This document shows, piece by piece, positions 1-55,925 of a stretch of DNA of 55,925 nucleotides (positions within the stretch are counted from its first letter, which is position 1; every line of letters starts with the position of its first letter). The DNA is from an uncultured Bacilli bacterium (GTDB lineage Bacteria; Bacillota_I; Bacilli_A; RFN20; CAG-826). The notes under the pieces were generated by a model. It saw only the letters and a list, made by a program, of their open reading frames with translations. It was not told where the DNA came from and searched no databases. The stretch is taken from the NCBI GenBank assembly GCA_944336335.1, contig CALVLC010000024.1, positions 1-55,925 on the forward strand, written 5' to 3'. A program made the translations under genes and the position numbers.

Positions 1-42
1 GGTTTTCAAGACCATCCTCTTCAACCACTTGAGTATTTCTCC
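1..42 (-). tRNA. tRNA-Ser(TGA), 5' part only (3' end beyond window edge)
   Basis: Reverse complement reads GGAGAAATACTCAAGTGGTTGAAGAGGATGGT-CT TGA AA-ACC, a typical Ser tRNA 5' half. Confidence 0.9.
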
Positions 43-48
43 AACAAT

Positions 49-124
49 TGGTGGACTCTACAGGACTCGAACCTGTAACCGATCGGTTATGGGCCGATAG
101 CTCTAACCATTGCGCTAAGAGTCC
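49..124 (-). tRNA. tRNA with CAT anticodon, most likely tRNA-Ile2 (lysidine type)
   Basis: Cloverleaf GGACTCT/AGAGTCC, anticodon arm ATCGG-CC CAT AA-CCGAT, T arm ACAGG-TTCGAGT-CCTGT, ACCA end. Resembles Bacilli Ile2 rather than Met. Confidence 0.85.
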
Positions 125-145
125 ATATCACTTACTGTTTTAATT

Positions 146-222
146 TGGTAGCAGCGAGTGGACTCGAACCACCGACGCACCGGGTATGAGCCGATTGCTC
201 TAACCAACTGAGCTACGCTGCC
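146..222 (-). tRNA. tRNA-Met(CAT), elongator
   Basis: GGCAGCG/CGCTGCT acceptor, loop CT CAT AC, ACCA end; lacks initiator features (no C1 mismatch, no GGG/CCC anticodon stem). Confidence 0.92.
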
Positions 223-230
223 ATAAAAAA

Positions 231-304
231 TGGTGGATCCTAGGAGAATCGAACTCCTGACTTAAGCTTGCAAAGCTAACGTTATCCCATTTAACTAAGG
301 ACCC
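231..304 (-). tRNA. tRNA-Ala(TGC)
   Basis: GGGTCCT/AGGATCC acceptor with G3:U70, loop TT TGC AA, ACCA end. Confidence 0.95.
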
Positions 305-333
305 AACTTGCTCGACTTTTCGCGTGCTCATAA

Positions 334-361
334 ATAATACCATAAACAGCAATGAAAGCAA
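334..361 (-). promoter_or_regulatory. Probable sigma-A promoter of the tRNA cluster
   Basis: TTGCTT-N16-TATTAT with TG extension, about 30 nt upstream of tRNA-Ala. Confidence 0.5.
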
Positions 362-562
362 GAATTTTTTTAAAATTTTTTGCAGAAATTTTTTGTGCTG
401 TTTTCGATGAATTTCAACATATATAAAAGATATAGTTAATAACTAGTAATAAAATAGCTGTTGAATCTGCTAAAATCAATCTCATATTTTGCCACTAATT
501 ATCTACTAGTTTTAAACTTTAATAGGCTTTTTGCATGGTTTTTGCAATAAAAAAAACATACT

Positions 563-2635
563 TTAAGCTAAAGTATCAATTACAATGTCTGCGCCTTTTT
601 CATTCACATTAGTAAAGTAAATTTTAATGTCCAAACTCTCACTACTATTCAAATTTCCACTATTTAAATGAGTTGAAGAACGATATGTTCTTAAATCAAA
701 AGTATCACCAGTCTCAAAAAAGTCTTCACTTGAATATGGATAGAATCTTTTTTGATGAGTGCCACCAGAGATTTTTGAAGAAATCAGTTCAATTTGGTTA
801 AACAGTTCTGCAGTATTGTTTCTATCATAACTATAAGTATTTGAAGCAGCGATTGTTAGGTAAGTATCTTCTGGTATCCCATTTTTTAACAAGCTAGATT
901 CATAATAAACTTGATGATTGTTCTGAATCGCATAAATTAAACGAGCATCAACGTGATAAAGTTTAACTCCACTTTCAGTCGGCATACGTCCATAGGTTGT
1001 TTCATAAGCATAAGTTGAATCGAGTTCATTCAATCCATTTGGTGTATATAGTTCTAGAACTATATATTCGTCAAATACTGAACCAGAATAATTATCTGTA
1101 ATGAATATTGCTCCACCATTTTCTCTTGGGTTTAAGTGAATTTTTGCAGGGATATCTTTTGAAGCATCTACAATAATTGGATTTATCCAGCCTAAAGCAG
1201 CCTTAGTCCAAACATTGTGATCGCCAACATTGCAATCTTGCATATCATAGTAACCTAATGGAGCACGACTTTGTGTATAATCATAATAATCATTAAGCCC
1301 CATTAAATGTCCAGTTTCATGAATATATGTATGTGCATCGATTTCATCATCTGCTTTTTTATGCATAAAATCATAACTTGCCCACCCAAAAGTTCCAACA
1401 TCCGGAGACTCAAGATTAGGCCAAAAATATTGGAAAGAAGTTACAAAAGCCCAAAATGTACCTTCTTCATTATAAAAAGAATTATCAGTTAAATAATCTG
1501 GAGCGCTATAAATAAACCATACAGAATCCATCAAACCATCTTTATCATAATCATATTTTGTAAAATCATAATCTGAATTTTGAGATTTTGCGGTTGAAAA
1601 TGCTGATCTTACGACAGCGCCTACATTCGTAGTACCGTCAATTACCTGGTTAGTTGTGTAATTTACCTTTACCACATCTGCTATATCAAAATTAAGATTT
1701 AAATTACCAAAACTTGATATTTCAAAATAACTCGAGACACTTTCCCAATAGTTTGTATCCTCAATTGTCCCATTAAATGCAGCTTCTAAGTTGTTTTTAA
1801 TTAATTCTTCCCCATTTTCAACACCATAAGCATCATCAAAAGTTAAGTCACTAAATTCAACTGGAATAACTAAAACATTAGCTGGATTTTCTTTTGTTGC
1901 CGTTGAAGTCAAAACATCTTGATTCGAAGTCTCTATTAATTCTTTATATGTCATATATTGAGTTGGATTAAGTGATGGGTCAACTCCGATTTCTTTTCCA
2001 TAATTGTCATCAACTGTGATTGGAATTACTGTTTCAACACTAGAACCATCTTCTAAAGACTTAAGAACAAGATTTGTAGTGCCGTTTTTTAAGGAAGTTA
2101 TTGAATTTTTATCTTCATCGAGTAAGGCAATTGTTGGATCTTCAATATAAACATCAACTGTTTTATCTTGAGCATTTAAAGGAAATACTGTGTAGGAGAA
2201 ATCTTTAGTTTGACCAATATAAAAGAAGTTAAAACTTTCTACTGAACATTGAATTTCGCTGACTTGAACCCTTCTTCTGGATGAAACTCGCAATTCAGCA
2301 TAAATTCCAGGACGGTCTTTTACACTAACTCTTACAGTTGTAGAGCCACTATATTGTTTAGCAGTGACTAAACCAGTTTCACTAACTGAACAAACATCAC
2401 TATTATTAACCGTATAAACTACTTCTTTTTCTTCAGCATCTAAAGGTAAAATTTCATATTCAATTTGATATGTTTCACCAGCGTATAGAGTGATAGAACT
2501 ATCTTTAAGTTTTACTTGTGAAGCATGAATTACATCGTTTTGAAAATTGCCGTTTTCGATTTTGATACCACCACATGAAGTAAGCATTAACGATAATACA
2601 GAAAAAACTAATAGTTGTGTTCTTTTAAATTTCAT
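563..2635 (-). CDS. M6-family (immune inhibitor A-like) metalloprotease lipoprotein with two Ig-like (Big_2) domains
   Basis: Signal peptide with lipobox LTSC; Ig-like repeats; NVLVIPVEFSD, YDYDKDGLMD and HETGHLMGLNDYY zinc motif. Start placed at Met13 (2635) behind AAGAGG. Confidence 0.88.
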   Translation of the reverse strand: MKFKRTQLLVFSVLSLMLTSCGGIKIENGNFQNDVIHASQVKLKDSSITLYAGETYQIEYEILPLDAEEKEVVYTVNNSDVCSVSETGLVTAKQYSGSTTVRVSVKDRPGIYAELRVSSRRRVQVSEIQCSVESFNFFYIGQTKDFSYTVFPLNAQDKTVDVYIEDPTIALLDEDKNSITSLKNGTTNLVLKSLEDGSSVETVIPITVDDNYGKEIGVDPSLNPTQYMTYKELIETSNQDVLTSTATKENPANVLVIPVEFSDLTFDDAYGVENGEELIKNNLEAAFNGTIEDTNYWESVSSYFEISSFGNLNLNFDIADVVKVNYTTNQVIDGTTNVGAVVRSAFSTAKSQNSDYDFTKYDYDKDGLMDSVWFIYSAPDYLTDNSFYNEEGTFWAFVTSFQYFWPNLESPDVGTFGWASYDFMHKKADDEIDAHTYIHETGHLMGLNDYYDYTQSRAPLGYYDMQDCNVGDHNVWTKAALGWINPIIVDASKDIPAKIHLNPRENGGAIFITDNYSGSVFDEYIVLELYTPNGLNELDSTYAYETTYGRMPTESGVKLYHVDARLIYAIQNNHQVYYESSLLKNGIPEDTYLTIAASNTYSYDRNNTAELFNQIELISSKISGGTHQKRFYPYSSEDFFETGDTFDLRTYRSSTHLNSGNLNSSESLDIKIYFTNVNEKGADIVIDTLA

Positions 2636-2790
2636 AGTCAGCCTCTTAAATCCTTTATAATTATAATGCATCTCAAAAAAATTTGATAAAGATAGTATAA
2701 ATTTTACATTTCTCTAGTAGAAATTATGCATGTCACTTAAATATATACTTTTTGAATGCCTTAATCTTGAACCATTATTTCATTCGAAAA

Positions 2791-2804
2791 GTAAAGCGCT
2801 TTCA
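2791..2804. promoter_or_regulatory. cre-like (CcpA/LacI-family) operator between the protease and the atp operon
   Basis: GTAAAGCGCTTTCA, two mismatches to TGWNANCGNTNWCA. Confidence 0.45.
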
Positions 2805-3003
2805 TTCGATAATTAATCATTTAAATAACCAAAAATAAAAATCATTTATTAGAAAAAATATTTGAGTTTTGCAAAGTTTTTAGATAAAAGAGAGAAAAAG
2901 CGTGAATTTCTTAACTATTTTAAGAATAAATAAATAAATTTATTTATTTTCCTTTACAATGAAAAATTAAGGGAGTACATTATGTCTAGTAAAGAGGACG
3001 TTT

Positions 3004-3858
3004 ATGGATTTTGGAAAGATTATTGCACCTATTAGTTGGAACACATTACCACCTGAATTCTTAACAAGTATTCTGGCTCTTTTAATCGTGCTCATACTTG
3101 CATTCGTAATCAGAATCAAATTAAAAAACTATGATCCTCTTAAAAAACCACATGGATTTTTAAACGTTGTTGAAACTGTTGTTCACTTTGCAGATAACTC
3201 AGTTAAGAACTTAATGGGTCCTGCTTTTGATGGATTTGGCGGATATATTGTTTGCGTTGGGGCTTACATATTCTTAGGCTTCTTCATTGGAATGATTGGT
3301 ATTCCAAATGTTTTTCAGCCACAAGGTGAAACATTTTTAGAACCTCTTCCTAACCCATTCACTAATTTGGCTTTCCCATTGTCATTAGCTTTATTAACTT
3401 TCATTTTGACTCATTACACTTCAATTAGATTTAAAAAATGGGCATATTTTGAAAGATACATTGAACCAATTCCTGTATTCTTGCCAATTAACTTAGTCAC
3501 AATGTGGAGTAATGTTTTATCATTAACACTACGTTTATTCGGTAACGCTTTGGCTGGCTATTGCGTTATCACCTTAATATATGTCGGTTTGTCAACCGCA
3601 ATTCCACCAGCTGGATCTTATTGGGGCATGTTCTTAGATCCATTTATCGCCCCTATTGCTCATCTTTATTTCGATATATTTGATGGAGCAATTCAACTTG
3701 TTGTCTTTACAATGTTAACCATGATTAACATTGCTCAAGAATATGTTTCTCCACAAGAACTTCTTGATGCTAAAAAACAAAAGAAAGAAGTAAAAAGAAG
3801 AAAACTTGCGAAGAAAGAACAAAAACGTTTAGAAAAATTAAATAAAAAAGCAATTTAA
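3004..3858 (+). CDS. atpB: F0F1 ATP synthase subunit a
   Basis: LSLTLRLFGN and IQLVVFTMLT motifs; first gene of the atp operon; Lys-rich C-terminal tail. Confidence 0.96.
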   Translation: MDFGKIIAPISWNTLPPEFLTSILALLIVLILAFVIRIKLKNYDPLKKPHGFLNVVETVVHFADNSVKNLMGPAFDGFGGYIVCVGAYIFLGFFIGMIGIPNVFQPQGETFLEPLPNPFTNLAFPLSLALLTFILTHYTSIRFKKWAYFERYIEPIPVFLPINLVTMWSNVLSLTLRLFGNALAGYCVITLIYVGLSTAIPPAGSYWGMFLDPFIAPIAHLYFDIFDGAIQLVVFTMLTMINIAQEYVSPQELLDAKKQKKEVKRRKLAKKEQKRLEKLNKKAI

Positions 3859-3871
3859 AGGAGAGAAAAGT

Positions 3872-4087
3872 ATGAATTTTATTGGTTTAGGTATTGCTTG
3901 TATCGCAATGGGTATCGCTGCTTTAGCTGAAGGTTTAGCCGTTTCTAAAGCAATGGACAGTATTGGAAGAAATCCAACTTGTGCAAAAGATGTAAGAACA
4001 ACAATGATTGTTGGTGTTGCTCTTATTGAAACAGTTGCTATTTATATTCTTGTTGTTGCAATCTTAATGGCTTTCGTTATTGCTTAA
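3872..4087 (+). CDS. atpE: F0F1 ATP synthase subunit c
   Basis: Two hydrophobic helices, RNP loop, ALIETVAIY. Confidence 0.97.
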   Translation: MNFIGLGIACIAMGIAALAEGLAVSKAMDSIGRNPTCAKDVRTTMIVGVALIETVAIYILVVAILMAFVIA

Positions 4088-4099
4088 GGATAGAGAAAG

Positions 4100-4708
4100 A
4101 TGTCTAACAAAAAGAAAACTTTAGGCATATCACTCAGTTTAGTTTCTCTATTTTCTTTAACCAGTTGCAATACTGAAATGATTCAAGATCGTATTGAAAC
4201 AACTGTTAACAATATGCTTCCAAATCTTTGGATTACCCTTATTCAACTTGCCTTATTTGTTTTGGTGGCAGTTCTTTTTATCGTGATTGCTTATAAACCA
4301 CTTAAAAAGAAACTTAACGAAAGAGCAAATTATATCGAAAAGAACATCAAAGATAGTGAAGAAAAAGTCGTACAAGCCGATGCTAAGATTAAAGAAGCTA
4401 ATCAATTAGTTCTGGATGGTCAAAAAAAGGCTGGTGAAATTATTCAAAGAGCCGAAAAAACTGCTGAAAATAAAGCTAGTGAACTTGAAAAACAACTTGC
4501 TGAGACTATCGAAAAACAAAAGCAAAGCGCTCATAACGATATTGAAAATGAAAGAAACAAAATGCTTAAAGAAGCAAAAAGTGAAATTATCTCTACTGCA
4601 ATTTCAACCAGTAAAGAAATTTTAAAAAGAAACGTTACTATCGAAGATAACGATGAATATGTTAATAAATTTATTGAGGAATTAAACAAAGGAAATTCTC
4701 ATGAATAA
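4100..4708 (+). CDS. atpF: F0F1 ATP synthase subunit b (with lipoprotein signal)
   Basis: TM helix followed by YKPL and a long coiled coil; operon position; N-terminal LTSC lipobox. Confidence 0.93.
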   Translation: MSNKKKTLGISLSLVSLFSLTSCNTEMIQDRIETTVNNMLPNLWITLIQLALFVLVAVLFIVIAYKPLKKKLNERANYIEKNIKDSEEKVVQADAKIKEANQLVLDGQKKAGEIIQRAEKTAENKASELEKQLAETIEKQKQSAHNDIENERNKMLKEAKSEIISTAISTSKEILKRNVTIEDNDEYVNKFIEELNKGNSHE

Positions 4709-5276
4709 GGATGCACTTCTTGTAAAAATAACTGAAGGACTTTACGCCAGTGCTATTACTAAACACTCTGTAGTTTTATATCGTGAAAACTTAAGATTTT
4801 TCAGTTGGATTTTAAAGAAGAATCCTGAACTATTTACCTTTTTAAACTCCCCTTTTAATACTTTAAAAGATAAAGAACTTGCTCTTGATAACGTTTTTGA
4901 TGATGTTATTGTTAGTGAAGTTCGTCTTTTTATTAAAATGCTTCTAAAAAATAAAATGCTCTCAAATCTCCATCAAATTCGTAAAATTTATGATGAATTA
5001 ATCGATAGAGATGAAAATATCTTAGAAGCGAAAATCTATACTCCTTTTAAATTAAGCGACAAACAGCTTGCTGCAATTAAAGAAAGTTTACATAAAAAAA
5101 CCAATAAACAAATCGTTGCAAAAGAATATATTGATAAATCACTTATTGCTGGACTTAAAATCATTATTGATGGAACACTTTATGAATATTCAATTTCATC
5201 TCAATTAGACACAATCAAAAATAAATTAATCGATGAAATTGGTAAAAATGAGCAGGAGGAAGTAAGCAATGGCTAA
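4701..5276 (+). CDS. atpH: F0F1 ATP synthase subunit delta
   Basis: FLNSP and [11 protein letters not shown] motifs; lies between atpF and atpA. Confidence 0.92.
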
Positions 5277-6807
5277 AACTAATAATTTAAATTCACTTTC
5301 TCAAATAATTAAAGACGAAATTGAAAAATATGATCATAAAATAGACTCTTCTAACGTTGGACAAGTTGTTAGCGTTGGCGATTGTATTGCCACTGTTTTT
5401 GGTTTAGAAGATGCAATGTATGGAGAATTAATTGAATTCCCCAACCAAACTTATGGGATGGTTATGAATATCGAAGAAGATGATATTGGCGTCGCTTTAC
5501 TTGGTGAAAATGTCACTATTAAAGAAGGAGACACTTGCATTCGTACAAAAAGATTGGTTTCTGTTCCAGTTGGTGATGAAATGCTTGGAAGAGTTGTAAA
5601 TGCTCTTGGTCAACCAATTGATGGATATGGACCAATTAAAGCTGATGAATATCGTCCTGTAGAAAGCGTTGCTCCTGAAATTATGGATCGTCAATCGGTT
5701 AATGAACCACTTGAAACCGGCATTAAGGCCATCGATTCAATGATTCCAATCGGCAAAGGCCAAAGAGAATTGATTATTGGTGATCGCCAAACTGGAAAAA
5801 CCGCTATTGCAATTGACACAATTATCAACCAAAAAGGTAAGGATGTTTATTGTGTTTATTGTTCAATTGGTCAAAAAAATTCATCCTTAGCTCAAATTGT
5901 CGCTCGTTTAAAAAGATATGATGCTTTAAAATATACAACTATTGTAGGATCAAGCGCAGCTGAACCTTCACCAATGCAATATCTTGCACCATATAGTGCA
6001 ACTTCAATTGCTGAATATTGGATGCATAAAGGTAAAAACGTCTTGATAATTTACGATGATTTAAGCAAACATGCTGTAGCTTATCGTACACTTTTACTTC
6101 TTTTAAGAAGAAGCCCAGGAAGAGAAGCTTATCCTGGCGATATTTTCTATTTGCATTCCAGACTTCTTGAAAGAAGTTGCCGTTTAAGTAAGGATTTAGG
6201 AGGAGGTTCAATCACTGCTCTTCCAATTATTGAAACACAAGCCGGAGATATTAGCGCCTACATCCCAACAAACGTTATTTCCATTACTGATGGCCAACTT
6301 TTCTTAAACACTGACATGTTTAATTCTGGTCAAAGACCTGCAATTGATTCAGGTTTATCTGTTAGCCGTGTCGGAAGTTCGGCCCAAACTAAAGTTATGA
6401 AATCTGTATCTAAAGATTTAAGAATGTCTTTGGCTAACTATCATGAAATGCTTGATTTCTCACGTTTTGGATCAGATCTTGATAAATCAACAAAGCAAAT
6501 TCTTGCTCATGGCGCAATTCTTACCGAAGTTTTAAAACAAAAACAATATATGCCTTTAAGTGCTGGACAAGAAATTGTTGATATTCATGTTGCTCAAAAA
6601 GGACTCCTTGATAGCGTCGCCCCAAGTGATGTTCACAAAATTTTAAAACTATTAGATAACTCAATAAGAGCGCAAAACCCTGAGATTTATAAAGAAATTA
6701 ATGAAAATAAAACTTTTTCTGAGGAAGCAAAAACTAAGGTCGAAGAAAGACTTGCTTCTATTTTAGTTTCAGTAAAAGATAACTTAATTGAAGAGGATGT
6801 TTTATAG
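5269..6807 (+). CDS. atpA: F0F1 ATP synthase subunit alpha
   Basis: GDRQTGKT Walker [22 protein letters not shown]. Confidence 0.99.
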
Positions 6808-6810
6808 TAG

Positions 6811-7680
6811 ATGGCTAAATCTTTACTTGAAGTAAAAAATAGAATCCAAACAGTTGAGTCAATTCGAAAAATTACCAACGCGATGAAGCTCATTGCTAAT
6901 TCTCGTTACAATCAACTCAAATCAATTTATGATGGTAACTTAGCTTACATGAACGAGATTAAAGAGGCAATGGAACTTTGTCTTCTTTATGTTGACTACA
7001 CAAAAGCTAAAAAGCCAACTTGTTTAACTCAAAATCCAGGCAACAAGAAATTATATATCTTTGTAACTTCGACCCTTGGACTTTGCGGAAGCTATTATAA
7101 TAATTTAAGTAAATTAGCGGCTAATATTTTAACAAAAGATGATGACGTTATTTTTATTGGCGAAAAAGGTTATCGCCACTATAAAGATAAAGTTCATCGT
7201 GCCTATAAAAGATTTATCCATTTATTAGATAATTTATCTTATTCAAAAATTAACCTTTTTAGACATCAAATCGATGAACTTTATCGTAAAGAAGGCTATT
7301 CATCAATTAACATTATTTACACTACTTACGTTAATTCAATGACCACAAAATGTGTCTGTAAGAAGATTCTCCCTCTTGATGGAGAAAGAATTATTCGAGA
7401 GAAAAAAGAAAAATTAGAGTCGCTTTTTGAAGGAAAATCATCTAAAGTAGCCGATTTAATCGTTCCTCATTATCTTGATGCTTTGCTTTATAGAGCGTTT
7501 TTAGAAAGTGCAATCAGTGAACAAACTAATCGTAAAAATTCAATGGAAAACGCGACAACTAGTGCTGATAAATTACTTTATGAATTAAAACTAGAATATA
7601 ACAAAGTTAGACAACAAAAAATTACTAACGAGATTAATGAAATCGTCTCAGGTAGTAACGATGCAATAGACTTCATTTAA
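6811..7680 (+). CDS. atpG: F0F1 ATP synthase subunit gamma
   Basis: KITNAMKLIA, GLCGSY, YNKVRQQKITNEINEI. Confidence 0.97.
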   Translation: MAKSLLEVKNRIQTVESIRKITNAMKLIANSRYNQLKSIYDGNLAYMNEIKEAMELCLLYVDYTKAKKPTCLTQNPGNKKLYIFVTSTLGLCGSYYNNLSKLAANILTKDDDVIFIGEKGYRHYKDKVHRAYKRFIHLLDNLSYSKINLFRHQIDELYRKEGYSSINIIYTTYVNSMTTKCVCKKILPLDGERIIREKKEKLESLFEGKSSKVADLIVPHYLDALLYRAFLESAISEQTNRKNSMENATTSADKLLYELKLEYNKVRQQKITNEINEIVSGSNDAIDFI

Positions 7681-9144
<1,464 letters not shown>

Positions 9145-9146
9145 AT

Positions 9147-9563
9147 ATGGATACAAATTTCCACTTAAAAATAGTTACTCCTGAAAGTGTATACGAAAAT
9201 AAGGATATTGAACGCCTTACAGTTTTAACAAGTGAAGGCGAAGTTACAATTTTGCCTAACCATGTTGAATATTTAGCTAACATAGAAATTTCTGTTTTAT
9301 CTGTTCAAAGTAATGGTAAAGAAAAACACTATGCAGTTGGAGGAGGCGCCATCCATTTTATTGAAAGCACTAACACCGCTGTTTTAGTTTTGAATAGTAT
9401 TATCGCAGTTGAAAATATTGATGTTGAAAAGAGTAGACGTCTTCAAGAAGAAGCTGAAAGAAAACTTAAAACTGAACTTTCTAGACTTGAGCATCAAGAG
9501 GAAGAAAGAGAGCTCAGAAAAGCTATCACTGAATTATTTGCAAAGAATTCGTTTAAAGAATAA
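9147..9563 (+). CDS. atpC: F0F1 ATP synthase subunit epsilon
   Basis: LKIVTPE and GEVTILPNH; last gene of the operon. Confidence 0.95.
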   Translation: MDTNFHLKIVTPESVYENKDIERLTVLTSEGEVTILPNHVEYLANIEISVLSVQSNGKEKHYAVGGGAIHFIESTNTAVLVLNSIIAVENIDVEKSRRLQEEAERKLKTELSRLEHQEEERELRKAITELFAKNSFKE

Positions 9564-9960
9564 TTTCTTTGTATTCTAACTATTTAAAAATTACAAAATC
9601 TTTAACTTTTACAATGTTTTTATCTAATTTTTTAAGTTATTTTTTTAATAAGCAAACTAAAAGTTTGTGTTTCTAAAATTACAAGCTCACTATCTGTATT
9701 TAAACTAGTTTTAATCTCTATAAATATTTTATCTAGCTTTAAAATATAAAAATATGTCAATTTAAAATAGAAGGGCATAATGATAAAACTATTTTCACTT
9801 TTAAATAGAAGTAAACGTTTATACTACATTTACTAAAAATATATTAAATTAAAATTGAATTTTGCTTAAAAACCATGCAAAACCCAACTAAAATTTATAA
9901 ATCATATTTTCCAAGGCACAAAAAAATGGTCAAATTAATGACCATTATAATTTCAAAATC

Positions 9961-10034
9961 TGGAGCAGGTGACGGGAATCGAACCCGCGTAATCAGCTTG
10001 GAAGGCTGATGCTCTACCATTAAACTACACCTGC
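9961..10034 (-). tRNA. tRNA-Gly(TCC)
   Basis: GCAGGTG/CACCTGC acceptor, loop CT TCC AA, U73, CCA; followed by a hairpin plus T-run near 9920-9946. Confidence 0.96.
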
Positions 10035-10149
10035 GCGCTTGATTATTCTATTATAGCGGTAAAGAATAATCAAGAGTTTTTTTCATCAATTTGACTTCAA
10101 ATTGGCCTAGAATACCCCTGAGAATTAACTCGCTTTCTATGTAAATTTG

Positions 10150-10629
10150 TTAATCGAGTTCTTCGACTTTCTTTAAAATATCATCTTTACTAACTCTATA
10201 ATTTAATAATAAACCACTCTCAATTCTTAAATTAGGATAAAAGCTTCTTAAATGTTTTACGCTTTTATCTATTCCACTTCCACCACTTGTAGCAAATGGT
10301 ACAATGATTTTATTGGTGAAATCATGACTTTCAATAAAAGTTTCTATAATTCTTGGTTCAACATACCACCAAATTGGATAACCAATGAACACAATATCAA
10401 AATTTTCAAGTTTTAAATCATCAGTAACAATTTCAGGACGACAATTTTCATCATCCATTTCAACGGTTGAACGACTATGTTTATCACGCCAATTCAAATC
10501 TTCATCACTATACTTTTCTTTAGGTGTTATTTCATGAATATCGGCGCCTAAAATAGAAGATAAAACTTTTGCTTTTTCTCTGGTTTCTCCACTAGCCGAA
10601 AAATAACTTACTAAAATTCTTTTTTTCAT
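10150..10629 (-). CDS. Flavodoxin (Flavodoxin_4 type)
   Basis: YFSASGET, GYPIWW, PFATSGGSG motifs. Confidence 0.93.
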   Translation of the reverse strand: MKKRILVSYFSASGETREKAKVLSSILGADIHEITPKEKYSDEDLNWRDKHSRSTVEMDDENCRPEIVTDDLKLENFDIVFIGYPIWWYVEPRIIETFIESHDFTNKIIVPFATSGGSGIDKSVKHLRSFYPNLRIESGLLLNYRVSKDDILKKVEELD

Positions 10630-10646
10630 ATATTATCCTTCTTTTT

Positions 10647-11219
10647 TTATAATTCTAAACCATCAATCCAATTTCTTATAGTGGTTTCATCAATTTCTGA
10701 ATGAGTAAACCTTCTTCCTTCTTGCTAAGTCGCTTCACTTGATAAATGTTTTAAATTTTCAACATTAAAGTTAGATGAAGATGCAGTTGCAAAAGGAATA
10801 ATTGTTTTTCCTGTAAAATCGTTACTTAAAACAAAGTCTTCTATAACCCAACTTAAATTTCCCCACCAAATTGGAGCGCCTAAAAATACATAATCAGCAC
10901 TATCAAATCCTTCAAAATCAGTATTTACCAATTCAACGAATCTATTTGGATCGTTTCTTTCAATACTAACTCTACTTGTTGACGAATTATAATCTAAATC
11001 TTCGTTTGTGTAACGATCAACTGGTTCAAGTTCATAAACTGGAGAATCTAGATAAGTTCCAATCATATTTGCTACTTCTTCTGTATTACCAGTTGCTGAA
11101 AAATAAACTACGATTGCGTTAACATCTGTATTTGGATTAACATTTTCATTATTTGTCGAACCACAACTACATAAGACGACACCACTAAGTAATGACAATG
11201 AAATCAGCCATTTATTCAT
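10647..11219 (-). pseudogene. Lipoprotein flavodoxin interrupted by an in-frame TAG at 10725-10727
   Basis: Lipobox LCSC, YFSATGNT, GAPIWW, PFAT; the frame continues past TAG as QEGRRFTHSEIDETTIRNWIDGLEL to TAA at 10647, matching the family C-terminus. Confidence 0.75.
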
Positions 11220-11237
11220 AGTCTAACCTCCAAATTA

Positions 11238-11285
11238 TTGACTTACTGTCAATTAAATTTTATTTTGTGATTTGGAGAGTGTCAA
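11238..11285 (-). promoter_or_regulatory. Sigma-A promoter and inverted-repeat operator of the flavodoxin pair
   Basis: TTGACA-N17-TAAAAT followed by TTGAC-AGTAA-GTCAA (11238-11252) and a GGAGG RBS. Confidence 0.7.
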
Positions 11286-11382
11286 TAATAGTTTACAAAC
11301 TGTCAGCTATTTCTAAAAAGAAATCATTAAACATATCAAAACGGTTATTGTAAAATAAGAAAAGTTAAGGAAAGAGAGACTT

Positions 11383-11982
11383 ATGGAAAAAGTATTAAGA
11401 ATTTGTGTTGCAACTAATAACGATCATAAAATGAGTGAATTAAGAGCTATTTTTAAAGATTATTCAGTCGAATTATTCTCTTTAAAAGATCTTAATATTG
11501 ATGTAAATCCAGATGAAAACGGAAAAACATATGCTGAAAATGCTTTTATTAAAGCTAGCGCTGTTGCTAAATTTACAAATCTTCCAGTTTTAAGTGATGA
11601 TTCTGGAATTGAAATTGATGCATTAGGTGAAAATGTTCCTGGAATCTATTCACATCGATATGCTGTTGAAAATGGTGGCCAAGAAAAAGTAAACAAGATG
11701 CTAACTGAAAAGTGTGCCGATTCAAAAGCTCACTTTACTTCTCACTTTGTTTTATTAAATCTTACACCAAATTCTAGACATGATTTTGAAGGCGTGGTTA
11801 ATGGAAAAATTGCAGGCGAAGTCAATGGCCAAGGTGGTTTTGGCTATGACCCTATTTTTATTCCAGAAGGATATAATGTTACTATTGCTGCAATTTCTGC
11901 CGATGAAAAAAATCATATCTCTCATAGATATAGAGCTTCTATTGCATTATTAAATTTCTTGAAAAACGAAAAATATATCTAA
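11383..11982 (+). CDS. rdgB: Non-canonical purine NTP pyrophosphatase (HAM1/RdgB)
   Basis: ATNNDHK, SDDSGI, GFGYDPIF, KNHISHR. Confidence 0.96.
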   Translation: MEKVLRICVATNNDHKMSELRAIFKDYSVELFSLKDLNIDVNPDENGKTYAENAFIKASAVAKFTNLPVLSDDSGIEIDALGENVPGIYSHRYAVENGGQEKVNKMLTEKCADSKAHFTSHFVLLNLTPNSRHDFEGVVNGKIAGEVNGQGGFGYDPIFIPEGYNVTIAAISADEKNHISHRYRASIALLNFLKNEKYI

Positions 11983-11985
11983 GTT

Positions 11986-12870
11986 TTACGACTTTTTCTT
12001 GTTAAGAAAGAGAAAATAATAAATTAAATAACCTGCTATACCAAGAACAAGAGGTATAAGAATTAAATAGTAGTAAAGATTATTTCCTAAAACTGAGCCA
12101 AGAATTAAAAATACAATAATCAATACCGCCATCAAAATTTCAAAGCCCATAGTATATCGATATTTTTTAAGTCCTTCAGTATTTGCAACAACAATTCGAT
12201 TATCGTCTAAAGTTTCTTCTTGATCCAAAACTTCATGATTAATTTCTTGAAATGATTTTACTTTTTCTTCAAGTTCATTTAATTCTTTATCCATATCATG
12301 GTCTTGATAGAATACATTTTTTTCATCTTCACTACAAATTGTAATTGCGTCTTTAAAATAATTAACAAGAGTTGAAATATCTTTTAAACCTTGTTCATAA
12401 TTATCTAAATATAAGCGAGATATACATTTGCCTTCTTTAAATAATCTCTCATTGGATTCAGCTAAAAATCTTTTTGTTTCTTTAATAACGTCTTCCATAA
12501 ATGATAAAAATAAGAAAGTATTTTCATCATTTAAGTAAATATCATATTTATCAATAATTGGAATGATTTTATCAAAATTTAAATTAAGAAAGTCTTGTTT
12601 ATATAAAGTGGCTAAAGCAATTCCGATAATAGAAGATAAATCATCCTTTTTAATTTCTAAACATTGGTTAAAAAGTTCAATGGCTTTATCGTAATCACCT
12701 TTTTGATTAAGATAAGCAAAAGCTGTTTTAGAAATTTGACCAAATTGTCGATCAAAAAGTTTCTTTCCTTGTTCAAGAGAAAATGTTGTTCCACATTCTG
12801 AACAAAAAACACTGCTTTTATTTAAATTAGTATCAATAACTTTTCCACATTTAGGACACATTACTTTCAT
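11986..12870 (-). CDS. Hypothetical membrane protein: N-terminal zinc ribbon, TPR-like helices, two C-terminal TM helices
   Basis: CPKC..CSEC; GDYDKAIELFNQCLEI; hydrophobic C-terminus. Confidence 0.75.
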   Translation of the reverse strand: MKVMCPKCGKVIDTNLNKSSVFCSECGTTFSLEQGKKLFDRQFGQISKTAFAYLNQKGDYDKAIELFNQCLEIKKDDLSSIIGIALATLYKQDFLNLNFDKIIPIIDKYDIYLNDENTFLFLSFMEDVIKETKRFLAESNERLFKEGKCISRLYLDNYEQGLKDISTLVNYFKDAITICSEDEKNVFYQDHDMDKELNELEEKVKSFQEINHEVLDQEETLDDNRIVVANTEGLKKYRYTMGFEILMAVLIIVFLILGSVLGNNLYYYLILIPLVLGIAGYLIYYFLFLNKKKS

Positions 12871-12885
12871 ATCATTAACTTTCCT

Positions 12886-15800
12886 TTAAACTTGATAAAA
12901 TACATTTTCCCCTTCAACTTTAATAAAATTCTTTACACTAGCGAAATCAATTGATAAAAGAATAATCTCTTTCATTGTATCGCCTACTTTATTAAAACCA
13001 AAAGCAGAAACAACATATTTTATCAATTCATCTTTAGTTAATGAAAGTTTATTTTTCATGATATCTCGAATTGCAACGATAATTTCTTCTTTTGGAATAT
13101 CGATAAATTCACGGTATTTAGAACCAACACGATAATAACCAACTCGTTCCTTGTCCTCTTCTTTATCCCAATAAAATTTCATATCGTTAGTATAATTAGA
13201 AGGTTTGTTATAAAGGAGTTCAGAAAATACTGCTTTAGTAGTTTTGGTATTTTTGCTTATTGAAAATTGATTTAAAACTTTTTTAACTAAAAGCCTTTCG
13301 CTGATTGGGCCTTCATTTCTTATAAAAAAGTTAATTACACTTTTGGTGCGTGTTTCTTTTTCTTCGAAAAATAATTCACTATCAGTTTCTCTTGATGGAT
13401 AACTTGATGAAACGTAATCAATTGAATGATTAAAATCATCTTGATTGTCTTCTTTTTCAAAAGTTATTTTTCTCTTTGGACTTTTTTTAATTGTTTGTGA
13501 ATCATCTGGATTATTAATTGCTTCAATAATCTTATCAATTACTAAATTTGGCGAATCAAAATAATCCAAAGACCAAATTCGAATAATTCGCCGCCCAAGT
13601 TGATTTAATACATCGGTTTGAACAACGTTACGATCTTTACTTGTTTTTGAATTGATATAACTTCTTGAGTCACATAGAACGCCAAGAATATATTTATTTT
13701 CATCCGTAGGATCAACGATTCCAATATCTACTCTAAATTCACTTGTGCCAATATTAGTATTAACTATATATCCACGTTTTTCTAAATCTTTTGCAATATA
13801 TTTTTCAATTCCTTCTTTATATTCTTTTTGTTCGCCATTTTTAATAACAATAAAATTACGACCCTTATAAGCATAATCAAGGAATTCTTTTAAACCACGA
13901 GCACCCTTCCCTTGAGCACGACTTGTATCGATTTGACTACCTAAAATTGAAGAAAAAACTATCATTTCTTCTCTTGCTCTTGAAACAGCAACATTTAAAC
14001 GCTTTTCTCCGCCAACATTTGAAAGCGGTCCAAAATTAAAGGATAATTTGCCCTCTTTATTACGTGCATAACAGATTGAGAAAATTATTACATCTCTTTC
14101 ATCGCCTTGAACACTTTCAAGATTTTTAACAAAAAGTTCTTCTCTACCATTATATGCTCTATCTTCTAAATCAGGATTTCTTCTAAAAGCATCTTGCAAT
14201 AAATCAAGAATTAAAGTTTGTTGAGAAATAGAAAAAGTTACAACGCCGATACTCTTTTTTGAAAGTTCGTCGTCTTTTAATCTTCTTAAAATTTCTTCAA
14301 CTATAGCTTTAGCTTCGTTTTTATTTTTTCTGTCTTCATAAATTCCATCTTCAATAAATCTAAATGAAATAGAACTATTTATTGATTTAGGCGAAGGGAA
14401 AGTTAAAAGTTTATTATCATAATATTCGACATTAGAGAAAGCAATTAAACTTTCATCTTTACTACGATAATGCCATGTTAAATATTTTTTAGGCATCGAA
14501 ATATTTAAACAATCTGATAAAACACTTTCGCCATCTTCGATAAAGAAATCATCTTCATCGCTAGTGTCGGCTTCAAAAAATCTTGTAGGTGGAAGTTGTT
14601 TTTCATCTCCAACAATAATTGCACTTTTTCCTCTCGCAATCGCTCCAACTGCATCGCTTGTTGTAATTTGACTGGCTTCGTCAAAAATAACAATGTCAAA
14701 TTTCTTATGAGATGGATCAAGATATTGAGCAACACTCAATGGGGACATAAGAAAACATGGGCAGATAGTGTGCAAAATATTTGGAGTTGAATCAAAAAGA
14801 TTTCTAAGACTTATTCCACGTCCATTACTTGAAATAGCTTTCTTTAAAATGACAAATTCTTTAGCCTTCTGACTAGTTTCATCATCTTTTGAGAAAAAAG
14901 TACTCGTTCCTTTTGATAAACGATAGGCAACTTCGCGAATTGTAAGTTCATTATATTTATCAATTAATTTACGATATTCTTCGATTTTTTCATTTTGACT
15001 ACGACCACTAAACATATTAAGTTCTTTGTCGCTTTCAACATCAATGAGAGCAAGATTATAAGAGACATTTTTCTTATAAACATTGATTAAGTCTTCATTT
15101 TTTATAACACCATCTAAATTAAGGCTAATTAAATTGCCAACATTTAATTTTGAAACTGCTTTTTCTTCGTTTCTAAAAATGATGTAATCTTTTAATCTCT
15201 CATTACGATTTATAACTCGATCGATGAGTTCGACATTTTCAGTTAGACTGAATCTATCGAATAAACTTAGAACATCTGTTTTGTATTCTTCTAAAAGATT
15301 ATTTTGAATGTCGATAAGATCTTCATAACAGTTAGCAACTTCTTCATATTTTTTATCAGCACTTACGATAAGTTTTAAAGTGCTTGGTCTTTCCATATTT
15401 ATGAAGCTATCAAGATATTTTGAAAATTCTTGAGTAAGATTTACGTTGCTTAAAATAATGTTAAGATCTGAATCAAAACCGTTATAGTCGTCTTCAAAAG
15501 CAAGTTTCAAATCTCTTTCGTTATCTTTCAAATTGGTTAAGACATCATTAACTAAAGATATATTCTTTAAATGATCTGAAATGTTCTTTTTACTGATAGA
15601 TTTTGGATTTAAAGCATAAAGTTTTAAATCGTTAATAACATTCTTAATTATTCTATTTTTCTTAAAATAACCGAGATTTTGCGCTTGTTTTAGCTTAAAT
15701 TGTGGGTCTTTGTAGTTATAATTAAAGATGTTCTCACTGAAATTATTTTTAAGATATAGATAAGAATCTTTATTCTCAATCATCGATTGAAGAATCGAAA

Positions 15801-18585
15801 CTAAATCAAAAATATATCCTTCAGACTTATTTAAAAGAGAGAAATAAATGTTATCTTTATTGGTGTTAAAATATTTTAAAGAATTAATAAATTCATTAAA
15901 GTTTTTGGAATTAAATGCAAGTTCAGTTTCACAACCTCTATAAAGTTCATCGCATATTTCTTTAAACTCTAATAAGCTTAATTTATATTTCTTTAAAGCA
16001 TTTACAAAATTATTTCTAATTTCAATAGAATATTCATCTAAATTTATAAATGAAAATAAATCGATATATTCTTTACCAATCTCACGCTTATAATTTAGAT
16101 AAGTATTTAAACTATCAATCGTTTGTTGATATGAATTTTTATTGATTTTTGCATAATCAATTCCTTCAACATCAATGTCTTTATAATCATCCTTGAATTC
16201 TTCATACCCGATAATATTTTCATATAAATCAAATCCATTTTTAAATGGCTTATGAAGTTTTTTGATAATTTCATTCAACTCATTTCTTTTAGCTAGTAAA
16301 TCGTTTGCGCATTTTTCATATTCAAATGGTTTCTTAAGTTTTCCAGTTTCTAAAATATTATTAATTTGCTGCAAAACATCTGACTTTTGCGCCTTATTTG
16401 AGTGAAGTTCAATGCAAAACATACCAAGGCCAACTTCATCAAGTCTTCTTTTAACAACCTCAAGAGCAGCCATTTTTTGAGCGACGAAAAGAACGGTTTT
16501 TCCATTATATAAACTATTTATAATCATATTTGTAATGGTTTGACTCTTTCCGGTTCCTGGAGGCCCATTCAAAACAAAACTTAACCCTCTTGACGCATCT
16601 AAAATAGCTTCAGTTTGGCTACTATCAGCGCTTAACGGAATAGCAAATTTATTTGGTAAAAGTAACGAATCTAAATCACTAACTTTTGTTGGTTCAACTT
16701 CATTTTTAAAGACAAAAGAAGGATCAACCAAAGCGTGAACAATATCGTTTTTGATTAATTCTTTTTTATGATTTCTTAAGTCATTCCACATGATAAAACG
16801 TGTGAAACTAAAAATTCCAATAAAAGAAGTTTCGGACAGAATAAAACCATCGATGCCTGTAATTTTGCTTCTTAAAGTATTGAAATATTTTTTAAGGTCA
16901 TAAGTATCGGTCTCATCATCATAAGGGAGCTTTAGTAAACTTGAACAATCAATATCAAAATTAATCTTTAAATATTCAAAAAGAGTTTGGTTGATAACAA
17001 TTTCTTCTTCTCTTAAAGACAAAATATAAGTTCTACCTTCTTTTCCGCGAGAAATATTGACAGGTAAAAGAATGATTGGAGCGTTTTTCATTTTACCCTT
17101 ATCTTTATACACTAAAGTTCCAATAGTTAAGAAAAGTGTGTTACTTCCGCTTTCTTCGATGCTACTTTGAGCATCACGCATTAACTTTTTAACAACAGTT
17201 ACTAATTTCTTTTCGCCAACTATAAGTCTGATTCTGTCATTTGCAAGATCTCCAGCAAACATTTCTTCTTGGTCAGCGCCACTACAAACATAAATTTTAT
17301 CACTCATAGTTAATGAAACTATGTTTAAATAAGAGTGTAAACTTACACTATTGTGGATAAGTTCATCAAATAATTGATAAATATCAGTGGCAAAAATTTG
17401 GAAATGTTGAGTATTTGGTGTAAAACTAACAAGTTTATTTCTTCCGTTTAAATCAAGAAGTTTCTTTTCCCAAACATCAAAACGATCTTTAACATGTTCG
17501 CTTTCTAAAAATCCAGAATCATCAAGATCAAAAATTTCTTCTTTGATTTCAAATGGAGTCGTATCAATAACGTATTTACCTTCACTATTTATTTTTAAAG
17601 GTAAAGGCTTAATATTGGCGTTTCTGGCACTTTTGATATCAACTGCCGAAAATACACTTGTTTTTTTATAAATATTATTTTTCCCACTTGTATAAATTTC
17701 TTTAAAAGTGGTTTCGATTGGATTTGTTATTAAAGTTGTTTCAAGGAGTATTAAATTTTGTGAATTAACTTGATTTATAACATAAGCTTTATCTTCGATT
17801 ACAACATTTGGATAAACAAATTGTTGGAGCCAACATCCTAAATAAGCATGTCCATCTATTAAAATAATTAATGGATTTAACCCAATCGCTTCTAAGCAAC
17901 CAGCCATAAGTAAAGTTGTATCAAGACAAGTAGAAAGTTTTGAATTAATAATTTCAAGTGGCAAACGAATTTTTTGACCATCTTTTTCAAAACTTGTTTT
18001 TGGAACACAATATGAAATTCTAAGTGCTTTCAAAGCATAATAAACACTTGAAATTTGATTTAAAACATCTTCTTTTTTACCACTTTGATAACCGATATAT
18101 TGAAGAGAATTATTCGTCAATTCAGCTAAATATTCACTTCCAGAGTGTAAAATATCTTTGATAACATTGTCATTTGGTAAAACAAAACTAGCAATATGTT
18201 GAACACCACAAGTGTTGCCATCCCATTCATCATATGTTAAAACTTCGCTATCGAAAGTTTCTTCAGCTAAAATTTCATCATTTTTTTTAATTGTAACAGC
18301 AATGCTAACTTTAAAAGATTCGTTTAAAGAATAAAAATATTCAAAATCAATTGGAGCTGGGATTTTATCTTCTTTGATTTTTTGATTCTTACCAATATAA
18401 CTAATTCCAAAAGTTATTGGTGTAATAAAAGAAGGGACAAAATTTATAAGACAAGTCAAATCTTTGTATTCGATCTCACTATTATTTTCTATAAAAACGT
18501 TTTCAATGACTTTTTTTCCAGAATTTATTATAGAATAGTTGATTTTTTTCAAAAATTCTAATTCAATTTTAAGGTTATTATTCAT
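12886..18585 (-). CDS. DUF4011 / DNA2-NAM7-like SF1 helicase / Vsr-like nuclease / DUF3320-type multidomain protein
   Basis: WEKKLLDLNGRNKL (DUF4011), GPPGTGKSQT, FDEASQ, GDEKQLPP, WHYRS, VQGDERD, RLNVAVSRAR, FRVDIGI..LCD..IIRIWS; N-terminal TCLD..GHAY segment. Confidence 0.92.
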   Translation of the reverse strand: MNNNLKIELEFLKKINYSIINSGKKVIENVFIENNSEIEYKDLTCLINFVPSFITPITFGISYIGKNQKIKEDKIPAPIDFEYFYSLNESFKVSIAVTIKKNDEILAEETFDSEVLTYDEWDGNTCGVQHIASFVLPNDNVIKDILHSGSEYLAELTNNSLQYIGYQSGKKEDVLNQISSVYYALKALRISYCVPKTSFEKDGQKIRLPLEIINSKLSTCLDTTLLMAGCLEAIGLNPLIILIDGHAYLGCWLQQFVYPNVVIEDKAYVINQVNSQNLILLETTLITNPIETTFKEIYTSGKNNIYKKTSVFSAVDIKSARNANIKPLPLKINSEGKYVIDTTPFEIKEEIFDLDDSGFLESEHVKDRFDVWEKKLLDLNGRNKLVSFTPNTQHFQIFATDIYQLFDELIHNSVSLHSYLNIVSLTMSDKIYVCSGADQEEMFAGDLANDRIRLIVGEKKLVTVVKKLMRDAQSSIEESGSNTLFLTIGTLVYKDKGKMKNAPIILLPVNISRGKEGRTYILSLREEEIVINQTLFEYLKINFDIDCSSLLKLPYDDETDTYDLKKYFNTLRSKITGIDGFILSETSFIGIFSFTRFIMWNDLRNHKKELIKNDIVHALVDPSFVFKNEVEPTKVSDLDSLLLPNKFAIPLSADSSQTEAILDASRGLSFVLNGPPGTGKSQTITNMIINSLYNGKTVLFVAQKMAALEVVKRRLDEVGLGMFCIELHSNKAQKSDVLQQINNILETGKLKKPFEYEKCANDLLAKRNELNEIIKKLHKPFKNGFDLYENIIGYEEFKDDYKDIDVEGIDYAKINKNSYQQTIDSLNTYLNYKREIGKEYIDLFSFINLDEYSIEIRNNFVNALKKYKLSLLEFKEICDELYRGCETELAFNSKNFNEFINSLKYFNTNKDNIYFSLLNKSEGYIFDLVSILQSMIENKDSYLYLKNNFSENIFNYNYKDPQFKLKQAQNLGYFKKNRIIKNVINDLKLYALNPKSISKKNISDHLKNISLVNDVLTNLKDNERDLKLAFEDDYNGFDSDLNIILSNVNLTQEFSKYLDSFINMERPSTLKLIVSADKKYEEVANCYEDLIDIQNNLLEEYKTDVLSLFDRFSLTENVELIDRVINRNERLKDYIIFRNEEKAVSKLNVGNLISLNLDGVIKNEDLINVYKKNVSYNLALIDVESDKELNMFSGRSQNEKIEEYRKLIDKYNELTIREVAYRLSKGTSTFFSKDDETSQKAKEFVILKKAISSNGRGISLRNLFDSTPNILHTICPCFLMSPLSVAQYLDPSHKKFDIVIFDEASQITTSDAVGAIARGKSAIIVGDEKQLPPTRFFEADTSDEDDFFIEDGESVLSDCLNISMPKKYLTWHYRSKDESLIAFSNVEYYDNKLLTFPSPKSINSSISFRFIEDGIYEDRKNKNEAKAIVEEILRRLKDDELSKKSIGVVTFSISQQTLILDLLQDAFRRNPDLEDRAYNGREELFVKNLESVQGDERDVIIFSICYARNKEGKLSFNFGPLSNVGGEKRLNVAVSRAREEMIVFSSILGSQIDTSRAQGKGARGLKEFLDYAYKGRNFIVIKNGEQKEYKEGIEKYIAKDLEKRGYIVNTNIGTSEFRVDIGIVDPTDENKYILGVLCDSRSYINSKTSKDRNVVQTDVLNQLGRRIIRIWSLDYFDSPNLVIDKIIEAINNPDDSQTIKKSPKRKITFEKEDNQDDFNHSIDYVSSSYPSRETDSELFFEEKETRTKSVINFFIRNEGPISERLLVKKVLNQFSISKNTKTTKAVFSELLYNKPSNYTNDMKFYWDKEEDKERVGYYRVGSKYREFIDIPKEEIIVAIRDIMKNKLSLTKDELIKYVVSAFGFNKVGDTMKEIILLSIDFASVKNFIKVEGENVFYQV

Positions 18586-18622
18586 GTCCCACCTCCTTAT
18601 AAATCTAAATAATATTTTAACA

Positions 18623-18636
18623 TGTAAGCGCTTAAT
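18623..18636. promoter_or_regulatory. cre-like site upstream of ldh
   Basis: TGTAAGCGCTTAAT, two mismatches to the cre consensus; ldh is a typical CcpA target in Bacilli. Confidence 0.5.
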
Positions 18637-18696
18637 TAAGCATATTTATTTATAAAAATTTAACTAATAATAAAATGATTTTCGGAGGTAAAGAGT

Positions 18697-19647
18697 ATGG
18701 ACAATAGAAAAGTTGTTATTATTGGTGATGGCGCTGTTGGAAGCACAACTGCATATACTTTATTGCTACAAGATTACGTTAATGAAATTGTGATTATTGA
18801 TCTTAACAAAAGAAAAGTTGAAGGCGATGTTTTAGATATGAAACATGGTATGCCTTTTGTTTCACCTAAAAAATTAAAAGCTGGTGATTATAGTGATTGT
18901 AAAGATGCTCACGTAATTATAATCACAGCTGGCGTTGCTCAAAAAGAAGGCGAAACTCGAATAGATTTACTTAAAAGAAATCTTAAAGTTTTCGATTCAA
19001 TTTTAGAAAATATCAAACCTTATATTGATGATACGATGGTTATTTTAGTTGTCACTAATCCTGTTGATATTTTGAGTTATTACACTTATAAAAAATTAGG
19101 TATTGATTCTAGCCGAGTAATTGGAAGCGGAACTGTTTTAGATAGTGCGCGTTTAAGATTGTTAATTTCTGAAGATACCGAAATTGATCCTCGAAATGTA
19201 CATGCATATGTCATTGGCGAACATGGTGATTCAGAAGTTAGTGCTTTTTCTATTGCTAACATTGCTGAAAGCCCACTACTTGAATATTACACAAACGAAA
19301 GAACAGGCGATCCAAGAAAACGCTTAAATAAACTACATGATGAAGTTAAAAATTCTGCCTATGAAATTATTGATAAAAAAGGTGCTACATTTTACGCAAT
19401 TGCTCTTTCAACAGCAAAAATTGTTGAAACAATTTTGAATAATCAAAAGAGCGTTTTAACCGTTTCAACACTTATTCAAAATAAATTTAATAACGAAATT
19501 AATGATGTTTATCTATCTTTACCAGCCATTGTTGGTAATAAAGGAGTTATTAAAATTCTTTCTTTAAATTATAGCTACGATGAAGTTTTAAAACTTATTG
19601 AAAGTGCTAAAACTTTAAGGAAACAATATAAAGAACTAAATATTTAG
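18697..19647 (+). CDS. ldh: L-lactate dehydrogenase
   Basis: GDGAVG, GVAQKEGETR (Gln specificity residue), TNPVD, GEHGDS. Confidence 0.96.
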   Translation: MDNRKVVIIGDGAVGSTTAYTLLLQDYVNEIVIIDLNKRKVEGDVLDMKHGMPFVSPKKLKAGDYSDCKDAHVIIITAGVAQKEGETRIDLLKRNLKVFDSILENIKPYIDDTMVILVVTNPVDILSYYTYKKLGIDSSRVIGSGTVLDSARLRLLISEDTEIDPRNVHAYVIGEHGDSEVSAFSIANIAESPLLEYYTNERTGDPRKRLNKLHDEVKNSAYEIIDKKGATFYAIALSTAKIVETILNNQKSVLTVSTLIQNKFNNEINDVYLSLPAIVGNKGVIKILSLNYSYDEVLKLIESAKTLRKQYKELNI

Positions 19648-19648
19648 T

Positions 19649-20047
19649 TTAGTTGACTTGATCTTTAACAGTTTTAAAAGCGCCAACTTTTAAAGCACTA
19701 AGCATTATCTCAGCGCTTGAAAGATTAGTCGCAAGAGGTGTATTTGTAACATCGCAAAGTCTTAAAAGCGCATTGACATCTGGCTCATGTGGTTGAGCTG
19801 TTAATGGATCACGCAAAAATATAATTAAATCAAGCGTACTATCTGCAATCATTGATCCAATTTGTTGGTCTCCACCAAGTGGGCCGCTTTTCATACATGT
19901 AATATTTAAATTAGTCGCGTTTGAAACAAGCTTACCAGTTGTTCCAGTTGCGTAAAGTTCATGACCTTCTAAAACACCTTTATAACGAATGCATAGAGCA
20001 ATCATGTCTGGCTTTTTTTGATTATGTGCAATTAAAGCAATTTTCAT
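19649..20047 (-). CDS. mgsA: Methylglyoxal synthase
   Basis: [29 protein letters not shown]. Confidence 0.97.
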
Positions 20048-20060
20048 TTTAATAAATCTC

Positions 20061-22337
20061 CTATAATGGTAAATCTTTTTTAGTAAAGACTACACAACCT
20101 ACTAAATATGTTACTACACTAATTGCTAAAAGAGGTATAAGTAAATAATAAAAAGTTGAAGTTCCGTCTAGAATCGATTGAACATCAAATAAACGAATTA
20201 TTGTTAAGTAATTAAAGAAATTCATTGAATCAATCCTTAAAGCGAGAGGCATAACTTCTGAACCAAATAAGCCTAAAATTGAAGAAACTAAGAAGAAAAT
20301 ACTAATTCCTCCACCAACTCCAATTGCATATTTAGTTTTATTAAAGATCGAACTTGATAAGAAACAGATTCCGCTTATAGCAAGAGACACGCAATAAGAA
20401 CCTATAGTGTATAGCGATAAATCTTTTACTGATAAACTTTCTATAAAATCCACTCCACCAAGGGCAATTCCGATTTCTCTAGAAATAAGTGAGAATAAAA
20501 AGAATACTATATACATTGATGTAATAGCGAATATCAAATAAACTGCTTTTGAAACAATGATTGTTTTTCTTTTAAGTGGTGAAGATAAAGTAAATGCGAG
20601 CGAGCCAGTTTCGACTTGTTGAGCAACAAGGCTATTGGCGGTAAGAATTGTATAAACAATTGGCAATAGCAAACCAGCAATTGAAAATAAAATAACACCA
20701 ACTACTAAACCATATAAATTTCTAGAGGCAAGATCATTAAGTTTAAAAGATATGTCAGCTGGAAGTTCGTCAATGAGGCTTGTTGATGCTCGATTTAAAG
20801 CCACAAGCAAAGAATCGATTTGATTTCGACCACTATCAACTTCTTTTTTATATTCTTCTTCAAAAACAGTAATCGCACTTATTGAATAATCGTAAGCTTT
20901 ATTTAAAAGTTCTTTTCCATCTAAGCCAATATTCTCTTTATTAATTTCCTCTAAACTATCAACTTCAAAGAAGGTAGGAATTATGTCTTTGGCATATTTA
21001 TAAACGAAGTCTCCAATTTTAGAAACTATAACTTCGCGCTTAATCTCTCCTGTTGTTTCATCAAGATAATTAGATTTGTTTAAAACAAAATCCTTGTAAA
21101 ACTCAGTTATTTGTGGAGAAAAGATGTCTAAATACTCTTTCGCATCCTCTTTTGCTTTAGTGATTTCTTCTTCAGTATATGGTTCGCCAGTTATTAAATC
21201 TTTATGCATTTTTTCTAAGAAGTTAGAATATAGGCCCATATTTTCTTTCACCGGCACAAGTTTATCACGGTCTTCTAGATTTGTAATTGAAACCTCAACT
21301 TTTTGACTTATTCCATCTATAACTTTCTCTTCATAATATATTGGTTCGCCAAGTTCATTAGTGACATATTTAACTTCAAAGTCAGGTAAAAATTCGTAGT
21401 ACAAATTATCTAATAAAACAGTATCTATTAAATTTTCAATGATTTTTAAATATGTTGCATCTTTATAACCAATTTCCTCACCTTCCAAAATAGTATTATT
21501 CGTGTAAGCTTCAGTGTTAGCTAAATAACTATCTAATAGCGTGAAGATAACATTACTAATAATATCTTTATATTCAGGAAAAACTAAGGAGAAAACATTT
21601 GTCAAAGCATCTTTAATAATGGTTTCTTTGTTGTCTGGATCTTCATTTACGTCGGCTTGAACTAGCTCTATGTAACTAATAATACTTTCTGCAGTTATGG
21701 TTGAATCAGGAAAGTTCTGATTGATATATGAATCAACTAATTCAGTTAACGAATTTTTAATCAATTCTTCCTTTCCTAATGAATCGTTTTCGTAATTTTC
21801 ATCTAGATAATATCCAACAAATTCACCAATAAATTCTCTTTCAAGATCACTCATCGATCCTAAATTTAAAATTGTATCGATTACACCAAGAGTAGTTTCC
21901 TTTGCACTTTCGTGTTTTTCATCATCTGTTTCACCACTTGCAGTACTGAACGCTAGATCATAAACACCATTTATTAGTGTAAGCTGAGTATCATATTCTC
22001 CATTTAATAAATCAACTGCACTGCTTGTTCCTTCATATGCAGTAAAAAGATAATTTTCAGCTTGAGGCATTACGTTTTCGTGAGCTTCAATAATGCCATT
22101 GAAAGCAATATAAGCTCCTGCACTTGATTGCTTTAAAGTATGTTCCATGTTCGCTGTGTTAAACATGTTCAGCATTGATTGTTTGGTTGTGTTTAATGAC
22201 AAAGTAGATAATATTAAAATAACCACTAATGCAATTAAAGCATTACCAATTCCAACAATAAACAAACTTATAAAATTACTTTTAAAACTTTCTTTAAAAA
22301 TCGTAAAAGAAAACCAATTATTTCTTTTCTTCTCCAT
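20061..22337 (-). CDS. ABC-2 type exporter permease with large extracytoplasmic domain
   Basis: One N-terminal plus about five C-terminal TM helices; [16 protein letters not shown]; FTKKDLPL end; downstream of two ABC ATPases. Confidence 0.87.
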
Positions 22338-23229
22338 ACTCTTTCCTCAACTTTGATTCGATATATTCTTTAAGTGAAAAATCGTATTCAGAAATTCGCT
22401 TAATTTTATAGTTATTAAATCTTTTTAAAAAACGATTAATATCGCATTTTTTGACAATATAAAAAAGCTCGTTTTTAGCAATATTCGTTTTAAAACATTT
22501 TGACTCAAAGTTTTCACGTGAAAACTCTTCTTTATCCTCAAATGTAACTTTAAATACACGAATTTCGTCTTCTTTTAAATGAGTAATATCTATATCAATT
22601 ACAATCTTGCCTTCGCTTAAATAAATTACTCGATCACACACTCTCTCAATTTCTTCAAAAGTATTAGAAGACATTAAAATACCTTTGCCTAATTTCTTCT
22701 CTTCTTCTAAAATTTCAATAAATGCTTCCCTCATCAAAGGATCAAGTCCTGTAGTTGGCTCGTCTAAAAGATATAACTCTTTATCTTTAGCAAAGGCATT
22801 AACAATGGCCATTTTTTGTTTCATGCCTTTAGACATTCTTTTAGGATAAGCACTTATATCTAGCTGAAGTTTATTAATAAAATAGTTAGCTTTTTCTTTA
22901 TTAAAAGAAGAATCATATTCAGCTTGAAGATTTAAAAAATCACTACCCGTTTTTAAATCAGGATAGTTTATTTCTCCTGGCACATATCCTAAAAATTCTT
23001 TTATCTTTTCTTGATTATTAAATGGTTCAAAATTGTTAACAAAAAGATTTCCTTTATCTGGCTTAATAAAGCCCATTAACGTTCTCATTAAAGTGGATTT
23101 ACCTGCCCCATTTTCTCCAATAAGTCCGCAAAACTCACCTTTTTTTAAATTAAAAGATACATCAAATAACCCACGTTTATTCTTATAATCTTTGATAATA
23201 TTTTTGACTACAATAACATCTTCTATCAT
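22318..23229 (-). CDS. ABC transporter ATP-binding protein
   Basis: GENGAGKS, MSKGMKQK, LLDEPTTGLD. Confidence 0.95.
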   Translation of the reverse strand: MIEDVIVVKNIIKDYKNKRGLFDVSFNLKKGEFCGLIGENGAGKSTLMRTLMGFIKPDKGNLFVNNFEPFNNQEKIKEFLGYVPGEINYPDLKTGSDFLNLQAEYDSSFNKEKANYFINKLQLDISAYPKRMSKGMKQKMAIVNAFAKDKELYLLDEPTTGLDPLMREAFIEILEEEKKLGKGILMSSNTFEEIERVCDRVIYLSEGKIVIDIDITHLKEDEIRVFKVTFEDKEEFSRENFESKCFKTNIAKNELFYIVKKCDINRFLKRFNNYKIKRISEYDFSLKEYIESKLRKEYGEEKK

Positions 23230-24158
23230 ACGCCTGCAAAAGTCTTACCTTCATTATAAAAACTTAAAAACTTTTCTTCTAAAGTGACTTTAACCTCTTT
23301 AAAATCAGTAATTTTGTGTTTAGTTAAGATACTAAGAAATTTGTCTGTGTCATTAGCGTTAATGCTTATTTTAACTTCTAATCTATCCTTATGAACTTCG
23401 TTAAAAGTATATAACCTAAAATTTCTTAAAAAAGAATTAAGGCCATTAAGAGATGCAAAAGTTATTAAATAAGTTTTAGTCGTGGAATCCAAAAAATCAC
23501 TTTCAGCAAATTCAGAAACAATTTTCCCATCTTTAATTATTCCAATTCGATTACATGTATCATGAACTTCATTAAATAAATGCGAAGAAAAAAGAATTGT
23601 TTTTCCTCTTCTTTTCTCTTCATTAATGAAATTAATAAATTCCTGTTGCATTCCAATATCTAAACCACTAGTTGGTTCATCTAAAATCAAAATATCAGGG
23701 TCATTCATAAAGCAATTTAAAATTGCTAATCGTCTTTTCATGCCTAGAGACATTTCAGAGCAGCGTAAGTCTAAAACAACATTAAACCTTTTTATTATTT
23801 TTTCGGCAAAGTCAAAATTTTCAATTCTTTTTAGGTGAGCTTGCATCTTATAAAACTCATATCCTGTTAAGCCTAATGGCAAAGCTATTTCACCTGGTAA
23901 ATAACCAACTTCCATAAAAATTTTATCATGATATTGAATTGGATCTTGCCCATTTATTAAACATTTTCCACTATCAGGTTTAGAAAAGCCCATTAGATGT
24001 CGAATTGTTGTGCTTTTACCAGCGCCATTAGGTCCTAAAAAACCATAACAATCGCCACTATTTATTGTGAAAGAAATATCAAAAACCCCTCTACCATGTC
24101 CGTAATTTTTAACAAAATTAATTACTTCAATTTTATTGACATTCTCTATATCTTTCAT
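23226..24158 (-). CDS. ABC transporter ATP-binding protein
   Basis: GPNGAGKS, MSLGMKRR, ILDEPTSGLD, SSH. Confidence 0.95.
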   Translation of the reverse strand: MKDIENVNKIEVINFVKNYGHGRGVFDISFTINSGDCYGFLGPNGAGKSTTIRHLMGFSKPDSGKCLINGQDPIQYHDKIFMEVGYLPGEIALPLGLTGYEFYKMQAHLKRIENFDFAEKIIKRFNVVLDLRCSEMSLGMKRRLAILNCFMNDPDILILDEPTSGLDIGMQQEFINFINEEKRRGKTILFSSHLFNEVHDTCNRIGIIKDGKIVSEFAESDFLDSTTKTYLITFASLNGLNSFLRNFRLYTFNEVHKDRLEVKISINANDTDKFLSILTKHKITDFKEVKVTLEEKFLSFYNEGKTFAGV

Positions 24159-24164
24159 ATAATA

Positions 24165-24198
24165 AATTTACTACAGTTAATTATTTAACTCAAGTTAA
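24165..24198 (-). promoter_or_regulatory. Promoter of the ABC operon with overlapping candidate TetR operator
   Basis: TTGAGT-N17-TAAATT 6 nt before the ATG; palindromes GTTAA-N4-TTAAC (24176-24189) and TTAAC-N4-GTTAA (24185-24198). Confidence 0.5.
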
Positions 24199-24215
24199 TC
24201 TAAAAGGGGTTTACA

Positions 24216-24764
24216 ATGGATTCCAGAAGAAGTCGAACTAAACATATAATAGCTAAAGCATTCATAAGTCTTTTGAATGAAAAAGATTACGATTCAGTTA
24301 GAATTATTGAAATTTGCGAAAAAGCAATGTTATCAAAAGTGACTTTTTACAATAATTTCAAAAACAAAAGACAACTTCTAAATTACATTTTGCTTAATTT
24401 TGAAGACAAAATTAAAAAGGAGATTTCTGAATTTTCGTCTCGTCGTCAATCCACAAAAGATGCTATTTACGGAATTGTGAAAATTACATACAGAAATATT
24501 TTAAACAATCAAGATATGCTTCAAAAACTCTTACTTTCTAGAAATGCTTCCATAGCGTTTTTAGAATTGAGAGACTTTATTTATGTAGAAATCTTAAAGA
24601 ACGTTAATTCTTTACAACCTGAAGATAAAAGAAAAATACCAAAGGAATATTTCGCAGCATTTTATAGTGGCGCAATTGCAAGCATTCTACCGATGATTCT
24701 TACTACTTCAATAGATAAAGGCCCTATTTTAGATGAATCATTGCTAGTAAAATTGTTTAGTTAA
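24216..24764 (+). CDS. TetR/AcrR family transcriptional regulator
   Basis: N-terminal HTH (RTKHIIAKAF..ICEKAMLSKVTFYNNFKNK); divergent from the ABC operon. Confidence 0.92.
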   Translation: MDSRRSRTKHIIAKAFISLLNEKDYDSVRIIEICEKAMLSKVTFYNNFKNKRQLLNYILLNFEDKIKKEISEFSSRRQSTKDAIYGIVKITYRNILNNQDMLQKLLLSRNASIAFLELRDFIYVEILKNVNSLQPEDKRKIPKEYFAAFYSGAIASILPMILTTSIDKGPILDESLLVKLFS

Positions 24765-24856
24765 TACTCTATCCTTCCTGAAATTATCCGATATTTTTGC
24801 GTACATTTATTTTTGAATGACACATTTTCTTGTTTAAACTTTAGTTAACAAATTTG

Positions 24857-24885
24857 TTGCATTGTGCTTTTTACTTGTGTAACAT
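24857..24885 (+). promoter_or_regulatory. Probable promoter of tRNA-Thr
   Basis: TTGCAT-N17-TAACAT, 11 nt upstream of the tRNA. Confidence 0.55.
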
Positions 24886-24896
24886 AATAGAGTCTC

Positions 24897-24970
24897 GCAA
24901 TAGTAGTTAAATGGTATAACGGATCCATGGTAAGGATCTATTCGTAGTTCGATTCTGCGCTATTGCACCA
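24897..24970 (+). tRNA. tRNA-Thr(GGT)
   Basis: GCAATAG/CTATTGC acceptor, GATCC-AT GGT AA-GGATC anticodon arm, CGTAG-TTCGATT-CTGCG T arm, ACCA. Confidence 0.95.
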
Positions 24971-24982
24971 CATTATGTATCG

Positions 24983-25005
24983 AAGACTGGGAGACCAGTC
25001 TTTTT
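24983..25005 (+). terminator. Intrinsic terminator after tRNA-Thr
   Basis: AAGACTGG-GAGA-CCAGTCTT running into a T tract. Confidence 0.85.
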
Positions 25006-25068
25006 ATGTGGTGCATAGCGCAGTATCGAAACCCTTCCCAATCTACAGCCTTATACCATTTAACTACT
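25006..25068 (-). pseudogene. Inverted tRNA-Thr-derived sequence lacking the anticodon arm
   Basis: Minus strand AGTAGTTAAATGGTATAA (exact D-arm copy), then 20 unrelated nt, then TTCGATACTGCGCTATGCACCACAT (T loop, 3' acceptor strand, CCA). Confidence 0.75.
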
Positions 25069-25154
25069 TCCATGTTCGACTCCTTCCTTAAAATAATAGA
25101 AACAGAAAGTTTGAACAAGATTGAACCTATCGGATTTTCCTCTTCATTTATATT

Positions 25155-26438
25155 TTAAAATAGACTCAACTGTTCGTGTCTTTCTTGTCTGACAAATTTT
25201 TTAGGGTTTAATTTACATGTTTTAATGCAGTAATTTAACAAATTTTTAGCTGCATTAATATCTCTATCAGCTTTAAAACCACATTCACATTCAATTTCAT
25301 CTTTAAAAGCATCCCAATTATGCATTTCTTTATGCAGTTTTCCACAGTTCGAACAAATTTGACTAGATTTAAAATATCTATCTGCCTTAATTAAGGTTCT
25401 ATTATATTTACTGGCCTTTATTTCAAGAGCATGAAAGAAAGACGAGAGCCTCGACTTATTCACTTGTGTTCTCAAATTTATATTTTCATACATTTCTTCG
25501 ATTGAAATGTTTTCAATACAAATATACTGGTATTTCTTGCATATAACTTCAGCAATCTGATTATATTGATATATCCTATAGTTCGTTAATTTTTCAAAAG
25601 CTCTTGTTAATTTATATAGTAATCTTTTAACATTTTTAGAATTTTTATTATTACCATTCTTTTTTAAAGTTTCACGATAAAATTGCCTTATTTTGACTAT
25701 TCGGTCCATTCCGGAATCAAGAACTTTTTTATCTAAATTATATTTAGCAATACTTTCATCAGAACCTGCCACAGTAATATTTGTTCTTATGCCAACATCA
25801 ATTCCACAAGCTAGAGCTTCAGGACTAACATCTTCTCTTCTTTTATAATAAATACATCTTAAATAGTATCTACCTTCTGATTTAATAAGAACAAACTTGT
25901 TGTAATTCCTAGAGTTCAAGTTTTTAGGCCTTACTTTAATCTTAATAGAACGTAAATTAAAAACGGCGTGGTTATCGATAATTTTTAACGATCTTCCAGT
26001 TAATTTAATAACTTCTTTTTCATACTCAATAATCGAATAATTCGGTTGTTTTTTAACATAATTTCGCAACTTTTTGCTTTCAAAAAGTGAAAATGCTCTG
26101 TCCGCAACATTAGCAAAATGATCTAAATAAAGATAATTAGAAAAAGTATATCTTTTAGATTCTCTAAATTTTTTAAACATTCCAAAAACAAAAGGTCTTA
26201 GTTCACTACTTGGAATATTGTTATAATATGGATTATAAGCCACAAAACGAGTTTTGATTTCTTTATATACGTACTTTTTTAACCTATGATAAAAATCAAA
26301 TTCACGATCAAGAAATTTCACTTCTTTTTTTGTTGGATAAAGTCGATATGTATCAACTTTTAAATAAATCGGTTCTCTCATAATATTTTTTAAGATAGGC
26401 AACATTGCGCGATAACATCGCTTAGTTTCTTCAACCAT
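25155..26438 (-). CDS. tnpB: TnpB/Cas12f-like RNA-guided endonuclease, catalytic triad intact (paralog A)
   Basis: YRLYPT N-terminal motif, RuvC-I GIDVG (D214), RuvC-II ICIEN (E309), SSQICSNCG..CECG zinc finger, RuvC-III DRDINAAKNL (D393). Start may be Met20 (26381) by comparison with the paralog. Confidence 0.92.
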   Translation of the reverse strand: MVEETKRCYRAMLPILKNIMREPIYLKVDTYRLYPTKKEVKFLDREFDFYHRLKKYVYKEIKTRFVAYNPYYNNIPSSELRPFVFGMFKKFRESKRYTFSNYLYLDHFANVADRAFSLFESKKLRNYVKKQPNYSIIEYEKEVIKLTGRSLKIIDNHAVFNLRSIKIKVRPKNLNSRNYNKFVLIKSEGRYYLRCIYYKRREDVSPEALACGIDVGIRTNITVAGSDESIAKYNLDKKVLDSGMDRIVKIRQFYRETLKKNGNNKNSKNVKRLLYKLTRAFEKLTNYRIYQYNQIAEVICKKYQYICIENISIEEMYENINLRTQVNKSRLSSFFHALEIKASKYNRTLIKADRYFKSSQICSNCGKLHKEMHNWDAFKDEIECECGFKADRDINAAKNLLNYCIKTCKLNPKKFVRQERHEQLSLF

Positions 26439-26460
26439 AACGCGCCAATCGCGCGCTTAT
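26405..26460 (-). ncRNA. Candidate structured RNA/ssDNA element at the 5' end of tnpB paralog A
   Basis: GC-rich island with hairpins ATAAGCGCGC-GATTG-GCGCGTTAT and GCGAT-GTT-ATCGC; shares blocks with 27885-27937. Confidence 0.45.
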
Positions 26461-26652
26461 TTACTTTCTTTTAAAAGATTTCAATTAATAAATATAAATT
26501 AAATAAAATGCCTAGTAGAGGTTATTAATGAACAAAAGTAAGAAGAAAAATAGATTCTAATATTTTAAATTTTGAGATAGCACTAAAGCACATCAGCTTA
26601 ATTAATGCTGTTTCTTCGTTTTATTTATTAAACATAAATTCATTGATGTTTT

Positions 26653-27855
26653 TTAGAAAAGCTCAAGTTGTTTTACATTCTCTTTTTTGAAGAAAAAACG
26701 GTTTTTCAATCCACATTTATTAATTAAATAAGAAAGAAGATTAATTCCGGCGTTTAAATCTTTATCAACTGTTGCCCCACAATCACAATGTAAAATGTTT
26801 GATGAATCATCATGAGTTAAAGCTCCGCATTCATGACAAATTTTTCCAATATCATATCCTAAATCGACATAAACTATTTTGGTGTTAAACTTTTCCGTAT
26901 AATGATTCAAGCTTTTATAAAATTCATTAAATAAGTATTTTTCAATAATTGTTTTCTGACTATTATTATAAAAATAGTTAAGATTTGCAGGTTTTTGTAT
27001 AGAAATATAATCGTATTTTTTAACAATATCTAATATCACTCTAGTATATTTTTGCCTTATTTTTCTTCTTAATTTTTCATAACAATCATCCGATTTTCTT
27101 TCTAGACGTAAAACATTATTTGATCTAAATCCACCATTATGCTTAAGACATTGTTTATGATATGTAGCAATTTTTACTAGGCGATCAATATTATAACTTT
27201 CACTCTTAAGTTCAAGATTATAAGTGGTGAAATTGTTATTTGAATCATAAACTTTAATTGATGAAAAATCACTAATAACAATTGAAGCTTCAATTTCCTC
27301 TTTTGCGTCTAAAATCTTTTCTTTATACGTTTGCCCAAATAGATAAAATTCATTATTTCTTTTCTCAACATAAAGATATCGGAAATTTCTAAAATTTTTA
27401 TTTTTAGGACTGATTTTTCCCTTTATTTTGCAGTTTAGGAACTCAACATTTTGCCATCCCATTTTAAAACTTTCTCGATCAAAACGAATTACACTACTTG
27501 AATTATAAAATGGATAATTTGTAAGTTTGACTTCTTCTTTATCTTTTTTAAGTTCAAACCTTTGAAACATTTTGAAAGATGCGAAATCAAAATGGTCAAT
27601 ATATGAATAGGAAGAGAAATCATAACGCTTACTTTCTTTAAATCTTTTTATAATTCCATATACGAGTGGTCTTAAAGAAGATGGTGCTATCCTTTTTTCA
27701 CCACCTGTAATATTGAATTTTTCTTTAATCTTTTTAGTCAAAAATTTTGTTAAACGGTCTAGAAATCTGAATTCTCGATCTAATTTTGCCTTTTCCTCTT
27801 TCGTCAAAATTAGACGAAAATGTTCAAAGTCCATATAAATATTGTCTAATTTCAT
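26653..27855 (-). CDS. TnpB-like protein, predicted nuclease-dead (paralog B)
   Basis: Collinear with paralog A (LDREF, LRP, ESKRY.FS.Y.Y.DHF, DR.VKI); zinc finger CHEC..CDCG and DKDLNAGINL kept, but RuvC-I reads ASIVISD and RuvC-II reads ISIQK. Confidence 0.85.
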   Translation of the reverse strand: MKLDNIYMDFEHFRLILTKEEKAKLDREFRFLDRLTKFLTKKIKEKFNITGGEKRIAPSSLRPLVYGIIKRFKESKRYDFSSYSYIDHFDFASFKMFQRFELKKDKEEVKLTNYPFYNSSSVIRFDRESFKMGWQNVEFLNCKIKGKISPKNKNFRNFRYLYVEKRNNEFYLFGQTYKEKILDAKEEIEASIVISDFSSIKVYDSNNNFTTYNLELKSESYNIDRLVKIATYHKQCLKHNGGFRSNNVLRLERKSDDCYEKLRRKIRQKYTRVILDIVKKYDYISIQKPANLNYFYNNSQKTIIEKYLFNEFYKSLNHYTEKFNTKIVYVDLGYDIGKICHECGALTHDDSSNILHCDCGATVDKDLNAGINLLSYLINKCGLKNRFFFKKENVKQLELF

Positions 27856-27864
27856 TGTTTAAAT

Positions 27865-27946
27865 GAGTATTATTATAAAAGTTGTTGTGTGTTTCCACTT
27901 AGCATCTTCTGCCTTAACGCCTCAACCATGCGCTTATAATAACCTC
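27865..27946 (-). ncRNA. Candidate structured RNA leader of tnpB paralog B
   Basis: Closing stem GAGGTTATTATAA..TTATAATAATACTC enclosing ATAAGCGC-ATGGTTGA..CTAA-GTG-GAAA-CAC-ACAA. Confidence 0.45.
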
Positions 27947-28017
27947 TTAATTCCTCCTTTCACTAATATAAAGGAGTTTGTTTCAAAAAAATTAAAAGAT
28001 TTTTAAAAAAAATTAAA

Positions 28018-30624
28018 CTATTCATTATTTCTTAAAATTTCAATTGGTTTATTTCTTTTGATGACTATATAAGGGATTAATAAAGCAATTAAAATATAGA
28101 GCAAGATGAATAAAGCTAAAACAATGGTTGAAGCAAAATTATAATATAAGAAATTTAAGCCTGGTAAAGCACCATATCCTAAATAGCGTTCGACGCTTTC
28201 AATTAATATTCCATTACAAAGGTTATTTCCTAAATAAGTTCCAATAAAAAGAAAGGCACAAGATAAAATCATCATCACAATCAATGTATTAACATAAAGT
28301 TTATTAATTTGTGAGATTTGTAATCCTAAAGCCCTAAAGATTCCAATATTGCTCTTATCTTTTCTTAAAATAAGGAAAACTACTAAAATAACAAAGAAAA
28401 ACGCAAGAACAAGCATTACAATTAATAGAATTTGGAATATATCAGCAAAAAGCAAAATAACTTCTTCAGCTCTAAAATAAACCATATCCATTAGATATTG
28501 AGAACTTAACTCTTTTTCTCTCATCAAACTTATAAGTTCATCGCTCAAATTATAATCTTCAAAATATAGTCTAATCGGTGTATAAGATGCTAGTAAAATC
28601 TCTTTAAATAATTCGGGCGAGACATATATTTTCTCCACACCGGTTAAAGGAAACAAGTTTATAATTTTCAGATTATCGTAAGAAATTTTTGGAGAATCAG
28701 AGAAATAGCTTGTAAAACTTCTTAACGTGATATTGGCATTTTTATATTCATTTTCATCAACCTCAGAAATATTCTTGTAATCTTTATCTGTTAAAATATT
28801 TAGAAGGTCCAAATTTAACTTAATTTCATTGCCTTTGATATCGTGGTCAAAACTTATTCTTAAGTCAGTGAAATCAAATTGTATTTCTTTGTCATTAAAT
28901 ACAATATTATTTTTATTAAAATAGGCATCGAATTTTAAATCGTCGCCCTGCAGCACTAAATCAACATAATCATTAATAAAATTAGGATTTATGCTAAATA
29001 AAGACGAATAATAATCAAATAGCTCATCATAAAACGCAGAAGCATCGTTTACTTCATCCCCATGTTCAATAATTTCAGAAATTTCACTAGCAAATTTTTC
29101 TTCATAATTAGTATCAATAACTGCATCCACTTTAAGCCCAAAATCAAATTCAAAATTTAAAATTTCTTCGTAGGTGGTAGGTGGTGCTACAGAGGAAAAT
29201 TTATCATACGCAAAGCAATCGGCCATATAATCAGTAATTATTACACCGGCAGAATGCTCTTTAATTTCTCCTGCCGCAAGAGTCAATTCACCCTTTTCAT
29301 TACCAAATAATTTTTTTAAATAGTTTAAATCACAAATAATCGCTCCATTTGTTTGATTATATAAATATGGACGTGAAATGTAAGACTTTTTTCCTGATTG
29401 TCTTTCGCGTGCGCCATAATAGAATAAAGAAACTGGATACATTTTATAAACTTTTCCATCATAACTTTTTTCTATTTCATCAATGTCACTTTCGGGAATT
29501 TCTTCAAGAGAAGTAATTCCTTTTTCTTCTTCGCTGATGGTTTTATATTTTCCAAAAACTGGAGCAGAACCATTTCCATACATTTCTAGTGCATAGTTTT
29601 GTCTACTTTCTTCACAGTTATAAATCGACAAATTATATCCAATATTTCCTACAACAAGTAAAAATGCAACTATAAAGCTCATCAAAACAACAAAAAAAGA
29701 TCTCTTGAGCAAAAATTTATAACTATATTTAAAAAGTCCAGCACCTTTAATTTTATTAACGCTAACTTCTTCACTTTTATAATTTTCACTTTTCGTAGTA
29801 GAAAAGTTATAGCCGTTTTGATAAATATGAGTGTTTGGATTCTTCGAATAATAATTTAATAATTTTAATTCGTTATAATTTAAAGATTTGTTGAATGGAA
29901 GGTATGAATTCCCATAACTATCAACAAAAAAAGCATTTTTCTGACTTCCATTTTTGCTTAAATCACTAATAATTTTTCCATCTTGTAATGTAATAATTCT
30001 ATCTGCATAACTATATGCATCATCTTGATTGTGGGTCACCATTACAATCAACATTTCTTTCGAATATTTTTCGAGGATATTCAAAATCAAAAGCGATGTG
30101 CTATGATCGACATTGCCAGTTGGTTCATCAGCAAAAAGCACCCTTGGTTTTTTAATAAGTGCTCTCAACAAGGAAACCCTAGCCCTTTCTCCTGCTGAAA
30201 GTTCACTTGGATACTTTTTTAAATAATCTTCGTGAAGTCCAAATTCTTTTAAATAATCTCGAAAAACCTGCAAATCTAAGGTTTTTTCTGAAATATCAAG
30301 TACGATTTTTAAGTTGTCTAATACTGTAAGCTCTTCTACTAAAGCATCGCGCTGAAAAGCGAATCCGAAATCGGTATTTCTTAAAACTGTTTTTTCTTTT
30401 TCACTTAATGCATCGTAATCTAGACCATTATAAGAAATTTTTCCTTTTGTTTTTGCATCTAATGTTGAAAGAACATTTAAAAAAGTTGACTTTCCGCAAC
30501 CTGATTTACCTAAAACAATAACAAAACCTTTGTTTGGTAAAGTTAATGAAACATTAGATAAAGCCACCGTCTTTATCTTTTTTGTACTATTATATATTTT
30601 TGTTAAATCTTCAATTTGAAGCAT
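28018..30624 (-). CDS. ABC transporter ATPase-permease fusion (MacB/FtsX-like)
   Basis: GKSGCGKS, LSAGE, FADEPTG, VTH; C-terminal IGIFRALG FtsX motif and TM helices. Confidence 0.9.
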   Translation of the reverse strand: MLQIEDLTKIYNSTKKIKTVALSNVSLTLPNKGFVIVLGKSGCGKSTFLNVLSTLDAKTKGKISYNGLDYDALSEKEKTVLRNTDFGFAFQRDALVEELTVLDNLKIVLDISEKTLDLQVFRDYLKEFGLHEDYLKKYPSELSAGERARVSLLRALIKKPRVLFADEPTGNVDHSTSLLILNILEKYSKEMLIVMVTHNQDDAYSYADRIITLQDGKIISDLSKNGSQKNAFFVDSYGNSYLPFNKSLNYNELKLLNYYSKNPNTHIYQNGYNFSTTKSENYKSEEVSVNKIKGAGLFKYSYKFLLKRSFFVVLMSFIVAFLLVVGNIGYNLSIYNCEESRQNYALEMYGNGSAPVFGKYKTISEEEKGITSLEEIPESDIDEIEKSYDGKVYKMYPVSLFYYGARERQSGKKSYISRPYLYNQTNGAIICDLNYLKKLFGNEKGELTLAAGEIKEHSAGVIITDYMADCFAYDKFSSVAPPTTYEEILNFEFDFGLKVDAVIDTNYEEKFASEISEIIEHGDEVNDASAFYDELFDYYSSLFSINPNFINDYVDLVLQGDDLKFDAYFNKNNIVFNDKEIQFDFTDLRISFDHDIKGNEIKLNLDLLNILTDKDYKNISEVDENEYKNANITLRSFTSYFSDSPKISYDNLKIINLFPLTGVEKIYVSPELFKEILLASYTPIRLYFEDYNLSDELISLMREKELSSQYLMDMVYFRAEEVILLFADIFQILLIVMLVLAFFFVILVVFLILRKDKSNIGIFRALGLQISQINKLYVNTLIVMMILSCAFLFIGTYLGNNLCNGILIESVERYLGYGALPGLNFLYYNFASTIVLALFILLYILIALLIPYIVIKRNKPIEILRNNE

Positions 30625-30627
30625 AGT

Positions 30628-31926
30628 CTAAGTTAAATCAATTTCTTCAACTAGCAAATCATAAACAAATGAATTAGTAACTTTAACATCTATTACATCT
30701 CCAACTTGATGTTCTTTTTTCTTTAATAAAATAACTTTTCCATCAACATCATCTGGAGCATTAAAATCGCAACTTAATAAATATTCATTATTTTTTTCTG
30801 CAATTACTAAAGCCTTAAATTCTCTTCCGATCATTTCTTTATTAAGTGAGTAAGAAATTTTAGCCTGCATCTCCATGATTTCTTGTTTTCTTTTAATCAT
30901 TGTTGATTCTCTAACTTGATGAGGAAGTGAATATGCTCTAGTTCCTTCTTCTCTAGAATAAGTAAAAACACCTAAATGGTTAAACTTAAATTCATTAATA
31001 AATGATTTAAGTTCTTCAAATTCTTTCTTAGTTTCTCCTGGGAAGCCAACAATTAGAGTCGTTCTTAAAATAGCGTCTGGAATTTCTTTTTTTATTTTCT
31101 TTAAAAGCTCAATGATTGTTTCTTTATCATCTTTACGATTCATGGCTTTTAATAAACGATTATTTACATGCTGCAAAGGAATATCAAAATAATGTGAGCA
31201 CTTTGGATGTGTCTTTATAAATTCAATAAGTTCATCATTAATTCCTTCAGGATATAAATATAAAGTTTTGATAAATTCAATCTCAGGAATTTCATTTAAT
31301 TCTCTCAATAAGTCTACTAAACTAAGCTTTTTTCCTTTAAAATCCTTACCATAACTTGTTGGATCTTGAGCAATTAGGACTAATTCTTTGACGCCATGTT
31401 TAGCTACTTTTTTAGCATACTCCACTAACTCATCTAATGGATAAGAAACAAATCTACCTCTTATATAAGGAATTGCACAATAAGCACAAAATTTATTACA
31501 TCCTTCGGCTATTTTTAGATAAGTTATAGCTTTATCATTGTTAATTCTTTCACTAATATCAAAAGCTGGTAAAGTAACCTCATCATCGAATAATTTTGAA
31601 ATTAACCCTGGAAGTTTTGTATATTCATCTTTAAAAGGAATCCATAAATCAACTTCAGGAATTGCTTCTTTAAGTTCATCAAAATATCTTTCAACTAAGC
31701 AGCCCACAACAAATGTTTTCTTTTTATAAGTCAAACAATCTAAGATTGTATCGATATTTTCTTTTTTCGCACTTAAAATAAAGCCACAAGTATTAATAAT
31801 AATGGCATCTGCTTCTTCTAATGAAGATGTAATCTCAAAATAAGGCTTTTTAAAAAGCGCCAATATAGCTTCACTATCAACTTGGTTTTTAGCGCATCCT
31901 AAAGACACTAAAGCAATTTTCTTCAT
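30628..31926 (-). CDS. rimO: Ribosomal protein S12 methylthiotransferase
   Basis: SLGCAKNQVDSE, NTCGFI, EGCNKFCAYC, APDDVDG in the TRAM domain. Confidence 0.94.
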   Translation of the reverse strand: MKKIALVSLGCAKNQVDSEAILALFKKPYFEITSSLEEADAIIINTCGFILSAKKENIDTILDCLTYKKKTFVVGCLVERYFDELKEAIPEVDLWIPFKDEYTKLPGLISKLFDDEVTLPAFDISERINNDKAITYLKIAEGCNKFCAYCAIPYIRGRFVSYPLDELVEYAKKVAKHGVKELVLIAQDPTSYGKDFKGKKLSLVDLLRELNEIPEIEFIKTLYLYPEGINDELIEFIKTHPKCSHYFDIPLQHVNNRLLKAMNRKDDKETIIELLKKIKKEIPDAILRTTLIVGFPGETKKEFEELKSFINEFKFNHLGVFTYSREEGTRAYSLPHQVRESTMIKRKQEIMEMQAKISYSLNKEMIGREFKALVIAEKNNEYLLSCDFNAPDDVDGKVILLKKKEHQVGDVIDVKVTNSFVYDLLVEEIDLT

Positions 31927-33371
31927 CTATTAAATTTCTTATTTAAATTCTTGATAAATGGTAAAACTTCAACAAATTCAGTGAAATCTACTAATTTATA
32001 TTCCCAGTTTTGTCCACCTAAAACTCCTGGAATATTCATTCTAGAATCATTATCTTTCCACAAATAATCTTGCATTGGGATAATCGCAGTATCGCAAATT
32101 GATCCAAAAATCATATTAAAGAACTTTTCTTTAATACTTCTTCCCTTAACGCCTTCTCTTCTCATAATAATTTTAAGAAGTTCAAGTTCGTTATCTTTTA
32201 AATTTTTGTACCAACCTCTTAATGTATCGTTATCATGTGTTCCAGAATAGATAATTTGATTTTCTTTAACCTCAAATGTTGGGTTAAAAATAGTGAATTC
32301 TAAAACATTCATGCCTTTAAGGTTATATTTGTCTCTTAATTCAAGAACACTAGGGAATAAATCACCTAAATCTTCAGCAATAATGTTAATTTCAGGGTGT
32401 TTTGAGTATAAAAGATTGAATAATTCGTCACCATAAGCATGTTTCCACTCACCTTGAATAGCTGTATTGCAATCTCTATCAACTTGCCAATATGTATCAA
32501 AAGCTCTGAAGTGATCGATACGAATAATATCAAAAAGTGATGCGGCGAACTCAATTCTTTCCATCCAGAAAGTGAATCCCTCTTCTTTCATATATTCCCA
32601 ATCATAAATTGGATTTCCCCATCTTTGACCAGTTTCAGAGAAATAATCTGGTGGTACCCCAGCTACAACTTCAGGAATATCATTTTCATCAAGTTTAAAT
32701 TCATCTTGATTTGCCCAACAATCACTGCTGTTTCCACCAACATAAAATGGAATGTCGCCCATTAATGAAACACCATTTTTATTGATATATTCTTTTAACT
32801 TTTTGAATTGTTTAAAAGCAATAAATTGGCACCACTCTAAAAATAAAATTTCTTCTTCATATGGTGTAAAGTCAAATTCATGACGATAATGAGCATATCT
32901 TTCTTTTTTATCCCAATACCACCAATCTTGATAGTTATTTTTCAAACTTAAAATAGTGAATTGAGCATAATCTTCGACCCATGGGTTTTCTTTTACAAAA
33001 TTCTTAAATGGAGCCTTAACTAAAGCACCTTTGCTATTTTCGAAAGCCTCTCTTAAATATTTTTCTTTATGAGCACGAACAGCTGGGTAATCGACCAACT
33101 TTTTACTTTTATTAAAAGGTTTTAAATCGTCGATTAATCCTTCTTTTTCAAGTTCGTGTAAATCAATATAAATTGAGTCAATAGCGTGACCGCAAATTGA
33201 TTGATAAGGACTATTTCCATAACCTGTTGGATTAAGTGGGAGGATTTGCCAAATTTTAATATTTGCTTTTTTTAAATAATCAACAAATTTATAAGCATTC
33301 TCCCCGAAATCTCCAATCCCAAAATCTCCAGGAAGTGAGCTTATTGCCATTAATATTCCATTAGTTCTCAT
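31923..33371 (-). CDS. malQ: 4-alpha-glucanotransferase (GH77)
   Basis: WQILPL, GVPPDYFSETGQRWGNP, RIDHFR, AEDLG, THDNDT. Confidence 0.97.
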   Translation of the reverse strand: MRTNGILMAISSLPGDFGIGDFGENAYKFVDYLKKANIKIWQILPLNPTGYGNSPYQSICGHAIDSIYIDLHELEKEGLIDDLKPFNKSKKLVDYPAVRAHKEKYLREAFENSKGALVKAPFKNFVKENPWVEDYAQFTILSLKNNYQDWWYWDKKERYAHYRHEFDFTPYEEEILFLEWCQFIAFKQFKKLKEYINKNGVSLMGDIPFYVGGNSSDCWANQDEFKLDENDIPEVVAGVPPDYFSETGQRWGNPIYDWEYMKEEGFTFWMERIEFAASLFDIIRIDHFRAFDTYWQVDRDCNTAIQGEWKHAYGDELFNLLYSKHPEINIIAEDLGDLFPSVLELRDKYNLKGMNVLEFTIFNPTFEVKENQIIYSGTHDNDTLRGWYKNLKDNELELLKIIMRREGVKGRSIKEKFFNMIFGSICDTAIIPMQDYLWKDNDSRMNIPGVLGGQNWEYKLVDFTEFVEVLPFIKNLNKKFNR

Positions 33372-33378
33372 ACGAAAA

Positions 33379-33407
33379 ATTATATGTAAATATTATTATG
33401 TTGTAAA
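33379..33407 (-). promoter_or_regulatory. Promoter of malQ-rimO-ABC, predicted leaderless
   Basis: TTTACA-N17-TATAAT ending 7 nt before the ATG; no SD sequence. Confidence 0.65.
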
Positions 33408-33774
33408 CATAATAATTAGACTAAATATATACTATAAATCTACTAAAAACCTACTACTAAATCAAAAAAGCCTGCAAAAGTTAACTTTTTTAATTCAAAA
33501 ACATCAAGTATCAAATATTTAAATAGAACTAAGTTTAGATGGCAATTAAATCATAATTAATAAATAATCTGTCCTACTATATCAACATTCAATAAAACTT
33601 ATTTCATTTTTCACATAAGAAGTTTGATTTAATTATGAACAAGAAATATCTAACAATCTTCTCACGTTAGAGTCTGATAAATTTAAACCTTCAATAGATG
33701 AATTCTTTTTTTCTATAAAGAACTTATTTTTCCTATGATTTTTATAAATCTTATTATCTATGAAAATTTAAATA

Positions 33775-33804
33775 TTGACAGTTGAACAATTGTTCAACTA
33801 TACT
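33775..33804 (+). promoter_or_regulatory. Promoter with perfect 20-bp palindromic ArsR/SmtB-type operator
   Basis: TTGACA-N18-TATACT; AGTTGAACAATTGTTCAACT (33780-33799) fills the spacer. Confidence 0.85.
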
Positions 33805-33824
33805 ATTTACAAGGAGGAAGATTT

Positions 33825-34172
33825 ATGCCAACTGATACACCAATTGTAAATGAAGAAAAAGTAAAAAAGACTCTCAAAAACATGATTAGTGATACTGAGA
33901 TATACTCAATTAGTGACTTTTTTAAGATTTTTGGTGATTCTACTAGATTAAAAATTATTTGGGCGTTAGATGATAACCCGCTTTGTGTGGGCGATTTATG
34001 TAATGTTTGTAACATTACAAAAAGCGCTGCTTCCCATCAACTTAACATTTTAAAAACAAATAAAATTGTTAAGTATAAAAAACAAGGGAAAAACGTTATT
34101 TATTCACTTGACGATGAACACGTTTCACTCATCATCGAAACAGCTAGAAGGCACCTAAATGAAGGGGAATAA
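33825..34172 (+). CDS. ArsR/SmtB family metal-responsive repressor
   Basis: FKIFGDSTRLKI, LCVGDL, SAASHQL, YSLDDEHV. Confidence 0.95.
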   Translation: MPTDTPIVNEEKVKKTLKNMISDTEIYSISDFFKIFGDSTRLKIIWALDDNPLCVGDLCNVCNITKSAASHQLNILKTNKIVKYKKQGKNVIYSLDDEHVSLIIETARRHLNEGE

Positions 34173-34176
34173 TCTT

Positions 34177-34392
34177 ATGAAAATGACTTTTAAATTTGAA
34201 GGAATTGATTGTGCAGTTTGTGCACTTAAACTAGAAGAGAAAATAAAAAAACAAGAATATGTTAACGATTGTTCGATTAATTTTCTCGCTTCAAGAATGG
34301 ATTTAGACATAAAAGATAAAGATGATTTAGAAAAAATAGTCAAAATTTGCAGCGATTTTGAAGATGGTGTAACTATAAAACGCATCAAATAA
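34177..34392 (+). CDS. Stand-alone heavy-metal-associated (HMA) domain protein
   Basis: GIDCAVCALKLE motif; start at Met7 behind GAAGGGG; precedes the P1B ATPase. Confidence 0.88.
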   Translation: MKMTFKFEGIDCAVCALKLEEKIKKQEYVNDCSINFLASRMDLDIKDKDDLEKIVKICSDFEDGVTIKRIK

Positions 34393-34393
34393 T

Positions 34394-36304
34394 ATGAAAA
34401 AGAAATTTGATTTTTATTCATTAATTCTTGCAACTATTGTTACAATCGTCTTGCTAGTCGTCCATATTTTATGGGGCGAAGTTGACTTAGGCATTAATAA
34501 TTTAAATACTTTAGTCATTCTGCCTATATCTCTTATCTTTTATCTTTTAGTCTCTTATGATCTTTTTATTGAAGCATTCAAAAAAATTAAACATAAACAA
34601 TTTTTCGATGAAGTTACTTTATCTTTAATTGCTACTATAGCGGCATTTGCAATCGGAGAATATGTTGAAGCTCTTGCTGTTGTTGTTTTCTTTCAAATCG
34701 GCGAAAGATTTGAAAAATACGCAGTTGATAAAAGCCGCAACTCAATTAAATCTATATTAAATTTAAGACCAGATAAGGTTACTTTATATAATAACGAAAT
34801 TGAACAAGTCGTCGAACCATTTGACGTTAATATCGGCGATCAATTTATTGTTAAGTCTGGCGAAAGAGTTCCAATTGATGGAATTGTTTTAAAAGGCAAA
34901 TCAACACTTGATACTTCTTCAATGACCGGTGAAAGTATTCCAAGAACCATTAAAGAGGGTGAGGAAATTATTAGCGGTGTAGTTAACTTAGGTTCACCAC
35001 TTATTATCAAAGCCACAAAAGAATTTTATAATTCCACTGTTTCCAAAATGTTGGATTTAGTTGAAAACGCATCTTCTCAAAAAGCTAATCCTGAGAAATT
35101 TATTACAAAATTCGCTAAAATATATACTCCTATTGTAATTGCTCTTGCTTTTATTGTTGCAATTCTTCCACCATTAATTATCGATTATTCAAATCCAAAC
35201 GTCTGGGCAAATTACGTAAGAACAGCTGCAAGTTTTTTAGTTATTAGTTGCCCTTGCGCTCTTGTTTTAAGTGTTCCAATGAGTTACTTTGTTAGCTTAG
35301 GTGAAGCTAGTAAATTGAAAGTGTTAATCAAAGGATCAACTTATCTTGATAAATTTACAAAATTAAAAAATATTGTCTTAGATAAAACAGGCACAATTAC
35401 AAAAGGTAATTTTAAAGTTAATAAAATTAGCCCTGAAAACGGATGCACAAAAGAAGACTTATTAGAATTGGCACAATATGGTGAATATTTCTCAAACCAT
35501 CCAATAGCAATTGCGATATTATCCGATAATAAAGAAAAACTTGATAAATCTTTGTTAACAAATTATCAAGAAATTGAAGGACAGGGAATTAAAGTAGATT
35601 TTAAAGATAAAGGACTTCTTGTAGGTAACGCAAAATTATTAAGAAAATATAATATTGAATTTAATCCTGTAGATACTCCATTTACATTAATTTATGTGTC
35701 TTACGACCATAAATATCTTGGAAATATTGAAATCAAAGATCAAATCAAAGAAACTTCCGTTAAAGCTATTGATAATTATCATAAAAACGGTATCAAAAAC
35801 GTTATTATGTTAACAGGTGATAATGAAAAAATTGCTGAAGCCGTTTCAAAAGAAGCTCATGTTGATAAATATTATGCAAATTTATTACCACTTGATAAGA
35901 CAAACAAACTAGAAGAAATTATTGATTCCAGTGCTAAAAATATAACTGCATTTATCGGAGATGGCGTTAATGATGCGCCTAGTTTAACAAAAGCCGATAT
36001 CGGAATTTCAATGGGAGGAATCGGAAGCGATATCACGATTGATTCAAGTGATGTAGTTATTATGGATGATGATTTAGATAAAGTTAATAAAGTGGTAAAA
36101 ATAGCTAAAAATAATAAGCTGACCGTTATTCAGAATATTGTGTTTGCTTTATTAATAAAATTAGTTGTAATGATTTTATCTTTGCTGCCAAACTTACCAA
36201 TTGCCCCTTACATAATGTGGTTTGCAATTTTTGCAGATGTCGGCGTTACAGTAATTTGTGTATTAAATTCTTTAAGATTATCGTTACATTTTAAGACTAG
36301 ATAA
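34394..36304 (+). CDS. cadA: Zn/Cd/Pb-translocating P1B-type ATPase
   Basis: TGES, SCPCAL, DKTGT, GDGVNDAP, FADVG. Confidence 0.92.
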   Translation: MKKKFDFYSLILATIVTIVLLVVHILWGEVDLGINNLNTLVILPISLIFYLLVSYDLFIEAFKKIKHKQFFDEVTLSLIATIAAFAIGEYVEALAVVVFFQIGERFEKYAVDKSRNSIKSILNLRPDKVTLYNNEIEQVVEPFDVNIGDQFIVKSGERVPIDGIVLKGKSTLDTSSMTGESIPRTIKEGEEIISGVVNLGSPLIIKATKEFYNSTVSKMLDLVENASSQKANPEKFITKFAKIYTPIVIALAFIVAILPPLIIDYSNPNVWANYVRTAASFLVISCPCALVLSVPMSYFVSLGEASKLKVLIKGSTYLDKFTKLKNIVLDKTGTITKGNFKVNKISPENGCTKEDLLELAQYGEYFSNHPIAIAILSDNKEKLDKSLLTNYQEIEGQGIKVDFKDKGLLVGNAKLLRKYNIEFNPVDTPFTLIYVSYDHKYLGNIEIKDQIKETSVKAIDNYHKNGIKNVIMLTGDNEKIAEAVSKEAHVDKYYANLLPLDKTNKLEEIIDSSAKNITAFIGDGVNDAPSLTKADIGISMGGIGSDITIDSSDVVIMDDDLDKVNKVVKIAKNNKLTVIQNIVFALLIKLVVMILSLLPNLPIAPYIMWFAIFADVGVTVICVLNSLRLSLHFKTR

Positions 36305-36323
36305 CTACTAGAAATCTACTAAT

Positions 36324-36357
36324 ACCCGCAAAAATCTTTATGTTTTGCGGGTTTTTT
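36324..36357. terminator. Intrinsic terminator between cadA and sdaA
   Basis: ACCCGCAAAA..TTTTGCGGGT followed by a T run. Confidence 0.8.
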
Positions 36358-36369
36358 ATTACTAAATAA

Positions 36370-37578
36370 CTACTTTTTAATAATTTTGGCTAACCCACCA
36401 ATCGAAGTTTCTTTATAATCTTTAGATAGGCTGTCTCCAGTTATCTTCATAGCTTTTACTACTTCATCAAAACTAACTTTATTTCTTCTTAATATAGAAA
36501 TATCTTTTGCATAAATGTAAGAGATTAAACTTCGCAAAGCGCCAATGCCGTTTCTTTCAATACAAGGAATTTGAACATAACCATTGACTGGATCACAAGT
36601 TAAACCTAAAAAGTGCTCAAGTGCAAGTTCACTAGCATATTCTATTTGATAAACAGACATGTCGTGCAAATAGCAAAGTGCACCACTCGCTATTGCTGAT
36701 GCTGTGCCTATCTCTGCTTGGCAACCTAAAGTTGCTCCACTTATTGAGGCGTTTTTAATAACAATGTTCGTTAATAATCCTGCAACCTTTAAAGCACCAA
36801 CAATTTTATCAATATTAATATTATTATGTTTATATTCATAATATAAAATTGATGGCAAAACTCCACAACTGCCACAAGTAGGTGCCGTTACAACTAAGTC
36901 ACCATCCGCATTGCCTTCACTAGCAGCATATGCATAACTTGTGATGAAAAGAATTTTCCTTTCAAACTCATCTTTTTCATCTAGGGCTTTTTCATAAATA
37001 TTTTTTGCTACTTTTTTGACTCCTAAGTTTCCTGGCAAGTAACCTTCTTTTTTTAAATTAGATTCAATTTCATGAATCATTGCTTTGAAAATCTTAAATA
37101 AAAAATCATTTACGTCTTTATCTTCAAATTCGTCAACAACATCTACTATTGAAGCAAGATTATGCTTATTCAAATAATTCTTGAGTCCGTTAAAAGAATT
37201 GAAAGGATAAATTTCTTTAGATTTTTCAATTTTTTGACCTTGTTTTAAAATATCTCCACCGCCTATAGAATAGTAACGGGTTTTATTAATAATTTTTCCA
37301 TTTTTAAAAATTGAAAAATCTAAAGTATTTGGATGATCAATATCATCAAAAGTATAATGAAAATTTATTATAGCCTTATAGTTTTCAAAAGCCTTCAACA
37401 AAATTTTATCTGTTCCATGACCTTTTCCAGTCAAAGCTAAACTTCCATATAAATCAATTACAACTTCATCAAAATCTTTATATGTATTTAAAAAATCTTT
37501 TGCTGCATTATAAGGTCCAATAGTATGTGAACTGCTCGGACCGGGGCCGATTTTGTACACTCTTTTAATAGATTCCAT
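36370..37578 (-). CDS. sdaA: L-serine dehydratase, Fe-S dependent, single chain
   Basis: GPGPSSSHT, GSLALTGKGHGTD, APTCGS, GCQAE, LGLTCDPV..VQIPCIERN. Confidence 0.95.
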   Translation of the reverse strand: MESIKRVYKIGPGPSSSHTIGPYNAAKDFLNTYKDFDEVVIDLYGSLALTGKGHGTDKILLKAFENYKAIINFHYTFDDIDHPNTLDFSIFKNGKIINKTRYYSIGGGDILKQGQKIEKSKEIYPFNSFNGLKNYLNKHNLASIVDVVDEFEDKDVNDFLFKIFKAMIHEIESNLKKEGYLPGNLGVKKVAKNIYEKALDEKDEFERKILFITSYAYAASEGNADGDLVVTAPTCGSCGVLPSILYYEYKHNNINIDKIVGALKVAGLLTNIVIKNASISGATLGCQAEIGTASAIASGALCYLHDMSVYQIEYASELALEHFLGLTCDPVNGYVQIPCIERNGIGALRSLISYIYAKDISILRRNKVSFDEVVKAMKITGDSLSKDYKETSIGGLAKIIKK

Positions 37579-37823
37579 TAATTTCCAACACCTTTAAATA
37601 AATCACTTAAACTAATACCTAAACCTGTAGCTATTTTAGCTAAAATTTTAACAGTAGGGTTTCGACAGCCTCTTTCGAGGTCGCTTAAATAATTTTTATT
37701 AACACCACTTTCTAAAGCCAAATCTTCTTGGGACATTTTTCGGCTAACCCTTAAATATTGAATTCTCTTCCCAAGTTCATAGTTAGCATCTATTTCTTCA
37801 TTGATTCTTTTCATAGTTTTCAA
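37578..37823 (-). CDS. XRE-family HTH regulator
   Basis: MSQEDLA..YLSDLERG.RNPT. Confidence 0.92.
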   Translation of the reverse strand: MKTMKRINEEIDANYELGKRIQYLRVSRKMSQEDLALESGVNKNYLSDLERGCRNPTVKILAKIATGLGISLSDLFKGVGN

Positions 37824-38757
37824 CCATTTTTCTTAATTTAATAAATAAATGATTAACATTGCTCTTTGAAACTGTTTCATCAAGTTCTTCAGATATTATT
37901 TGAGCAAGTTCACTATAATTTGCTTCAGGATTAGCTAGACGAGCTTTGCATAAAGCTTTTAACTTCGCGTTTTGTAAATTATCAACTCCAAGTTTTTTCT
38001 CAACAACGCTAATTTCTTCAATTTGCTTTTTCGAATTTTCGATGGTTTTTTTAAAATTATAAGAATCACAATTCATTAAACGATTAGTTGAATTAGAAAA
38101 ATCGCGATCCATTCTAATATTTTCAAATTCTAAACAAGAATTATCTGCATTAATAAAAGCTAAAAAATTAACAATTTGATCACTTCTTTTTAAATAAATT
38201 AAATATTTATTACGCCTTTTTATCATCTTAAATTCAAACTTAACTGACTTAATTTTATTAATCATTTTTAAAAGTGAATGTGTATAATTTTCGTCGTTAA
38301 CGACTAATTCAAGATGATAATTTGATGAAACTGGATTTGTGCAGCTCCCACTTGCTAAAAAAGTACCGATTAAATAGCCTTTTATTTTTTCTTCTTTATC
38401 TTGAAGTTCATAAGGAATTTTATCTTCTAACAAGTCCATTTTTAAGTCTTTGAATAAATCATGCACGCCACCATTAATATTTATAAGATACTCAGTTGCT
38501 TTATATAATTTCATACTTTTACGAAAAGAAAATGATATTAATAAAAAAGGATAGTTTTCTTTCAAAAGTCTATAAATATATTTTGCTGTCGAAGATGTTT
38601 CCGTTTTTAAAATTAATCGGTCATTATCTTTAGAAAAGACAACATTTCCATTAAGTTTAATGAACGCACCTATGACAGATTTTGCACAATTTTTTGAGAT
38701 GTCTTTTTGAGCGAGTTCATCCTTTATTGCATGTGTAAACGATATTTTGTCATTCAT
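37798..38757 (-). CDS. whiA: DNA-binding protein WhiA
   Basis: SFTHAIKDEL, FLASGS..P..YHLE, YLKRSDQI, NRLMNCD, SKSNVNH. Start placed at Met6 of the ORF. Confidence 0.93.
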   Translation of the reverse strand: MNDKISFTHAIKDELAQKDISKNCAKSVIGAFIKLNGNVVFSKDNDRLILKTETSSTAKYIYRLLKENYPFLLISFSFRKSMKLYKATEYLININGGVHDLFKDLKMDLLEDKIPYELQDKEEKIKGYLIGTFLASGSCTNPVSSNYHLELVVNDENYTHSLLKMINKIKSVKFEFKMIKRRNKYLIYLKRSDQIVNFLAFINADNSCLEFENIRMDRDFSNSTNRLMNCDSYNFKKTIENSKKQIEEISVVEKKLGVDNLQNAKLKALCKARLANPEANYSELAQIISEELDETVSKSNVNHLFIKLRKMVENYEKNQ

Positions 38758-38846
38758 ACAAATATAATACACTAATAAGTGTAAAAAGTGAGAAAAAACC
38801 TTTTAATTCCCTACCAAAATAATTGATAAATCAGTAAAATATTTAT

Positions 38847-39866
38847 ATGACTAAGCCGAAAAGTAGAAAAGATATTTACATATTGATTTGCTATATATTA
38901 GCAATCATTTTATTAATAATTTCTTCTTGTTTACCATTTGTTATAGCTAATGATCAACAAGTCTTTTTAGTCCATTTCTTTAATCCAACAAGTCACGCTT
39001 ATAATGGACGAATTGAAAGTGCTTATGGAATTATTTTACCTATTCTAGTTTTTGCTAGTTTATTGATAGATTTTATTAATTTCAAAACTCACGAATTAAA
39101 AAAGAATGCTTTTAATACTTGTTTTAAAATAACCTTACTTGCAACTTTTATTTTTACTATCATGAATTATTTTCGAGTAATTTATCCAGATGGTTTTATT
39201 GTAAGTGGCGATGTTTCGATCTTGCAAACTGGATTTTATTTATTTGTTTTTTTCTTAATATTATTATTTGCAATCATCGTTTTAAAAGTAAATGAACTTT
39301 ATCACATTCAAAAAGATAACAATAAAGATCTTGTTGTTAATCACGATAAAAGGAGAAAACAATATTACATAGTCATTAGAGTCTTCTCTTTTATTTCGAT
39401 GTTTTGTGTAATTTCACTTCTTTTTGTACCATATGCCCGAAACTATCAAAATTATATGTTTGAAGAAGGTTTTGAAACGATTTTAGATAAAAGAACAAGT
39501 ATTGATTATTATATTTTTGCAATGTTTGATAAAGATTTTAACTTAAATATTTTAGGATTCTTGCTTATTTATTTAGCTTGTTTTATTCCAACAACGCTTC
39601 TTCTACCTCCACGTAAAACAACATTTATGCAAATCTTAATTTGTTCTATTTTTGAAATAATTCTATATGTCATCGCTTTACTTATTGCTAGTGAAAACTA
39701 TTTATTGATACCGCCAAAACTATCTCTTCAAATAGATTGGATTTCTCTTGTTTTCTTATCTATAAATTTTTTATCGCTGTTTATGTTAGTTATTTTTACA
39801 TCATTATTAATTAATTATCGTCGTAAGGAACTTAAAGATGTTGCTCGAAACGTTAGCGAATTATAA
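38847..39866 (+). CDS. Hypothetical multi-pass membrane protein
   Basis: About 8 hydrophobic segments in two similar halves; no recognised motif. Confidence 0.7.
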   Translation: MTKPKSRKDIYILICYILAIILLIISSCLPFVIANDQQVFLVHFFNPTSHAYNGRIESAYGIILPILVFASLLIDFINFKTHELKKNAFNTCFKITLLATFIFTIMNYFRVIYPDGFIVSGDVSILQTGFYLFVFFLILLFAIIVLKVNELYHIQKDNNKDLVVNHDKRRKQYYIVIRVFSFISMFCVISLLFVPYARNYQNYMFEEGFETILDKRTSIDYYIFAMFDKDFNLNILGFLLIYLACFIPTTLLLPPRKTTFMQILICSIFEIILYVIALLIASENYLLIPPKLSLQIDWISLVFLSINFLSLFMLVIFTSLLINYRRKELKDVARNVSEL

Positions 39867-40728
39867 CCCATTTCCATTTCCTGTCACGGAGCAATTAAAA
39901 CCTTGGTGTTTATCAATAACACTTCTTTTTCTTTTCTTTGTTATCTTCATTTATCCTTTAATGTTTTATTTAGGTAGAAAAGCCAGAAACAACAATAAAA
40001 TTCGTGACTATTTTACGATGGCTATAGGGTTATTTTTAATTTCTACTGAAATTTATAAGCAACTTCTTTTTGCATATCATTATAACTTTCAAGGCGATTA
40101 CCACTGGTCTCTTTTTCCTTTCCAGCTCTGTTCTATTCCAATGTATACAGCCGCAATAATGCCTCTAACTAGAAATGAAAAATTAAGAAAATCGCTTTTT
40201 GCTTTTATGGCTTTATATGGAATGCTTGGTGGAATTGCTGTAACTTTATTCCAAAGTAGTGTTTTAACTTGGGAAGATTATTCATTAGATTATCAATCAA
40301 TAATTTGGCATTTTGGTCTAGTTGCATTAGGTATTTATAGTGCAACTTACTTAAATATTGGTTCAATAAAATTCAAAGAAACTTTAAAAATTTATGAATA
40401 CGGTACTTTTACTTTTCTTTTTTTCTTAGTAGTTGCCGAAATTATAAATCTACTTATCATTTTAAACCATGGATATAACGAATTTACTGCCGGTGGAAAT
40501 ATGTTCTACATTTCAATGTTTATGTTTAATCTTGCGATTCCTGTTTTAAGTACAGTTACTTCAACTTGTGGATGGTACATAGGTTTTATTGGATATACTT
40601 TCGCACTTATGGCTGGTGCATTTTTAATCTTTTCAACTTATTTTGGCTTAAATAAACTTACCTTAAAAATATTATCTAATGAAAAAGTTAAAGAAACATT
40701 ATCTAAACTAAAAAGAAAAGAGTCTTAA
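39838..40728 (+). CDS. YwaF/TMEM164-like integral membrane protein
   Basis: PFQLCSIPMY motif, IWH, NMFYI; multiple TM helices. Confidence 0.8.
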   Translation: MLLETLANYNPFPFPVTEQLKPWCLSITLLFLFFVIFIYPLMFYLGRKARNNNKIRDYFTMAIGLFLISTEIYKQLLFAYHYNFQGDYHWSLFPFQLCSIPMYTAAIMPLTRNEKLRKSLFAFMALYGMLGGIAVTLFQSSVLTWEDYSLDYQSIIWHFGLVALGIYSATYLNIGSIKFKETLKIYEYGTFTFLFFLVVAEIINLLIILNHGYNEFTAGGNMFYISMFMFNLAIPVLSTVTSTCGWYIGFIGYTFALMAGAFLIFSTYFGLNKLTLKILSNEKVKETLSKLKRKES

Positions 40729-41213
40729 TTTTGACTATTTAAGACTCCATTCACTTCGTTTGTGCCGACATAAACTTTATTAACTTTATGGTCAACAATT
40801 TCATAAATTGTAGGTGTGCCAATAAAATATGTATCTTCTAATGTTGATGGTTTATCGTTTTCCATCTCTCTAACTAGCACTTCATAGTTATAATTTTCAG
40901 GCTTCATCTTAAACTTATTTCTATTTTCTTGACGATTTCCTTCATTCATATCGAACAAAAATAATGGAATTTCAACGCCTTCATTATTTTGCTTATCTAA
41001 ATAATTAAAAATAGTCGTTTTTGTTCCGATACAATGCGGACAATCTATTTGATATAGCTCTATAAAATAGAAATCATAATCTAAGGAAAAGAACTCATCT
41101 AAAGAAGTAAGATGATTTTCTTCGTATTCATCGTAGTTTCTAGTTTCCTCAACTTGCGGTGCACAAGAAACTAAAGTCAATAAACATAAACTTAATAATA
41201 CTGTTCTTTTCAT
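40725..41213 (-). CDS. Thioredoxin-fold lipoprotein
   Basis: Lipobox LVSC, CPHC, GTPT. Confidence 0.8.
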   Translation of the reverse strand: MKRTVLLSLCLLTLVSCAPQVEETRNYDEYEENHLTSLDEFFSLDYDFYFIELYQIDCPHCIGTKTTIFNYLDKQNNEGVEIPLFLFDMNEGNRQENRNKFKMKPENYNYEVLVREMENDKPSTLEDTYFIGTPTIYEIVDHKVNKVYVGTNEVNGVLNSQN

Positions 41214-42343
41214 TATTTAATTGGCTTACGATAAAATCTTCCATAAACTTGATCCATTGGCATTACATTGATAAAAACATTTGGATCAACTTTACGACAT
41301 ATTCTTACAACTTTTTTTGCTTCCTTTTTTCTAACAGACATATAGATAACATAAAGTGGTTTTCCAGTATAACCACCTCTTGCATCTAAAACTGTACAAC
41401 CGTGTGGAATATTAGCTAATACAACGTTTGAAAGATTATAGTTACTAGTCATAATTTGTAATTCAACTTTTTTATTTTGAATATTTATTGTATCAACTAC
41501 AACTGTAACTAAAACCATGTAAAAAAGAGTAAATAAGAAAATAACAAGCGCAGATGGAGCAGCAACTTCACCCATTTCAGCAGCTGTAAAGGCAGGATCA
41601 AGTGGAATTGTACTTAAAATGCTATAAGTTGAAACAGTTATTAAATTAAAAAATGCTGACCATTTACCAATCTGGACACTCTTTTTTTCGCTGATATAAT
41701 AAGCGATGATATCGGTTCCACCAGCTGTTGATTCTATGTGATAAGCAAGAGCGCTAGCAATACCAGTACATAAACCACCAAAAAGAACACGACTTACAAT
41801 ATCTTGACCAAGTGCATATGTTACTTGATTAATAAAATCATTTGGACTTGAATTTGGCAAAATAATACCAAAAAGAGACGCTAAACCAACATTTAATAAA
41901 GAGTAGATAGCAAATCTTTTACCTACTTTGAAAAAAGCTAATAAAAAAAGTGGAATATTAATAGCAAGATATAAGCACCAATAAGTAACATCAAGAAGTA
42001 AATTATCCGTTAAATAAGTTCCACCACAAATTTTAATTATTGAAAGAATGACTTGACTAATTCCACTTGCCCCACAACTAGCCAAAGTTTTAATGTTTAA
42101 ACCTTCAACCATTTCTAAAGCACCTTCTTCAATAGCAGCAACTGCTGCATAATTAGGTTGAATAAAAGCTTTAAAGCCAAAGGCAAAAATAAAACTAGAA
42201 AGAGCTGTGACTAATAAACAATAAAAATTATCTAAAACATCCTTTTGGACAGGATGGTCAAACAAATAATCAATAACTTTTTTCTTAAACTTCTTGAAAT
42301 AATACATAAGAATTATATTAATAATTCTTATTAGAAAAGACAA
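41213..42343 (-). CDS. YitT family membrane protein
   Basis: NIPLFLLAF, TAGGTDII, GGYTG, VDPNVFI. True start is probably Met13. Confidence 0.9.
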   Translation of the reverse strand: MSFLIRIINIILMYYFKKFKKKVIDYLFDHPVQKDVLDNFYCLLVTALSSFIFAFGFKAFIQPNYAAVAAIEEGALEMVEGLNIKTLASCGASGISQVILSIIKICGGTYLTDNLLLDVTYWCLYLAINIPLFLLAFFKVGKRFAIYSLLNVGLASLFGIILPNSSPNDFINQVTYALGQDIVSRVLFGGLCTGIASALAYHIESTAGGTDIIAYYISEKKSVQIGKWSAFFNLITVSTYSILSTIPLDPAFTAAEMGEVAAPSALVIFLFTLFYMVLVTVVVDTINIQNKKVELQIMTSNYNLSNVVLANIPHGCTVLDARGGYTGKPLYVIYMSVRKKEAKKVVRICRKVDPNVFINVMPMDQVYGRFYRKPIK

Positions 42344-42662
42344 GAAATAACTTAAGTTTTTTTAGAATCTAAAAGTTATAAAATAATTCAGGAAATAAAT
42401 ATAAAAAACCTGCAAAACTCAAGTTTTTTTCTAAAAGTTGTAATTTTGTTCATAAAATTGCCAACACTAAAGCATTCTCCCCTAAAGTTGTTTTTAACTT
42501 TAAATTAGAAAAAACACACCGAGAAATTTCAAATAAACGAAAAAATTGTTCAACGTTTTTTGAAAAGTAAGGTAAAATACTATACGAACAATAATTTTAT
42601 TATTGTTAATAAAGCAGTTTAGTGATATTCTTTTTATTGCTTATTTGTTAGAGGTATATTAC

Positions 42663-43526
42663 ATGGGTAAATTTTTAAAAGTTATCGGAACACCTTTCAT
42701 TAAAATATGGACTTGGATCAAAGAAACCGCATGGGTCCAACCACTTCTTATTGTTGGTATTATCTTTGCAGTTATTTTCTCAATCCCTTCCATTACATCA
42801 TGGGTCCAAAGCTGGGATTTCGGCAGTGACTCATATACATTCTTAAAGAGCCAACAACTTTCTCTTGAAGGAATTACAGACAGTAAAAGAGAAGGCCAAG
42901 CATACAAATTCTTTGATGCTTTCGACGATGCTCAAGCAAATTGGTCCACAAGCAAAGATGAAGCTAGAAAAGCAATGGTAGATTATGTTGGCGATTCAAA
43001 CAAAATGGTTCTTTTCTTCGTTAATGAAAATGACGACGCTGAAACACTTAATGAAGCAACAAATTATCTTGTAAACGAATCATGGAGCAGAGTTACTTCT
43101 ATTGATAATAAAGCCCCTGCATTCAGATTTAAAACAATTTTTGCTGATCAAGTTGTTGAAGTTGATTCTAGCGATAAAACTTATCAAGATCACACTCCAT
43201 TCGACTACTTATTTACAAATTCACCTGCTTATTCAGACTTTGTTAACCAAGCTGCATCCGTAGCAACTACAAGTCCTTATTATAAAAATAAGGTTTCTAA
43301 GAACGAAGATATCTCAAGTATTGAAAGCAGCGCTGAAAATTTACCAGATCCATCAAATTATTCTTCTACAATTCCTTATTATGTAATTATTGACTTAACA
43401 GATGAAAATACAACTGATTATATAATTACGAATGTTTTCTTCTCATTAGAAGGCGAAAATAAATACGAAAGAGCTGACTTCTTAGCTCACGCTTGGACAA
43501 ATACAGAAGAATTTAAAATTGCTTAA
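42663..43526 (+). CDS. Hypothetical membrane-anchored protein
   Basis: ATG at 42663 behind AGAGG; WIKETAWVQPLLIVGIIFAVIFSIPSI anchor; followed by a terminator. Confidence 0.8.
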   Translation: MGKFLKVIGTPFIKIWTWIKETAWVQPLLIVGIIFAVIFSIPSITSWVQSWDFGSDSYTFLKSQQLSLEGITDSKREGQAYKFFDAFDDAQANWSTSKDEARKAMVDYVGDSNKMVLFFVNENDDAETLNEATNYLVNESWSRVTSIDNKAPAFRFKTIFADQVVEVDSSDKTYQDHTPFDYLFTNSPAYSDFVNQAASVATTSPYYKNKVSKNEDISSIESSAENLPDPSNYSSTIPYYVIIDLTDENTTDYIITNVFFSLEGENKYERADFLAHAWTNTEEFKIA

Positions 43527-43550
43527 TAAAATTACTCAAAATAAAATCTT

Positions 43551-43577
43551 AACAGCTGACTAAGTCAGCTGTTTTTT
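43551..43577 (+). terminator. Intrinsic terminator
   Basis: AACAGCTGAC-TAA-GTCAGCTGTT plus T run. Confidence 0.85.
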
Positions 43578-43629
43578 GTAATTAAAAAGCAGGTTTTAAA
43601 GACCTGCTTATAAATTGAATTAGTAAATA

Positions 43630-44121
43630 TTACTTCTTCTCCGTTTCTTTTTTCACTTTTGCGTAAGTTTCAAGAACAATTTTAGGAACGAGAGAAGAAA
43701 TATCAACTCCACTCTTATAAAGTTCATCTATTGATGAAGAAGAAATGAAAGAAAATTCTCGATGCGACATCAAAAAAACCATCTCAATTTCTTTATCAAT
43801 ATATTCATTAGCTGCTGAATATGCCCATTCATATTCAAAGTCACTAACAACACGTAAACCTCTGATCAAGACGCTTGCACCATGTTTTCTTGCATATTCA
43901 ATTGTTAAGCCATTATAAGAATCAACTTCAACATTTTTAAATGGTTTAACAACATCAACTAACATGTTGAGTCTATCTTCTTTAGAAAAACGACAACTTT
44001 TTTCTGGATTAATAGCAAGTAAAACAATAACTTTGTCAAAAAGTTTACTTGCTCTTTTAATAATGTCTAGATGACCATTTGTGATTGGGTCAAAACTGCC
44101 TGGATAAACTGCTATTTTCAT
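43630..44121 (-). CDS. coaD: Phosphopantetheine adenylyltransferase
   Basis: YPGSFDPITNGH, RGLR..DFEYE, ISSS. Confidence 0.97.
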   Translation of the reverse strand: MKIAVYPGSFDPITNGHLDIIKRASKLFDKVIVLLAINPEKSCRFSKEDRLNMLVDVVKPFKNVEVDSYNGLTIEYARKHGASVLIRGLRVVSDFEYEWAYSAANEYIDKEIEMVFLMSHREFSFISSSSIDELYKSGVDISSLVPKIVLETYAKVKKETEKK

Positions 44122-44663
44122 AAAATATTCCTTATAATATTAATTTTGCTTCTACCATATTTTAATATTTTAACCTGGTATTTTTCAATAAGAACAGGCG
44201 AAATATCATAGTCAGTTTCTGCGATAATTATGCCATTTTTTTGAATTACATCATATGATAAGACATCATTAATGAACGTTTCATCGATAATCATTTTATA
44301 AGGCGGATCAAGAAAAATAATATCAAATTTAATTCCTTTGTCATGACAATTTTTAAGTAAAATTTTGTAATCTAAATTAGAAATTTTAATATCACTAATA
44401 TCAAGTGATTTTAAATTTTCCAAAATAATTTTATAAGCATCTCTATTTTTATCATTAATATAAACTGGATTAGCTCCTCTAGAATAAGCTTCTATTCCGA
44501 TGCTCCCACTTCCACCAAATAAATCCAAAAACGAATAATTAAAAATATTTCCTAAAGAATTAAACATCCCTTCTTTACAAACATCTTTAGTAGAGCGAGT
44601 TATTTCTAAAGGAGGCTGCTTAAGTACTCGATGCAAGTATTTCCCACCACGTATTTTAATCAT
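44118..44663 (-). CDS. rsmD: 16S rRNA m2G966 methyltransferase
   Basis: LDLFGGSGSIGIEAYSRGA, DIIFLDPPY; adjacent to coaD. Confidence 0.94.
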   Translation of the reverse strand: MIKIRGGKYLHRVLKQPPLEITRSTKDVCKEGMFNSLGNIFNYSFLDLFGGSGSIGIEAYSRGANPVYINDKNRDAYKIILENLKSLDISDIKISNLDYKILLKNCHDKGIKFDIIFLDPPYKMIIDETFINDVLSYDVIQKNGIIIAETDYDISPVLIEKYQVKILKYGRSKINIIRNIL

Positions 44664-44998
44664 AATAAATCTCCAAACAGTTGATCTCTAATTTCTTTTA
44701 AATAAGAATTGAGTTTTGCAAGCTTTTTATTATAAATCCTAACTAATTCATGGCTATTCAAATTATAAATTGCTTCGCTCATAGCTTTCGAAACTTCCAT
44801 TACTTCTTTACTATTTTTATCAAAATGCTTAATCGCATCACCATATTTCATAATTGCAATATCTTTCTTATAACTTAAAATTTTGACTTCATCACTATCA
44901 TTAATTTCTTTTTCACTTAAAAGATATTCTTTATAAATTGATGTTTCTTTAATTTTCTCACTAAGTTTATTTATTAATTCTATTAATTCTAAATTCAT
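44660..44998 (-). CDS. YlbF/YmcA-like helical protein
   Basis: Size, helical pattern and ylbF-rsmD-coaD synteny as in Bacilli. Confidence 0.65.
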   Translation of the reverse strand: MNLELIELINKLSEKIKETSIYKEYLLSEKEINDSDEVKILSYKKDIAIMKYGDAIKHFDKNSKEVMEVSKAMSEAIYNLNSHELVRIYNKKLAKLNSYLKEIRDQLFGDLL

Positions 44999-45057
44999 CA
45001 AGATAAATTATAGCAAAAAACTTAATAAACATTAAAAATTGTGTTAATATTTTCGAC

Positions 45058-45609
45058 ATGGAAATATTTAAGATTGTAAAAGACAATAAACCAAGTTTAA
45101 GACAAAGATCAGAAAATGTTGAGTTCCCATTAGATCATAAAATCGAAGAAAAGCTTATGAACATGCTTGAGTATTTAAGACTCAGTCAAGATGAAGAATT
45201 TTTAGGAAAACATCATAATGTTAGAAGTGGCGTTGGTTTAGCGGCTCCTCAAATAGGTATAAATAAAAATATGCTTGCTATCTCTTTTATTAATGCAAAA
45301 GGTAAAAGAGAAGAATACGCTATGATTAATCCACGAATTGTTTCTGAATCAGTTAAAGAATGTTATCTAGAGAGTGGCGAAGGGTGCTTAAGTGTTGATA
45401 AACCACATGAAGGTTTTGTTTATCGTCACTACAAAGTTACAGTCAAAACATATGACTTATTAAAGAAAGAATTAGTCACTTATACTTTCACTGGCTATCC
45501 TGCAATCATCGTTCAGCACGAAATTGACCACTTAAAAGGTGTTTTATTTTACGACCACATAAATAAAGAAAGCCCTTTCATTAGAAAATCAGGCGCAATT
45601 TCAATTTAA
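45058..45609 (+). CDS. def: Peptide deformylase
   Basis: GVGLAAPQIG, EGCLS, QHEIDHL. Confidence 0.97.
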   Translation: MEIFKIVKDNKPSLRQRSENVEFPLDHKIEEKLMNMLEYLRLSQDEEFLGKHHNVRSGVGLAAPQIGINKNMLAISFINAKGKREEYAMINPRIVSESVKECYLESGEGCLSVDKPHEGFVYRHYKVTVKTYDLLKKELVTYTFTGYPAIIVQHEIDHLKGVLFYDHINKESPFIRKSGAISI

Positions 45610-45697
45610 CTATAGTTTTTTAATTTTTGTTTTATTATAATAAACTCGATTTTAAGAGATATTTTAACTATGTAAAAAAGGAGATAATTAAAACACG

Positions 45698-47380
45698 ATG
45701 TCTACTATATTTAATAATCCTATTAAAATTTATGCCTTAGGTGGTCTTGGCGAAGTTGGAAAAAACACTTACTGTATCGAAAGCGTAAACGATTTGATCA
45801 TTCTTGATGCAGGTGTTAAATTCCCTGAAGATGATTTAGTTGGTGTTGATTATGTTATTCCGAACTATCAACACTTAAAAGACAATCAAAACAAAATTCG
45901 CGCTTTATTTATTACTCACGGCCATGAAGACCACATTGGTGGTATTCCATTTTTAGTCAAATCAGTAAAAATTCCAGTTATCTATGCTCCTAAACTTGCT
46001 TGTGCTTTAATTAAACAAAAATTAGATGACCAAAAAATTAAAGAAAAAGTTAAACTTGTAGAATATGATGAAGATAGTGTAATTACAGCCGGCTGTTTCA
46101 AAGTTAGCTTTATCCGTGTTACTCACTCTATTCCAGATAGTTTTGGAATCTGTGTTGACACTCCAGAAGGTAGAATCGTTGATACTGGTGACTTCAAACT
46201 TGATTTAACCCCAGTTGGTCCTGATTTTGAATTACATAAAATGTCAAAACTTGGCGAAGAAGGCGTTGATTTATTACTTGCTGATTCAACAAACGCTGAA
46301 AAAGAAGGCTGGACACCAAGTGAAAAAAATGTTTTAGACTCTATCAATGAAATTTTTGATAAAGCCCCAAGCCGATTAATTATTTCGACTTTCTCGAGTA
46401 ATATCTCTCGTATTCAACAAATTGTGGACTGTACAATTAAACACAATCGTAAAATTGTTATTGTCGGTCGAAGCATGCTAAACACAGTTGATATTGCTTT
46501 AAGATTTGGCTACATCAAAATACCAAGTGCCATGATCAGAGACGTTGACACGATGGGAGATTTAAAAGAAAGCGAAACAGTTATTTTATGCACCGGTAGC
46601 CAAGGTGAGCCAATGGCTGCTTTAAGCAGAATTGCTAATGGCTCATTTAAAGGTTTACGAATTCTTCCTGGAGATACAGTTGTTTTCTCATCAAGCCCAA
46701 TTCCAGGAAACGGCGCCTCTATCGCTAAAATTGTTAACCAATTAACGAGACAAGGCGCAAATGTTATTACAAACTCTGTCTTTGCTGATTTGCACTCTTC
46801 TGGTCACCCTTCAAGACAAGAATTAAGAATGAATCTTAAACTTTATAACCCAAAATATTTCATGCCTGCTCATGGTGAATACCATATGCTCAAATTACAT
46901 GGGGACATTGCAAAATCCCTTGGCATCCCTCAAGAAAATATCTTTATTTTAGGAAATGGCGATACTTTACTTTTAAAAGATCACAAGATAGTTGATGGAG
47001 ATAGAGTCACTGCTGAAGATGTATTTATTGATGGCTATGATGTAAATGGTGTTTCAACTGCCGTTATTAGAGATAGAAAAATCTTACAAGACGATGGCAT
47101 GGTTAGTGTCATGCTTGTAATTGATTCAAAACAATCTAAATTAATGTGTAGTCCAAAAGTAGTTACTGTTGGCTTTGTAAGTTATGGTAAATACGAAGAT
47201 CATTTAACAAGACACGCTTCAACTTATCTTGAAGAAGCTTTAAATGAACTTTTTCAATCAAAGAAAGTTACTTTCAACGACATTAAAAATACAGTTAGAA
47301 GTGTTGTATCAAAATATTTCTTTAGAAAAACTCAAAGAAATCCAATGATCATTCCACTTGTTTTGAACAAGGTTGCTTAA
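45698..47380 (+). CDS. rnj: Ribonuclease J
   Basis: LGGLGEVGKN, THGHEDH, HSIPD, GSQGEP, HSSGH, PAHGE. Confidence 0.97.
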   Translation: MSTIFNNPIKIYALGGLGEVGKNTYCIESVNDLIILDAGVKFPEDDLVGVDYVIPNYQHLKDNQNKIRALFITHGHEDHIGGIPFLVKSVKIPVIYAPKLACALIKQKLDDQKIKEKVKLVEYDEDSVITAGCFKVSFIRVTHSIPDSFGICVDTPEGRIVDTGDFKLDLTPVGPDFELHKMSKLGEEGVDLLLADSTNAEKEGWTPSEKNVLDSINEIFDKAPSRLIISTFSSNISRIQQIVDCTIKHNRKIVIVGRSMLNTVDIALRFGYIKIPSAMIRDVDTMGDLKESETVILCTGSQGEPMAALSRIANGSFKGLRILPGDTVVFSSSPIPGNGASIAKIVNQLTRQGANVITNSVFADLHSSGHPSRQELRMNLKLYNPKYFMPAHGEYHMLKLHGDIAKSLGIPQENIFILGNGDTLLLKDHKIVDGDRVTAEDVFIDGYDVNGVSTAVIRDRKILQDDGMVSVMLVIDSKQSKLMCSPKVVTVGFVSYGKYEDHLTRHASTYLEEALNELFQSKKVTFNDIKNTVRSVVSKYFFRKTQRNPMIIPLVLNKVA

Positions 47381-47382
47381 TT

Positions 47383-47949
47383 ATGATTATCTTAGGATCA
47401 AGTTCGCCAAGAAGAATTGAATTATTAAAAACATTAACAAGCGACTTCAAAATTATGAAGCCGCTTTTTGATGAATCAACTCTTGATGCCCCTGCTTCAA
47501 CTTATGCTTTAGAAGAAGCTAAAAATAAGTATTTCTCAATCAAAAACCTTGCAAAACCTCAGGATTTTATTATTTGTTGTGACACAATTGTCGTTTTAGA
47601 CGATGTAATTTTTGGTAAACCGAAAGACGAAAAAGATGCATTTGAGATTTTGAAAAAATTAAGTGGCCGCACCCATAAAGTTATTTCTGGTTATGTTATC
47701 GGTTCACAATCTAAAGAAGAAATTATTGAAAAAATGATTATAACTGAAGTAACTTTTAATGAACTAACAGATGATCAAATTAACAGCTACATCAAAACCG
47801 AAAATGTATTTGATAAAGCTGGAAGTTATGCAATTCAAGATGATGAAAAGTATCACTTAATAAGCAAAATAAAAGGAAGCTTTTATAATGTTATGGGCTT
47901 CCCTTTAGAAGATATAAAGTTAGATTTAATTAGTCTTGGACTTATCTAA
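47383..47949 (+). CDS. maf: Maf-family nucleotide pyrophosphatase
   Basis: ILGSSSPRR, DTIV, KPKD, DKAGSYAIQ, NVMGFP. Confidence 0.95.
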   Translation: MIILGSSSPRRIELLKTLTSDFKIMKPLFDESTLDAPASTYALEEAKNKYFSIKNLAKPQDFIICCDTIVVLDDVIFGKPKDEKDAFEILKKLSGRTHKVISGYVIGSQSKEEIIEKMIITEVTFNELTDDQINSYIKTENVFDKAGSYAIQDDEKYHLISKIKGSFYNVMGFPLEDIKLDLISLGLI

Positions 47950-48336
47950 TATTTCAAGTAAAGGTTTTAGATTTTCTCCAACCAAAATTACTTTATCACT
48001 CATTTCTAAGATTCTTGAAACATAGAATCTTTTTATTTGCTCTTTATCAAACTTAGCATAATCTTTTAATTTAATTACAAGTCGAGATAATCCTTTTAAT
48101 TCGTAAAATTCAATATTATCTAGGCCGCCTAAAGATTCAATAAATTTGTCATCATTATGAATCTCGATTACTTGCTCTTCTTTTTTCTTTTGAATACCTT
48201 TTTTCTTTTTTGAGCTATAAAAATAAATAAAAAGAATGGCAATGAGTAAAACTAGCGCTACTGCAAAAACTGAAATAACAATAATTCCAGTTGTGTCTAA
48301 TAAAATTTTAGGAACGATCATAAATAAATGCCTCAT
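47926..48336 (-). CDS. Membrane-anchored PTS EIIB-like domain protein
   Basis: Single TM helix then LGGLDNI..SRLVIKLKD, resembling glucose-family EIIB. Start may be Met6. Confidence 0.65.
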   Translation of the reverse strand: MRHLFMIVPKILLDTTGIIVISVFAVALVLLIAILFIYFYSSKKKKGIQKKKEEQVIEIHNDDKFIESLGGLDNIEFYELKGLSRLVIKLKDYAKFDKEQIKRFYVSRILEMSDKVILVGENLKPLLEILDKSKTN

Positions 48337-49090
48337 GAGTTTTCTTAATATAATTATTACGCGTATTTTTTAATACACGTACTTTTTTATCACTTAATCT
48401 AATCACAATGTCATCGTGATAATTTTTAACAAAATCACTTTTTGAATCATAATAAATGAAGAATTCATTGTTTTTTATATTTTCAATTTTAATTACTTTA
48501 TCTTTTTGCAAAACAAAAGGTGATCTAATCGATTCATATGTGCGGTTTTGAATAGGCGCCTTTTCTACAAATTGAATCATCTCAATTTCATTGTCAACAA
48601 TAGCTCCGCCTAAAGATCTAGCCATTGCACTGCTTCCAATTGAGGTCGAAATTAAGCAGCCATCAGCTTTTAAGGTTTCTAAATAAGTATCATTAATGAA
48701 AACATCAAAAATTAAAGTATCGCCTTTACTTGATTCAACTCTAAACTCATTCAAAGCGTAACAAGTTTTTCCATCATATTTTGCTTCAAGTAAAGCAATT
48801 TCTTTTTCTTCGTGATGTGGACTTAATAAATCTAAAACAAATTCAGTTAGCTCTTTGTTAGTGTATTCGCAAAGATACCCAAGATTTCCAAAATTGATAT
48901 TTGCAAATAGAGGTCTAATTGAAAAATATTTTTGAATTGCCCTTAGAAAAGTTCCGTCTCCTCCTACTGAGACAACTAAGTCAGGATTTATTTCATCGTA
49001 AACTAATCCTTTTTGAAGTAATGAATCTTTAATGAAGTCAGCAACTTTTTTAACTCCATCTCCATCTCTTAATGAAATACAAAAACGCAT
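48308..49090 (-). CDS. nadK: NAD kinase
   Basis: GGDGTFL, GNLGYL, ALNE, DG..IST.IGSSA..SLGG. Confidence 0.93.
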   Translation of the reverse strand: MRFCISLRDGDGVKKVADFIKDSLLQKGLVYDEINPDLVVSVGGDGTFLRAIQKYFSIRPLFANINFGNLGYLCEYTNKELTEFVLDLLSPHHEEKEIALLEAKYDGKTCYALNEFRVESSKGDTLIFDVFINDTYLETLKADGCLISTSIGSSAMARSLGGAIVDNEIEMIQFVEKAPIQNRTYESIRSPFVLQKDKVIKIENIKNNEFFIYYDSKSDFVKNYHDDIVIRLSDKKVRVLKNTRNNYIKKTHEAFIYDRS

Positions 49091-49151
49091 TTAAATACCT
49101 TTTAAAACCTGCTTTTTTATTGTATCATATTTCAAAAGGAAGTAGAAAAAA

Positions 49152-49745
49152 ATGGCAACTAATATTGAAATTGAAGCTAAGGTTTTAATTAACAAGGACG
49201 AATATAATCGCATCGTTAGAAAATTACAAAAAAATATCTTAAAAGATAAAGTTCAAGTTAACTATTACATTGATACAAAGGACTTCCAACTCAAAAAGGC
49301 TGGCATTGGCTTAAGAGTTAGAGCTTTAAACAATGAATATGTCATGACTTTAAAAGTTCCAATGAGTGAAGGTTTACTTGAAAAGAACACAACTTTAAAA
49401 GATGAAGAATTCATTGCTTTAAATATTAAAGGTATCATCCCTGAAAACGATACAACTGAATTCGTTAGAATGCTCGGTTTTGAACCTAATGATATGAGCG
49501 TTGTAGCCAAATTAAAAACTCACCGTCTTGAAACAAACTATGGCGAAGAAGGTTATGAGTTCTCAATCGATGAAAATGAATATAACGGTATCACCGATTA
49601 TGAACTTGAAATGGCTGGCAACTCCTTACTAAAAGCCAGAACTCAACTTCAAAGAATTTGTAACGAAAACGGAATTGAGTACGAGGATAATCCAAGAAGC
49701 AAACAAACTCGTGCAATGGATTCCTTAACTGTTTCAAAAAAATAA
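49152..49745 (+). CDS. CYTH domain protein (YjbK-like)
   Basis: IEIEAK, NYYIDT, LRVR, TLKVP, DYELEM. Confidence 0.92.
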   Translation: MATNIEIEAKVLINKDEYNRIVRKLQKNILKDKVQVNYYIDTKDFQLKKAGIGLRVRALNNEYVMTLKVPMSEGLLEKNTTLKDEEFIALNIKGIIPENDTTEFVRMLGFEPNDMSVVAKLKTHRLETNYGEEGYEFSIDENEYNGITDYELEMAGNSLLKARTQLQRICNENGIEYEDNPRSKQTRAMDSLTVSKK

Positions 49746-49767
49746 CTCGCGATATGCGAGTTTTTTT
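49744..49767 (+). terminator. Intrinsic terminator
   Basis: AACTCGC-GATAT-GCGAGTT plus T run. Confidence 0.8.
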
Positions 49768-49788
49768 ATTGAAACAATTGCTTATTAA

Positions 49789-50247
49789 TTATTGTTTTTG
49801 CTGTTGTTGCTTTGCTAAAAATTCTTCAAAATCTTTCGCGTTTCTACAGTTTTCACAACCATCAAAATGTGGACAAGCTTTTGAAGCAATTCTCCTAGCA
49901 GCTGGTATAAAAGATCTAATTTCTTCAGCATTATAACCAACTTGAATTTTACTTGAATCAACAACTATCGGTCTTTTTAAAACACTTGGATTATGCTTAA
50001 TAAACTCAATAAGTTCATTAACAGACATATCATCAATTTTAACATTTCCACTTTTAATAATATTACTTCTTGTTGAAATAATATCTTCAGTGCCATTTTC
50101 TGTTTTAGACAAAATATCTTTAAGTTCTTCTGGGTTTAAAACACTGGAGAAAATATTCTTTTCTTTATAAGGTATATGTTGTTCATCAAACCACTTTTTA
50201 ACTTTTTTGCAACTTGAACAACTTGGTGAGGTATAGATTGTTATCAT
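49789..50247 (-). CDS. spx: Spx/MgsR family transcriptional regulator
   Basis: IYTSPSCSSCKK, ENGTEDIISTRS, LKRPI, VGYN.EEIR. Confidence 0.93.
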   Translation of the reverse strand: MITIYTSPSCSSCKKVKKWFDEQHIPYKEKNIFSSVLNPEELKDILSKTENGTEDIISTRSNIIKSGNVKIDDMSVNELIEFIKHNPSVLKRPIVVDSSKIQVGYNAEEIRSFIPAARRIASKACPHFDGCENCRNAKDFEEFLAKQQQQKQ

Positions 50248-50377
50248 GTTTATAGTTTACTCTTTTTGAGTCATTATTGATAGTTTTTTAGGAAGAAAAT
50301 GTCGAAATAATCATATTTTTAAGCTTTTTTGAAGAAAGTTCTTTTTTAAAGAATCAAACAAAGATTAAAATATATTT

Positions 50378-50665
50378 ATGAATTTTCAGAGCAACAAGAT
50401 TAATAAACTTAACATTAATGAAGCACTCAAATTACTAAAAAATCAATATGTATTAGTTTCATATAAAGATAACCAAAGATATGTTTTCCTTATTCAAGAA
50501 AACAAGGTATTAATAAAGACTGCAAACTTTAGTTTAGTATCATCAATCAATGATTTCGTTGATAATTTTAAAAACTTCAACTTTGGTTTAATCGAAAACC
50601 AAGACGAAGAAATTAATCTCGAAAAAGACTTGGACTACTACAAAAATATCCAAAAAAGACAATGA
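50378..50665 (+). CDS. Hypothetical protein
   Basis: 95-aa ORF filling the spx-GH3 gap with a -10 box 6 nt upstream. Confidence 0.65.
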   Translation: MNFQSNKINKLNINEALKLLKNQYVLVSYKDNQRYVFLIQENKVLIKTANFSLVSSINDFVDNFKNFNFGLIENQDEEINLEKDLDYYKNIQKRQ

Positions 50666-50670
50666 TTTAG

Positions 50671-53082
50671 TTAAAATTTAACTTTTTTAGCGGCTTTAGC
50701 AAATTTAATCAAGAAAATAATATAATTGACTAAAGTTAATTCGCCATTAGCGGCTTTAATCATGTGTTTAAATAAACCTGGAGTCAAACTGCCTCCGCCA
50801 AAAGTGCATAAAGATCTAAAAGGCATCTCCATAAGAGAAGCGTAAACCATTCTATTTTTAACTATTTCATCTCTTTTAGAAATAATATTTGCAAAGTTTC
50901 TACCAACCCAAGTAGTTCTCATTTCAGAGAAATTCGAGTTCATTGAGAATTTCTCATTGCGCTTAAATGATTTTAATAAGGCATCATTATCAAAAAGTTT
51001 GGCAAATTCGTCAATATCTAAGAAACGAATATCACATTCAAAATATTTTTTAAGAACGACTTTGTCATACCCTAAAATATCATTTTCTTCATTCACTATG
51101 ACTTCTTGATTGAAAATATGATCATGTGCATTTTTTGAAATATGGAAAATATATTTTCCATTTTGAATATTCCATTTTTTCAAATTGACGTCAAAATATT
51201 TTAAAGCTTCTTCATCAAGTTCAAACTCGACTTTAACGGTTTCATGTGCCTTTATTAAAACTTTCTTAAAATCGACAAGTTCATACTTCGCATTAAAAAT
51301 TTTGTCATTTGGTTTTGTAATATAAATTTGAACAACTTCTTTTCCATCGATATCGCTATCATTTGTAACATTGCAACTTAATTTGATTTTGTATTGATTT
51401 TTCTTAGAAAACCCTGCAAAATCCACTTTAAATTCAGAATATAGGAAATTTGAATAACTTAAACCATAGCCAAAAGGATATAAAACTGGAACACCTTTTG
51501 TTTCATAATATCTATAGCCAACATAAATCGATTCTTTATATGTTGCATTTTTATTGCTTACTCCAAAATAAGCAAAAGATGGAACTGTATTTAATCTAAG
51601 AGGCATAGTTTCAGCAAGATGACCACATGGATTTGCTTTGCCATAAAGTAAGTCAACAATAGCTTCACCACATCCTTCACCACCAAGATATGCTTCAACA
51701 AGCCCTTTAACTTCATTGTTAAATGGAATTTCAACAGGCGCACCATTTTGCAAAACAACAACTATATTTTTGTTTACGTTATAAAGTTTATAGAAAAGAT
51801 CGACTTGGTTAATGAACAAATCAAGATTACGACGGTCATAGCCTTCACTTTCTATTTCACTATTTGTTCCTAAAAACATGACAACCTTTTCACTTTTTTT
51901 AGCAAGTTCAATTGCTTCGGCTTCAAGGGATAAATCAATATCATCATTTAATGTATTGAACCCTTTTGCAAAAGAAACATTGCATTCTTTTTCTTCGACA
52001 ACATCTAAAGGTGTTTTAAGCTTATATGGAGTAACCAAGCTACTACCTTTCCCATTGTAATGAGGAGTTAAAGCATATTCACCGATAAAAGCAACTTTTT
52101 CTCTCTTTTTTAATGGCAAAATATTGCCTTCATTCTTTAAAAGAACAATAGACTCTTTAGCGATATAGACTGCTTCTTCATGAGCTTTATCTAAATCAAA
52201 CTCTTCTTCATCTTTTTTAAGATCTTGATATTTTTTAATAAAATCAAATGTACAATTTAAGCTTTCATCAACAATTTTTTTAAAATCATCTTTTTCTTTA
52301 TATTCTTTTGCTAATGCTTTGTAATTTTCCTTTGTTGCAACAGGCATAATTTCATTAAGCCCAGCTCTTATAGCTTTTACAGGGTCATTTACTGCCCCCC
52401 AATCAGAAATAACAAGACCTTTATAATTCCATTCATCACGTAAAATATCTCTTAAAAGGAAAGAACTTTCGCAAGCATAATCTCCATTAACCTTATTATA
52501 ACTTGCCATTATAGTGCCTGGATTTGCTTTTTTAATAGCAATTTCGAATCCTTTTAAATAGATTTCTCTCATAGTTCGCATATCAACTACAGAGTTAATG
52601 TTCATTCTAAAGTTTTCTTGGTTATTTAAAGCAAAATGTTTAATTGATGTCGCAACACCTTGATCTTCAACACCTTTTATATAACTTGCCGCTAGTTCTC
52701 CAGTTAAATATGGATCTTCGCTGATATATTCAAAATTTCTACCACAAAGTGGATTTCTTTTAATATTGATGGCAGGTCCAAGCAAGCAATGGATTCCACG
52801 ACTTTTAGCTTCTTTGCCTAAAATAGTGCCAAGTTTATATAATAAATCACGGTCAAAACTAGCAGCCGTTAAACTAGACGTTGGAAAACAAATTGATTCT
52901 TTTCCTTCGGCAAATAATGAATCTTCTGGCAAGCATTCCCTTATTCCATATGGACCATCAGAAAAATGTACTTCGTTTATACCTAATTCTTGATGAGAAA
53001 AAAGATACCACGATTCTTTCCCACCCAATTCTTTAATTTTCTCTTCACTTGATAACTTAGAAATAATTTCATTGTTTTCCAT
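50671..53082 (-). CDS. GH3 beta-glucosidase with Fn3-like domain
   Basis: SDGPYG, GRNFEY.SEDP, KHFALN, ISDWG, ESIVLLKN, YPFGYGLSY, GKEVVQIY. Start at Met7 of the ORF. Confidence 0.95.
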   Translation of the reverse strand: MENNEIISKLSSEEKIKELGGKESWYLFSHQELGINEVHFSDGPYGIRECLPEDSLFAEGKESICFPTSSLTAASFDRDLLYKLGTILGKEAKSRGIHCLLGPAINIKRNPLCGRNFEYISEDPYLTGELAASYIKGVEDQGVATSIKHFALNNQENFRMNINSVVDMRTMREIYLKGFEIAIKKANPGTIMASYNKVNGDYACESSFLLRDILRDEWNYKGLVISDWGAVNDPVKAIRAGLNEIMPVATKENYKALAKEYKEKDDFKKIVDESLNCTFDFIKKYQDLKKDEEEFDLDKAHEEAVYIAKESIVLLKNEGNILPLKKREKVAFIGEYALTPHYNGKGSSLVTPYKLKTPLDVVEEKECNVSFAKGFNTLNDDIDLSLEAEAIELAKKSEKVVMFLGTNSEIESEGYDRRNLDLFINQVDLFYKLYNVNKNIVVVLQNGAPVEIPFNNEVKGLVEAYLGGEGCGEAIVDLLYGKANPCGHLAETMPLRLNTVPSFAYFGVSNKNATYKESIYVGYRYYETKGVPVLYPFGYGLSYSNFLYSEFKVDFAGFSKKNQYKIKLSCNVTNDSDIDGKEVVQIYITKPNDKIFNAKYELVDFKKVLIKAHETVKVEFELDEEALKYFDVNLKKWNIQNGKYIFHISKNAHDHIFNQEVIVNEENDILGYDKVVLKKYFECDIRFLDIDEFAKLFDNDALLKSFKRNEKFSMNSNFSEMRTTWVGRNFANIISKRDEIVKNRMVYASLMEMPFRSLCTFGGGSLTPGLFKHMIKAANGELTLVNYIIFLIKFAKAAKKVKF

Positions 53083-53422
53083 ACTTAAATGCCTCAACAA
53101 TAGTCTTTAATTTAAATTGTAAAAGTGGAAATTCATTTAAAATAATGTCATACATATCAGTATAGGCAATTCCATCATTTACAAATATTAATTCTTTATA
53201 TTTATTTATTTTATTAAAATCAATCTCAGGATATTTGTTTATGAGTTCTGGCTGCTTAAAAATCATTTTGATAATCATATCAATCATATAAAAACAAAAA
53301 CAAGTCGCGTCAAAACTTTTCTCATCACGTATAAATTCTTCAACGTTCTTTTCGCCAAGATAACGGCTAGCTTTATTTATATAACGATACAAGCCAAAAA
53401 TTAGTTCTTCTTGTTCACTCAT
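53069..53422 (-). CDS. DUF86/HepT-like (HEPN-fold) protein, degenerate
   Basis: EEFIRDEKSFDA, KYPEIDF and DII.NEFP.L follow the DUF86 pattern; no RxxxxH motif. Confidence 0.55.
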   Translation of the reverse strand: MSEQEELIFGLYRYINKASRYLGEKNVEEFIRDEKSFDATCFCFYMIDMIIKMIFKQPELINKYPEIDFNKINKYKELIFVNDGIAYTDMYDIILNEFPLLQFKLKTIVEAFKYGKQ

Positions 53423-54075
53423 AAAATTTCTTTCAAATTTTCGAATTTATCAAAATAATAATCAGGTTTTGCGTTTTTAATTTCTTCTTGATTGCCATAT
53501 CCAAAAGAAAAAATAACACATTCCAACTTGGCGTTTTTTGCCGTTTCTAAATCAACAATACTATCACCAACATAAATTCCATTCTCACTTTTTAAATTAA
53601 GTTCCTTAAAAATTTTATTTAAAAGTGTTATATCAGGTTTTGGTGGAAAATTATTGTCTTGTCCTTGAATATAATCAAATTCAATCATACCTAACTTGTT
53701 TTTAATTAGTTTTTGTAGGATATCATTTGGTTTATTTGAATAGATTACTAACTTATAACCTTTTTCTTTTAAATAGGTTAATGTTTCTATTGCTCCATTA
53801 AATGGCTCACTAATATATTGGCACTTCTCATAATTTTTTAAATATAAATCAAATTCAGCATCGGTAAAACTATTTTTAGTAGCTAAAGTAAAAAGTCTTC
53901 TTGCTCCTCTTCCAATAAAAGACTTAACTTCTTCTTTGGAATAATAATAAGGTTTATTGATTTCTTTTAAAGTAAGATTAACAGCTTCGGTTAAACCAAT
54001 TAAAGTGTCAATTAATGTTCCATCTAAATCAAAAACAACAAAGTTTTTCATAAATTTCAATAAATATCGTATCAA
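53419..54075 (-). CDS. HAD-family hydrolase (phosphoglycolate phosphatase-like)
   Basis: FDLDGTLID, SNKP, KPD, VGDSIVD. Start is probably Met9. Confidence 0.92.
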   Translation of the reverse strand: MIRYLLKFMKNFVVFDLDGTLIDTLIGLTEAVNLTLKEINKPYYYSKEEVKSFIGRGARRLFTLATKNSFTDAEFDLYLKNYEKCQYISEPFNGAIETLTYLKEKGYKLVIYSNKPNDILQKLIKNKLGMIEFDYIQGQDNNFPPKPDITLLNKIFKELNLKSENGIYVGDSIVDLETAKNAKLECVIFSFGYGNQEEIKNAKPDYYFDKFENLKEIL

Positions 54076-54215
54076 AAAGAATCTAATAATTAAATAATAA
54101 AATCATAAAAATAGTTATATTTTGTTTAAAATTTCAAGCACTCATAGATAAAATTTAAATAAACTATTTTATTCCATAGATTTTTAAACCAAAAAAATAT
54201 TTAGTGACTAAAATT

Positions 54216-54249
54216 AAAAAGAAATCGTCACGACTTAAGACGATTTCTT
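54216..54249 (-). terminator. Intrinsic terminator after the glycosyltransferase
   Basis: AAGAAATCGTC-N9-GACGATTTCTT with a T run on the minus strand. Confidence 0.75.
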
Positions 54250-54297
54250 GACTAACTTTTATTGTTAATGAGTTTTAATCAAAATCCTACTACCAAA

Positions 54298-55314
54298 TTA
54301 TTTATTCTCTTTTTTAGATTTCAATAAATCTTCATAAATAACTTTAATTTTACTTCCAATATTTTTCAGATCTCTTTCTTTAGCAACTTCAAATCCTTCA
54401 CTTACTATCGAAGAATTGTCTGTTTCTAAAATTTTTGTAATTAGAGAAGAAAATTCTTCATTATTTTTGCCCATGTAACAATTTTTATTATTAACTAGCC
54501 AGCCATCATAAACTCCAATATTTCTAACTAAAAGTGGAGTTTTACTAGCTAAAGCCTCTAATACGACAATACCTTCGGTTTCTTCATAAGATGGGAAGAA
54601 AAATAATGAAGCGTATTGATATGCACCCTTAATAATATTACCTGAAATATAGCCTGGCATAATTACATTGCTAGGTCTTTTTCTAATACATTTAAGAATG
54701 TATGGTTGAACAAGAATTCTATTGAGGTGTCCAAACCGAATAAATTTTAATTCAGGGTGTTTTCTTGCCACTTCAAAAAAATCTTGAATTCCCTTTCTTC
54801 TAAATGGTAAGCCTACACCAATAACAACTTTTTCGCCATCTTTTATATTGAAATACTTTTTAAATTCATTTACTGCTTCTGGATTTTCTTTATATTCTTC
54901 AATATCTATACCATTAGATAGATCAACAACATTTTTATTATATCCATAGGATAGAATTAATTTTTTTGAATAAGGAGTTGGAGTAACGATTAGATCAGCT
55001 ATGGAATACATTTTTTTAAGCTGACGATAAACATAAATCGCCATAACCTTCCATAATCTAAAAGAATTTCTAAAATCTTCCCTTGTAGAATGGCCATGAA
55101 CAATTAAAGGAATTCCTTTTCTTTTACACTTTTTTGCAATAGAGAAAGAACTTAAATAATAAGTATTAATATGCGCGATATCAAAATCATCTTTAGGATT
55201 TAATGTATATTCTATACCATTTTCAGAACAAGCTTTCATCTGATGTCTTAAAGCTCTTCCAATACCACTGTATCTGATTGATTTTTCACTTCCAAAATAT
55301 AACAAAACTTTCAT
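54298..55314 (-). CDS. GT4 glycosyltransferase (CpoA/glycolipid synthase-like)
   Basis: SGIGRA, HGHST.EDFRNSF, RKGI.DF, FPSYEETEGIVVLEALA. Start at Met14 of the ORF. Confidence 0.92.
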   Translation of the reverse strand: MKVLLYFGSEKSIRYSGIGRALRHQMKACSENGIEYTLNPKDDFDIAHINTYYLSSFSIAKKCKRKGIPLIVHGHSTREDFRNSFRLWKVMAIYVYRQLKKMYSIADLIVTPTPYSKKLILSYGYNKNVVDLSNGIDIEEYKENPEAVNEFKKYFNIKDGEKVVIGVGLPFRRKGIQDFFEVARKHPELKFIRFGHLNRILVQPYILKCIRKRPSNVIMPGYISGNIIKGAYQYASLFFFPSYEETEGIVVLEALASKTPLLVRNIGVYDGWLVNNKNCYMGKNNEEFSSLITKILETDNSSIVSEGFEVAKERDLKNIGSKIKVIYEDLLKSKKENK

Positions 55315-55434
55315 GTCATTAATTATATCATACGAACTCCATATTTGTTTCAATTAGTATGTTTTATCAAAACTTTTTACATAACGAAAATCAAGATCTA
55401 TAAAGATGTCGTACGCATTTTCTTTAAAAAGTAT

Positions 55435-55462
55435 AAAAAGGCCACCACATTTCGTGGTGACC
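55435..55462 (-). terminator. Intrinsic terminator after rplQ
   Basis: GGTCACCAC-GAAAT-GTGGTGGCC-TTTTT on the minus strand. Confidence 0.8.
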
Positions 55463-55536
55463 GAAAATTAATAATATTTTTTAAATACTTACAAACCTTA
55501 ATAGTTTGTAAAATTTTGACTTTAAAAATTATATTA

Positions 55537-55925
55537 TTAATCAGCAAAAGTAAGAAGTCTAATTGGAGCGTTATCGCCTTTTCTATTAGCAAGTTTATAA
55601 ACTTTTAAATAACCACCATTTCTATTTTCAAATTTCTTACTTAAATCAGCAAATAATTTTGTTAAAGCTTCAGGTTTGTCTTCAACATGATAATTTCTTA
55701 AGATACTTGCTGCTTGTCTGCGTGAATGTAAATCGCCTTTTTTAGCAAGTGTTACTAAGTGATCAAATGTTTTTACAACATCTTTAACCATACTTCTTGT
55801 AACAGTTACTTTTTCAAAAAGTACTAATTCAGTAACAAGATTTCTAACTTGTGCTTTCTTTTTGCTTGAGGTATAAGGGGTCTTAAATCTAACGCCACCT
55901 TTACCATGTACATTTTTTCTACCGA
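55537..55925 (-). CDS. rplQ: 50S ribosomal protein L17, start beyond window edge
   Basis: Open frame GRKNVHGKGGVRFKTPYTSSKKKAQVRNLVTELV..LVTLAKKGDLHSRRQA..RNGGY..RKGDNAP. Confidence 0.95.
   Translation of the reverse strand, partial: GRKNVHGKGGVRFKTPYTSSKKKAQVRNLVTELVLFEKVTVTRSMVKDVVKTFDHLVTLAKKGDLHSRRQAASILRNYHVEDKPEALTKLFADLSKKFENRNGGYLKVYKLANRKGDNAPIRLLTFAD

Follow-up and report, generated by a model that had tools for sequence, protein, structure and literature searches.

Sense-codon reassignment in bacteria is very rare. The closest described case is the change of CGG from arginine to tryptophan published for RFN20 Bacilli of the family CAG-826, genus UBA4855, based on five assemblies representing four species (Shulgina and Eddy 2021, PMC8629427). 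As described there, UBA4855 genomes are of low GC content (0.27-0.30), use CGG rarely and at sites where relatives have TGG, and carry a tRNA(CCG) with G73, an A/G1:U72 pair and no A20, with no tRNA(UCG) reported alongside it. The same report describes Anaerococcus, which shares the codon change, the logic of tRNA identity and the low GC content (a Trp-like tRNA(CCG) is also described in Finegoldia). However, Anaerococcus belongs to the Clostridia and its CGG is too rare for supporting conserved positions, of which the genome analysed here has dozens. In Absconditabacteria, again according to PMC8629427, an arginine CGN codon has been taken by Trp at low GC, but there both CGA and CGG have changed and UGA is read as Gly, whereas CGA stays Arg in our case. 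Peptacetobacter (CGG-to-Gln), the genus RGIG3102 (CGG-to-Ala) and two archaeal assemblies (CGG-to-Trp) likewise combine a reassigned CGG with a tRNA(CCG) without A20, as presented in PMC8629427 and bioRxiv 10.64898/2026.04.02.715157; they differ from our case either in which amino acid CGG has gained or in belonging to another domain of life. In addition, the archaeal case is described as having balanced GC and CGG as its dominant Trp codon. As far as PMC8629427 presents them, the published CGG reassignments rest on computation and none has been confirmed experimentally.

The DNA analysed here (the window; the whole stretch of 55,925 nt) comes from an uncultured gut bacterium and belongs to an assembly, G000, that matches the UBA4855 description in codon and meaning, in the features of its tRNA(CCG), in having no detectable tRNA-Arg(UCG) and in its low GC content with rare CGG. 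We consider it a further instance of the change already published for RFN20 Bacilli. A reading made earlier from the sequence alone had cited the same paper for CGG-to-Trp in uncultivated low-GC Bacilli, and the UBA4855 description is such a case.

In-frame CGG codons in the window

Two in-frame CGG codons, one in a helicase-nuclease gene (site 1) and one in a glycosyltransferase gene (site 2), were located as follows.

12886..18585, minus strand: host gene of site 1, 1899 aa, with DUF4011, an SF1 helicase (AAA_11/AAA_12), a REase_MTES_1575 nuclease domain and DUF3320
13516..13806, minus strand: REase_MTES_1575 nuclease domain, residues 1594-1690 (Pfam E 1.2e-21, covering profile positions 2-96 of 96), with the site-1 CGG inside
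13591..13593, minus strand: site 1, codon 1665 (CGG) of the helicase-nuclease gene, where the LGW motif has an invariant Trp; predicted to be read as Trp
54298..55353, minus strand: gene of a 351-aa glycosyltransferase (family 4 / group 1) in which site 2 lies (Glycos_transf_1 8.4e-18; Glyco_transf_4 5.3e-13)
54736..54738, minus strand: site 2, CGG codon 206 of the glycosyltransferase gene, motif F-I-[CGG]-F-G, W in homologues

Re-reading site 1 gave the bases and frame first reported for it. The plus strand at 13591-13593 is CCG, which gives an in-frame CGG on the minus strand, and the reverse complement of 13570-13599 is CTT GGG CGG CGA ATT ATT CGA ATT TGG TCT. Among ORFs of at least 100 aa, the contig had two in-frame CGG codons in a total of 16,839 codons, the same number that had been found by eye; CGG trinucleotides in the window numbered 251 on both strands together.

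Both codons occupy columns of tryptophan consensus, as the sequence-only reading had claimed. At site 1, W was found in 18/18 non-identical homologues (66-91% identity) and in 148/149 distant representatives (27-54% identity), the one exception being R, and the orthologous loci had TGG in 8/8 cases. This bears out the LGWxxxRIWS consensus given earlier for the nuclease domain. At site 2, W occupied the column in 120/120 homologues (56-94% identity). A relative carrying a member of the same gene family as site 1 (L076) had two CGG codons of its own, in columns where all other aligned rows had TGG (6/6 and 8/8).

Confirmation of the base itself had been proposed as a check. A Logan contig from run X4 (1842 nt, one difference) spans 13301-13900 and has the same G at 13593, although this support is only weakly independent because X4 and the likely source sample belong to one study. 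Diverged contigs co-occurring in X4 and X5 have A at this position, which gives TGG. With CGG very probably read as Trp, site 1 would encode the Trp that is invariant in this nuclease motif and would not be an Arg substitution.

CGG across the genome and the tRNA complement

The whole G000 assembly (80% complete; 169 contigs) contained 1051 CGG codons, 896 of which lay on 63 mostly short contigs with GC from 0.335 up to 0.71. Since these 63 contigs were bin contaminants, whole-assembly codon usage was set aside and the analysis was limited to the 106 contigs with GC <0.335, most of which lie at 0.27-0.32. On these core contigs CGG frequency was strongly depressed, with 155 CGG in 506,599 codons (0.31 per 1000). 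A few of the 155 fall in probable 5' leaders. Under table 11 the core contigs have long ORFs, and their stop codons therefore all seem to keep the standard meaning.

Codon meaning was assigned from tblastn alignments by a leave-one-codon-out likelihood of our own rather than by Codetta itself. Two outgroups were used, one from the same genus that has tRNA-Arg(UCG) and no tRNA(CCG) (G002) and one from another family (G028). Neither outgroup had an aligned homologue of the helicase-nuclease gene covering site 1. The match of the site-2 glycosyltransferase in G002 was only a paralogue of 28% identity with S at the column, and was set aside for the 120 true homologues.

Against G002, 45 CGG sites were aligned, of which 19 faced TGG and three faced R. 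In well-aligned context 16/25 CGG sites faced W, and in the control TGG faced W in 757/1210 cases. The likelihood for CGG was best for W, with Y at -71.5 and R at -115.1 nats. All three R-facing sites (codons 2, 2 and 6 of their ORFs) were upstream of ATG and beside G-rich ribosome-binding-like runs, and probably lie in 5' leaders. Against G028, 37 CGG sites were aligned (W 9, R 3), with W at 9/18 and R at 0/18 in good context, and W was again best (Y -21.6, R -41.3 nats). The genome-wide alignment that had been suggested as a check on the two window sites consequently favoured Trp columns over Arg columns with both outgroups. All other codons of multi-codon amino acids were correctly recovered, including CGA and AGG as Arg, the assignment made earlier from conserved positions. 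The remaining Arg codons of G000 faced W in 6/7682 (G002) and 12/7555 (G028) cases, i.e. under 0.2%, and in the reciprocal control the 21 aligned CGG codons of G002 itself faced TGG in 0 cases.

A candidate decoder of CGG was found elsewhere in the assembly.

Contig C37 of G000 (outside the window), complement 6658-6731: tRNA(CCG), 74 nt, with G73, A1:U72 and U20

This gene is the sole CCG-anticodon tRNA of G000. Its D loop (AATGGTA) has U20 in place of the arginine determinant A20, its discriminator is G73 and its first pair is of the supportive A/G1:U72 kind, which is the Trp-identity tRNA that the sequence-only reading had proposed to look for. By comparison, tRNA-Arg(ACG) and tRNA-Arg(CCT) of G000 (each 77 nt) both have A20. 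Neither tRNA-Arg(UCG) nor tRNA-Arg(CCG) was found in G000; as this assembly is 80% complete and tRNA-Arg(UCU) was likewise not detected, the missing tRNA-Arg(UCG) there is weak evidence alone. The UCG pattern was also not found in G051 and G053, which are 96-97% complete and whose tRNA(CCG) differs by one to two bases. A canonical tRNA-Arg(CCG), which had been named beforehand as a finding that would speak against reassignment, had its pattern in 0/60 genus genomes.

The G000 tRNA(CCG) was 65% identical to its own tRNA-Trp and 64% identical to a tRNA-Gly, and overall similarity would not clearly derive it from tRNA-Trp. When only tRNAs shorter than 80 nt were compared, 10/24 tRNA(CCG) genes of the genus matched tRNA-Trp(CCA) of G002 best, and 0/24 had an Arg tRNA as their best match.

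From these sequence comparisons, we consider it very likely that tryptophan has taken over CGG from arginine in the G000 organism. The proposal that this genome reads CGG as Trp is supported by the likelihood, the features of tRNA(CCG), the missing Arg-type CCG tRNA and the assembly base. In the presumed order of events, AT pressure would first have made CGG very rare, and tRNA-Arg(UCG), its wobble reader, would have been lost. The tRNA(CCG), presumably charged with Trp by the single TrpRS, would now read CGG by Watson-Crick pairing. CGU, CGC and CGA would still be read as arginine by tRNA-Arg(ACG), whose position 34 is presumably inosine and would so allow the decoding of CGA, and AGA and AGG would be served by their own Arg tRNAs. 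CGG could then return through T-to-C change of TGG, which would be silent under the new code.

Alternative readings of CGG

Ambiguous decoding appears improbable. Under this reading, some tRNA(CCG) molecules would receive Trp and others Arg, or translation of CGG would be slow, and the organism would tolerate the mixture. Anticodon positions C35 and G36 are determinants for ArgRS, and A36 is a determinant for TrpRS. The tRNA(CCG) retains C35 and G36 and is without A36, and therefore some mischarging or inefficient charging is conceivable. TrpRS (TIGR00233) was present at one locus in each of 57/60 genus genomes, in G009 divided between two contigs; in G000 it lies on contig C30 at 15556-16530. 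The 60 genomes yielded neither a second copy nor a specialised form of TrpRS, and its locus showed no link to tRNA(CCG). The share of all aligned CGG facing W (42% for G002, 24% for G028) was also below that of TGG (63% and 53%), so either some CGG occupy variable columns or belong to non-coding extensions of ORFs, or the codon is not decoded cleanly. A few CGG in poorly aligned context faced basic residues, for example codon 230 of C6_11624 (R in G028, K in G002) and, with R in G028, codon 691 of C21_6205 and codon 12 of C8_7253. On the other hand, well-aligned CGG faced R in 0/18 cases for G028 and in 1/25 for G002, the latter a probable leader site. In the tblastn alignments, CGG also fell on strictly invariant Trp in IEI-W-G/N-IVFSQ (864-aa ORF), NKI-W-N (876-aa ORF) and TIE-W-LE (630-aa ORF); judged by eye, these ORFs resemble AlaRS, ValRS and an ABC-F protein, and Arg at such positions of conserved enzymes would be damaging. 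Highly conserved CGG sites include codon 202 of C6_7201_9795, codon 585 of C49_29034_31664 and codon 204 of C13_24095_25987. Furthermore, A20, an identity element for ArgRS (PMC8629427) and its strongest determinant outside the anticodon, was missing in all 31 tRNA(CCG) genes confirmed in the genus. PMC8629427 does state that computation leaves room for ambiguous decoding in such cases.

We regard it as highly improbable that CGG is unassigned or being purged, with tRNA(CCG) a non-functional relic and the CGG codons deleterious leftovers. The rarity of the codon in the core contigs would fit this, and a precedent exists in Mycoplasma capricolum (cited in PMC8629427). However, 24 tRNA(CCG) genes of the genus have kept a perfect cloverleaf with compensatory changes in 16/21 pairs, and their CCG anticodon, D-loop GGTA (U20) and G73 are invariant. 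CGG also occurs in essential conserved genes, its enrichment is specific to Trp columns and not random, and in relatives it has appeared independently at all-TGG columns.

That CGG still means arginine, the window sites being TGG-to-CGG missense changes, sequencing errors or RNA-edited, is effectively refuted: although TGG to CGG needs one transition and the window by itself offers only two cases, the genome-wide likelihood places R behind W by 41 and 115 nats, the 19 CGG sites facing TGG in G002 are independent of one another, other Arg codons almost never face W, the site-1 base recurs in the (weakly independent) assembly of run X4, no CGG-reading Arg tRNA was found in G000 and a conserved Trp-type tRNA(CCG) is present.

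Distribution in the genus and consequences of CGG as probable tryptophan

The occurrence of Trp-type tRNA(CCG) was surveyed across the genus of G000 and its order. A first, stricter pattern matched 19/60 genus genomes. With looser patterns and ARAGORN, the tRNA was confirmed in 31/60 species and found by pattern only in two more (G069, G073), whereas the UBA4855 report, as published, concerns four species. All 31 confirmed genes had G73 and U20, with A/G1:U72 in 27 and G1:C72 in four. In the order-wide pattern survey 25/401 genomes were positive, all in one genus (g1) of the 70 sampled, and the pattern was found in 0/360 genomes from the 69 other genera.

A clear tRNA-Arg(UCG) was present in eight genus genomes, and tRNA(CCG) in 0/8 of these. 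In these eight species CGG stands at positions other than Trp. BLAST with the G002 tRNA-Arg(UCG) mostly matched tRNA-Arg(ACG), which is 96% identical, and anticodon-specific patterns were used instead. UCG pattern matches in G057 and G019 were not counted, the sequence not being tRNA-like.

The tRNA(CCG) genes of the genus fell into two clearly distinct sequence types. In type one, to which the G000 gene belongs, the D arm is TAAGTTAATGGTA. In type two it is TAGTTTAATGGTA, and identity to tRNA-Trp(CCA) reaches 77%. Their first pair is A1:U72 in some and, in others, G1:C72, as in the genus's own tRNA-Trp.

If CGG is Trp, annotation under standard table 11 puts Arg in place of Trp at about 150 positions in G000 proteins. 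Many of these CGG sites are invariant catalytic or structural tryptophans, including that of the nuclease motif in the site-1 gene, and mistranslation harms homology searches, structure prediction and the expression of these genes in E. coli. Mistranslated entries are already in public protein databases (P0002), and the R in the RIRSL motif of P0008 is probably another mistranslated CGG.

Because the genus has close relatives with and without the change, it is a good system in which to study how a codon changes meaning, and it suits the question of how a single TrpRS can charge tRNAs with either a CCA or a CCG anticodon. It is possible, albeit unlikely, that its 60 species form a living codon-capture series in which capture, or replacement of the capturing tRNA, has happened more than once. 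If each tRNA(CCG) type arose by its own duplication of tRNA-Trp, the change of CGG to Trp would be a recurrent and predictable outcome of tRNA-Arg(UCG) loss in AT-rich genomes, not a single frozen accident.

CGG codons in the window

Two in-frame CGG codons occur in the window ORFs of at least 100 aa, one in a helicase-nuclease gene (site 1) and one in a GT4 glycosyltransferase gene (site 2), as the sequence-only reading had counted by eye. The tRNA genes in the window have no bearing on the CGG finding and are given for completeness.

Features of the window
12886..18585, minus strand: helicase-nuclease ORF (1899 aa), host of site 1
13591-13593, minus strand: site 1, CGG codon 1665, in frame with ORF 12886..18585 (plus strand reads CCG)
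Residues 1594-1690 of the 1899-aa ORF: REase_MTES_1575 domain (Pfam, E 1.2e-21)
54736-54738, minus strand: site 2, CGG codon 206 of the GT4 glycosyltransferase (ORF 54298..55353)
49-304, minus strand: two tRNA-Met(CAT) genes and tRNA-Ala(TGC), at the 5' end
9961-10034, minus strand: tRNA-Gly(TCC)
24897-24970, plus strand: tRNA-Thr(GGT)

The 1899-aa ORF matched the Pfam families DUF4011, AAA_11/AAA_12 (SF1 helicase) and REase_MTES_1575, with a sub-threshold match to DUF3320 (24.7 bits, cut-off 25). As REase_MTES_1575 spans residues 1594-1690, codon 1665 lies inside the nuclease domain, and the ten codons originally quoted around it are exactly present and in frame. The domain used as query returned 19 proteins, one of them identical; in all 18 others (66-91% identity) the site 1 column was W, within the motif LGW[RK]xIR[IV]W[ST]LDYF. 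A wider domain search retrieved 6554 proteins (E up to 0.001) from a library of 1.84 billion, and among the best 149 cluster representatives (27-54% identity, the close relative P0003 left out) the column was W in 148 and R in one, in keeping with the LGWxxxRIWS consensus first proposed. This lone R could be a real substitution, or a second instance of codon reassignment in a different organism. At site 2, the sole further CGG, the column was W in 120/120 homologues (56-94% identity).

At the nucleotide level, the site 1 codon was TGG at all 8 orthologous loci examined in named public MAGs. A Logan contig of sequencing run X4 differed from 13301-13900 at one position and carried G at 13593, reproducing the base in an independent assembly, although this independence is weak because X4 is another sample of the likely source's study. 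Contigs of diverged strains in X4 and a second run, X5, carried A at 13593, giving TGG. The helicase gene of a relative (L076, CASFZJ010000001.1) contained two CGG codons at columns other than site 1 (alignment columns 120 and 1810), and all other sequences aligned at either column had TGG; the homologous protein P0008 had R at the second W of the RIWSL motif. These cases fit a silent TGG/CGG exchange in several lineages, and table-11 mistranslations of this clade seem to be present in public protein databases.

Genome-wide alignment of CGG codons

The genome bin (GCA_944336335.1; 169 contigs, 80% complete) was heterogeneous in composition. Sixty-three contigs, mostly short (for example C65, C78, C90 and C140), had a GC content of 0.335 to 0.71 and held 896 of the bin's 1051 CGG codons. 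These contigs (GC >= 0.335) are foreign, contaminating the bin from other organisms, and code inference on the whole assembly would be drawn toward CGG = Arg by them. The core set was defined as the 106 contigs with GC < 0.335 (1.71 Mb; 1379 ORFs of at least 100 aa; 506,599 codons). Each ORF was taken to start at the first ATG, GTG or TTG following a stop, which leaves 5' leader sequence in some of them. CGG made up 155 of the 3379 putative Trp codons of this set.

Codon counts in the core contigs
CGG: 155 (0.31 per 1000), spread over 136 ORFs
TGG: 3224
CGA: 1052
CGC: 575
CGT: 2730
AGA: 10,531 (main Arg codon)
AGG: 942

Two further contigs outside the window, C113 (19,591 bp) and C159 (20,640 bp), look TAG-recoded. 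Reading TAG as sense rather than by the standard code raised their ORF cover (>= 100 aa) from 0.69 to 0.93 and from 0.67 to 0.99, respectively, and the longest C159 ORF from 559 to 4717 aa; on C113, a tRNA with anticodon CTA (labelled 'Pyl' by ARAGORN) adjoins tRNA-Gln(CTG). They probably stem from a phage or some other element with a recoded stop codon that was binned together with the bacterium.

All 1379 core ORFs were searched by tblastn against almost the whole sequence of two comparison genomes. The first, G028, belongs to another family of the same order (1.269 of 1.280 Mb used); it has tRNA-Arg with anticodons ACG, CCT, TCG and TCT, and tRNA(CCG) was not found in the sequence used. With 614 ORFs matched (E up to 1e-10), 37 CGG sites were aligned, facing W 9, Y 4, K 4, R 3, I 3, H 2, S 2, F 2 and others one or two times each. 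For comparison, R was the facing residue in 37-55% of cases for the remaining five Arg codons, and W in 53% for TGG. In good context (at least 5 identities among 12 flanking columns), the 18 CGG sites faced W 9, Y 2, F 2, S 2, one each of G, K, A and L, and R 0. The second genome, G002, is of the same genus (0.879 Mb, GC 0.249) and has tRNA-Arg(TCG); tRNA(CCG) was not found in these 0.879 Mb. Here 621 ORFs were matched and 45 CGG sites faced W 19, F 4, N 4, Y 3, R 3, S 2, L 2 and eight others once. All 19 W were TGG codons, and in good context CGG faced W at 16 of 25 sites, compared with 757 of 1210 for TGG overall.

The share of W over all aligned CGG sites was below that of TGG, which counts against a clean picture. 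The three sites facing R in G002 were ORF codons 2, 2 and 6; since they lie near ORF starts, just upstream of ATG and next to tracts of GGGG or GGGGGAG, they are probably non-coding leader. Also against a clean picture, a few CGG sites faced basic residues where the alignment was poor: C6_11624 codon 230 (R in G028, K in G002), and C21_6205 codon 691 and C8_7253 codon 12 (both R in G028). Arg codons other than CGG faced W at only 12/7555 (G028) and 6/7682 (G002) positions.

We also computed a leave-one-codon-out likelihood, in which the chance of each outgroup residue, conditional on the amino acid in the query, is estimated from the remaining codons of that comparison; the method applies to codons of multi-codon amino acids, with ATG and TGG outside its reach. 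The standard meaning was recovered for every such codon except CGG, including Arg for CGA and AGG, as the sequence-only reading had it. For CGG, W was best against both G028 (Y -21.6, R -41.3 nats) and G002 (Y -71.5, R -115.1 nats), so Trp columns were favoured over Arg genome-wide. In the reciprocal control, the 21 aligned CGG codons of G002 faced AAT, AAA, GAA, CAG, GAT, AGA, CGA, CGT and similar, and TGG in 0/21. The signal thus comes from the focal genome rather than from the method.

A Trp-type tRNA(CCG) and its distribution

ARAGORN identified 46 tRNA genes on the core contigs, those labelled Arg being ACG (two), CCT and CCG; tRNA-Arg TCG and TCT were not found on the core contigs of this 80% complete bin. 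The lack of tRNA-Arg(UCU), with AGA the main Arg codon, shows the tRNA set of the assembly to be incomplete. The CCG tRNA is located outside the window:

C37, 6658-6731, complement: tRNA(CCG), 74 nt

Its acceptor stem is AGGGGCT/AGCCCCT, giving A1:U72, its discriminator is G73 and its 7-nt D loop is AATGGTA, so position 20 is U. The tRNA-Trp(CCA) of this genome has the same build (equal length, identical D loop), and its Arg(ACG) and Arg(CCT) tRNAs have 77 nt and a ...GGATA... D loop with A20. Shulgina and Eddy, in the text of PMC8629427, use G73 and the lack of A20 as criteria, with A/G1:U72 as supportive; tRNA(CCG) has all three. Together, the Trp columns and this Trp-type tRNA make it very probable, on sequence evidence, that CGG is read as Trp, as had been proposed from the window; the residual doubt concerns ambiguous decoding.

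We then surveyed the 60 species genomes of the genus in our collection, using pattern searches followed by ARAGORN. Of these, 31, the focal genome included, have a confirmed tRNA(CCG) that is 74-75 nt long and carries G73 and U20 (19, 8 and 4 over successive rounds), and two more (G069, G073) match by pattern only. A/G1:U72 was present in 27/31 and G1:C72 in four. The genes fall into two sequence types. Across 24 aligned genes the cloverleaf was kept, with compensatory changes in 16/21 pairs and an invariant CCG, D-loop GGTA (U20) and GCCA, which indicates that tRNA(CCG) is a selected, functional gene. Among the G002 tRNAs, tRNA-Trp was the closest for 10/24 genes (identity up to 77%), and for 0/24 was it an Arg tRNA, hinting at an origin from tRNA-Trp; for the focal genome's own gene the margin was narrow, 65% identity to its tRNA-Trp against 64% to a tRNA-Gly.

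A clear tRNA-Arg(UCG) occurred in 8/60 genus genomes, and no tRNA(CCG) was found in these eight, making the two mutually exclusive within the genus. The pattern for an Arg-type tRNA(CCG) matched 0/60. Loci from genus genomes that matched neither pattern in the first round of the survey held 8 CGG in 16,018 codons, of which three (G052, G058, G069) face TGG in the focal genome or G002 and one faces CGT in G028. A sample of the order (401 genomes from 70 genera and 8 families) contained 25 genomes with the Trp-type pattern. All 25 belong to the focal genus (24/40 sampled besides the focal genome), and the pattern was not found in the 360 genomes searched outside it.

TrpRS was matched in 57/60 genus genomes, at a single locus per genome (split over two contigs in G009), so one enzyme must serve both anticodons. 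In seven genomes (G020, G021, G023, G052, G070, G071, G074) the match to TIGR00233 was far weaker (E ~1e-70 versus ~1e-108 in the others) and its span longer; these enzymes are a divergent or replaced lineage within the genus, and their occurrence showed no correlation with tRNA(CCG) presence.

In the focal genome, tRNA(CCG) would be charged by TrpRS, and CGU, CGC and CGA would be read by tRNA-Arg(ACG) with inosine. A plausible order of events is that CGG was depleted under AT pressure, tRNA-Arg(UCG) was lost, CGG was captured by a Trp tRNA and CGG then returned via T-to-C changes at TGG.

Relation to the published CGG-to-Trp clade

The report of CGG-to-Trp in low-GC Bacilli that the sequence-only reading cited, Shulgina and Eddy (eLife 2021, PMC8629427), places it in the uncultivated clade o__RFN20, f__CAG-826, g__UBA4855. 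Its supplementary file 6 lists five assemblies of four species (GC 0.27-0.30; 9-28 supporting Pfam columns), with a tRNA(CCG) carrying G73, A/G1:U72 and no A20, and no tRNA(UCG). The focal genome matches this clade in every feature described there. A 2026 preprint (10.64898/2026.04.02.715157) finds the earlier CGG cases again and describes two more changes, CGG-to-Ala and, in archaea, CGG-to-Trp.

Named relatives carrying the window's gene have the titles 'uncultured Mollicutes/Bacillales/Bacilli bacterium', like assemblies in the text of PMC8629427. Given these titles, and given that within the order the tRNA is confined to a single genus, the focal genome is most likely a member of the published genus or its present-day GTDB equivalent. 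CGG-to-Trp is a rare phenomenon, rightly read here and not new. Figure 4-figure supplement 2 of that paper may already show part of what follows, but three points go beyond its text as available: the number of species, at least 31/60, the two tRNA(CCG) types, and the co-existence with UCG-bearing congeners.

Follow-up and report, generated by a model that had tools for sequence, protein, structure and literature searches.

Integrases that target tRNA genes act by site-specific recombination, and the attL and attR sites that they leave are direct repeats of the 3' part of the tRNA. Fold-back duplication and quasi-palindrome correction, in turn, proceed by template switching. For Cas12k elements, att guides are described in which a copy of a tRNA part, differing from element to element, lies downstream of cas12k and opposite in direction to the tRNA; the unit consists of a 17-nt spacer after a repeat remnant, uses a GTN PAM and serves TnsB/C/TniQ transposition (10.1101/2021.02.06.429022). 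TnpB proteins use guides that follow, on the 3' side, a conserved scaffold situated where tnpB ends, and that precede the terminator (PMC10705468). In the TnpB and tRNA literature that we searched at the level of abstracts, no tRNA-derived sequences beside TnpB genes are described.

Here we analyse a locus of an uncultured Bacilli bacterium in which tRNA-derived blocks lie just downstream of a tnpB gene. The window is a stretch of 55,925 nt (contig CALVLC010000024.1, forward strand). The genome holding it is referred to as G000, and G001, G008, G045 and similar labels denote other genomes of the same genus.

Layout of the tRNA-Thr(GGT) locus

Along the window, the tRNA-Thr gene is followed by a hairpin, the inverted copy and then the stop codon of tnpB1 (Table 1). 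Whole-genome ARAGORN analysis places the only Thr-GGT isoacceptor of the G000 assembly here, with Thr-CGT and Thr-TGT encoded elsewhere. A consensus scan of 24700-25250 gave no promoter at its thresholds; by reading, pairs equivalent to the putative -35/-10 elements listed in Table 1 are present upstream of the tRNA in G063, G066, G001 and G008. The hairpin, whose stem is formed by 24983-24990 and 24995-25002, is directly followed by a T-run on the plus strand. Judged by eye and by folding it is the terminator of the tRNA, and it is also the symmetry centre of the mirror copy, as had been proposed in the original prediction; a simple terminator scan of 24700-25250 did not flag it. The inverted copy occupies the region 20-150 nt beyond the tnpB1 stop, on the same strand as tnpB1.

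Table 1. Positions of the tRNA-Thr gene, its inverted copy and the two tnpB genes in the window.
Feature	Position	Strand	Evidence
Promoter-like TTGCAT-17 nt-TAACAT upstream of tRNA-Thr (putative)	24857-24885	+	By eye
Live tRNA-Thr(GGT)	24897-24970	+	ARAGORN; Rfam RF00005, 58.4 bits
Central hairpin, 8-bp stem and 4-nt loop	24983-25002	.	Inverted-repeat search and fold
Copy of T-loop, 3' T-stem, 3' acceptor strand, CCA and 3 trailer bases; one mismatch, one 1-nt deletion	25006-25030	-	Alignment
Degenerate anticodon arm; variable loop and 5' T-stem deleted	25031-25050	-	Alignments
Copy of tRNA positions 6-23 (D-arm), 18/18	25051-25068	-	Alignment
Scrambled 5' acceptor strand, leader GAGTC and shortened upstream-flank copy (15-mer 25106-25120; 8-mer 25128-25135)	25069-25135	-	
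tnpB1, 427-aa ORF; probable true start near 26381	25155-26438	-	Pfam Cas12f1-like_TNB 1.3e-16, OrfB_IS605
tnpB2, product 34% identical to TnpB1	26653-27855	-	Pfam; pairwise and multiple alignment

An inverted, degenerate copy of the tRNA gene

Positions 25006-25135 hold an inverted, collinear and degenerate copy of tRNA-Thr(GGT) together with part of its upstream flank. All five complementary block pairs that had been proposed are present at their positions, namely 24902-24919/25051-25068 (18/18), 24948-24963/25015-25030 and 24964-24973/25006-25015 (together one mismatch and one gap), 24828-24842/25106-25120 (14/15), 24786-24793/25128-25135 (8/8) and, by reading, the GAGTC/GACTC pair at 24890-24894/25078-25082. 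Local alignment of the tRNA side to the reverse complement of 25003-25154 yields a score of 31.5, compared to a mean of 8.6 for 2000 dinucleotide shuffles, none of which scores as high (0/2000). The upstream flank alone, i.e. the 15-mer, has moderate support (7/2000 shuffles as high), and the 8-mer and 5-mer pairs are each not significant when taken alone. The duplicate takes in about 110 nt of the upstream flank, and together with the live gene it makes up a quasi-palindrome, about 350 bp long, that is centred on the terminator hairpin common to both. When all 46 tRNA genes of G000 are screened to a distance of 400 nt (E<=0.05), tRNA-Thr(GGT) alone shows an inverted partial copy.

The D-arm block and the block of T-loop, 3' acceptor strand and CCA are identical or nearly identical to the live gene. 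The sequence between the blocks, anticodon arm included, had been described as unalignable and the copy as anticodon-less. When gaps are allowed, however, the middle aligns as a damaged anticodon arm (GAT---TGGGAAGGGT vs. GATCCATGGTAAGGAT), and since the arm persists in this damaged form the copy is not truly anticodon-less. Lesions of the arm comprise a 3-nt deletion (CCA), a GGT>GGG change and a 5-nt insertion after the D-arm; a further deletion of 10 nt has removed the variable loop along with the T-stem's 5' strand. By reading, the promoter part of the flank, itself assigned by eye on the live side, is absent from the copy, and the distance between the 15-mer and GAGTC is 26 nt shorter on the copy side than on the live side. 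Promoter, 5' acceptor strand, anticodon arm and 5' T-stem strand, all of them elements that a tRNA gene requires, are destroyed in the copy. In cmscan only the plus-strand gene scores, at 24897-24967, and the minus strand gives no Rfam match at E<=1; ARAGORN likewise finds no tRNA there. The acceptor, anticodon and T stems of the copy are not paired, its MFE fold is no cloverleaf (z 0.10), and neither the G000 nor the G063 copy alone has a stable fold (z -0.96 to +0.34 relative to shuffles).

Further features of the copy were considered as candidates and rejected. A small minus-strand ORF of 37 codons with a strong SD-like AAGGAAGGAG, which starts with an ATG at 25072, the site of the former acceptor strand, and continues through the terminator, was rejected as coding because the matching frames of G063 hold stops (by reading). 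A role of the 15-mer as TetR operator was likewise rejected. With 0-1 mismatches allowed, no other copy exists in the window; with up to 3 allowed, the total of 34 matches does not clearly exceed the 24.5 ± 4.6 found in shuffles. The intergenic region of tetR and the ABC genes lacks the motif.

The locus was also examined in Logan contigs from four runs (X1, X2, X5 and X9) that belong to three studies, X1 being possibly the source sample of the window. One X1 contig of 4712 nt spans 24300-25900 unbroken, an X2 contig spans 24930-25900, and coverage extends over 25052-25554 in the X5 contig and over 25002-25349 in the X9 contig. All four runs cover the copy together with tnpB1, and the contigs of two of them bridge the copy to the tRNA. 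No joints were reported across the copy, and because this is true of contigs from four runs and three studies we regard a fold-back misassembly, a concern raised with the original prediction, as unlikely. The X1 contig alters the 8-mer (25128 T>C). In the X9 contig position 25037 carries a C>A exchange, by which the copy acquires the TGGTAAGG of the tRNA; this strain variant brings the copy nearer to the tRNA.

The TnpB genes and their neighbourhood

tnpB1 and tnpB2 lie in tandem. TnpB1 matches ISDra2 TnpB structures at 4e-15, and the D, E and D residues of its RuvC domain are kept, both in the alignment to the ISDra2 TnpB structure and in an alignment of 15 sequences. TnpB2 retains the TNB domain, and the RuvC-I Asp is replaced by Val and the Glu by Gln. 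Because of these exchanges TnpB2 is classed as a putatively nuclease-dead type. Loss of RuvC catalytic residues with the fold kept, as known for TldR proteins, is thus found in TnpB2, and the RuvC-I Asp>Val exchange is common to TnpB2 of G000 and the proteins of G051 and G053. By reading, no conserved 3' RNA was seen at genes of the TnpB2 type. A TldR would have an associated guide RNA and a TAM-flanked genomic target; a genome-wide search with the 3' UTR gave short matches only, with E-values at chance level.

The neighbouring ORFs encode TetR, ABC transporters and the second TnpB. No integrase is present among the six neighbouring ORFs scanned, and no Tn7-type tnsB, tnsC or tniQ genes were found among the neighbouring ORFs. 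The guide of an omega-RNA is expected to equal the DNA that flanks the right end of the transposon, with a TAM in the left-end flank; here no transposon ends were recognisable. All copies of the element occupy the same syntenic position, and it was not encountered at a second insertion site. A Y1 TnpA was found neither in G000 (80% complete) nor in G063, so that the canonical excision-then-cleavage route to a TnpB break is unavailable there today. Y1 transposases occur in 11 of the 60 genus genomes at other loci, and the six loci fetched have no TnpB1/2-like neighbour.

Distribution of the copies within the genus

To relate the copy to the presence of TnpB, we searched 60 genomes of the genus and found TnpB1 homologues (E<=1e-25) in 16 of them. 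In 12 of these 16 genomes the fetched locus includes tRNA-Thr(GGT), which is convergent with tnpB at 11 loci and co-directional with it in G052. Each tRNA was compared with its own locus, and an inverted partial copy was scored when it lay within 150 nt at E<=0.01; L015 and L018 hold no whole tRNA and were left out. Such copies are present at 10/12 TnpB loci vs. 0/16 TnpB-less tRNA-Thr loci, counts that are not phylogenetically independent and that we estimate to stem from six or seven lineages. The best value among the TnpB-less loci is E=0.03 (G018). The TnpB loci without a copy are those of G051 and G053, both of which carry only the nuclease-dead, RuvC-I-less TnpB2 type.

A miaB-like radical-SAM gene lies upstream of tnpB at most of the TnpB/tRNA-Thr loci. 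At the TnpB-less loci with a miaB-like gene, the tRNA lies just downstream of it and is co-directional (7/7), whereas at the TnpB loci with both a miaB-like gene and the tRNA, the tRNA is opposite in direction (7/7). The partial copies have the orientation co-directional with the miaB-like gene, i.e. that of the tRNA in TnpB-less genomes. Outside the genus, no closer relatives of TnpB1 were found among genome and metagenome contigs. A TnpB query of distant metagenomic loci returned TnpBs that are only 23-37% identical, and of 80 such loci one has any tRNA and none a partial tRNA copy.

Downstream of the TnpB1 orthologue of G063 (66% identical), the same pseudo-copy is found with the same lesions. 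Common to the G000 and G063 copies are a net shortening by 8-9 nt, AGATTGGG, an A before CTGCG and a deletion in the 3' strand of the acceptor. The two copies are identical at 56/77 positions. At the 4-fold sites of tnpB1, 22/59 (37%) are identical vs. a chance expectation of 37%, i.e. these sites are saturated, and the spacers between stop codon and copy give no convincing alignment between the two genomes. The conservation in G063 and the genus-wide TnpB/tRNA-Thr pattern, neither of which could be known to the original prediction, keep a functional reading alive.

The tRNAs of G000 and G063 differ at 4/7 acceptor positions, and the acceptor-3' segments of the copies follow the tRNA of their own species (CTA-TGC vs. 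CTATTGC in G000; TC--GGC vs. its own TCAAGGC in G063). Short tail mirrors likewise match their own tRNA, at 10/10 positions in G066/G057 and at 8/8 in G045, there including its own CAG. Either short patches pass between live gene and copy, or pairing is selected; inverted repeats cannot discriminate between the two. The degenerate remnant of the anticodon arm, which is identical at 12/20 positions between G000 and G063 with one 8-nt run, could not be refreshed from the tRNA and is similar nonetheless. Its sequence hints at a constraint on the copy itself.

In other lineages different pieces are present. G001 and G050 have a D-loop/anticodon-arm piece next to the terminator, 13-15 nt of which recur in the promoter spacer, and G008 has a 16-nt copy of the anticodon arm in the promoter spacer. 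A second pseudo-tRNA ('copy 2') lies upstream, head-to-head with the live gene, in G063, G066/G057, G056 and G045. The lesion at its anticodon loop differs from lineage to lineage: about 31 nt are inserted in one case and about 50 nt in another, 5 nt are replaced in a third, and in the last there is a small deletion. In G063 the orientation alternates from copy 1 to the live tRNA to copy 2, and in G052 it is the other member of the head-to-head pair that is live. As far as the sequences tell, such lineage-specific pieces and independent lesions are the pattern expected of differential decay after palindromic multiplication, which argues against one conserved sequence-specific role.

Origin of the copy and alternative explanations

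The null explanation given with the original prediction, a decayed inverted duplication, fits these data best. Judged from its alignment, 25006-25135 is a pseudogene, namely an inverted duplicate of tRNA-Thr(GGT) and its upstream flank. We consider it somewhat probable that the tRNA gene underwent, in the distant past, a fold-back or inverted duplication tied to the residence of TnpB at this locus, that the duplicate has been partly homogenised by short-patch copying from the live gene and that its only likely effect is a longer shared terminator palindrome.

In the history that we propose, a TnpB gene would have settled between the miaB-like gene and tRNA-Thr. The duplicate would then have arisen once, long ago, when the tRNA and its flank were copied in inverted orientation at the terminator hairpin by fold-back priming or a template switch. 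Breaks made by a nuclease-competent TnpB are a candidate trigger, plausible although unproven, because loci with a dead TnpB and loci without TnpB have no such copies. The tie to nuclease-competent TnpB could equally reflect function; phylogeny is a confounder here, and the number of lineages that count as independent is perhaps six or seven. One copy would have stayed alive while the others decayed. Gene conversion or quasi-palindrome correction would refresh blocks from the live gene in short patches, and lesions that block the folding or expression of a second tRNA inside the tnpB1 3' UTR would persist. A long hairpin would form in any RNA that reads through from one side or the other, and it may reinforce the insulation of the convergent tnpB1 and tRNA genes from each other. 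With 18-25 nt the blocks are short by the standards of RecA-type conversion, which counts against this history. Moreover, the perfect D-arm lies farther from the centre of the palindrome than the degraded parts, so that a simple distance-dependent correction fails to explain the pattern.

The hairpin predicted for 24890-25080 (-82.4 kcal/mol, z -9.7, 0/200 shuffles) bears out 'fold-back' as a physical structure, in that read-through RNA of either strand is predicted to form a hairpin of -82 kcal/mol. The same fold speaks for an alternative that we regard as unlikely, in which selection would keep the arms complementary as an insulator. RNA reading through the shared terminator, be it tnpB1 mRNA that continues into antisense tRNA or pre-tRNA that continues into antisense tnpB1, would then fold into a long duplex and be terminated or cut, whereby tRNA-Thr would be shielded from antisense RNA and tnpB1 from read-through of the tRNA. 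Consistent with this, the arms co-vary with the species-specific acceptor stems in G000, G063, G066/G057 and G045, and in G052 the 3' end of the tRNA itself builds the terminator stem together with a downstream inverted 12-mer. However, covariation of the arms does not discriminate here, because gene conversion also makes inverted repeats co-vary. The convergent TnpB2-only loci of G051 and G053 do without a copy, and terminated transcripts never hold both arms (by reading), because the outer arms lie beyond the U-tracts. Pieces that are not mirrors, such as the anticodon arm next to the terminator in G001 and G050, also argue against selection for pairing.

It is quite improbable that the copy provides TnpB1 with a guide derived from the tRNA. 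In that case TnpB1 would recognise the tRNA-Thr gene by means of a perfect block, either the 18 nt of the D-arm or about 16 nt of T-loop and acceptor, and would do so to home to tRNA-Thr sites that are still empty, for retention or for regulation, by analogy to the att guides of Cas12k. The lesions would prevent self-cleavage or processing as a tRNA. Such a guide would co-evolve with the acceptor stem and may drive the unusual diversity of this stem in TnpB-bearing species. Position and length agree with the idea. The copy lies in the tnpB1 3' UTR in sense orientation, at or beyond the tnpB 3' end as omega-RNAs (reRNAs) do, and directly before the terminator, which is where TnpB guides lie (PMC10705468). 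The block lengths fit those of guides, the blocks track the species' own tRNA, and a tRNA-matching segment is situated 0-14 nt before the terminator A-run at every nuclease-competent locus. In Cas12k elements, 17 nt of the tRNA gene next door are encoded a second time, the protospacer being opposite in orientation (10.1101/2021.02.06.429022), and it is this resemblance for which we keep the guide reading at its small likelihood.

Several results argue against a guide. Between the tnpB1 stop and the copy no conserved scaffold was found in the spacers of G000 and G063, in Rfam searches or in folds, which are no better than shuffles, and there is none 5' of any block. Homology between G008 and G061 stops at the tnpB stop codon, and the last tenths of the tnpB ORF show no excess of synonymous-site conservation in 11 pairs. 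By reading, neither a conserved TAM-like motif nor a shared motif or repeat remnant 5' of the blocks was seen across the lineages; in the tRNA, the bases on the 5' side of the D-arm match are not the same in G000 as in G063 (by reading), and for this reason no shared TAM is seen. The T-loop block of G063 has an indel where the seed would be, and in G066/G057, G045 and G056 no more than 8-10 nt match. A perfect match to the neighbouring tRNA in opposite orientation, as a 17-nt spacer of the Cas12k type would give, does exist in the 18/18 block, which is at the same time one of several collinear blocks in a copy of the whole gene. The match is multi-part and collinear with gene and flank, as expected of a duplicated gene and not of a 16-20-nt spacer. 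A transposase partner was not found in G000.

The sole conserved structured element lies at the other end of the gene. 5' of every tnpB there is a conserved structured non-coding element with four helices including a pseudoknot, in which 90% of cells are paired vs. 31-43% in slid controls and in which 12/17 pairs have changes on both sides, a value reached by 0/500 shuffles. A split RNA, in which the 5' element would pair with the 3' UTR, was rejected, given that 168/300 (G000) and 159/300 (G063) shuffles do as well. The covarying pseudoknotted 5' element and the lack of a detectable 3' scaffold thus offer starting points for understanding RNA loading in this TnpB lineage.

A tRNA-like processing signal, by which RNase P, RNase Z or the CCA enzyme would trim the tnpB1 transcript, is very improbable. 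D-arm, T-loop and CCA end are present, but none of the three stems is intact, given the scrambled 5' acceptor strand, the missing 5' strand of the T-stem and the disrupted anticodon stem; the minus strand is matched neither by cmscan at E<=1 nor by ARAGORN, and the MFE folds are not tRNA-like and no better than shuffles. With no tRNA fold, no stable fold and no conserved scaffold, the guide, scaffold and processing-signal ideas of the original prediction gained no support. Finally, palindromes can cause mis-joins in short-read metagenome assemblies and the run that covers the locus best is possibly the source sample, but a fold-back chimera at the terminator hairpin has next to no probability in view of the joint-free contigs described above and of the orthologous copy in the independent genome G063.

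Significance and comparison with known systems

A tRNA pseudogene that stems from inverted duplication is ordinary in itself. What is unusual among the genomes searched is that inverted fragments of tRNA-Thr recur at one syntenic locus beside a nuclease-competent TnpB, that between species with saturated neutral sites a pseudo-copy has nevertheless stayed identical in part to the live tRNA, and that the orientation of the tRNA gene is reversed in TnpB-bearing genomes. If breaks made by TnpB caused the duplication, these loci would record how an RNA-guided nuclease reshaped the neighbourhood of an essential gene. If instead the blocks were guides, they would represent a natural homing or regulatory guide of TnpB built from a tRNA gene, and thus a counterpart to Cas12k at the level of TnpB.

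In having a partial tRNA copy beside a gene derived from a mobile element at a tRNA locus, the arrangement resembles the attL/attR duplications of integrases. It is not an ordinary att site, as had been noted at the outset, because the tRNA repeat is inverted; the copy moreover includes the D-arm and upstream flank and is centred on the terminator. Fold-back duplication and quasi-palindrome correction share with it the inverted duplicate on a hairpin and the alternating orientation (G063), and its arms are homogenised patchily, most reliably beside the stem. For such duplications, neither a link to TnpB nor persistence across species with saturated neutral divergence was found in the literature searched. 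In the Cas12k att units, a gene of the Cas12/TnpB family is likewise followed by an inverted short copy of part of the neighbouring tRNA, whereas here a whole gene is copied in degenerate form and no adjacent repeat or scaffold, no TAM and no transposition genes were found. The omega-RNAs (reRNAs) of TnpB and the guide RNAs of TldR (PMC10705468) also lie downstream of tnpB, in sense orientation and before the terminator; the genus studied here differs in having no conserved scaffold at or after the tnpB 3' end and a structured element 5' of the gene. Pseudogenes that inverted duplication has made from a tRNA gene are a known kind, to which the copy itself belongs; what is undescribed in the literature searched is its association with TnpB, which is possibly causal.

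A conserved structured element upstream of tnpB

Every tnpB of the genus is preceded on its 5' side by a conserved structured element, which is laid out as hairpin 1, a GGTT/AACT hairpin and hairpin 2, together with a pseudoknot in which the loop of hairpin 1 pairs with the stretch following hairpin 2. Across 11 sequences, 90% of the cells are paired as compared to 31-43% in slid controls, both-sided changes occur at 12 of the 17 pairs, and none of 500 shuffles equals the observed pairing and covariation. An Rfam search returned no match for the element. Comparison within the genus showed no conserved 3' scaffold for the TnpB clade bearing the element; the element may represent the RNA partner or the leader of this clade.

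A cassette of the promoter/leader type, consisting of a CTCCTTT-N9-AAAGGAG hairpin with TATATT and an ATG 5-9 nt further on, recurs within the source genome G000 at nine places (18 strand-wise regex matches), with additional matches obtained by BLAST. Ahead of the tnpB2 element the same cassette is present, but no ATG follows it there.

Features discussed in this section (window, positions in the studied contig; L, fetched loci; C, G000 contigs)
Feature	Location	Strand	Basis
5' element of tnpB1	window 26393-26458	-	comparative alignment
5' element of tnpB2	window 27870-27937	-	comparative alignment
Further 5' elements	L033:1459-1524, L036:1383-1448, L025:1421-1486, and others		
Cassette ahead of tnpB2 element	window 27949-27975	-	regex + BLAST
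Other cassette sites	C6, C29, C34, C44, C49, C62		
tnpB2	window 26653-27855	-	
Second pseudo-tRNA-Thr copies	L033:3046-3130; L036:3784-3888; L034:1104-1149; L039:1117-1153		
G052 inverted 12-mer	L038:1223-1234 (pairs with tRNA 3' end, 1251-1262)		
~190-aa ORF (G001, G050, G018, G058)	L006:554-1105; L043:2679-3254; L026:2688-3281; L044:2648-3226		
TnpB-like frame and tRNA-Leu(CAG), C45	L004:1501-2088 and 3065-3152		

tRNA-proximal features in related genomes

Second pseudo-tRNA-Thr copies stand head-to-head with the live gene, immediately past its promoter, and each carries its own distinct insertion or deletion in the anticodon loop; the ~50-nt insert in genome G056 contains a 9-bp hairpin. 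In G052, an inverted 12-mer located 17 nt downstream of the tRNA is complementary to the 3' acceptor strand of that tRNA and has a T-run behind it, so that one half of the gene's terminator stem is supplied by the tRNA tail.

Among the tRNA-Thr(GGT) genes of 28 loci (L005-L043), eight different acceptor stems occur at the 10 nuclease-competent TnpB loci and GCCCC[A/C]T at 13 of the 16 TnpB-less loci, a difference which may come from faster evolution of the tRNA beside TnpB but is confounded by phylogeny.

In four relatives, the stop of tnpB is adjoined or overlapped by a ~190-aa ORF, which has a weak, sub-threshold match (E=0.0019) to the PBECR3 family, comprising barnase/EndoU/colicin E5-D-like nucleases. 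In G001 and G050, an anticodon-arm copy of the tRNA comes after this ORF. A third, distant TnpB-like frame of G000 (30% identical) lies ~1 kb upstream of tRNA-Leu(CAG), and no partial tRNA copy was found at this locus.

Nuclease-dead TnpB2

A TetR gene lies beside tnpB2, as does an ABC-transporter operon. A genome-wide search with the 3' UTR yielded nothing beyond short matches at chance-level E-values, and neither guide nor target for TnpB2 was found. In the protein, the RuvC-I Asp is replaced by Val and the Glu by Gln, and the RuvC-I Asp is likewise missing from the orthologues in G051 and G053. TnpB2 is therefore a TldR-like TnpB of the nuclease-dead type.

What the first reader, a model, noticed from the sequence alone, without database searches (positions are those of the whole stretch)
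25155..27855. Transposase-free tandem pair of active and nuclease-dead TnpB paralogs: candidate domesticated RNA-guided system
Seen: two co-oriented, strongly diverged but collinear TnpB-like ORFs, both full length. A keeps D214/E309/D393. B has lost the RuvC-I Asp and RuvC-II Glu but keeps the zinc finger. There is no tnpA, recombinase, cas1/2 or CRISPR array nearby; the flanks are a tRNA and host genes. Established: TnpB is the RNA-guided ancestor of Cas12, nuclease-dead derivatives (TldR, dCas12f) act as RNA-guided regulators, and Cas12f works as an asymmetric dimer with one catalytic RuvC. Inference: an old duplication kept under selection, possibly an active/dead heterodimer or a nuclease plus regulator. 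I know of no described system with this layout.
Basis: partly seen in the sequence, partly recalled or inferred. Interest (0 to 1): 0.9.

Follow-up and report, generated by a model that had tools for sequence, protein, structure and literature searches.

The report
Fixed TnpB pair with upstream RNA
Two neighbouring genes descended from a transposon's RNA-guided DNA cutter, one still able to cut and one not, belong to a lineage that has become a permanent, inherited part of a gut bacterial genus, and each gene sits behind its own conserved folded RNA.

Summary
A (25155-26438, -) is a TnpB with an intact D214/E309/D393 triad. B (26653-27855, -) is 34% identical to A and has V193 and Q287 at RuvC-I and RuvC-II, but keeps D366 and the zinc finger.

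The pair is not a conserved two-gene unit. In the genus, 15 of 60 species genomes carry this family. It is single-copy everywhere except here. In 13 of 13 loci with enough flank it lies just downstream of the same radical-SAM gene, and its tree matches the flank tree. A-type genes stand alone in 12 genomes and B stands alone in two sister species. dN/dS is 0.04-0.07 for close A-type pairs and at most 0.16-0.30 for B. No Y1 transposase was found in the genome.

Every family gene, A and B included, is preceded by a roughly 60-nt three-hairpin pseudoknotted RNA with strong covariation. In B this RNA is 93-98% conserved while the ORF is about 70% conserved. I found no sign of a canonical 3' omega-RNA.

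B is best read as a new TldR-like nuclease-dead derivative of a domesticated TnpB lineage. A is the ancestral-type copy kept beside it. No guide or target was found, and nothing supports a heterodimer.

The parts
26653..27855 (-). Gene B: nuclease-dead TnpB-family protein (400 aa). V193 and Q287 replace the RuvC-I Asp and RuvC-II Glu. D366 and the CxxC...CxC zinc finger are kept.
   Evidence: The AlphaFold model has pLDDT 86.9, and its best fold matches are Fanzor2, ISFba1 and ISDra2 TnpB and Cas12f. Orthologues at 90, 67 and 57% identity all lack the RuvC-I Asp.
25155..26438 (-). Gene A: TnpB-family protein with an intact D214/E309/D393 triad. The likely true start is Met21 (ATG at 26378), which gives 407 aa.
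   Evidence: Orthologues are 92% (P0005) and 66-67% (G065/P0006) identical.
27874..27935 (-). Core of the conserved structured RNA upstream of B: hairpins H1, HM and H2, plus a pseudoknot between the H1 loop and the tail.
   Evidence: Covariance model R1 scores 63.6 bits, E 1.4e-14. Covariation is shown. This region is 93-98% identical to G053 while the ORF is about 70% identical.
27865..27946 (-). Extended B RNA, including a predicted closing stem P1 (27946-27934 pairs with 27878-27865) that encloses the three hairpins.
   Evidence: MFE folds of G000_B, G053_B and G055_B all give this stem. The coordinates are read. The stem is predicted, not shown.
27952..27978 (-). Promoter/Shine-Dalgarno cassette AAACTCCTTTATATTAGTGAAAGGAGG upstream of B's RNA.
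   Evidence: The same cassette occurs at 8 other loci in the genome. At 7 of them an ORF of at least 60 aa starts 4-10 nt after it. In B the start codon is 98 nt away.
26397..26458 (-). Core of the conserved structured RNA upstream of A. It overlaps the first 14 codons of the longest ORF.
   Evidence: R1 scores 72.7 bits, E 3.4e-17. The cassette upstream of it is degenerate.
26439..26652 (-). B-A spacer. It is not conserved with the 3' flanks of B in G053 or G055, and the simple scan finds no terminator on the minus strand.
25009..25068 (-). Degenerate tRNA-Thr-like copy in A's 3' flank, inverted relative to the real tRNA gene. It is context, and its role is unknown.
   Evidence: There is an 18-nt perfect inverted repeat, 24902-24919 with 25051-25068. 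The local alignment scores 64, against a maximum of 36 in 200 shuffles. G065 has the same feature.
24897..24970 (+). tRNA-Thr(GGU), convergent with A. It is the conserved downstream landmark of the locus in G053, G055 and G065.
28018..30624 (-). ABC ATPase + FtsX permease fusion gene (868 aa), lying between the radical-SAM gene and B in this genome only.
30628..31926 (-). RimO/MiaB-like radical-SAM methylthiotransferase. It is the conserved upstream neighbour of the family gene across the genus.

Best explanation
A and B are two members of a genus-specific TnpB lineage that is no longer a transposon. The lineage is single-copy, has no transposase, sits at one chromosomal site downstream of a RimO/MiaB-like gene, is inherited vertically, and is under purifying selection. 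A is the ancestral-type form that can still cut DNA. B is a derivative whose RuvC site is dead, which makes it TldR-like by definition. B split from the A line at or before the ancestor of four closely related species and then evolved fast. Every gene of the lineage is preceded, on the same strand, by a conserved pseudoknotted three-hairpin RNA, and this RNA has diverged in step with its protein. What follows is inferred, not shown. Each protein probably binds its own upstream RNA. The B-RNA complex probably binds DNA without cutting and acts as a regulator. The A-RNA complex probably keeps nuclease activity. The tandem state in this genome is a duplicate pair that this lineage kept and its sister species resolved to one gene or the other. 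It is not an obligate two-part machine. In B the RNA lies between a strong Shine-Dalgarno cassette and a start codon that has no Shine-Dalgarno of its own. The fold, or a protein bound to it, may therefore also set how much B is translated.
For: Family and fold: both genes pass PF07282. A family profile hits ISDra2 TnpB structures at E 6e-22. The B model (pLDDT 86.9) matches TnpB, Fanzor2 and Cas12f over its full length, with TM-score 0.6-0.69 when normalised by target length.

Fixed site and vertical descent: 17 of 60 genus genomes match A at E<=1e-20, each once except G000, which matches twice. Fifteen of those carry a gene of this family. The radical-SAM gene is the immediate upstream neighbour in 13 of 13 loci with enough flank; G054's contig is too short to tell. 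The family tree and the flank tree share the groupings (G068,G059), (G008,G063), (G052,(G018,G060)) and (G055,(G053,G000)).

Selection: dN/dS is 0.044 (dS 0.68), 0.065 and 0.04 for close A-type pairs, 0.10 for A against G065, and 0.16-0.30 for B pairs.

No transposon features: the own genome has no Y1 transposase, and the locus has no flanking repeats that look like IS ends.

Dead clade: all 4 B orthologues lack the RuvC-I Asp, 2 of 4 lack the RuvC-II Glu and 2 of 4 lack the RuvC-III Asp. All 23 non-B rows keep the first two motifs, and 22 keep the third; the partial G043 row ends before it.

B alone: G053 and G055 have RimO-B-tRNA-Thr-TetR-ABC with no A anywhere in the genome.

RNA: 10 of 14 stem pairs show compensatory changes, and 88.7% of cells pair against 26-44% when partners are slid. 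The pseudoknot is 98.5% paired against 25-57%, and 2 of 4 of its pairs are compensatory. G-U pairs fix the strand as that of the gene. The model hits 15 of 60 genus genomes, exactly those with a family gene, always at that gene, with no orphan copy. It hits 0 of 80 viral TnpB loci and nothing real outside the genus among 151 genomes of the order. The RNA is the best-conserved part of the locus.

No 3' omega-RNA signal: synonymous identity is 0.51-0.62 at the ORF's 3' end against 0.57 overall. The 3' flanks are 33-50% identical. In G018, G052, G060 and G058 the next ORF starts 0-45 nt after the stop.
Against: No guide segment and no DNA target was found. Searches with sequence next to the RNA gave matches at control level. 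In every characterised TnpB or TldR the guide RNA is encoded downstream, with the guide at its 3' end. Here an RNA of that design would place its guide over the gene's own start, and in B that stretch is predicted to pair with the 5' flank. Binding of either protein to the RNA is not shown, and no RNA data were available.

A's own promoter/SD cassette is degenerate, so A may be poorly expressed or on its way to loss.

In one near-identical strain B carries 4 non-synonymous against 3 synonymous changes, including W134R at a residue invariant in the four orthologues, while A carries 1 against 3. This hints at weaker recent constraint on B, but the numbers are too small to test.

The position of B within the A-type clade is unresolved. 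'Retained duplicate' therefore cannot be told apart from 'A regained by recombination from a relative'.

Each species is represented by one genome, several of them incomplete.
Confidence: 0.5

Rival explanations
1. The pair is a cooperative system. Either it is an A/B heterodimer with one live RuvC site, or it is a nuclease plus a regulator that need each other.
For: The genes are adjacent and co-oriented, and no terminator was detected between them. A lacks its own SD cassette, which fits co-transcription with B. Both genes are intact in at least two further strains, and probably in a relative about 90% identical, where P0001 and P0005 each come from a 3003-bp contig.
Against: B is the sole family gene in G053 and G055, and A-type genes are sole in 12 genus genomes at the same site. 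Each gene carries its own RNA, and the two RNAs differ in their helices and pseudoknot. I recall, without a tool result, that solved TnpB structures are monomers. No other genome among the 60 searched has two copies.
Confidence: 0.1
2. The upstream RNA is only a cis-acting leader that controls translation or stability of the TnpB mRNA. It is not a partner RNA. The proteins use another RNA, or none.
For: In the B clade, in G065 and in the far group the RNA lies between a canonical strong SD and a start codon that has no SD of its own. At other loci the same cassette sits 4-10 nt from the start codon. Predicted closing stems or the pseudoknot bring the SD and the AUG together, and in the far group the AUG lies inside the predicted stem. 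No free guide-like segment and no target was found.
Against: In G054 and G047 an SD or cassette lies downstream of the RNA, and in G058/G043 the start codon is about 45 nt beyond it, so SD bridging is not universal. The RNA unit is tandemly repeated in two independent lineages: three copies in G059, two in its sister G068, and two in G054. A leader has no obvious use for extra copies. The RNA's sequence, not just its fold, is 93-98% conserved in B. At about 80-110 nt with a pseudoknot, it is the size of known TldR guide scaffolds, which are about 97-100 nt.
Confidence: 0.25
3. The tandem state is recent and transitional. In this view B is the resident gene of the (G000, G053, G055) clade, transformed in place. 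A was then regained by recombination from a G065-like relative and is now decaying.
For: A groups with G065's gene at 100/100 support. The A-to-G065 distance is only 1.8 times the flank distance, against 3.7-4.8 times for deeper A-type pairs (my arithmetic on the branch lengths). A and G065 share the pseudo-tRNA 3' flank that the B-only loci lack. A's cassette is degenerate. This route needs one gain, where the alternative needs three losses.
Against: A is an intact ORF, with 3 synonymous against 1 non-synonymous change between strains and dN/dS of 0.10 against G065. The distance ratios between other close pairs run from 0.8 to 3.3, so 1.8 is not unusual. The topology is the same under an old duplication followed by losses.
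Confidence: 0.3
4. The genes are ordinary decaying IS200/IS605 remnants, or the layout is an assembly or binning chimera.
For: The family's nearest outside relatives are ordinary TnpBs at about 27% identity. The bin is large for the genus, at 2.0 Mb and 80% complete.
Against: dN/dS is 0.04-0.3. The gene is syntenic and its tree matches that of its flanks across the genus. It is single-copy. An independent contig spans TetR-tRNA-A-B.
Confidence: 0.03

Closest known systems
TldR, TnpB-like nuclease-dead repressors (fliC_P- and oppF-associated clades; Wiegand et al., bioRxiv 10.1101/2023.11.30.569447, passages read; Xiao et al., bioRxiv 10.64898/2026.09.22.753285, outline and abstract read)
   Same: B is derived from TnpB. 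Its RuvC site is inactivated across its whole clade, with one to three acidic residues lost. It has no tnpA and no IS ends, and it sits in a fixed non-transposon context. Like the oppF clade, it lies beside ABC transporter genes.
   Different: The conserved RNA is upstream of the gene, not downstream. No guide, TAM or promoter target was found. The zinc-finger/RuvC C-terminal domain is retained. A nuclease-competent paralogue sits next to it. Its nuclease-competent relatives are themselves fixed and vertically inherited, not transposon-borne.
Canonical IS200/IS605 TnpB with a 3' omega-RNA (ISDra2, ISFba1; PDB 8h1j, 8exa, 8iaz)
   Same: The fold matches. A and all non-B members have an intact DED triad and zinc finger.
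   Different: There is no TnpA in the genome. The gene is single-copy, syntenic and shares its tree with host genes. There is no conserved 3' flank and no synonymous constraint at the ORF's 3' end. A family-specific RNA lies upstream instead.
IscB/IsrB omega-RNA arrangement (recalled, not tested here)
   Same: A large pseudoknotted RNA is encoded just upstream of the effector gene on the same strand.
   Different: The protein here is TnpB, with a RuvC and TNB zinc finger, not IscB. In the TnpB/Cas12 line the guide sits 3' of the scaffold. No guide is identified here.
Cas12f asymmetric homodimer
   Same: The protein is small and has the same fold.
   Different: There is no CRISPR array or cas genes at the locus. 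There is no evidence of dimerisation, and each paralogue occurs alone in other species.

Membership tests
TnpB family (IS200/IS605-type RNA-guided nuclease) | RuvC + TNB zinc-finger domains recognised by curated models | tested here: met
   PF07282 scores 60.9 bits for A and 33.1 bits for B, against a cut-off of 26.3. PF01385 scores 29.5 bits for A, just under its cut-off of 30.5. The NCBIfam TnpB models hit at E 6e-30 for A and 2e-8 for B, below their curated cut-offs.
TnpB family (IS200/IS605-type RNA-guided nuclease) | TnpB/Cas12f bilobed fold | tested here: met
   The B model has pLDDT 86.9. Its Foldseek matches are 9b0l, 8iaz and 8h1j at E 8e-16 to 5e-15, with target-normalised TM-score 0.55-0.69. 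A was not modelled.
TnpB family (IS200/IS605-type RNA-guided nuclease) | Catalytic D-E-D triad | tested here: met
   This holds for A (D214, E309, D393). It does not hold for B (V193, Q287, D366).
TnpB family (IS200/IS605-type RNA-guided nuclease) | Omega-RNA overlapping the gene's 3' end, with the guide just beyond the transposon's right end | tested here: not met
   There is no excess synonymous conservation at the 3' end. The 3' flanks are 33-50% identical. Four family members have an ORF within 0-45 nt of the stop. Rfam gives nothing but the tRNA.
TnpB family (IS200/IS605-type RNA-guided nuclease) | Residence in a mobile IS with TnpA or defined ends, and multiple copies | tested here: not met
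   The own genome has no PF01797 match. There is one copy per genome in 14 of 15 carrier genomes. The site is fixed.
TldR (TnpB-like nuclease-dead repressor) | TnpB-like protein with conserved RuvC-inactivating substitutions | tested here: met
   All 4 B-clade proteins lack the RuvC-I Asp. Two of the 4 lack the Glu and 2 of the 4 lack the third Asp.
TldR (TnpB-like nuclease-dead repressor) | Loss of tnpA and the IS ends, and a fixed non-transposon neighbourhood | tested here: met
   The neighbourhood is the same in G000, G053 and G055. There is no Y1 transposase.
TldR (TnpB-like nuclease-dead repressor) | Adjacent guide RNA (scaffold plus guide) encoded downstream, with the guide matching a TAM-flanked promoter target | tested here: inconclusive
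   There is no conserved downstream RNA. There is a conserved upstream RNA. No target rose above control level.
TldR (TnpB-like nuclease-dead repressor) | RNA-guided DNA binding and transcriptional repression | not testable with these tools
   This needs RIP-seq, ChIP-seq and reporter assays.

The most novel reading that the evidence does not exclude
The upstream pseudoknotted RNA is the working partner RNA of a host-domesticated TnpB lineage. If so, it is a TnpB-type RNA-protein system with a new RNA architecture, encoded 5' of the gene and doubling as its translational gate. The genus has kept the nuclease-active form for host benefit. This genome preserves the step from nuclease to regulator in one place: an active and a dead effector side by side, each with its own mutually incompatible RNA.
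Probability: 0.25. Interest if true: 0.85.

Novelty: new variant of a known kind. Interest (0 to 1): 0.62.

Why it matters
Nuclease-dead TnpB derivatives (TldR) are known. Their authors explicitly call for searches for nuclease-active and nuclease-dead TnpBs in non-mobile contexts (Discussion passage). This locus offers three things for that search.

First, it is a TnpB lineage with an intact nuclease triad that behaves like a host gene across a genus. It is single-copy, syntenic, shares its tree with its neighbours, and has dN/dS of about 0.04.

Second, a dead-nuclease clade arose inside that lineage, and here it still sits next to the active form. The transition can therefore be studied with natural controls: species with A only, species with B only, and this one with both.

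Third, there is an undescribed, strongly covarying RNA upstream of the genes, in the place of the expected 3' omega-RNA. If that RNA is the partner, it widens the known RNA architectures of the TnpB/Cas12 line and yields two small effector-RNA pairs that are likely mutually incompatible. If it is only a leader, it is still an unusual structured insert between a Shine-Dalgarno and its start codon.

Tried and rejected
Guide and target hunts. I scanned the own genome with 14-mers from the 5' regions of A and B. I then ran fuzzy searches with the segment 3' of B's pseudoknot. The only exact second site is 15 nt long, at C33:28570, between an MscL-like and a DegV-like gene. That is about what chance predicts: I estimate 0.3 expected. 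It is not repeated in G053 or G055, where the counts equal those of the reversed-pattern control. The 3' flank of the extra RNA copies in G059 and G068 has no second site with fewer than 2 mismatches, and none is shared by the two genomes. A 20-of-23 match between B's RNA tail and B's own ORF (repeat D8) falls where the protein is not conserved in the orthologues, so I treat it as chance.

Complex prediction. Complex prediction for A (residues 21-427) with B returned 'no answer', with a score of 0.06 against a mark of 0.32. This is evidence neither for nor against binding.

RNA data. No RNA holder was listed for the locus, so nothing can be said about expression or RNA ends.

Known RNA families. 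Rfam at E<=1 finds only the tRNA, plus two chance rows far below their gathering scores.

Structure.

Wider scans. An 18-nt pattern scan of metagenome contigs returned mostly chance matches. Of the 80 loci kept, 3 are true RNA hits, and all 3 come from species already seen. An RNA-model hit in G114 lies inside an 891-aa ORF and is false. Viral contigs hold only generic TnpBs at 36% identity or less.

The idea that the RNA bridges the SD and the AUG in every member is rejected as universal, because of G054, G047 and G058/G043.

The idea that the 18-nt tRNA-identical segment in A's 3' flank is A's guide remains unproven. It is part of a near-whole inverted tRNA copy. Other tRNA-Thr fragments lie around the locus in G065, G068, G059 and G047, which fits old integration or duplication debris. 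The bases 5' of the match in the real tRNA differ between G000 and G065.

Literature. One search (terms 'TldR' and 'TnpB') found 16 papers, 11 of them listed. One search ('TnpB', 'domesticated', 'vertically inherited') found 1 paper, which is irrelevant. I found no description of a TnpB with a conserved upstream RNA or of an active/dead tandem, but these two searches are narrow. Supplementary Dataset 1 of the TldR preprint lists 506 proteins and could already include relatives of B; I could not see it.


Full report
WHAT IS THERE. On the minus strand lie two ORFs. B is 26653-27855 (400 aa) and is the upstream one. A is 25155-26438 (427 aa). They align end to end at 34% identity, E 9e-61. Both pass Pfam's Cas12f1-like TNB model, and A also matches OrfB_IS605 and the NCBIfam TnpB models. 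A family profile hits the solved ISDra2 TnpB structures at E 6e-22. An AlphaFold model of B built on 71 sequences (pLDDT 86.9) matches Fanzor2, ISFba1 and ISDra2 TnpB and Cas12f over its full length. A has the D214/E309/D393 triad. B has V193 and Q287 at the first two positions and keeps D366 and the four zinc-finger cysteines. A's real start is probably Met21.

The layout is not an assembly artefact. A 4712-nt contig from another public run covers 24200-27900, that is TetR, tRNA-Thr, A and B, with 17 differences. Pieces from two further studies, including chicken gut metagenomes, cover both genes.

THE PAIR IS NOT A CONSERVED UNIT, BUT THE LINEAGE IS A FIXED HOST GENE. The genome is a 2.0-Mb, 80%-complete bin from a genus of small, low-GC genomes. 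One relative's record is titled 'uncultured Mollicutes bacterium'. A search of all 60 species genomes of the genus with A found a match at E<=1e-20 in 17. Each matched once, except G000, which matched twice. Two of the 17 are not usable: G004 is a different, long-branch TnpB, and G001 is a fragment at a contig end. That leaves 15 carrier genomes.

In 13 of 13 loci with enough flank, the gene lies directly downstream of the same pair of genes, a 4-alpha-glucanotransferase and a RimO/MiaB-like radical-SAM enzyme. G054's contig is too short to tell. The maximum-likelihood tree of the family and the tree of the two flanking proteins share the same groupings. These include (G055,(G053,G000)) for B.

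Close A-type pairs give dN/dS of 0.044 (dS 0.68), 0.065 and 0.04. A against G065 gives 0.10. B pairs give 0.16-0.30, with dS saturated. The genome has no Y1 transposase. The only other TnpB in these genomes belongs to an IS607-type element with a serine recombinase, and in G000 that element is degraded. The family is therefore domesticated, not mobile.

WHERE B CAME FROM. B has orthologues at 90%, 67% and 57% identity. The 67% and 57% ones are the only family genes of G053 and G055. They occupy the same site, in the order RimO, B, tRNA-Thr, TetR, ABC operon, and A is found nowhere in those genomes. All four B proteins lack the RuvC-I Asp. The Glu and the third Asp are each lost in two of the four. 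All 23 other rows keep the first two catalytic motifs, and 22 keep the third; the partial G043 row ends before it.

The B clade sits inside the 100/100-supported A-type clade on a stem of 1.41 substitutions per site. B as sister of G000's A alone is rejected (AU p 0.026). B as sister of the G000_A + G065 line is not rejected (p 0.46).

Two histories fit. In the first, a duplication occurred at or before the ancestor of G065, G055, G053 and G000, and three losses followed. In the second, the resident gene was transformed into B in place, and A was later regained from a G065-like relative. The topology cannot separate them. Either way each form is viable alone, and this weakens the heterodimer and obligate-partner reading. 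The complex prediction gave no verdict and counts for nothing either way.

A CONSERVED RNA UPSTREAM OF EVERY FAMILY GENE. Aligning the upstream regions revealed a core of about 60 nt with three hairpins. On a plain MAFFT alignment of 18 copies, 10 of 14 stem pairs show compensatory changes. Of all cells, 88.7% pair, against 26-44% when the partners are slid by 1-3 columns. The loop of the first hairpin pairs with the tail after the third hairpin. This pseudoknot switches between AUUG/CAAU in the A group, AUCG/CGAU in the far group and GUUG/CAAC in the B group. It is 98.5% paired against 25-57% for the slid controls. A near-invariant G-U pair fixes the strand as that of the gene.

A covariance model finds exactly two copies in the own genome, one before A and one before B. 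It finds two copies that were not in its training set, in G047 and G054. In the genus it hits 15 of 60 genomes. These are precisely the carriers, the hits are always at the gene, and there is no orphan copy. It hits 0 of 80 generic TnpB loci from viral contigs. It hits nothing real outside the genus among 151 genomes of the order. Three metagenome contigs show the same RimO-RNA-TnpB order. Rfam has no match.

The RNA is the best-conserved part of the locus. For B it is 93-98% identical between G000 and G053, while the ORF is about 70% identical and the 3' flank 43-48%. For A against G065 the figures are 82-85%, about 70% and 33-50%.

The canonical 3' omega-RNA leaves no trace. Synonymous identity at the ORF's 3' end is 0.51-0.62 against 0.57 overall. 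In four members the next ORF starts within 0-45 nt of the stop. The RNA unit is tandemly repeated in G059 (three copies), G068 (two) and G054 (two).

HOW THE RNA SITS RELATIVE TO TRANSLATION SIGNALS. Upstream of B's RNA is a 27-nt cassette, AAACTCCTTTATATTAGTGAAAGGAGG. It recurs at 8 other loci in the genome. At 7 of those an ORF of at least 60 aa starts 4-10 nt after it; at the eighth no such ORF was found. In B the start codon is 98 nt away and has no Shine-Dalgarno of its own. Minimum-energy folds of the three B leaders, and of most others, predict a closing stem between the 5' flank and the tail, so the hairpins form a compact junction. In the far group the start codon lies inside that stem. 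This suggests the fold, or a protein bound to it, gates translation. The arrangement is not universal, however. In G054 and G047 a Shine-Dalgarno or cassette lies downstream of the RNA. A's own cassette is degenerate, and the simple scan finds no terminator between B and A, so A may be read from B's transcript.

MECHANISM: WHAT IS SHOWN AND WHAT IS INFERRED. Five things are shown. The proteins belong to the TnpB family and have its fold. B's active site is dead across its clade. The lineage has a fixed position, vertical descent and purifying selection. The RNA exists, and its structure and strand are established. The RNA has a strict one-to-one association with the genes.

The rest is inferred. 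Each protein probably binds its own RNA, because RNA and protein have diverged together and the RNA is the size of known TldR guide scaffolds, about 97-100 nt. B probably acts as a DNA binder that does not cut, and A as a nuclease.

I could not find a guide or a target. An upstream RNA with a 3' guide would place that guide over the gene's own start. The partner-RNA step therefore remains open, and I keep the cis-leader reading as a serious rival.

COMPARISON WITH KNOWN SYSTEMS. B meets the sequence-level definition of a TldR. It is TnpB-like, its RuvC site is inactivated across the clade, it has no tnpA or IS ends, and its neighbourhood is fixed. It differs in three ways. Its conserved RNA is upstream. 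Its C-terminal zinc-finger domain is intact. Its active relatives are themselves host-fixed. I file it as a new variant of a known kind.

I searched the held literature twice. I read passages of the TldR preprint and the outline and abstract of its 2026 follow-up. Neither describes an upstream RNA or an active/dead tandem.

VERDICT. The locus is of real interest mainly for the fixed nuclease-competent TnpB lineage, for its dead-nuclease offshoot, and for the new upstream RNA.

Noticed in passing
window 25009-25068 (-), with 24897-24970 (+): A's 3' flank holds a degenerate, nearly whole copy of tRNA-Thr, inverted relative to the real gene. The two flank a shared hairpin at about 24983-25000. 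An 18-nt stretch is identical to the tRNA's D-arm. G065 has the same feature, and its copy matches its own tRNA's variant bases. G068, G059 and G047 have shorter tRNA-end palindromes and other tRNA fragments. The B-only loci lack all of this. Old integration debris, a long bidirectional terminator, or a link to A's function are all possible.
   Followed up: partly
G000 contigs C6 (two sites), C29, C34, C44, C49 (two sites), C62, and window 27952-27978: A near-identical palindromic promoter/Shine-Dalgarno cassette of about 26 nt (CTCCTTT, a loop, then AAAGGAG) precedes genes at 8 other loci, with an AT-rich TTTTTAAAAA-like stretch upstream. It may be a shared regulatory site or an SD-sequestering hairpin.
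   Followed up: partly
L037 2664-3054 (G059), L036 9174-9398 (G068), L024 2671-3230 (G054): The RNA unit is tandemly repeated upstream of the gene: three copies with a 164-nt period in G059, two in G068, and two copies 488 nt apart in G054. The sequence 3' of the distal copies differs from that of the gene-proximal copy.
   Followed up: partly
L043 5726-6990, L044 9206-9781, L045 9191-10437: In the far group (G018, G052, G060) the TnpB gene is followed at once by an ORF of about 190 aa, and in G018 and G060 by a DUF3800 protein as well. G052's ORF is weakly PBECR3 nuclease-like at 28.9 bits, under the cut-off of 30. This could be an operon with a defence or toxin flavour.
   Followed up: no
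window 28018-30624 (-): An 868-aa ABC-ATPase/FtsX-permease fusion gene lies between the radical-SAM gene and B in this genome only. In the 13 other loci with flank, the TnpB-family gene is the next ORF after the radical-SAM gene.
   Followed up: no
G000 contig C45 (L003); G041 C1 (L018); G042 C3 (L017): A separate IS607-type element, with a 223-aa serine recombinase and a 428-aa TnpB, is intact in G041 and G042. In this genome it is degraded to ORFs of 131 and 255 aa.
   Followed up: partly
G000 contig C18 19009-19719: A cas1 gene (104 bits) lies elsewhere in the genome, so a CRISPR-Cas system probably exists away from this locus.
   Followed up: no
whole genome G000: The bin is 2.0 Mb at 80% completeness and 3.8% contamination, while the 59 other species genomes of the genus are 0.8-1.7 Mb. 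The bin may hold more than one strain or extra material. The window's contig itself is syntenic with relatives.
   Followed up: no
window 27456 (B codon 134): In the near-identical strain of run X1, B carries W134R at a tryptophan that is invariant in the four B orthologues, among 4 non-synonymous and 3 synonymous differences. A has 1 and 3. The contig depth is about 6.5.
   Followed up: partly

Follow-up and report, generated by a model that had tools for sequence, protein, structure and literature searches.

Two TnpB-like proteins resident in one genus of Bacilli end in a putative sliding-clamp-binding motif

In the analysed window, a stretch of 55,925 nucleotides from an uncultured Bacilli bacterium, we found two TnpB-like genes, here called A and B, whose products end in the pentapeptides QLSLF and QLELF. 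Both belong to a family of TnpB derivatives resident in one genus, and we consider it probable (roughly 0.7) that their QLxLF tails bind the sliding clamp DnaN, which would tether the proteins to loaded clamps. Cas12 descends from TnpB, a protein that is also a compact tool for editing genomes and that has been proposed to play a role in replication-linked transposon retention, with which a clamp tether would fit. To our knowledge, little has been described of links between TnpB and the machinery of its host. The two genes and the parts of them discussed below are the following:

25155..26438, minus strand: gene A, TnpB-like, 427 aa, RuvC triad intact, CxxC...CxC zinc finger
25158..25172, minus strand: codons for the QLSLF motif of A (residues 423-427), at the C-terminal end, conserved in the clade and included in the model with DnaN
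25173..25217, minus strand: variable linker of A (residues 408-422), from the last RuvC helix to the motif
26653..27855, minus strand: gene B, TnpB-like, 'B type', 400 aa, RuvC-I Asp changed to Ile and RuvC-II Glu to Gln
26656..26670, minus strand: codons for the QLELF motif of B (residues 396-400), at the C-terminal end, conserved in the clade

Protein A scored above the cut-off of the Cas12f1-like TNB profile PF07282 (60.9 bits, cut-off 26.3) and slightly below that of OrfB_IS605 (PF01385; 29.5 bits, cut-off 30.5). Its RuvC D-E-D triad consists of D214, E309 and D393 and is also kept in A-type relatives. With the AF2 model of A (mean pLDDT 78.5, pTM 0.67) a Foldseek search gave 77 matches at E<=0.001, led by TnpB proteins (including ISFba1 TnpB), Fanzor2 and Cas12f, the best being ISDra2 TnpB (8h1j_A, E 3.9e-18, TMt 0.75). 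The predicted fold of A is therefore that of TnpB, with WED/REC lobe, RuvC domain and zinc finger. The true start of A is probably the ATG at 26378 (M21): orthologs and genome matches start around residue 21, and pLDDT is low over residues 1-22.

Protein B is 34% identical to A (139 of 412 positions, E 9e-61) and also scored above the PF07282 cut-off (33.1 bits, cut-off 26.3), while the PF01385 profile gave no match in B. B retains its RuvC-III Asp and its zinc finger despite the loss of the RuvC-I and RuvC-II residues. The triad is incomplete also in the B-type relatives L235 and L237 (Val or Ile at RuvC-I) and in P0121, and judged by these residues the B type is a predicted nuclease-dead form. 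The preliminary description had treated A and B as TnpB paralogs, which agrees with the presence of PF07282 in both; B is, however, not an equivalent paralog of A because the RuvC-I Asp and RuvC-II Glu are lost, and the two genes are members of a fixed-locus family rather than transposon TnpBs. In the tree the B branch is long (1.86 substitutions per site), and the motif persists along it. This B-type lineage, which has lost RuvC catalytic residues and keeps the motif, is all that the two closest species have of the family.

Both endings had been reported correctly in the preliminary description. A ends in ...VRQERHEQLSLF (HE-QLSLF-stop), followed by TAA at 25155-25157, and B in ...KKENVKQLELF (VK-QLELF-stop), followed by TAA at 26653-26655. 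The position of the motif on a tail of about 25 residues after RuvC-III was roughly right: in A it lies 34 residues past the RuvC-III Asp (D393), and only some 20 residues at the end of the protein come after the final helix (392-407). The tail of A is predicted to be disordered, as the pLDDT drop begins after residue 407 and residues 417-427 have values below 50. Clamp-binding sequences follow a consensus pentapeptide near QL[S/D]LF that sits in a disordered or terminal segment (PMC4549789; PMC12309361, accessible part).

When the 1750 ORFs of this genome (G000) with a length of 100 aa or more were screened for Q[LM]x[LIVM]F within the last 15 residues, five had it with 0.75 expected, four of them with the strict QLxLF (0.22 expected). 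The corresponding Poisson probabilities are 1e-3 for the broader and 8e-5 for the strict pattern, in which A and B do not represent two independent events because they are paralogs. Besides A and B the bearers are PolC (NF001688, 1669 bits), an SF1 helicase and a DnaB-family helicase; in this genome the C-terminal motif is specific to DNA-replication proteins. PolC ends in DQLSLFDFM here and in the six nearest species, and the TnpB-like tails in three genomes of the genus (G029, G076 and G025) read QLSLFDF, the same seven residues as PolC. Among the genus loci examined, 18 of 30 PolC tails fit Q[LM]x[LIVM]F. In Bacillus subtilis the C-terminal QLSLF peptide of PolC binds DnaN, the same pentapeptide placed in the flanking context of DnaE has a KD (about 7 uM) that resembles the one in PolC's own context, and DnaE given QLSLF shows more colocalisation with the replisome (PMC12309361, in the text accessible to us). 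A has the identical pentapeptide at its extreme C-terminus, although the carrier in A and B is an unrelated TnpB-like fold and no polymerase.

A structure model with DnaN, which had been proposed as a check, placed residues 419-427 of A on the clamp. The complex of DnaN with A residues 390-427 scored 0.62 and the best of three controls 0.01, the value obtained when an unrelated protein took the place of DnaN. Of 157 solved complexes 116 attain this score mark, as do 2 of 215 mismatched pairs; these counts are only approximate because the analysis used its own alignments. The three runs of DnaN with the tail share at least 88% of contacts, with partner pLDDT of at least 61. In the modelled interface residues 419-427 face DnaN residues 180, 182-185, 248-253, 351-353 and 367-374, which we take, by E. 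coli numbering, to be the canonical peptide pocket of the clamp. The passing score may reflect memory on the part of the model, because clamp-peptide complexes have already been solved; among the PDB relatives of this DnaN, which G000 encodes at C33:10204-11325, are 4tr6 and 6e8d, a fusion of the clamp with MutL. From the model we infer physical binding of the A tail to DnaN.

Conservation of the motif points to function at the protein level within one part of the family. In 15 distinct clade-I proteins (34-67% identity to A) the Q, both L and the F are invariant, that is four of five motif positions, compared with 0 of 15 in the linker and 44 of 407 in the folded body (binomial P 5e-4, with conservation in the clade partly due to shared descent). 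The codons behind these residues differ, with two codons for Q, four and five for the two Leu and two for Phe across eight genes, so the constraint acts on the protein. Beyond clade I the picture is mixed. Absence from orthologs had been named earlier as an outcome that would speak against clamp binding, and among 30 distinct family proteins with known C-terminus 18 carry Q[LM]xLF, two a degenerate form (GNLLFD in G026) and ten none. The ten include syntenic orthologs in more distant species (G018, G027, G008, G031, G073 and G068), and a sister clade at the same chromosomal site is without the motif. The motif is thus dispensable for the core function of the family. Taken as a clamp-binding motif, the reading put forward in the preliminary description, the tails are supported by conservation, genome specificity, the PolC match, disorder and the DnaN model, and weakened by their absence in part of the orthologs; the QLxLF at the C-termini of A and B behaves like a real clamp-binding motif, as supported in silico.

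The same absence could point to another partner. C-terminal hydrophobic peptides are used by many partners, and QLxLF might be a short linear motif whose likeness to clamp-binding peptides is coincidental, serving for example as a degradation tag for an AAA+ protease, as an autoinhibitory plug, or as a contact to the family's own RNA or to a second copy of the protein. That the motif is dispensable in the sister clade at the same locus would fit such a role, as would the putative nature of clamp binding by the A and B tails. We nevertheless regard it as unlikely: coincidence would have to account for seven residues shared with PolC in the same genomes, for a proteome in which the remaining bearers are replication-type proteins only, and for a model that docks the A tail on DnaN and not on an unrelated protein.

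The host is an uncultured gut bacterium from a genus of small-genome, AT-rich Bacilli. Within this one genus, 16 of 60 genomes have a family member, and these 16 cover the 13 species nearest to G000 by PolC identity. All 13 loci examined occupy the same syntenic chromosomal site, flanked by a radical-SAM methylthiotransferase gene and tRNA-Thr and with no TnpA. The sole other TnpB-like gene in G000 is of the IS607 type, lies on contig C45 with a serine recombinase and is without the motif. No close relatives were found on phages or plasmids, the best among the matches listed having about 28% identity; none of the 80 loci kept from a metagenome scan belongs to the family, and a scan of genome contigs gave at least two family loci, which are the already known loci of G018 and G031. 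A and B are not ordinary insertion-sequence TnpBs but members of a resident chromosomal family of one genus.

The preliminary description had also envisaged A and B held together on one clamp, and the β clamp is indeed a homodimer with which the two proteins could act as a pair, one per pocket. The genes are adjacent on the same strand, both with the motif, and the tandem is real: contigs of two other runs, X1 record 1 (23500-27900) and X3 record 10 (24912-27978), span tRNA, A and B. Pairing is still improbable, slightly more so than another partner, given that two copies occur only in G000 among the 16 member genomes (60 searched), the other 15 having a single copy. G067 and G069 have only the B type, and G075, G076, G029 and G025 only the A type; each therefore functions without the other.

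Tethering of A and B to the clamp, the reading that we prefer, could work as follows. The C-terminal peptide, carried on a flexible tail of about 20 residues, would insert in the hydrophobic pocket between DnaN domains II and III, and this insertion would hold A and B on clamps loaded on DNA. DNA search, together with cutting by the A type or binding by the B type, would then be focused on DNA that is being, or has just been, replicated. The tail shared with the replicative polymerase suggests that A and B work on replicating DNA; whether they are coupled to replication forks or to repair gaps, as proposed earlier, we can only infer.

The neighbouring DNA holds further elements of the locus:

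24897..24970, plus strand: tRNA-Thr(GGT), convergent with A, marking the conserved site of the family
25015..25068, minus strand: degenerate tRNA-Thr-like copy (inverted repeats I10 and I24; 18-nt exact match)
26374..26466, minus strand: structured RNA with three hairpins directly 5' of A (R1 match 26375-26466, E 5.6e-17)
27851..27943, minus strand: the same structured RNA directly 5' of B (E 7.2e-15)

A structured, covarying RNA lies 5' of every family gene, on the strand of the gene. Across 12 loci no Rfam family matched this element at E<=1, and in the window Rfam returned tRNAs only. The degenerate tRNA-Thr-like copy is on A's strand, between the A stop codon and a shared hairpin with a T-run; it was not called by ARAGORN or the Rfam tRNA model, is kept in G075 and is arranged differently in G029. 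One reading that we considered would make this copy the guide for A. In a comparison for a 3' omega-RNA, the region following A aligned with that of G075, and the region following B with those of G067 and G069, no further than the tRNA-like piece and the terminator. Against the genome, the sequence downstream of the two genes matched only at the tRNA-Thr 18-mer and at chance-level AT-rich sites, and in G029 and G076 the sequence after the distal copies of the RNA had no other match with two or fewer mismatches. These guide searches found neither a guide nor a promoter target for A or B, so the term 'RNA-guided' derives from the fold and the co-occurring RNA. A scan for promoters and terminators was uninformative, with 21 promoter-like sites against 20.3 expected.

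It is very improbable that the motif has no peptide function and is a leftover of the shared ancestry of the paralogs A and B or of nucleotide-level constraint by an overlapping RNA, as in classical TnpB genes, whose 3' end overlaps the omega-RNA, since synonymous codons vary at all four conserved positions, not one of the 15 positions in the adjoining linker is invariant, the DNA downstream of the genes shows no conservation and the family RNA lies 5' of the gene.

The fullest version of our interpretation combines these elements: a vertically inherited TnpB derivative, retained by its host and with its own 5' RNA, that rides on the sliding clamp by a tail copied from PolC and acts as an RNA-guided factor for replicating DNA. 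This combination we put forward only tentatively, as a possibility rather than an expectation. If it were true, the cutting A type could act against foreign DNA during its replication, as a defence coupled to that process, or start recombination, and the nuclease-dead B type could bind DNA in a sequence-directed way while tethered to the clamp, or compete with PolC. It would be the first natural link of the TnpB/Cas12 lineage to the replisome clamp. A TnpB lineage with a polymerase clamp handle would show how RNA-guided proteins can be aimed at forks or new DNA, would add to the TldR repressors another way in which TnpB has been domesticated, and would suggest that five residues could serve as a simple tag to direct engineered nucleases to DNA under replication. 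The accompanying unreported RNA would offer a direct experimental handle.

Several known systems share part of these features. The family resembles TnpB of IS200/IS605 elements (ISDra2, PDB 8h1j/8exa) in its matching fold and PF07282 domain, and the A type in its D-E-D triad and zinc finger. It differs from IS200/IS605 TnpB in being single-copy at one syntenic site without TnpA, in having a structured RNA 5' of the gene with no conserved 3' RNA found, and in the C-terminal clamp motif of A and B. The N-terminal helix-turn-helix domain PF12323, which most other hits have, was undetected in A and B. Intact single-copy chromosomal genes that have lost RuvC catalytic residues and go with a conserved RNA make the B type similar to TldR proteins as presented in the accessible portions of two preprints (bioRxiv 10.1101/2023.11.30.569447; 10.64898/2026.09.22.753285). 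TldR is described there as truncated in the C-terminal region, whereas B has the zinc finger and the full clamp-motif tail, and for B, unlike TldR, the search for a guide or promoter target found none. The words 'clamp', 'DnaN' and 'replication' are absent from the accessible part of the 2026 preprint (10.64898/2026.09.22.753285).

Clamp motifs in proteins of transposition have precedents, namely peptides of IS transposases and TnsE of Tn7 (Gomez et al. 2014, PMC3971601, accessible part) and IS608 TnpA with DnaN (PMC5027513). A and B are similar in being proteins of mobile-element type with a Qxx(L/M)xF-type motif. The available text of Gomez et al. (PMC3971601) mentions a putative motif at the C-terminus of cyanobacterial IS200/IS605 OrfB that 'seems absent in other phyla', a remark untested there, the peptides having come from transposases. 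The present case differs from theirs in its Bacilli host, in the domesticated gene, in a motif that equals the tail of the host PolC and in a nuclease-dead lineage that keeps it. Five cyanobacterial TnpB loci examined here had no motif.

In a survey of TnpB C-termini, also suggested beforehand, the 15 clade-I members keep the motif, and 0 of 399 other TnpBs have it (0 of 248 proteins, 0 of 74 ORFs and 0 of 77 ORFs), these having been chosen by likeness to A and B or by the RuvC-III peptide pattern and not as a random sample. A search with A residues 384-427 alone yielded two proteins out of four candidates. The deep relatives P0130, P0132 and P0134 (24-26% identity to B) end in QLRLF, QMSLF and QMSLFDTQ.

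Translation confirmed that the two neighbouring TnpB-like proteins, A and B, both end in the QLxLF-type motif that the preliminary description had reported, a pentapeptide putatively binding the beta sliding clamp DnaN.

25155-26438, minus strand: gene A, 427 aa, ending ...VRQERHEQLSLF-TAA
26653-27855, minus strand: gene B, 400 aa, ending ...KKENVKQLELF-TAA

Both reading frames were unchanged under translation table 4, and G+C content was 29% for the window and 32% for the genome. In profile searches both proteins were above the cut-off for a Cas12f1-like TNB domain, and A fell just short of that for OrfB_IS605 (OrfB is an older name of TnpB). The family formed by A, B and their relatives in the genus was distinct from ordinary TnpBs, with E-values falling from 1e-43 to 1e-22 in protein searches with A and B, and its branch in the tree had a length of 2.11.

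The preliminary description had named absence of the motif from orthologs as a refutation, and such absence was seen in part of the family. Among 30 distinct family proteins with a known C-terminus, a set leaving out one gene running off its contig and short fragments such as P0122, 18 carried Q[LM]xLF, two ended in a degenerate GNLLFD and ten had no motif. The family can do without the motif, as a sister clade at the same chromosomal site lacks it. In clade I, the subclade holding A and B, it was present in all 15 distinct proteins, which upheld the claim of conservation despite low overall identity (A and B are 34% identical across 412 positions). Residues Q423, L424, L426 and F427 (A numbering) were invariant throughout these 15 proteins, the 15-residue linker preceding the motif had no invariant position, and the folded body had 44 in 407 (binomial P 5e-4). 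The motif codons varied among eight genes (CAA/CAG; four, then five Leu codons; TTT/TTC) and therefore indicate constraint on the peptide, not on an overlapping RNA. Between one and ten extra residues may trail the motif (QLSLFDFSEDSINN, QLSLFG), as is usual for clamp motifs. A survey of TnpB C-termini, which had also been suggested, found the motif nowhere outside the family: Q[LM]x[LIVM]F was absent from the final 25 residues of all 248 non-family proteins from both protein searches, 74 ORFs from genome loci and 77 ORFs from metagenome loci, sets chosen for similarity to A or B or for a RuvC-III peptide pattern and thus not a random sample. We consider it probable (roughly 0.7) that the tail functions as a clamp-binding motif and tethers these proteins to DnaN on DNA.

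Structural models were consistent with such a tether. The AF2 model of A (mean pLDDT 78.5, 16-row alignment) had its last helix at residues 392-407 and pLDDT below 50 at residues 417-427. Its best Foldseek match was ISDra2 TnpB (8h1j_A, E 3.9e-18, TMt 0.75), with ISFba1 TnpB, Fanzor2 and Cas12f next. The DnaN of the window's genome (contig 33, 374 aa, adjoining dnaA) is an ordinary beta clamp, with PDB relatives including 4tr6 (1.2e-49) and the clamp-MutL fusion 6e8d. When a 30-row DnaN alignment was modelled with A residues 390-427, as the preliminary description had advised, the tail was placed on the clamp with scores of 0.62, 0.62 and 0.61 in three runs, the best of three controls scoring 0.01. 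The mark was attained by 116 of 157 solved complexes as against 2 of 215 mismatched pairs, rates that apply approximately to a run with own alignments. Contact agreement between runs was at least 88% and the partner's pLDDT at least 61. The predicted interface comprised A residues 419-427 and DnaN residues 180, 182-185, 248, 250, 253, 283-286, 303, 325, 327, 351, 353, 367 and 369-374, which we take to be the canonical site (in E. coli presumably T172-L177, P242-V247 and the C-terminal P363-L366). As clamp-peptide complexes have already been solved, this result shows likeness to them, not binding by A. Beside these scores it appears unlikely that the tail peptide serves another partner.

Judged by its residues, B represents a nuclease-dead lineage, with RuvC-I Asp replaced by Ile and RuvC-II Glu by Gln. 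Genes of this B type have Val or Ile in RuvC-I, and P0121 and the G069 gene additionally have Asn in RuvC-III; A-type genes have an intact RuvC. In G067 and G069, the two species nearest to the window's genome (flanking genes 88-92% identical; 96% and 94% identity, respectively, in the C-terminal region of PolC), the family is represented at the syntenic site by the B type alone, and both proteins have retained the zinc-finger cysteines together with the motif (QLSLFG and QLQLFA). The B type thus lost RuvC residues and kept the motif, so that within clade I the clamp motif is better kept than the catalytic residues. The nearest A-type relative was found in G075 (66% identity). Compared with all relatives, the window's genome alone holds both types. 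An assembly artefact was ruled out for this tandem, as contigs from two other runs, differing by about 0.5%, bridge the tRNA, A and B. One further gene distinguishes the site.

28018-30624, minus strand: fused ABC ATPase and FtsX-like permease gene, 868 aa, between the radical-SAM gene and B

This gene was not at this site in any of 13 relatives' loci examined and therefore appears to be an insertion that came in together with, or next to, the second TnpB-like copy. That A and B are held as a pair on one clamp would be compatible with the tether, and is quite unlikely in a family whose other genomes hold a single copy each. If the tail does tether these proteins to DnaN, the A type could use the clamp for searching or cutting newly replicated DNA, and the B type might bind such DNA without cutting, perhaps competing with PolC.

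Translation of all stop-to-stop ORFs of at least 100 aa (n=1750) in the 2.0-Mb genome of the window gave four with strict QLxLF within the final 15 residues against 0.22 expected (Poisson 8e-5), and five with the looser pattern Q[LM]x[LIVM]F against 0.75 expected (Poisson 1e-3). A motif without function is very improbable. The five bearers, all of them DNA replication or repair-type proteins, are A, B and the following:

PolC: C-terminus DQLSLFDFM
Contig 57:2057-5149 (locus L111), minus strand: SF1 helicase, about 1000 aa, ending EQLSLFD
Contig 114:1-777 (locus L113), plus strand: DnaB-family replicative helicase, QLDIF ten residues before the C-terminus

The SF1 helicase, likely another clamp client, weakly matched IGHMBP2/RecD2 and two models of anti-phage helicases, ProA and Hhe. 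The best model for the contig 114 helicase, whose gene is cut by the contig start, was a phage-type DnaB. The sole other TnpB-like gene of this genome lacked both the clamp motif and the 5' RNA element described below.

Contig 45:3933-7508 (locus L003): IS607-type element, serine recombinase followed by TnpB

DQLSLFDFM is also the PolC ending in the six nearest species, and Q[LM]x[LIVM]F occurred in the PolC tails of 18 of 30 genus loci examined. In G029, G076 and G025 the TnpB-like tails read QLSLFDF, seven residues identical to their own PolC. The B. subtilis PolC C-terminal peptide QLSLF binds DnaN, a peptide with the motif moved into DnaE flanks had a KD of about 7 uM, near that in the native PolC context, and the transplanted motif increased DnaE colocalisation with the replisome, according to PMC12309361. 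The principle of clamp motifs in transposition proteins, stated in the preliminary description, is already known: examples are peptides of nine IS families and Tn7 TnsE (PMC3971601), full-length IS1634 transposase (PMC4549789) and IS608 TnpA with DnaN by two-hybrid (PMC5027513). A putative C-terminal motif in OrfB of Cyanobacteria is called 'absent in other phyla' in PMC3971601. Full-text searches, judged on the text they returned, brought up no work on binding of TnpB to the sliding clamp or DnaN, and the words clamp, DnaN and replication were absent from a 2026 TldR preprint. The novelty is that the polymerase's handle is carried by a domesticated lineage of TnpB, its predicted nuclease-dead branch and own RNA included.

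Each family gene is immediately preceded at its 5' side, on its own strand, by a conserved element some 93 nt long that comprises three hairpins and conserved linkers.

26374-26466, minus strand: RNA element of A
27851-27943, minus strand: RNA element of B

Fourteen relatives have another 16 copies between them (loci L272-L292), without counting a weak match in G026 (locus L293, E 0.004). Covariation is strong and specific to the sense strand: RNAalifold gave -13.06 kcal/mol with compensatory changes in 10 of 13 pairs, and -6.45 with 8 pairs for the antisense strand, where G-U pairs become C-A. Paired cells reached 92.8% against 74.2 +/- 1.9 in shuffles (0/500 reach the observed value) and 29-46% in slid controls. 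Hairpin P1 of A's element has a GC-only stem of 5 bp (CGCGC...GCGCG, 26441-26455) in a region of otherwise 29% G+C. A covariance model detected the element in 15 of the 60 genomes of the genus, each encoding a family protein, and in none of 44 without one; the sixteenth family gene (G001) begins at a contig end. Extra tandem copies occurred in G029 (3), G076 (2), G068 (2) and G026 (2). Rfam held no match to the element, no conservation was found in DNA downstream of family genes, the classical omega-RNA position, and no guide or target was found in DNA downstream of A and B or after the distal G029 and G076 copies. The element could serve as a guide scaffold, unusually placed on the 5' side, or as a regulatory or autoregulatory leader. 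Because the annotated ATG of the 427-aa A (26438) falls within it, translation of A probably starts at the ATG at 26378.

In each of the 13 loci examined in relatives, the family gene follows orthologs of two window genes.

31923-33371: MalQ gene
30628-31926: radical-SAM methylthiotransferase gene

On contigs that extend further, the family gene is followed by tRNA-Thr(GGT), a TetR gene and ABC-transporter genes. Ordinary insertion-sequence genes were rejected as an identity for the family on account of this fixed site and of the single copy in every bearing genome except the window's. The 16 bearers among 60 genus species genomes include the 13 species nearest by PolC identity (at least 71%), which points to vertical descent. 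Among 24 genomes belonging to other families of the order none gave a match, and no close relative was found on known phages or plasmids, where no listed match exceeded about 28% identity and the matches stopped around residue 400-412. Identity to the window was 57-92% for flanking genes and only 30-67% for the TnpB-like proteins. The tRNA-Thr(GGT) gene (24897-24970, plus strand) has a degenerate inverted copy at 25015-25068 (minus strand) with an 18-nt exact match and no tRNA call. This copy sits between the A stop codon and a shared hairpin and T-run on the A strand; it is kept in G075, and the arrangement in G029 is different.
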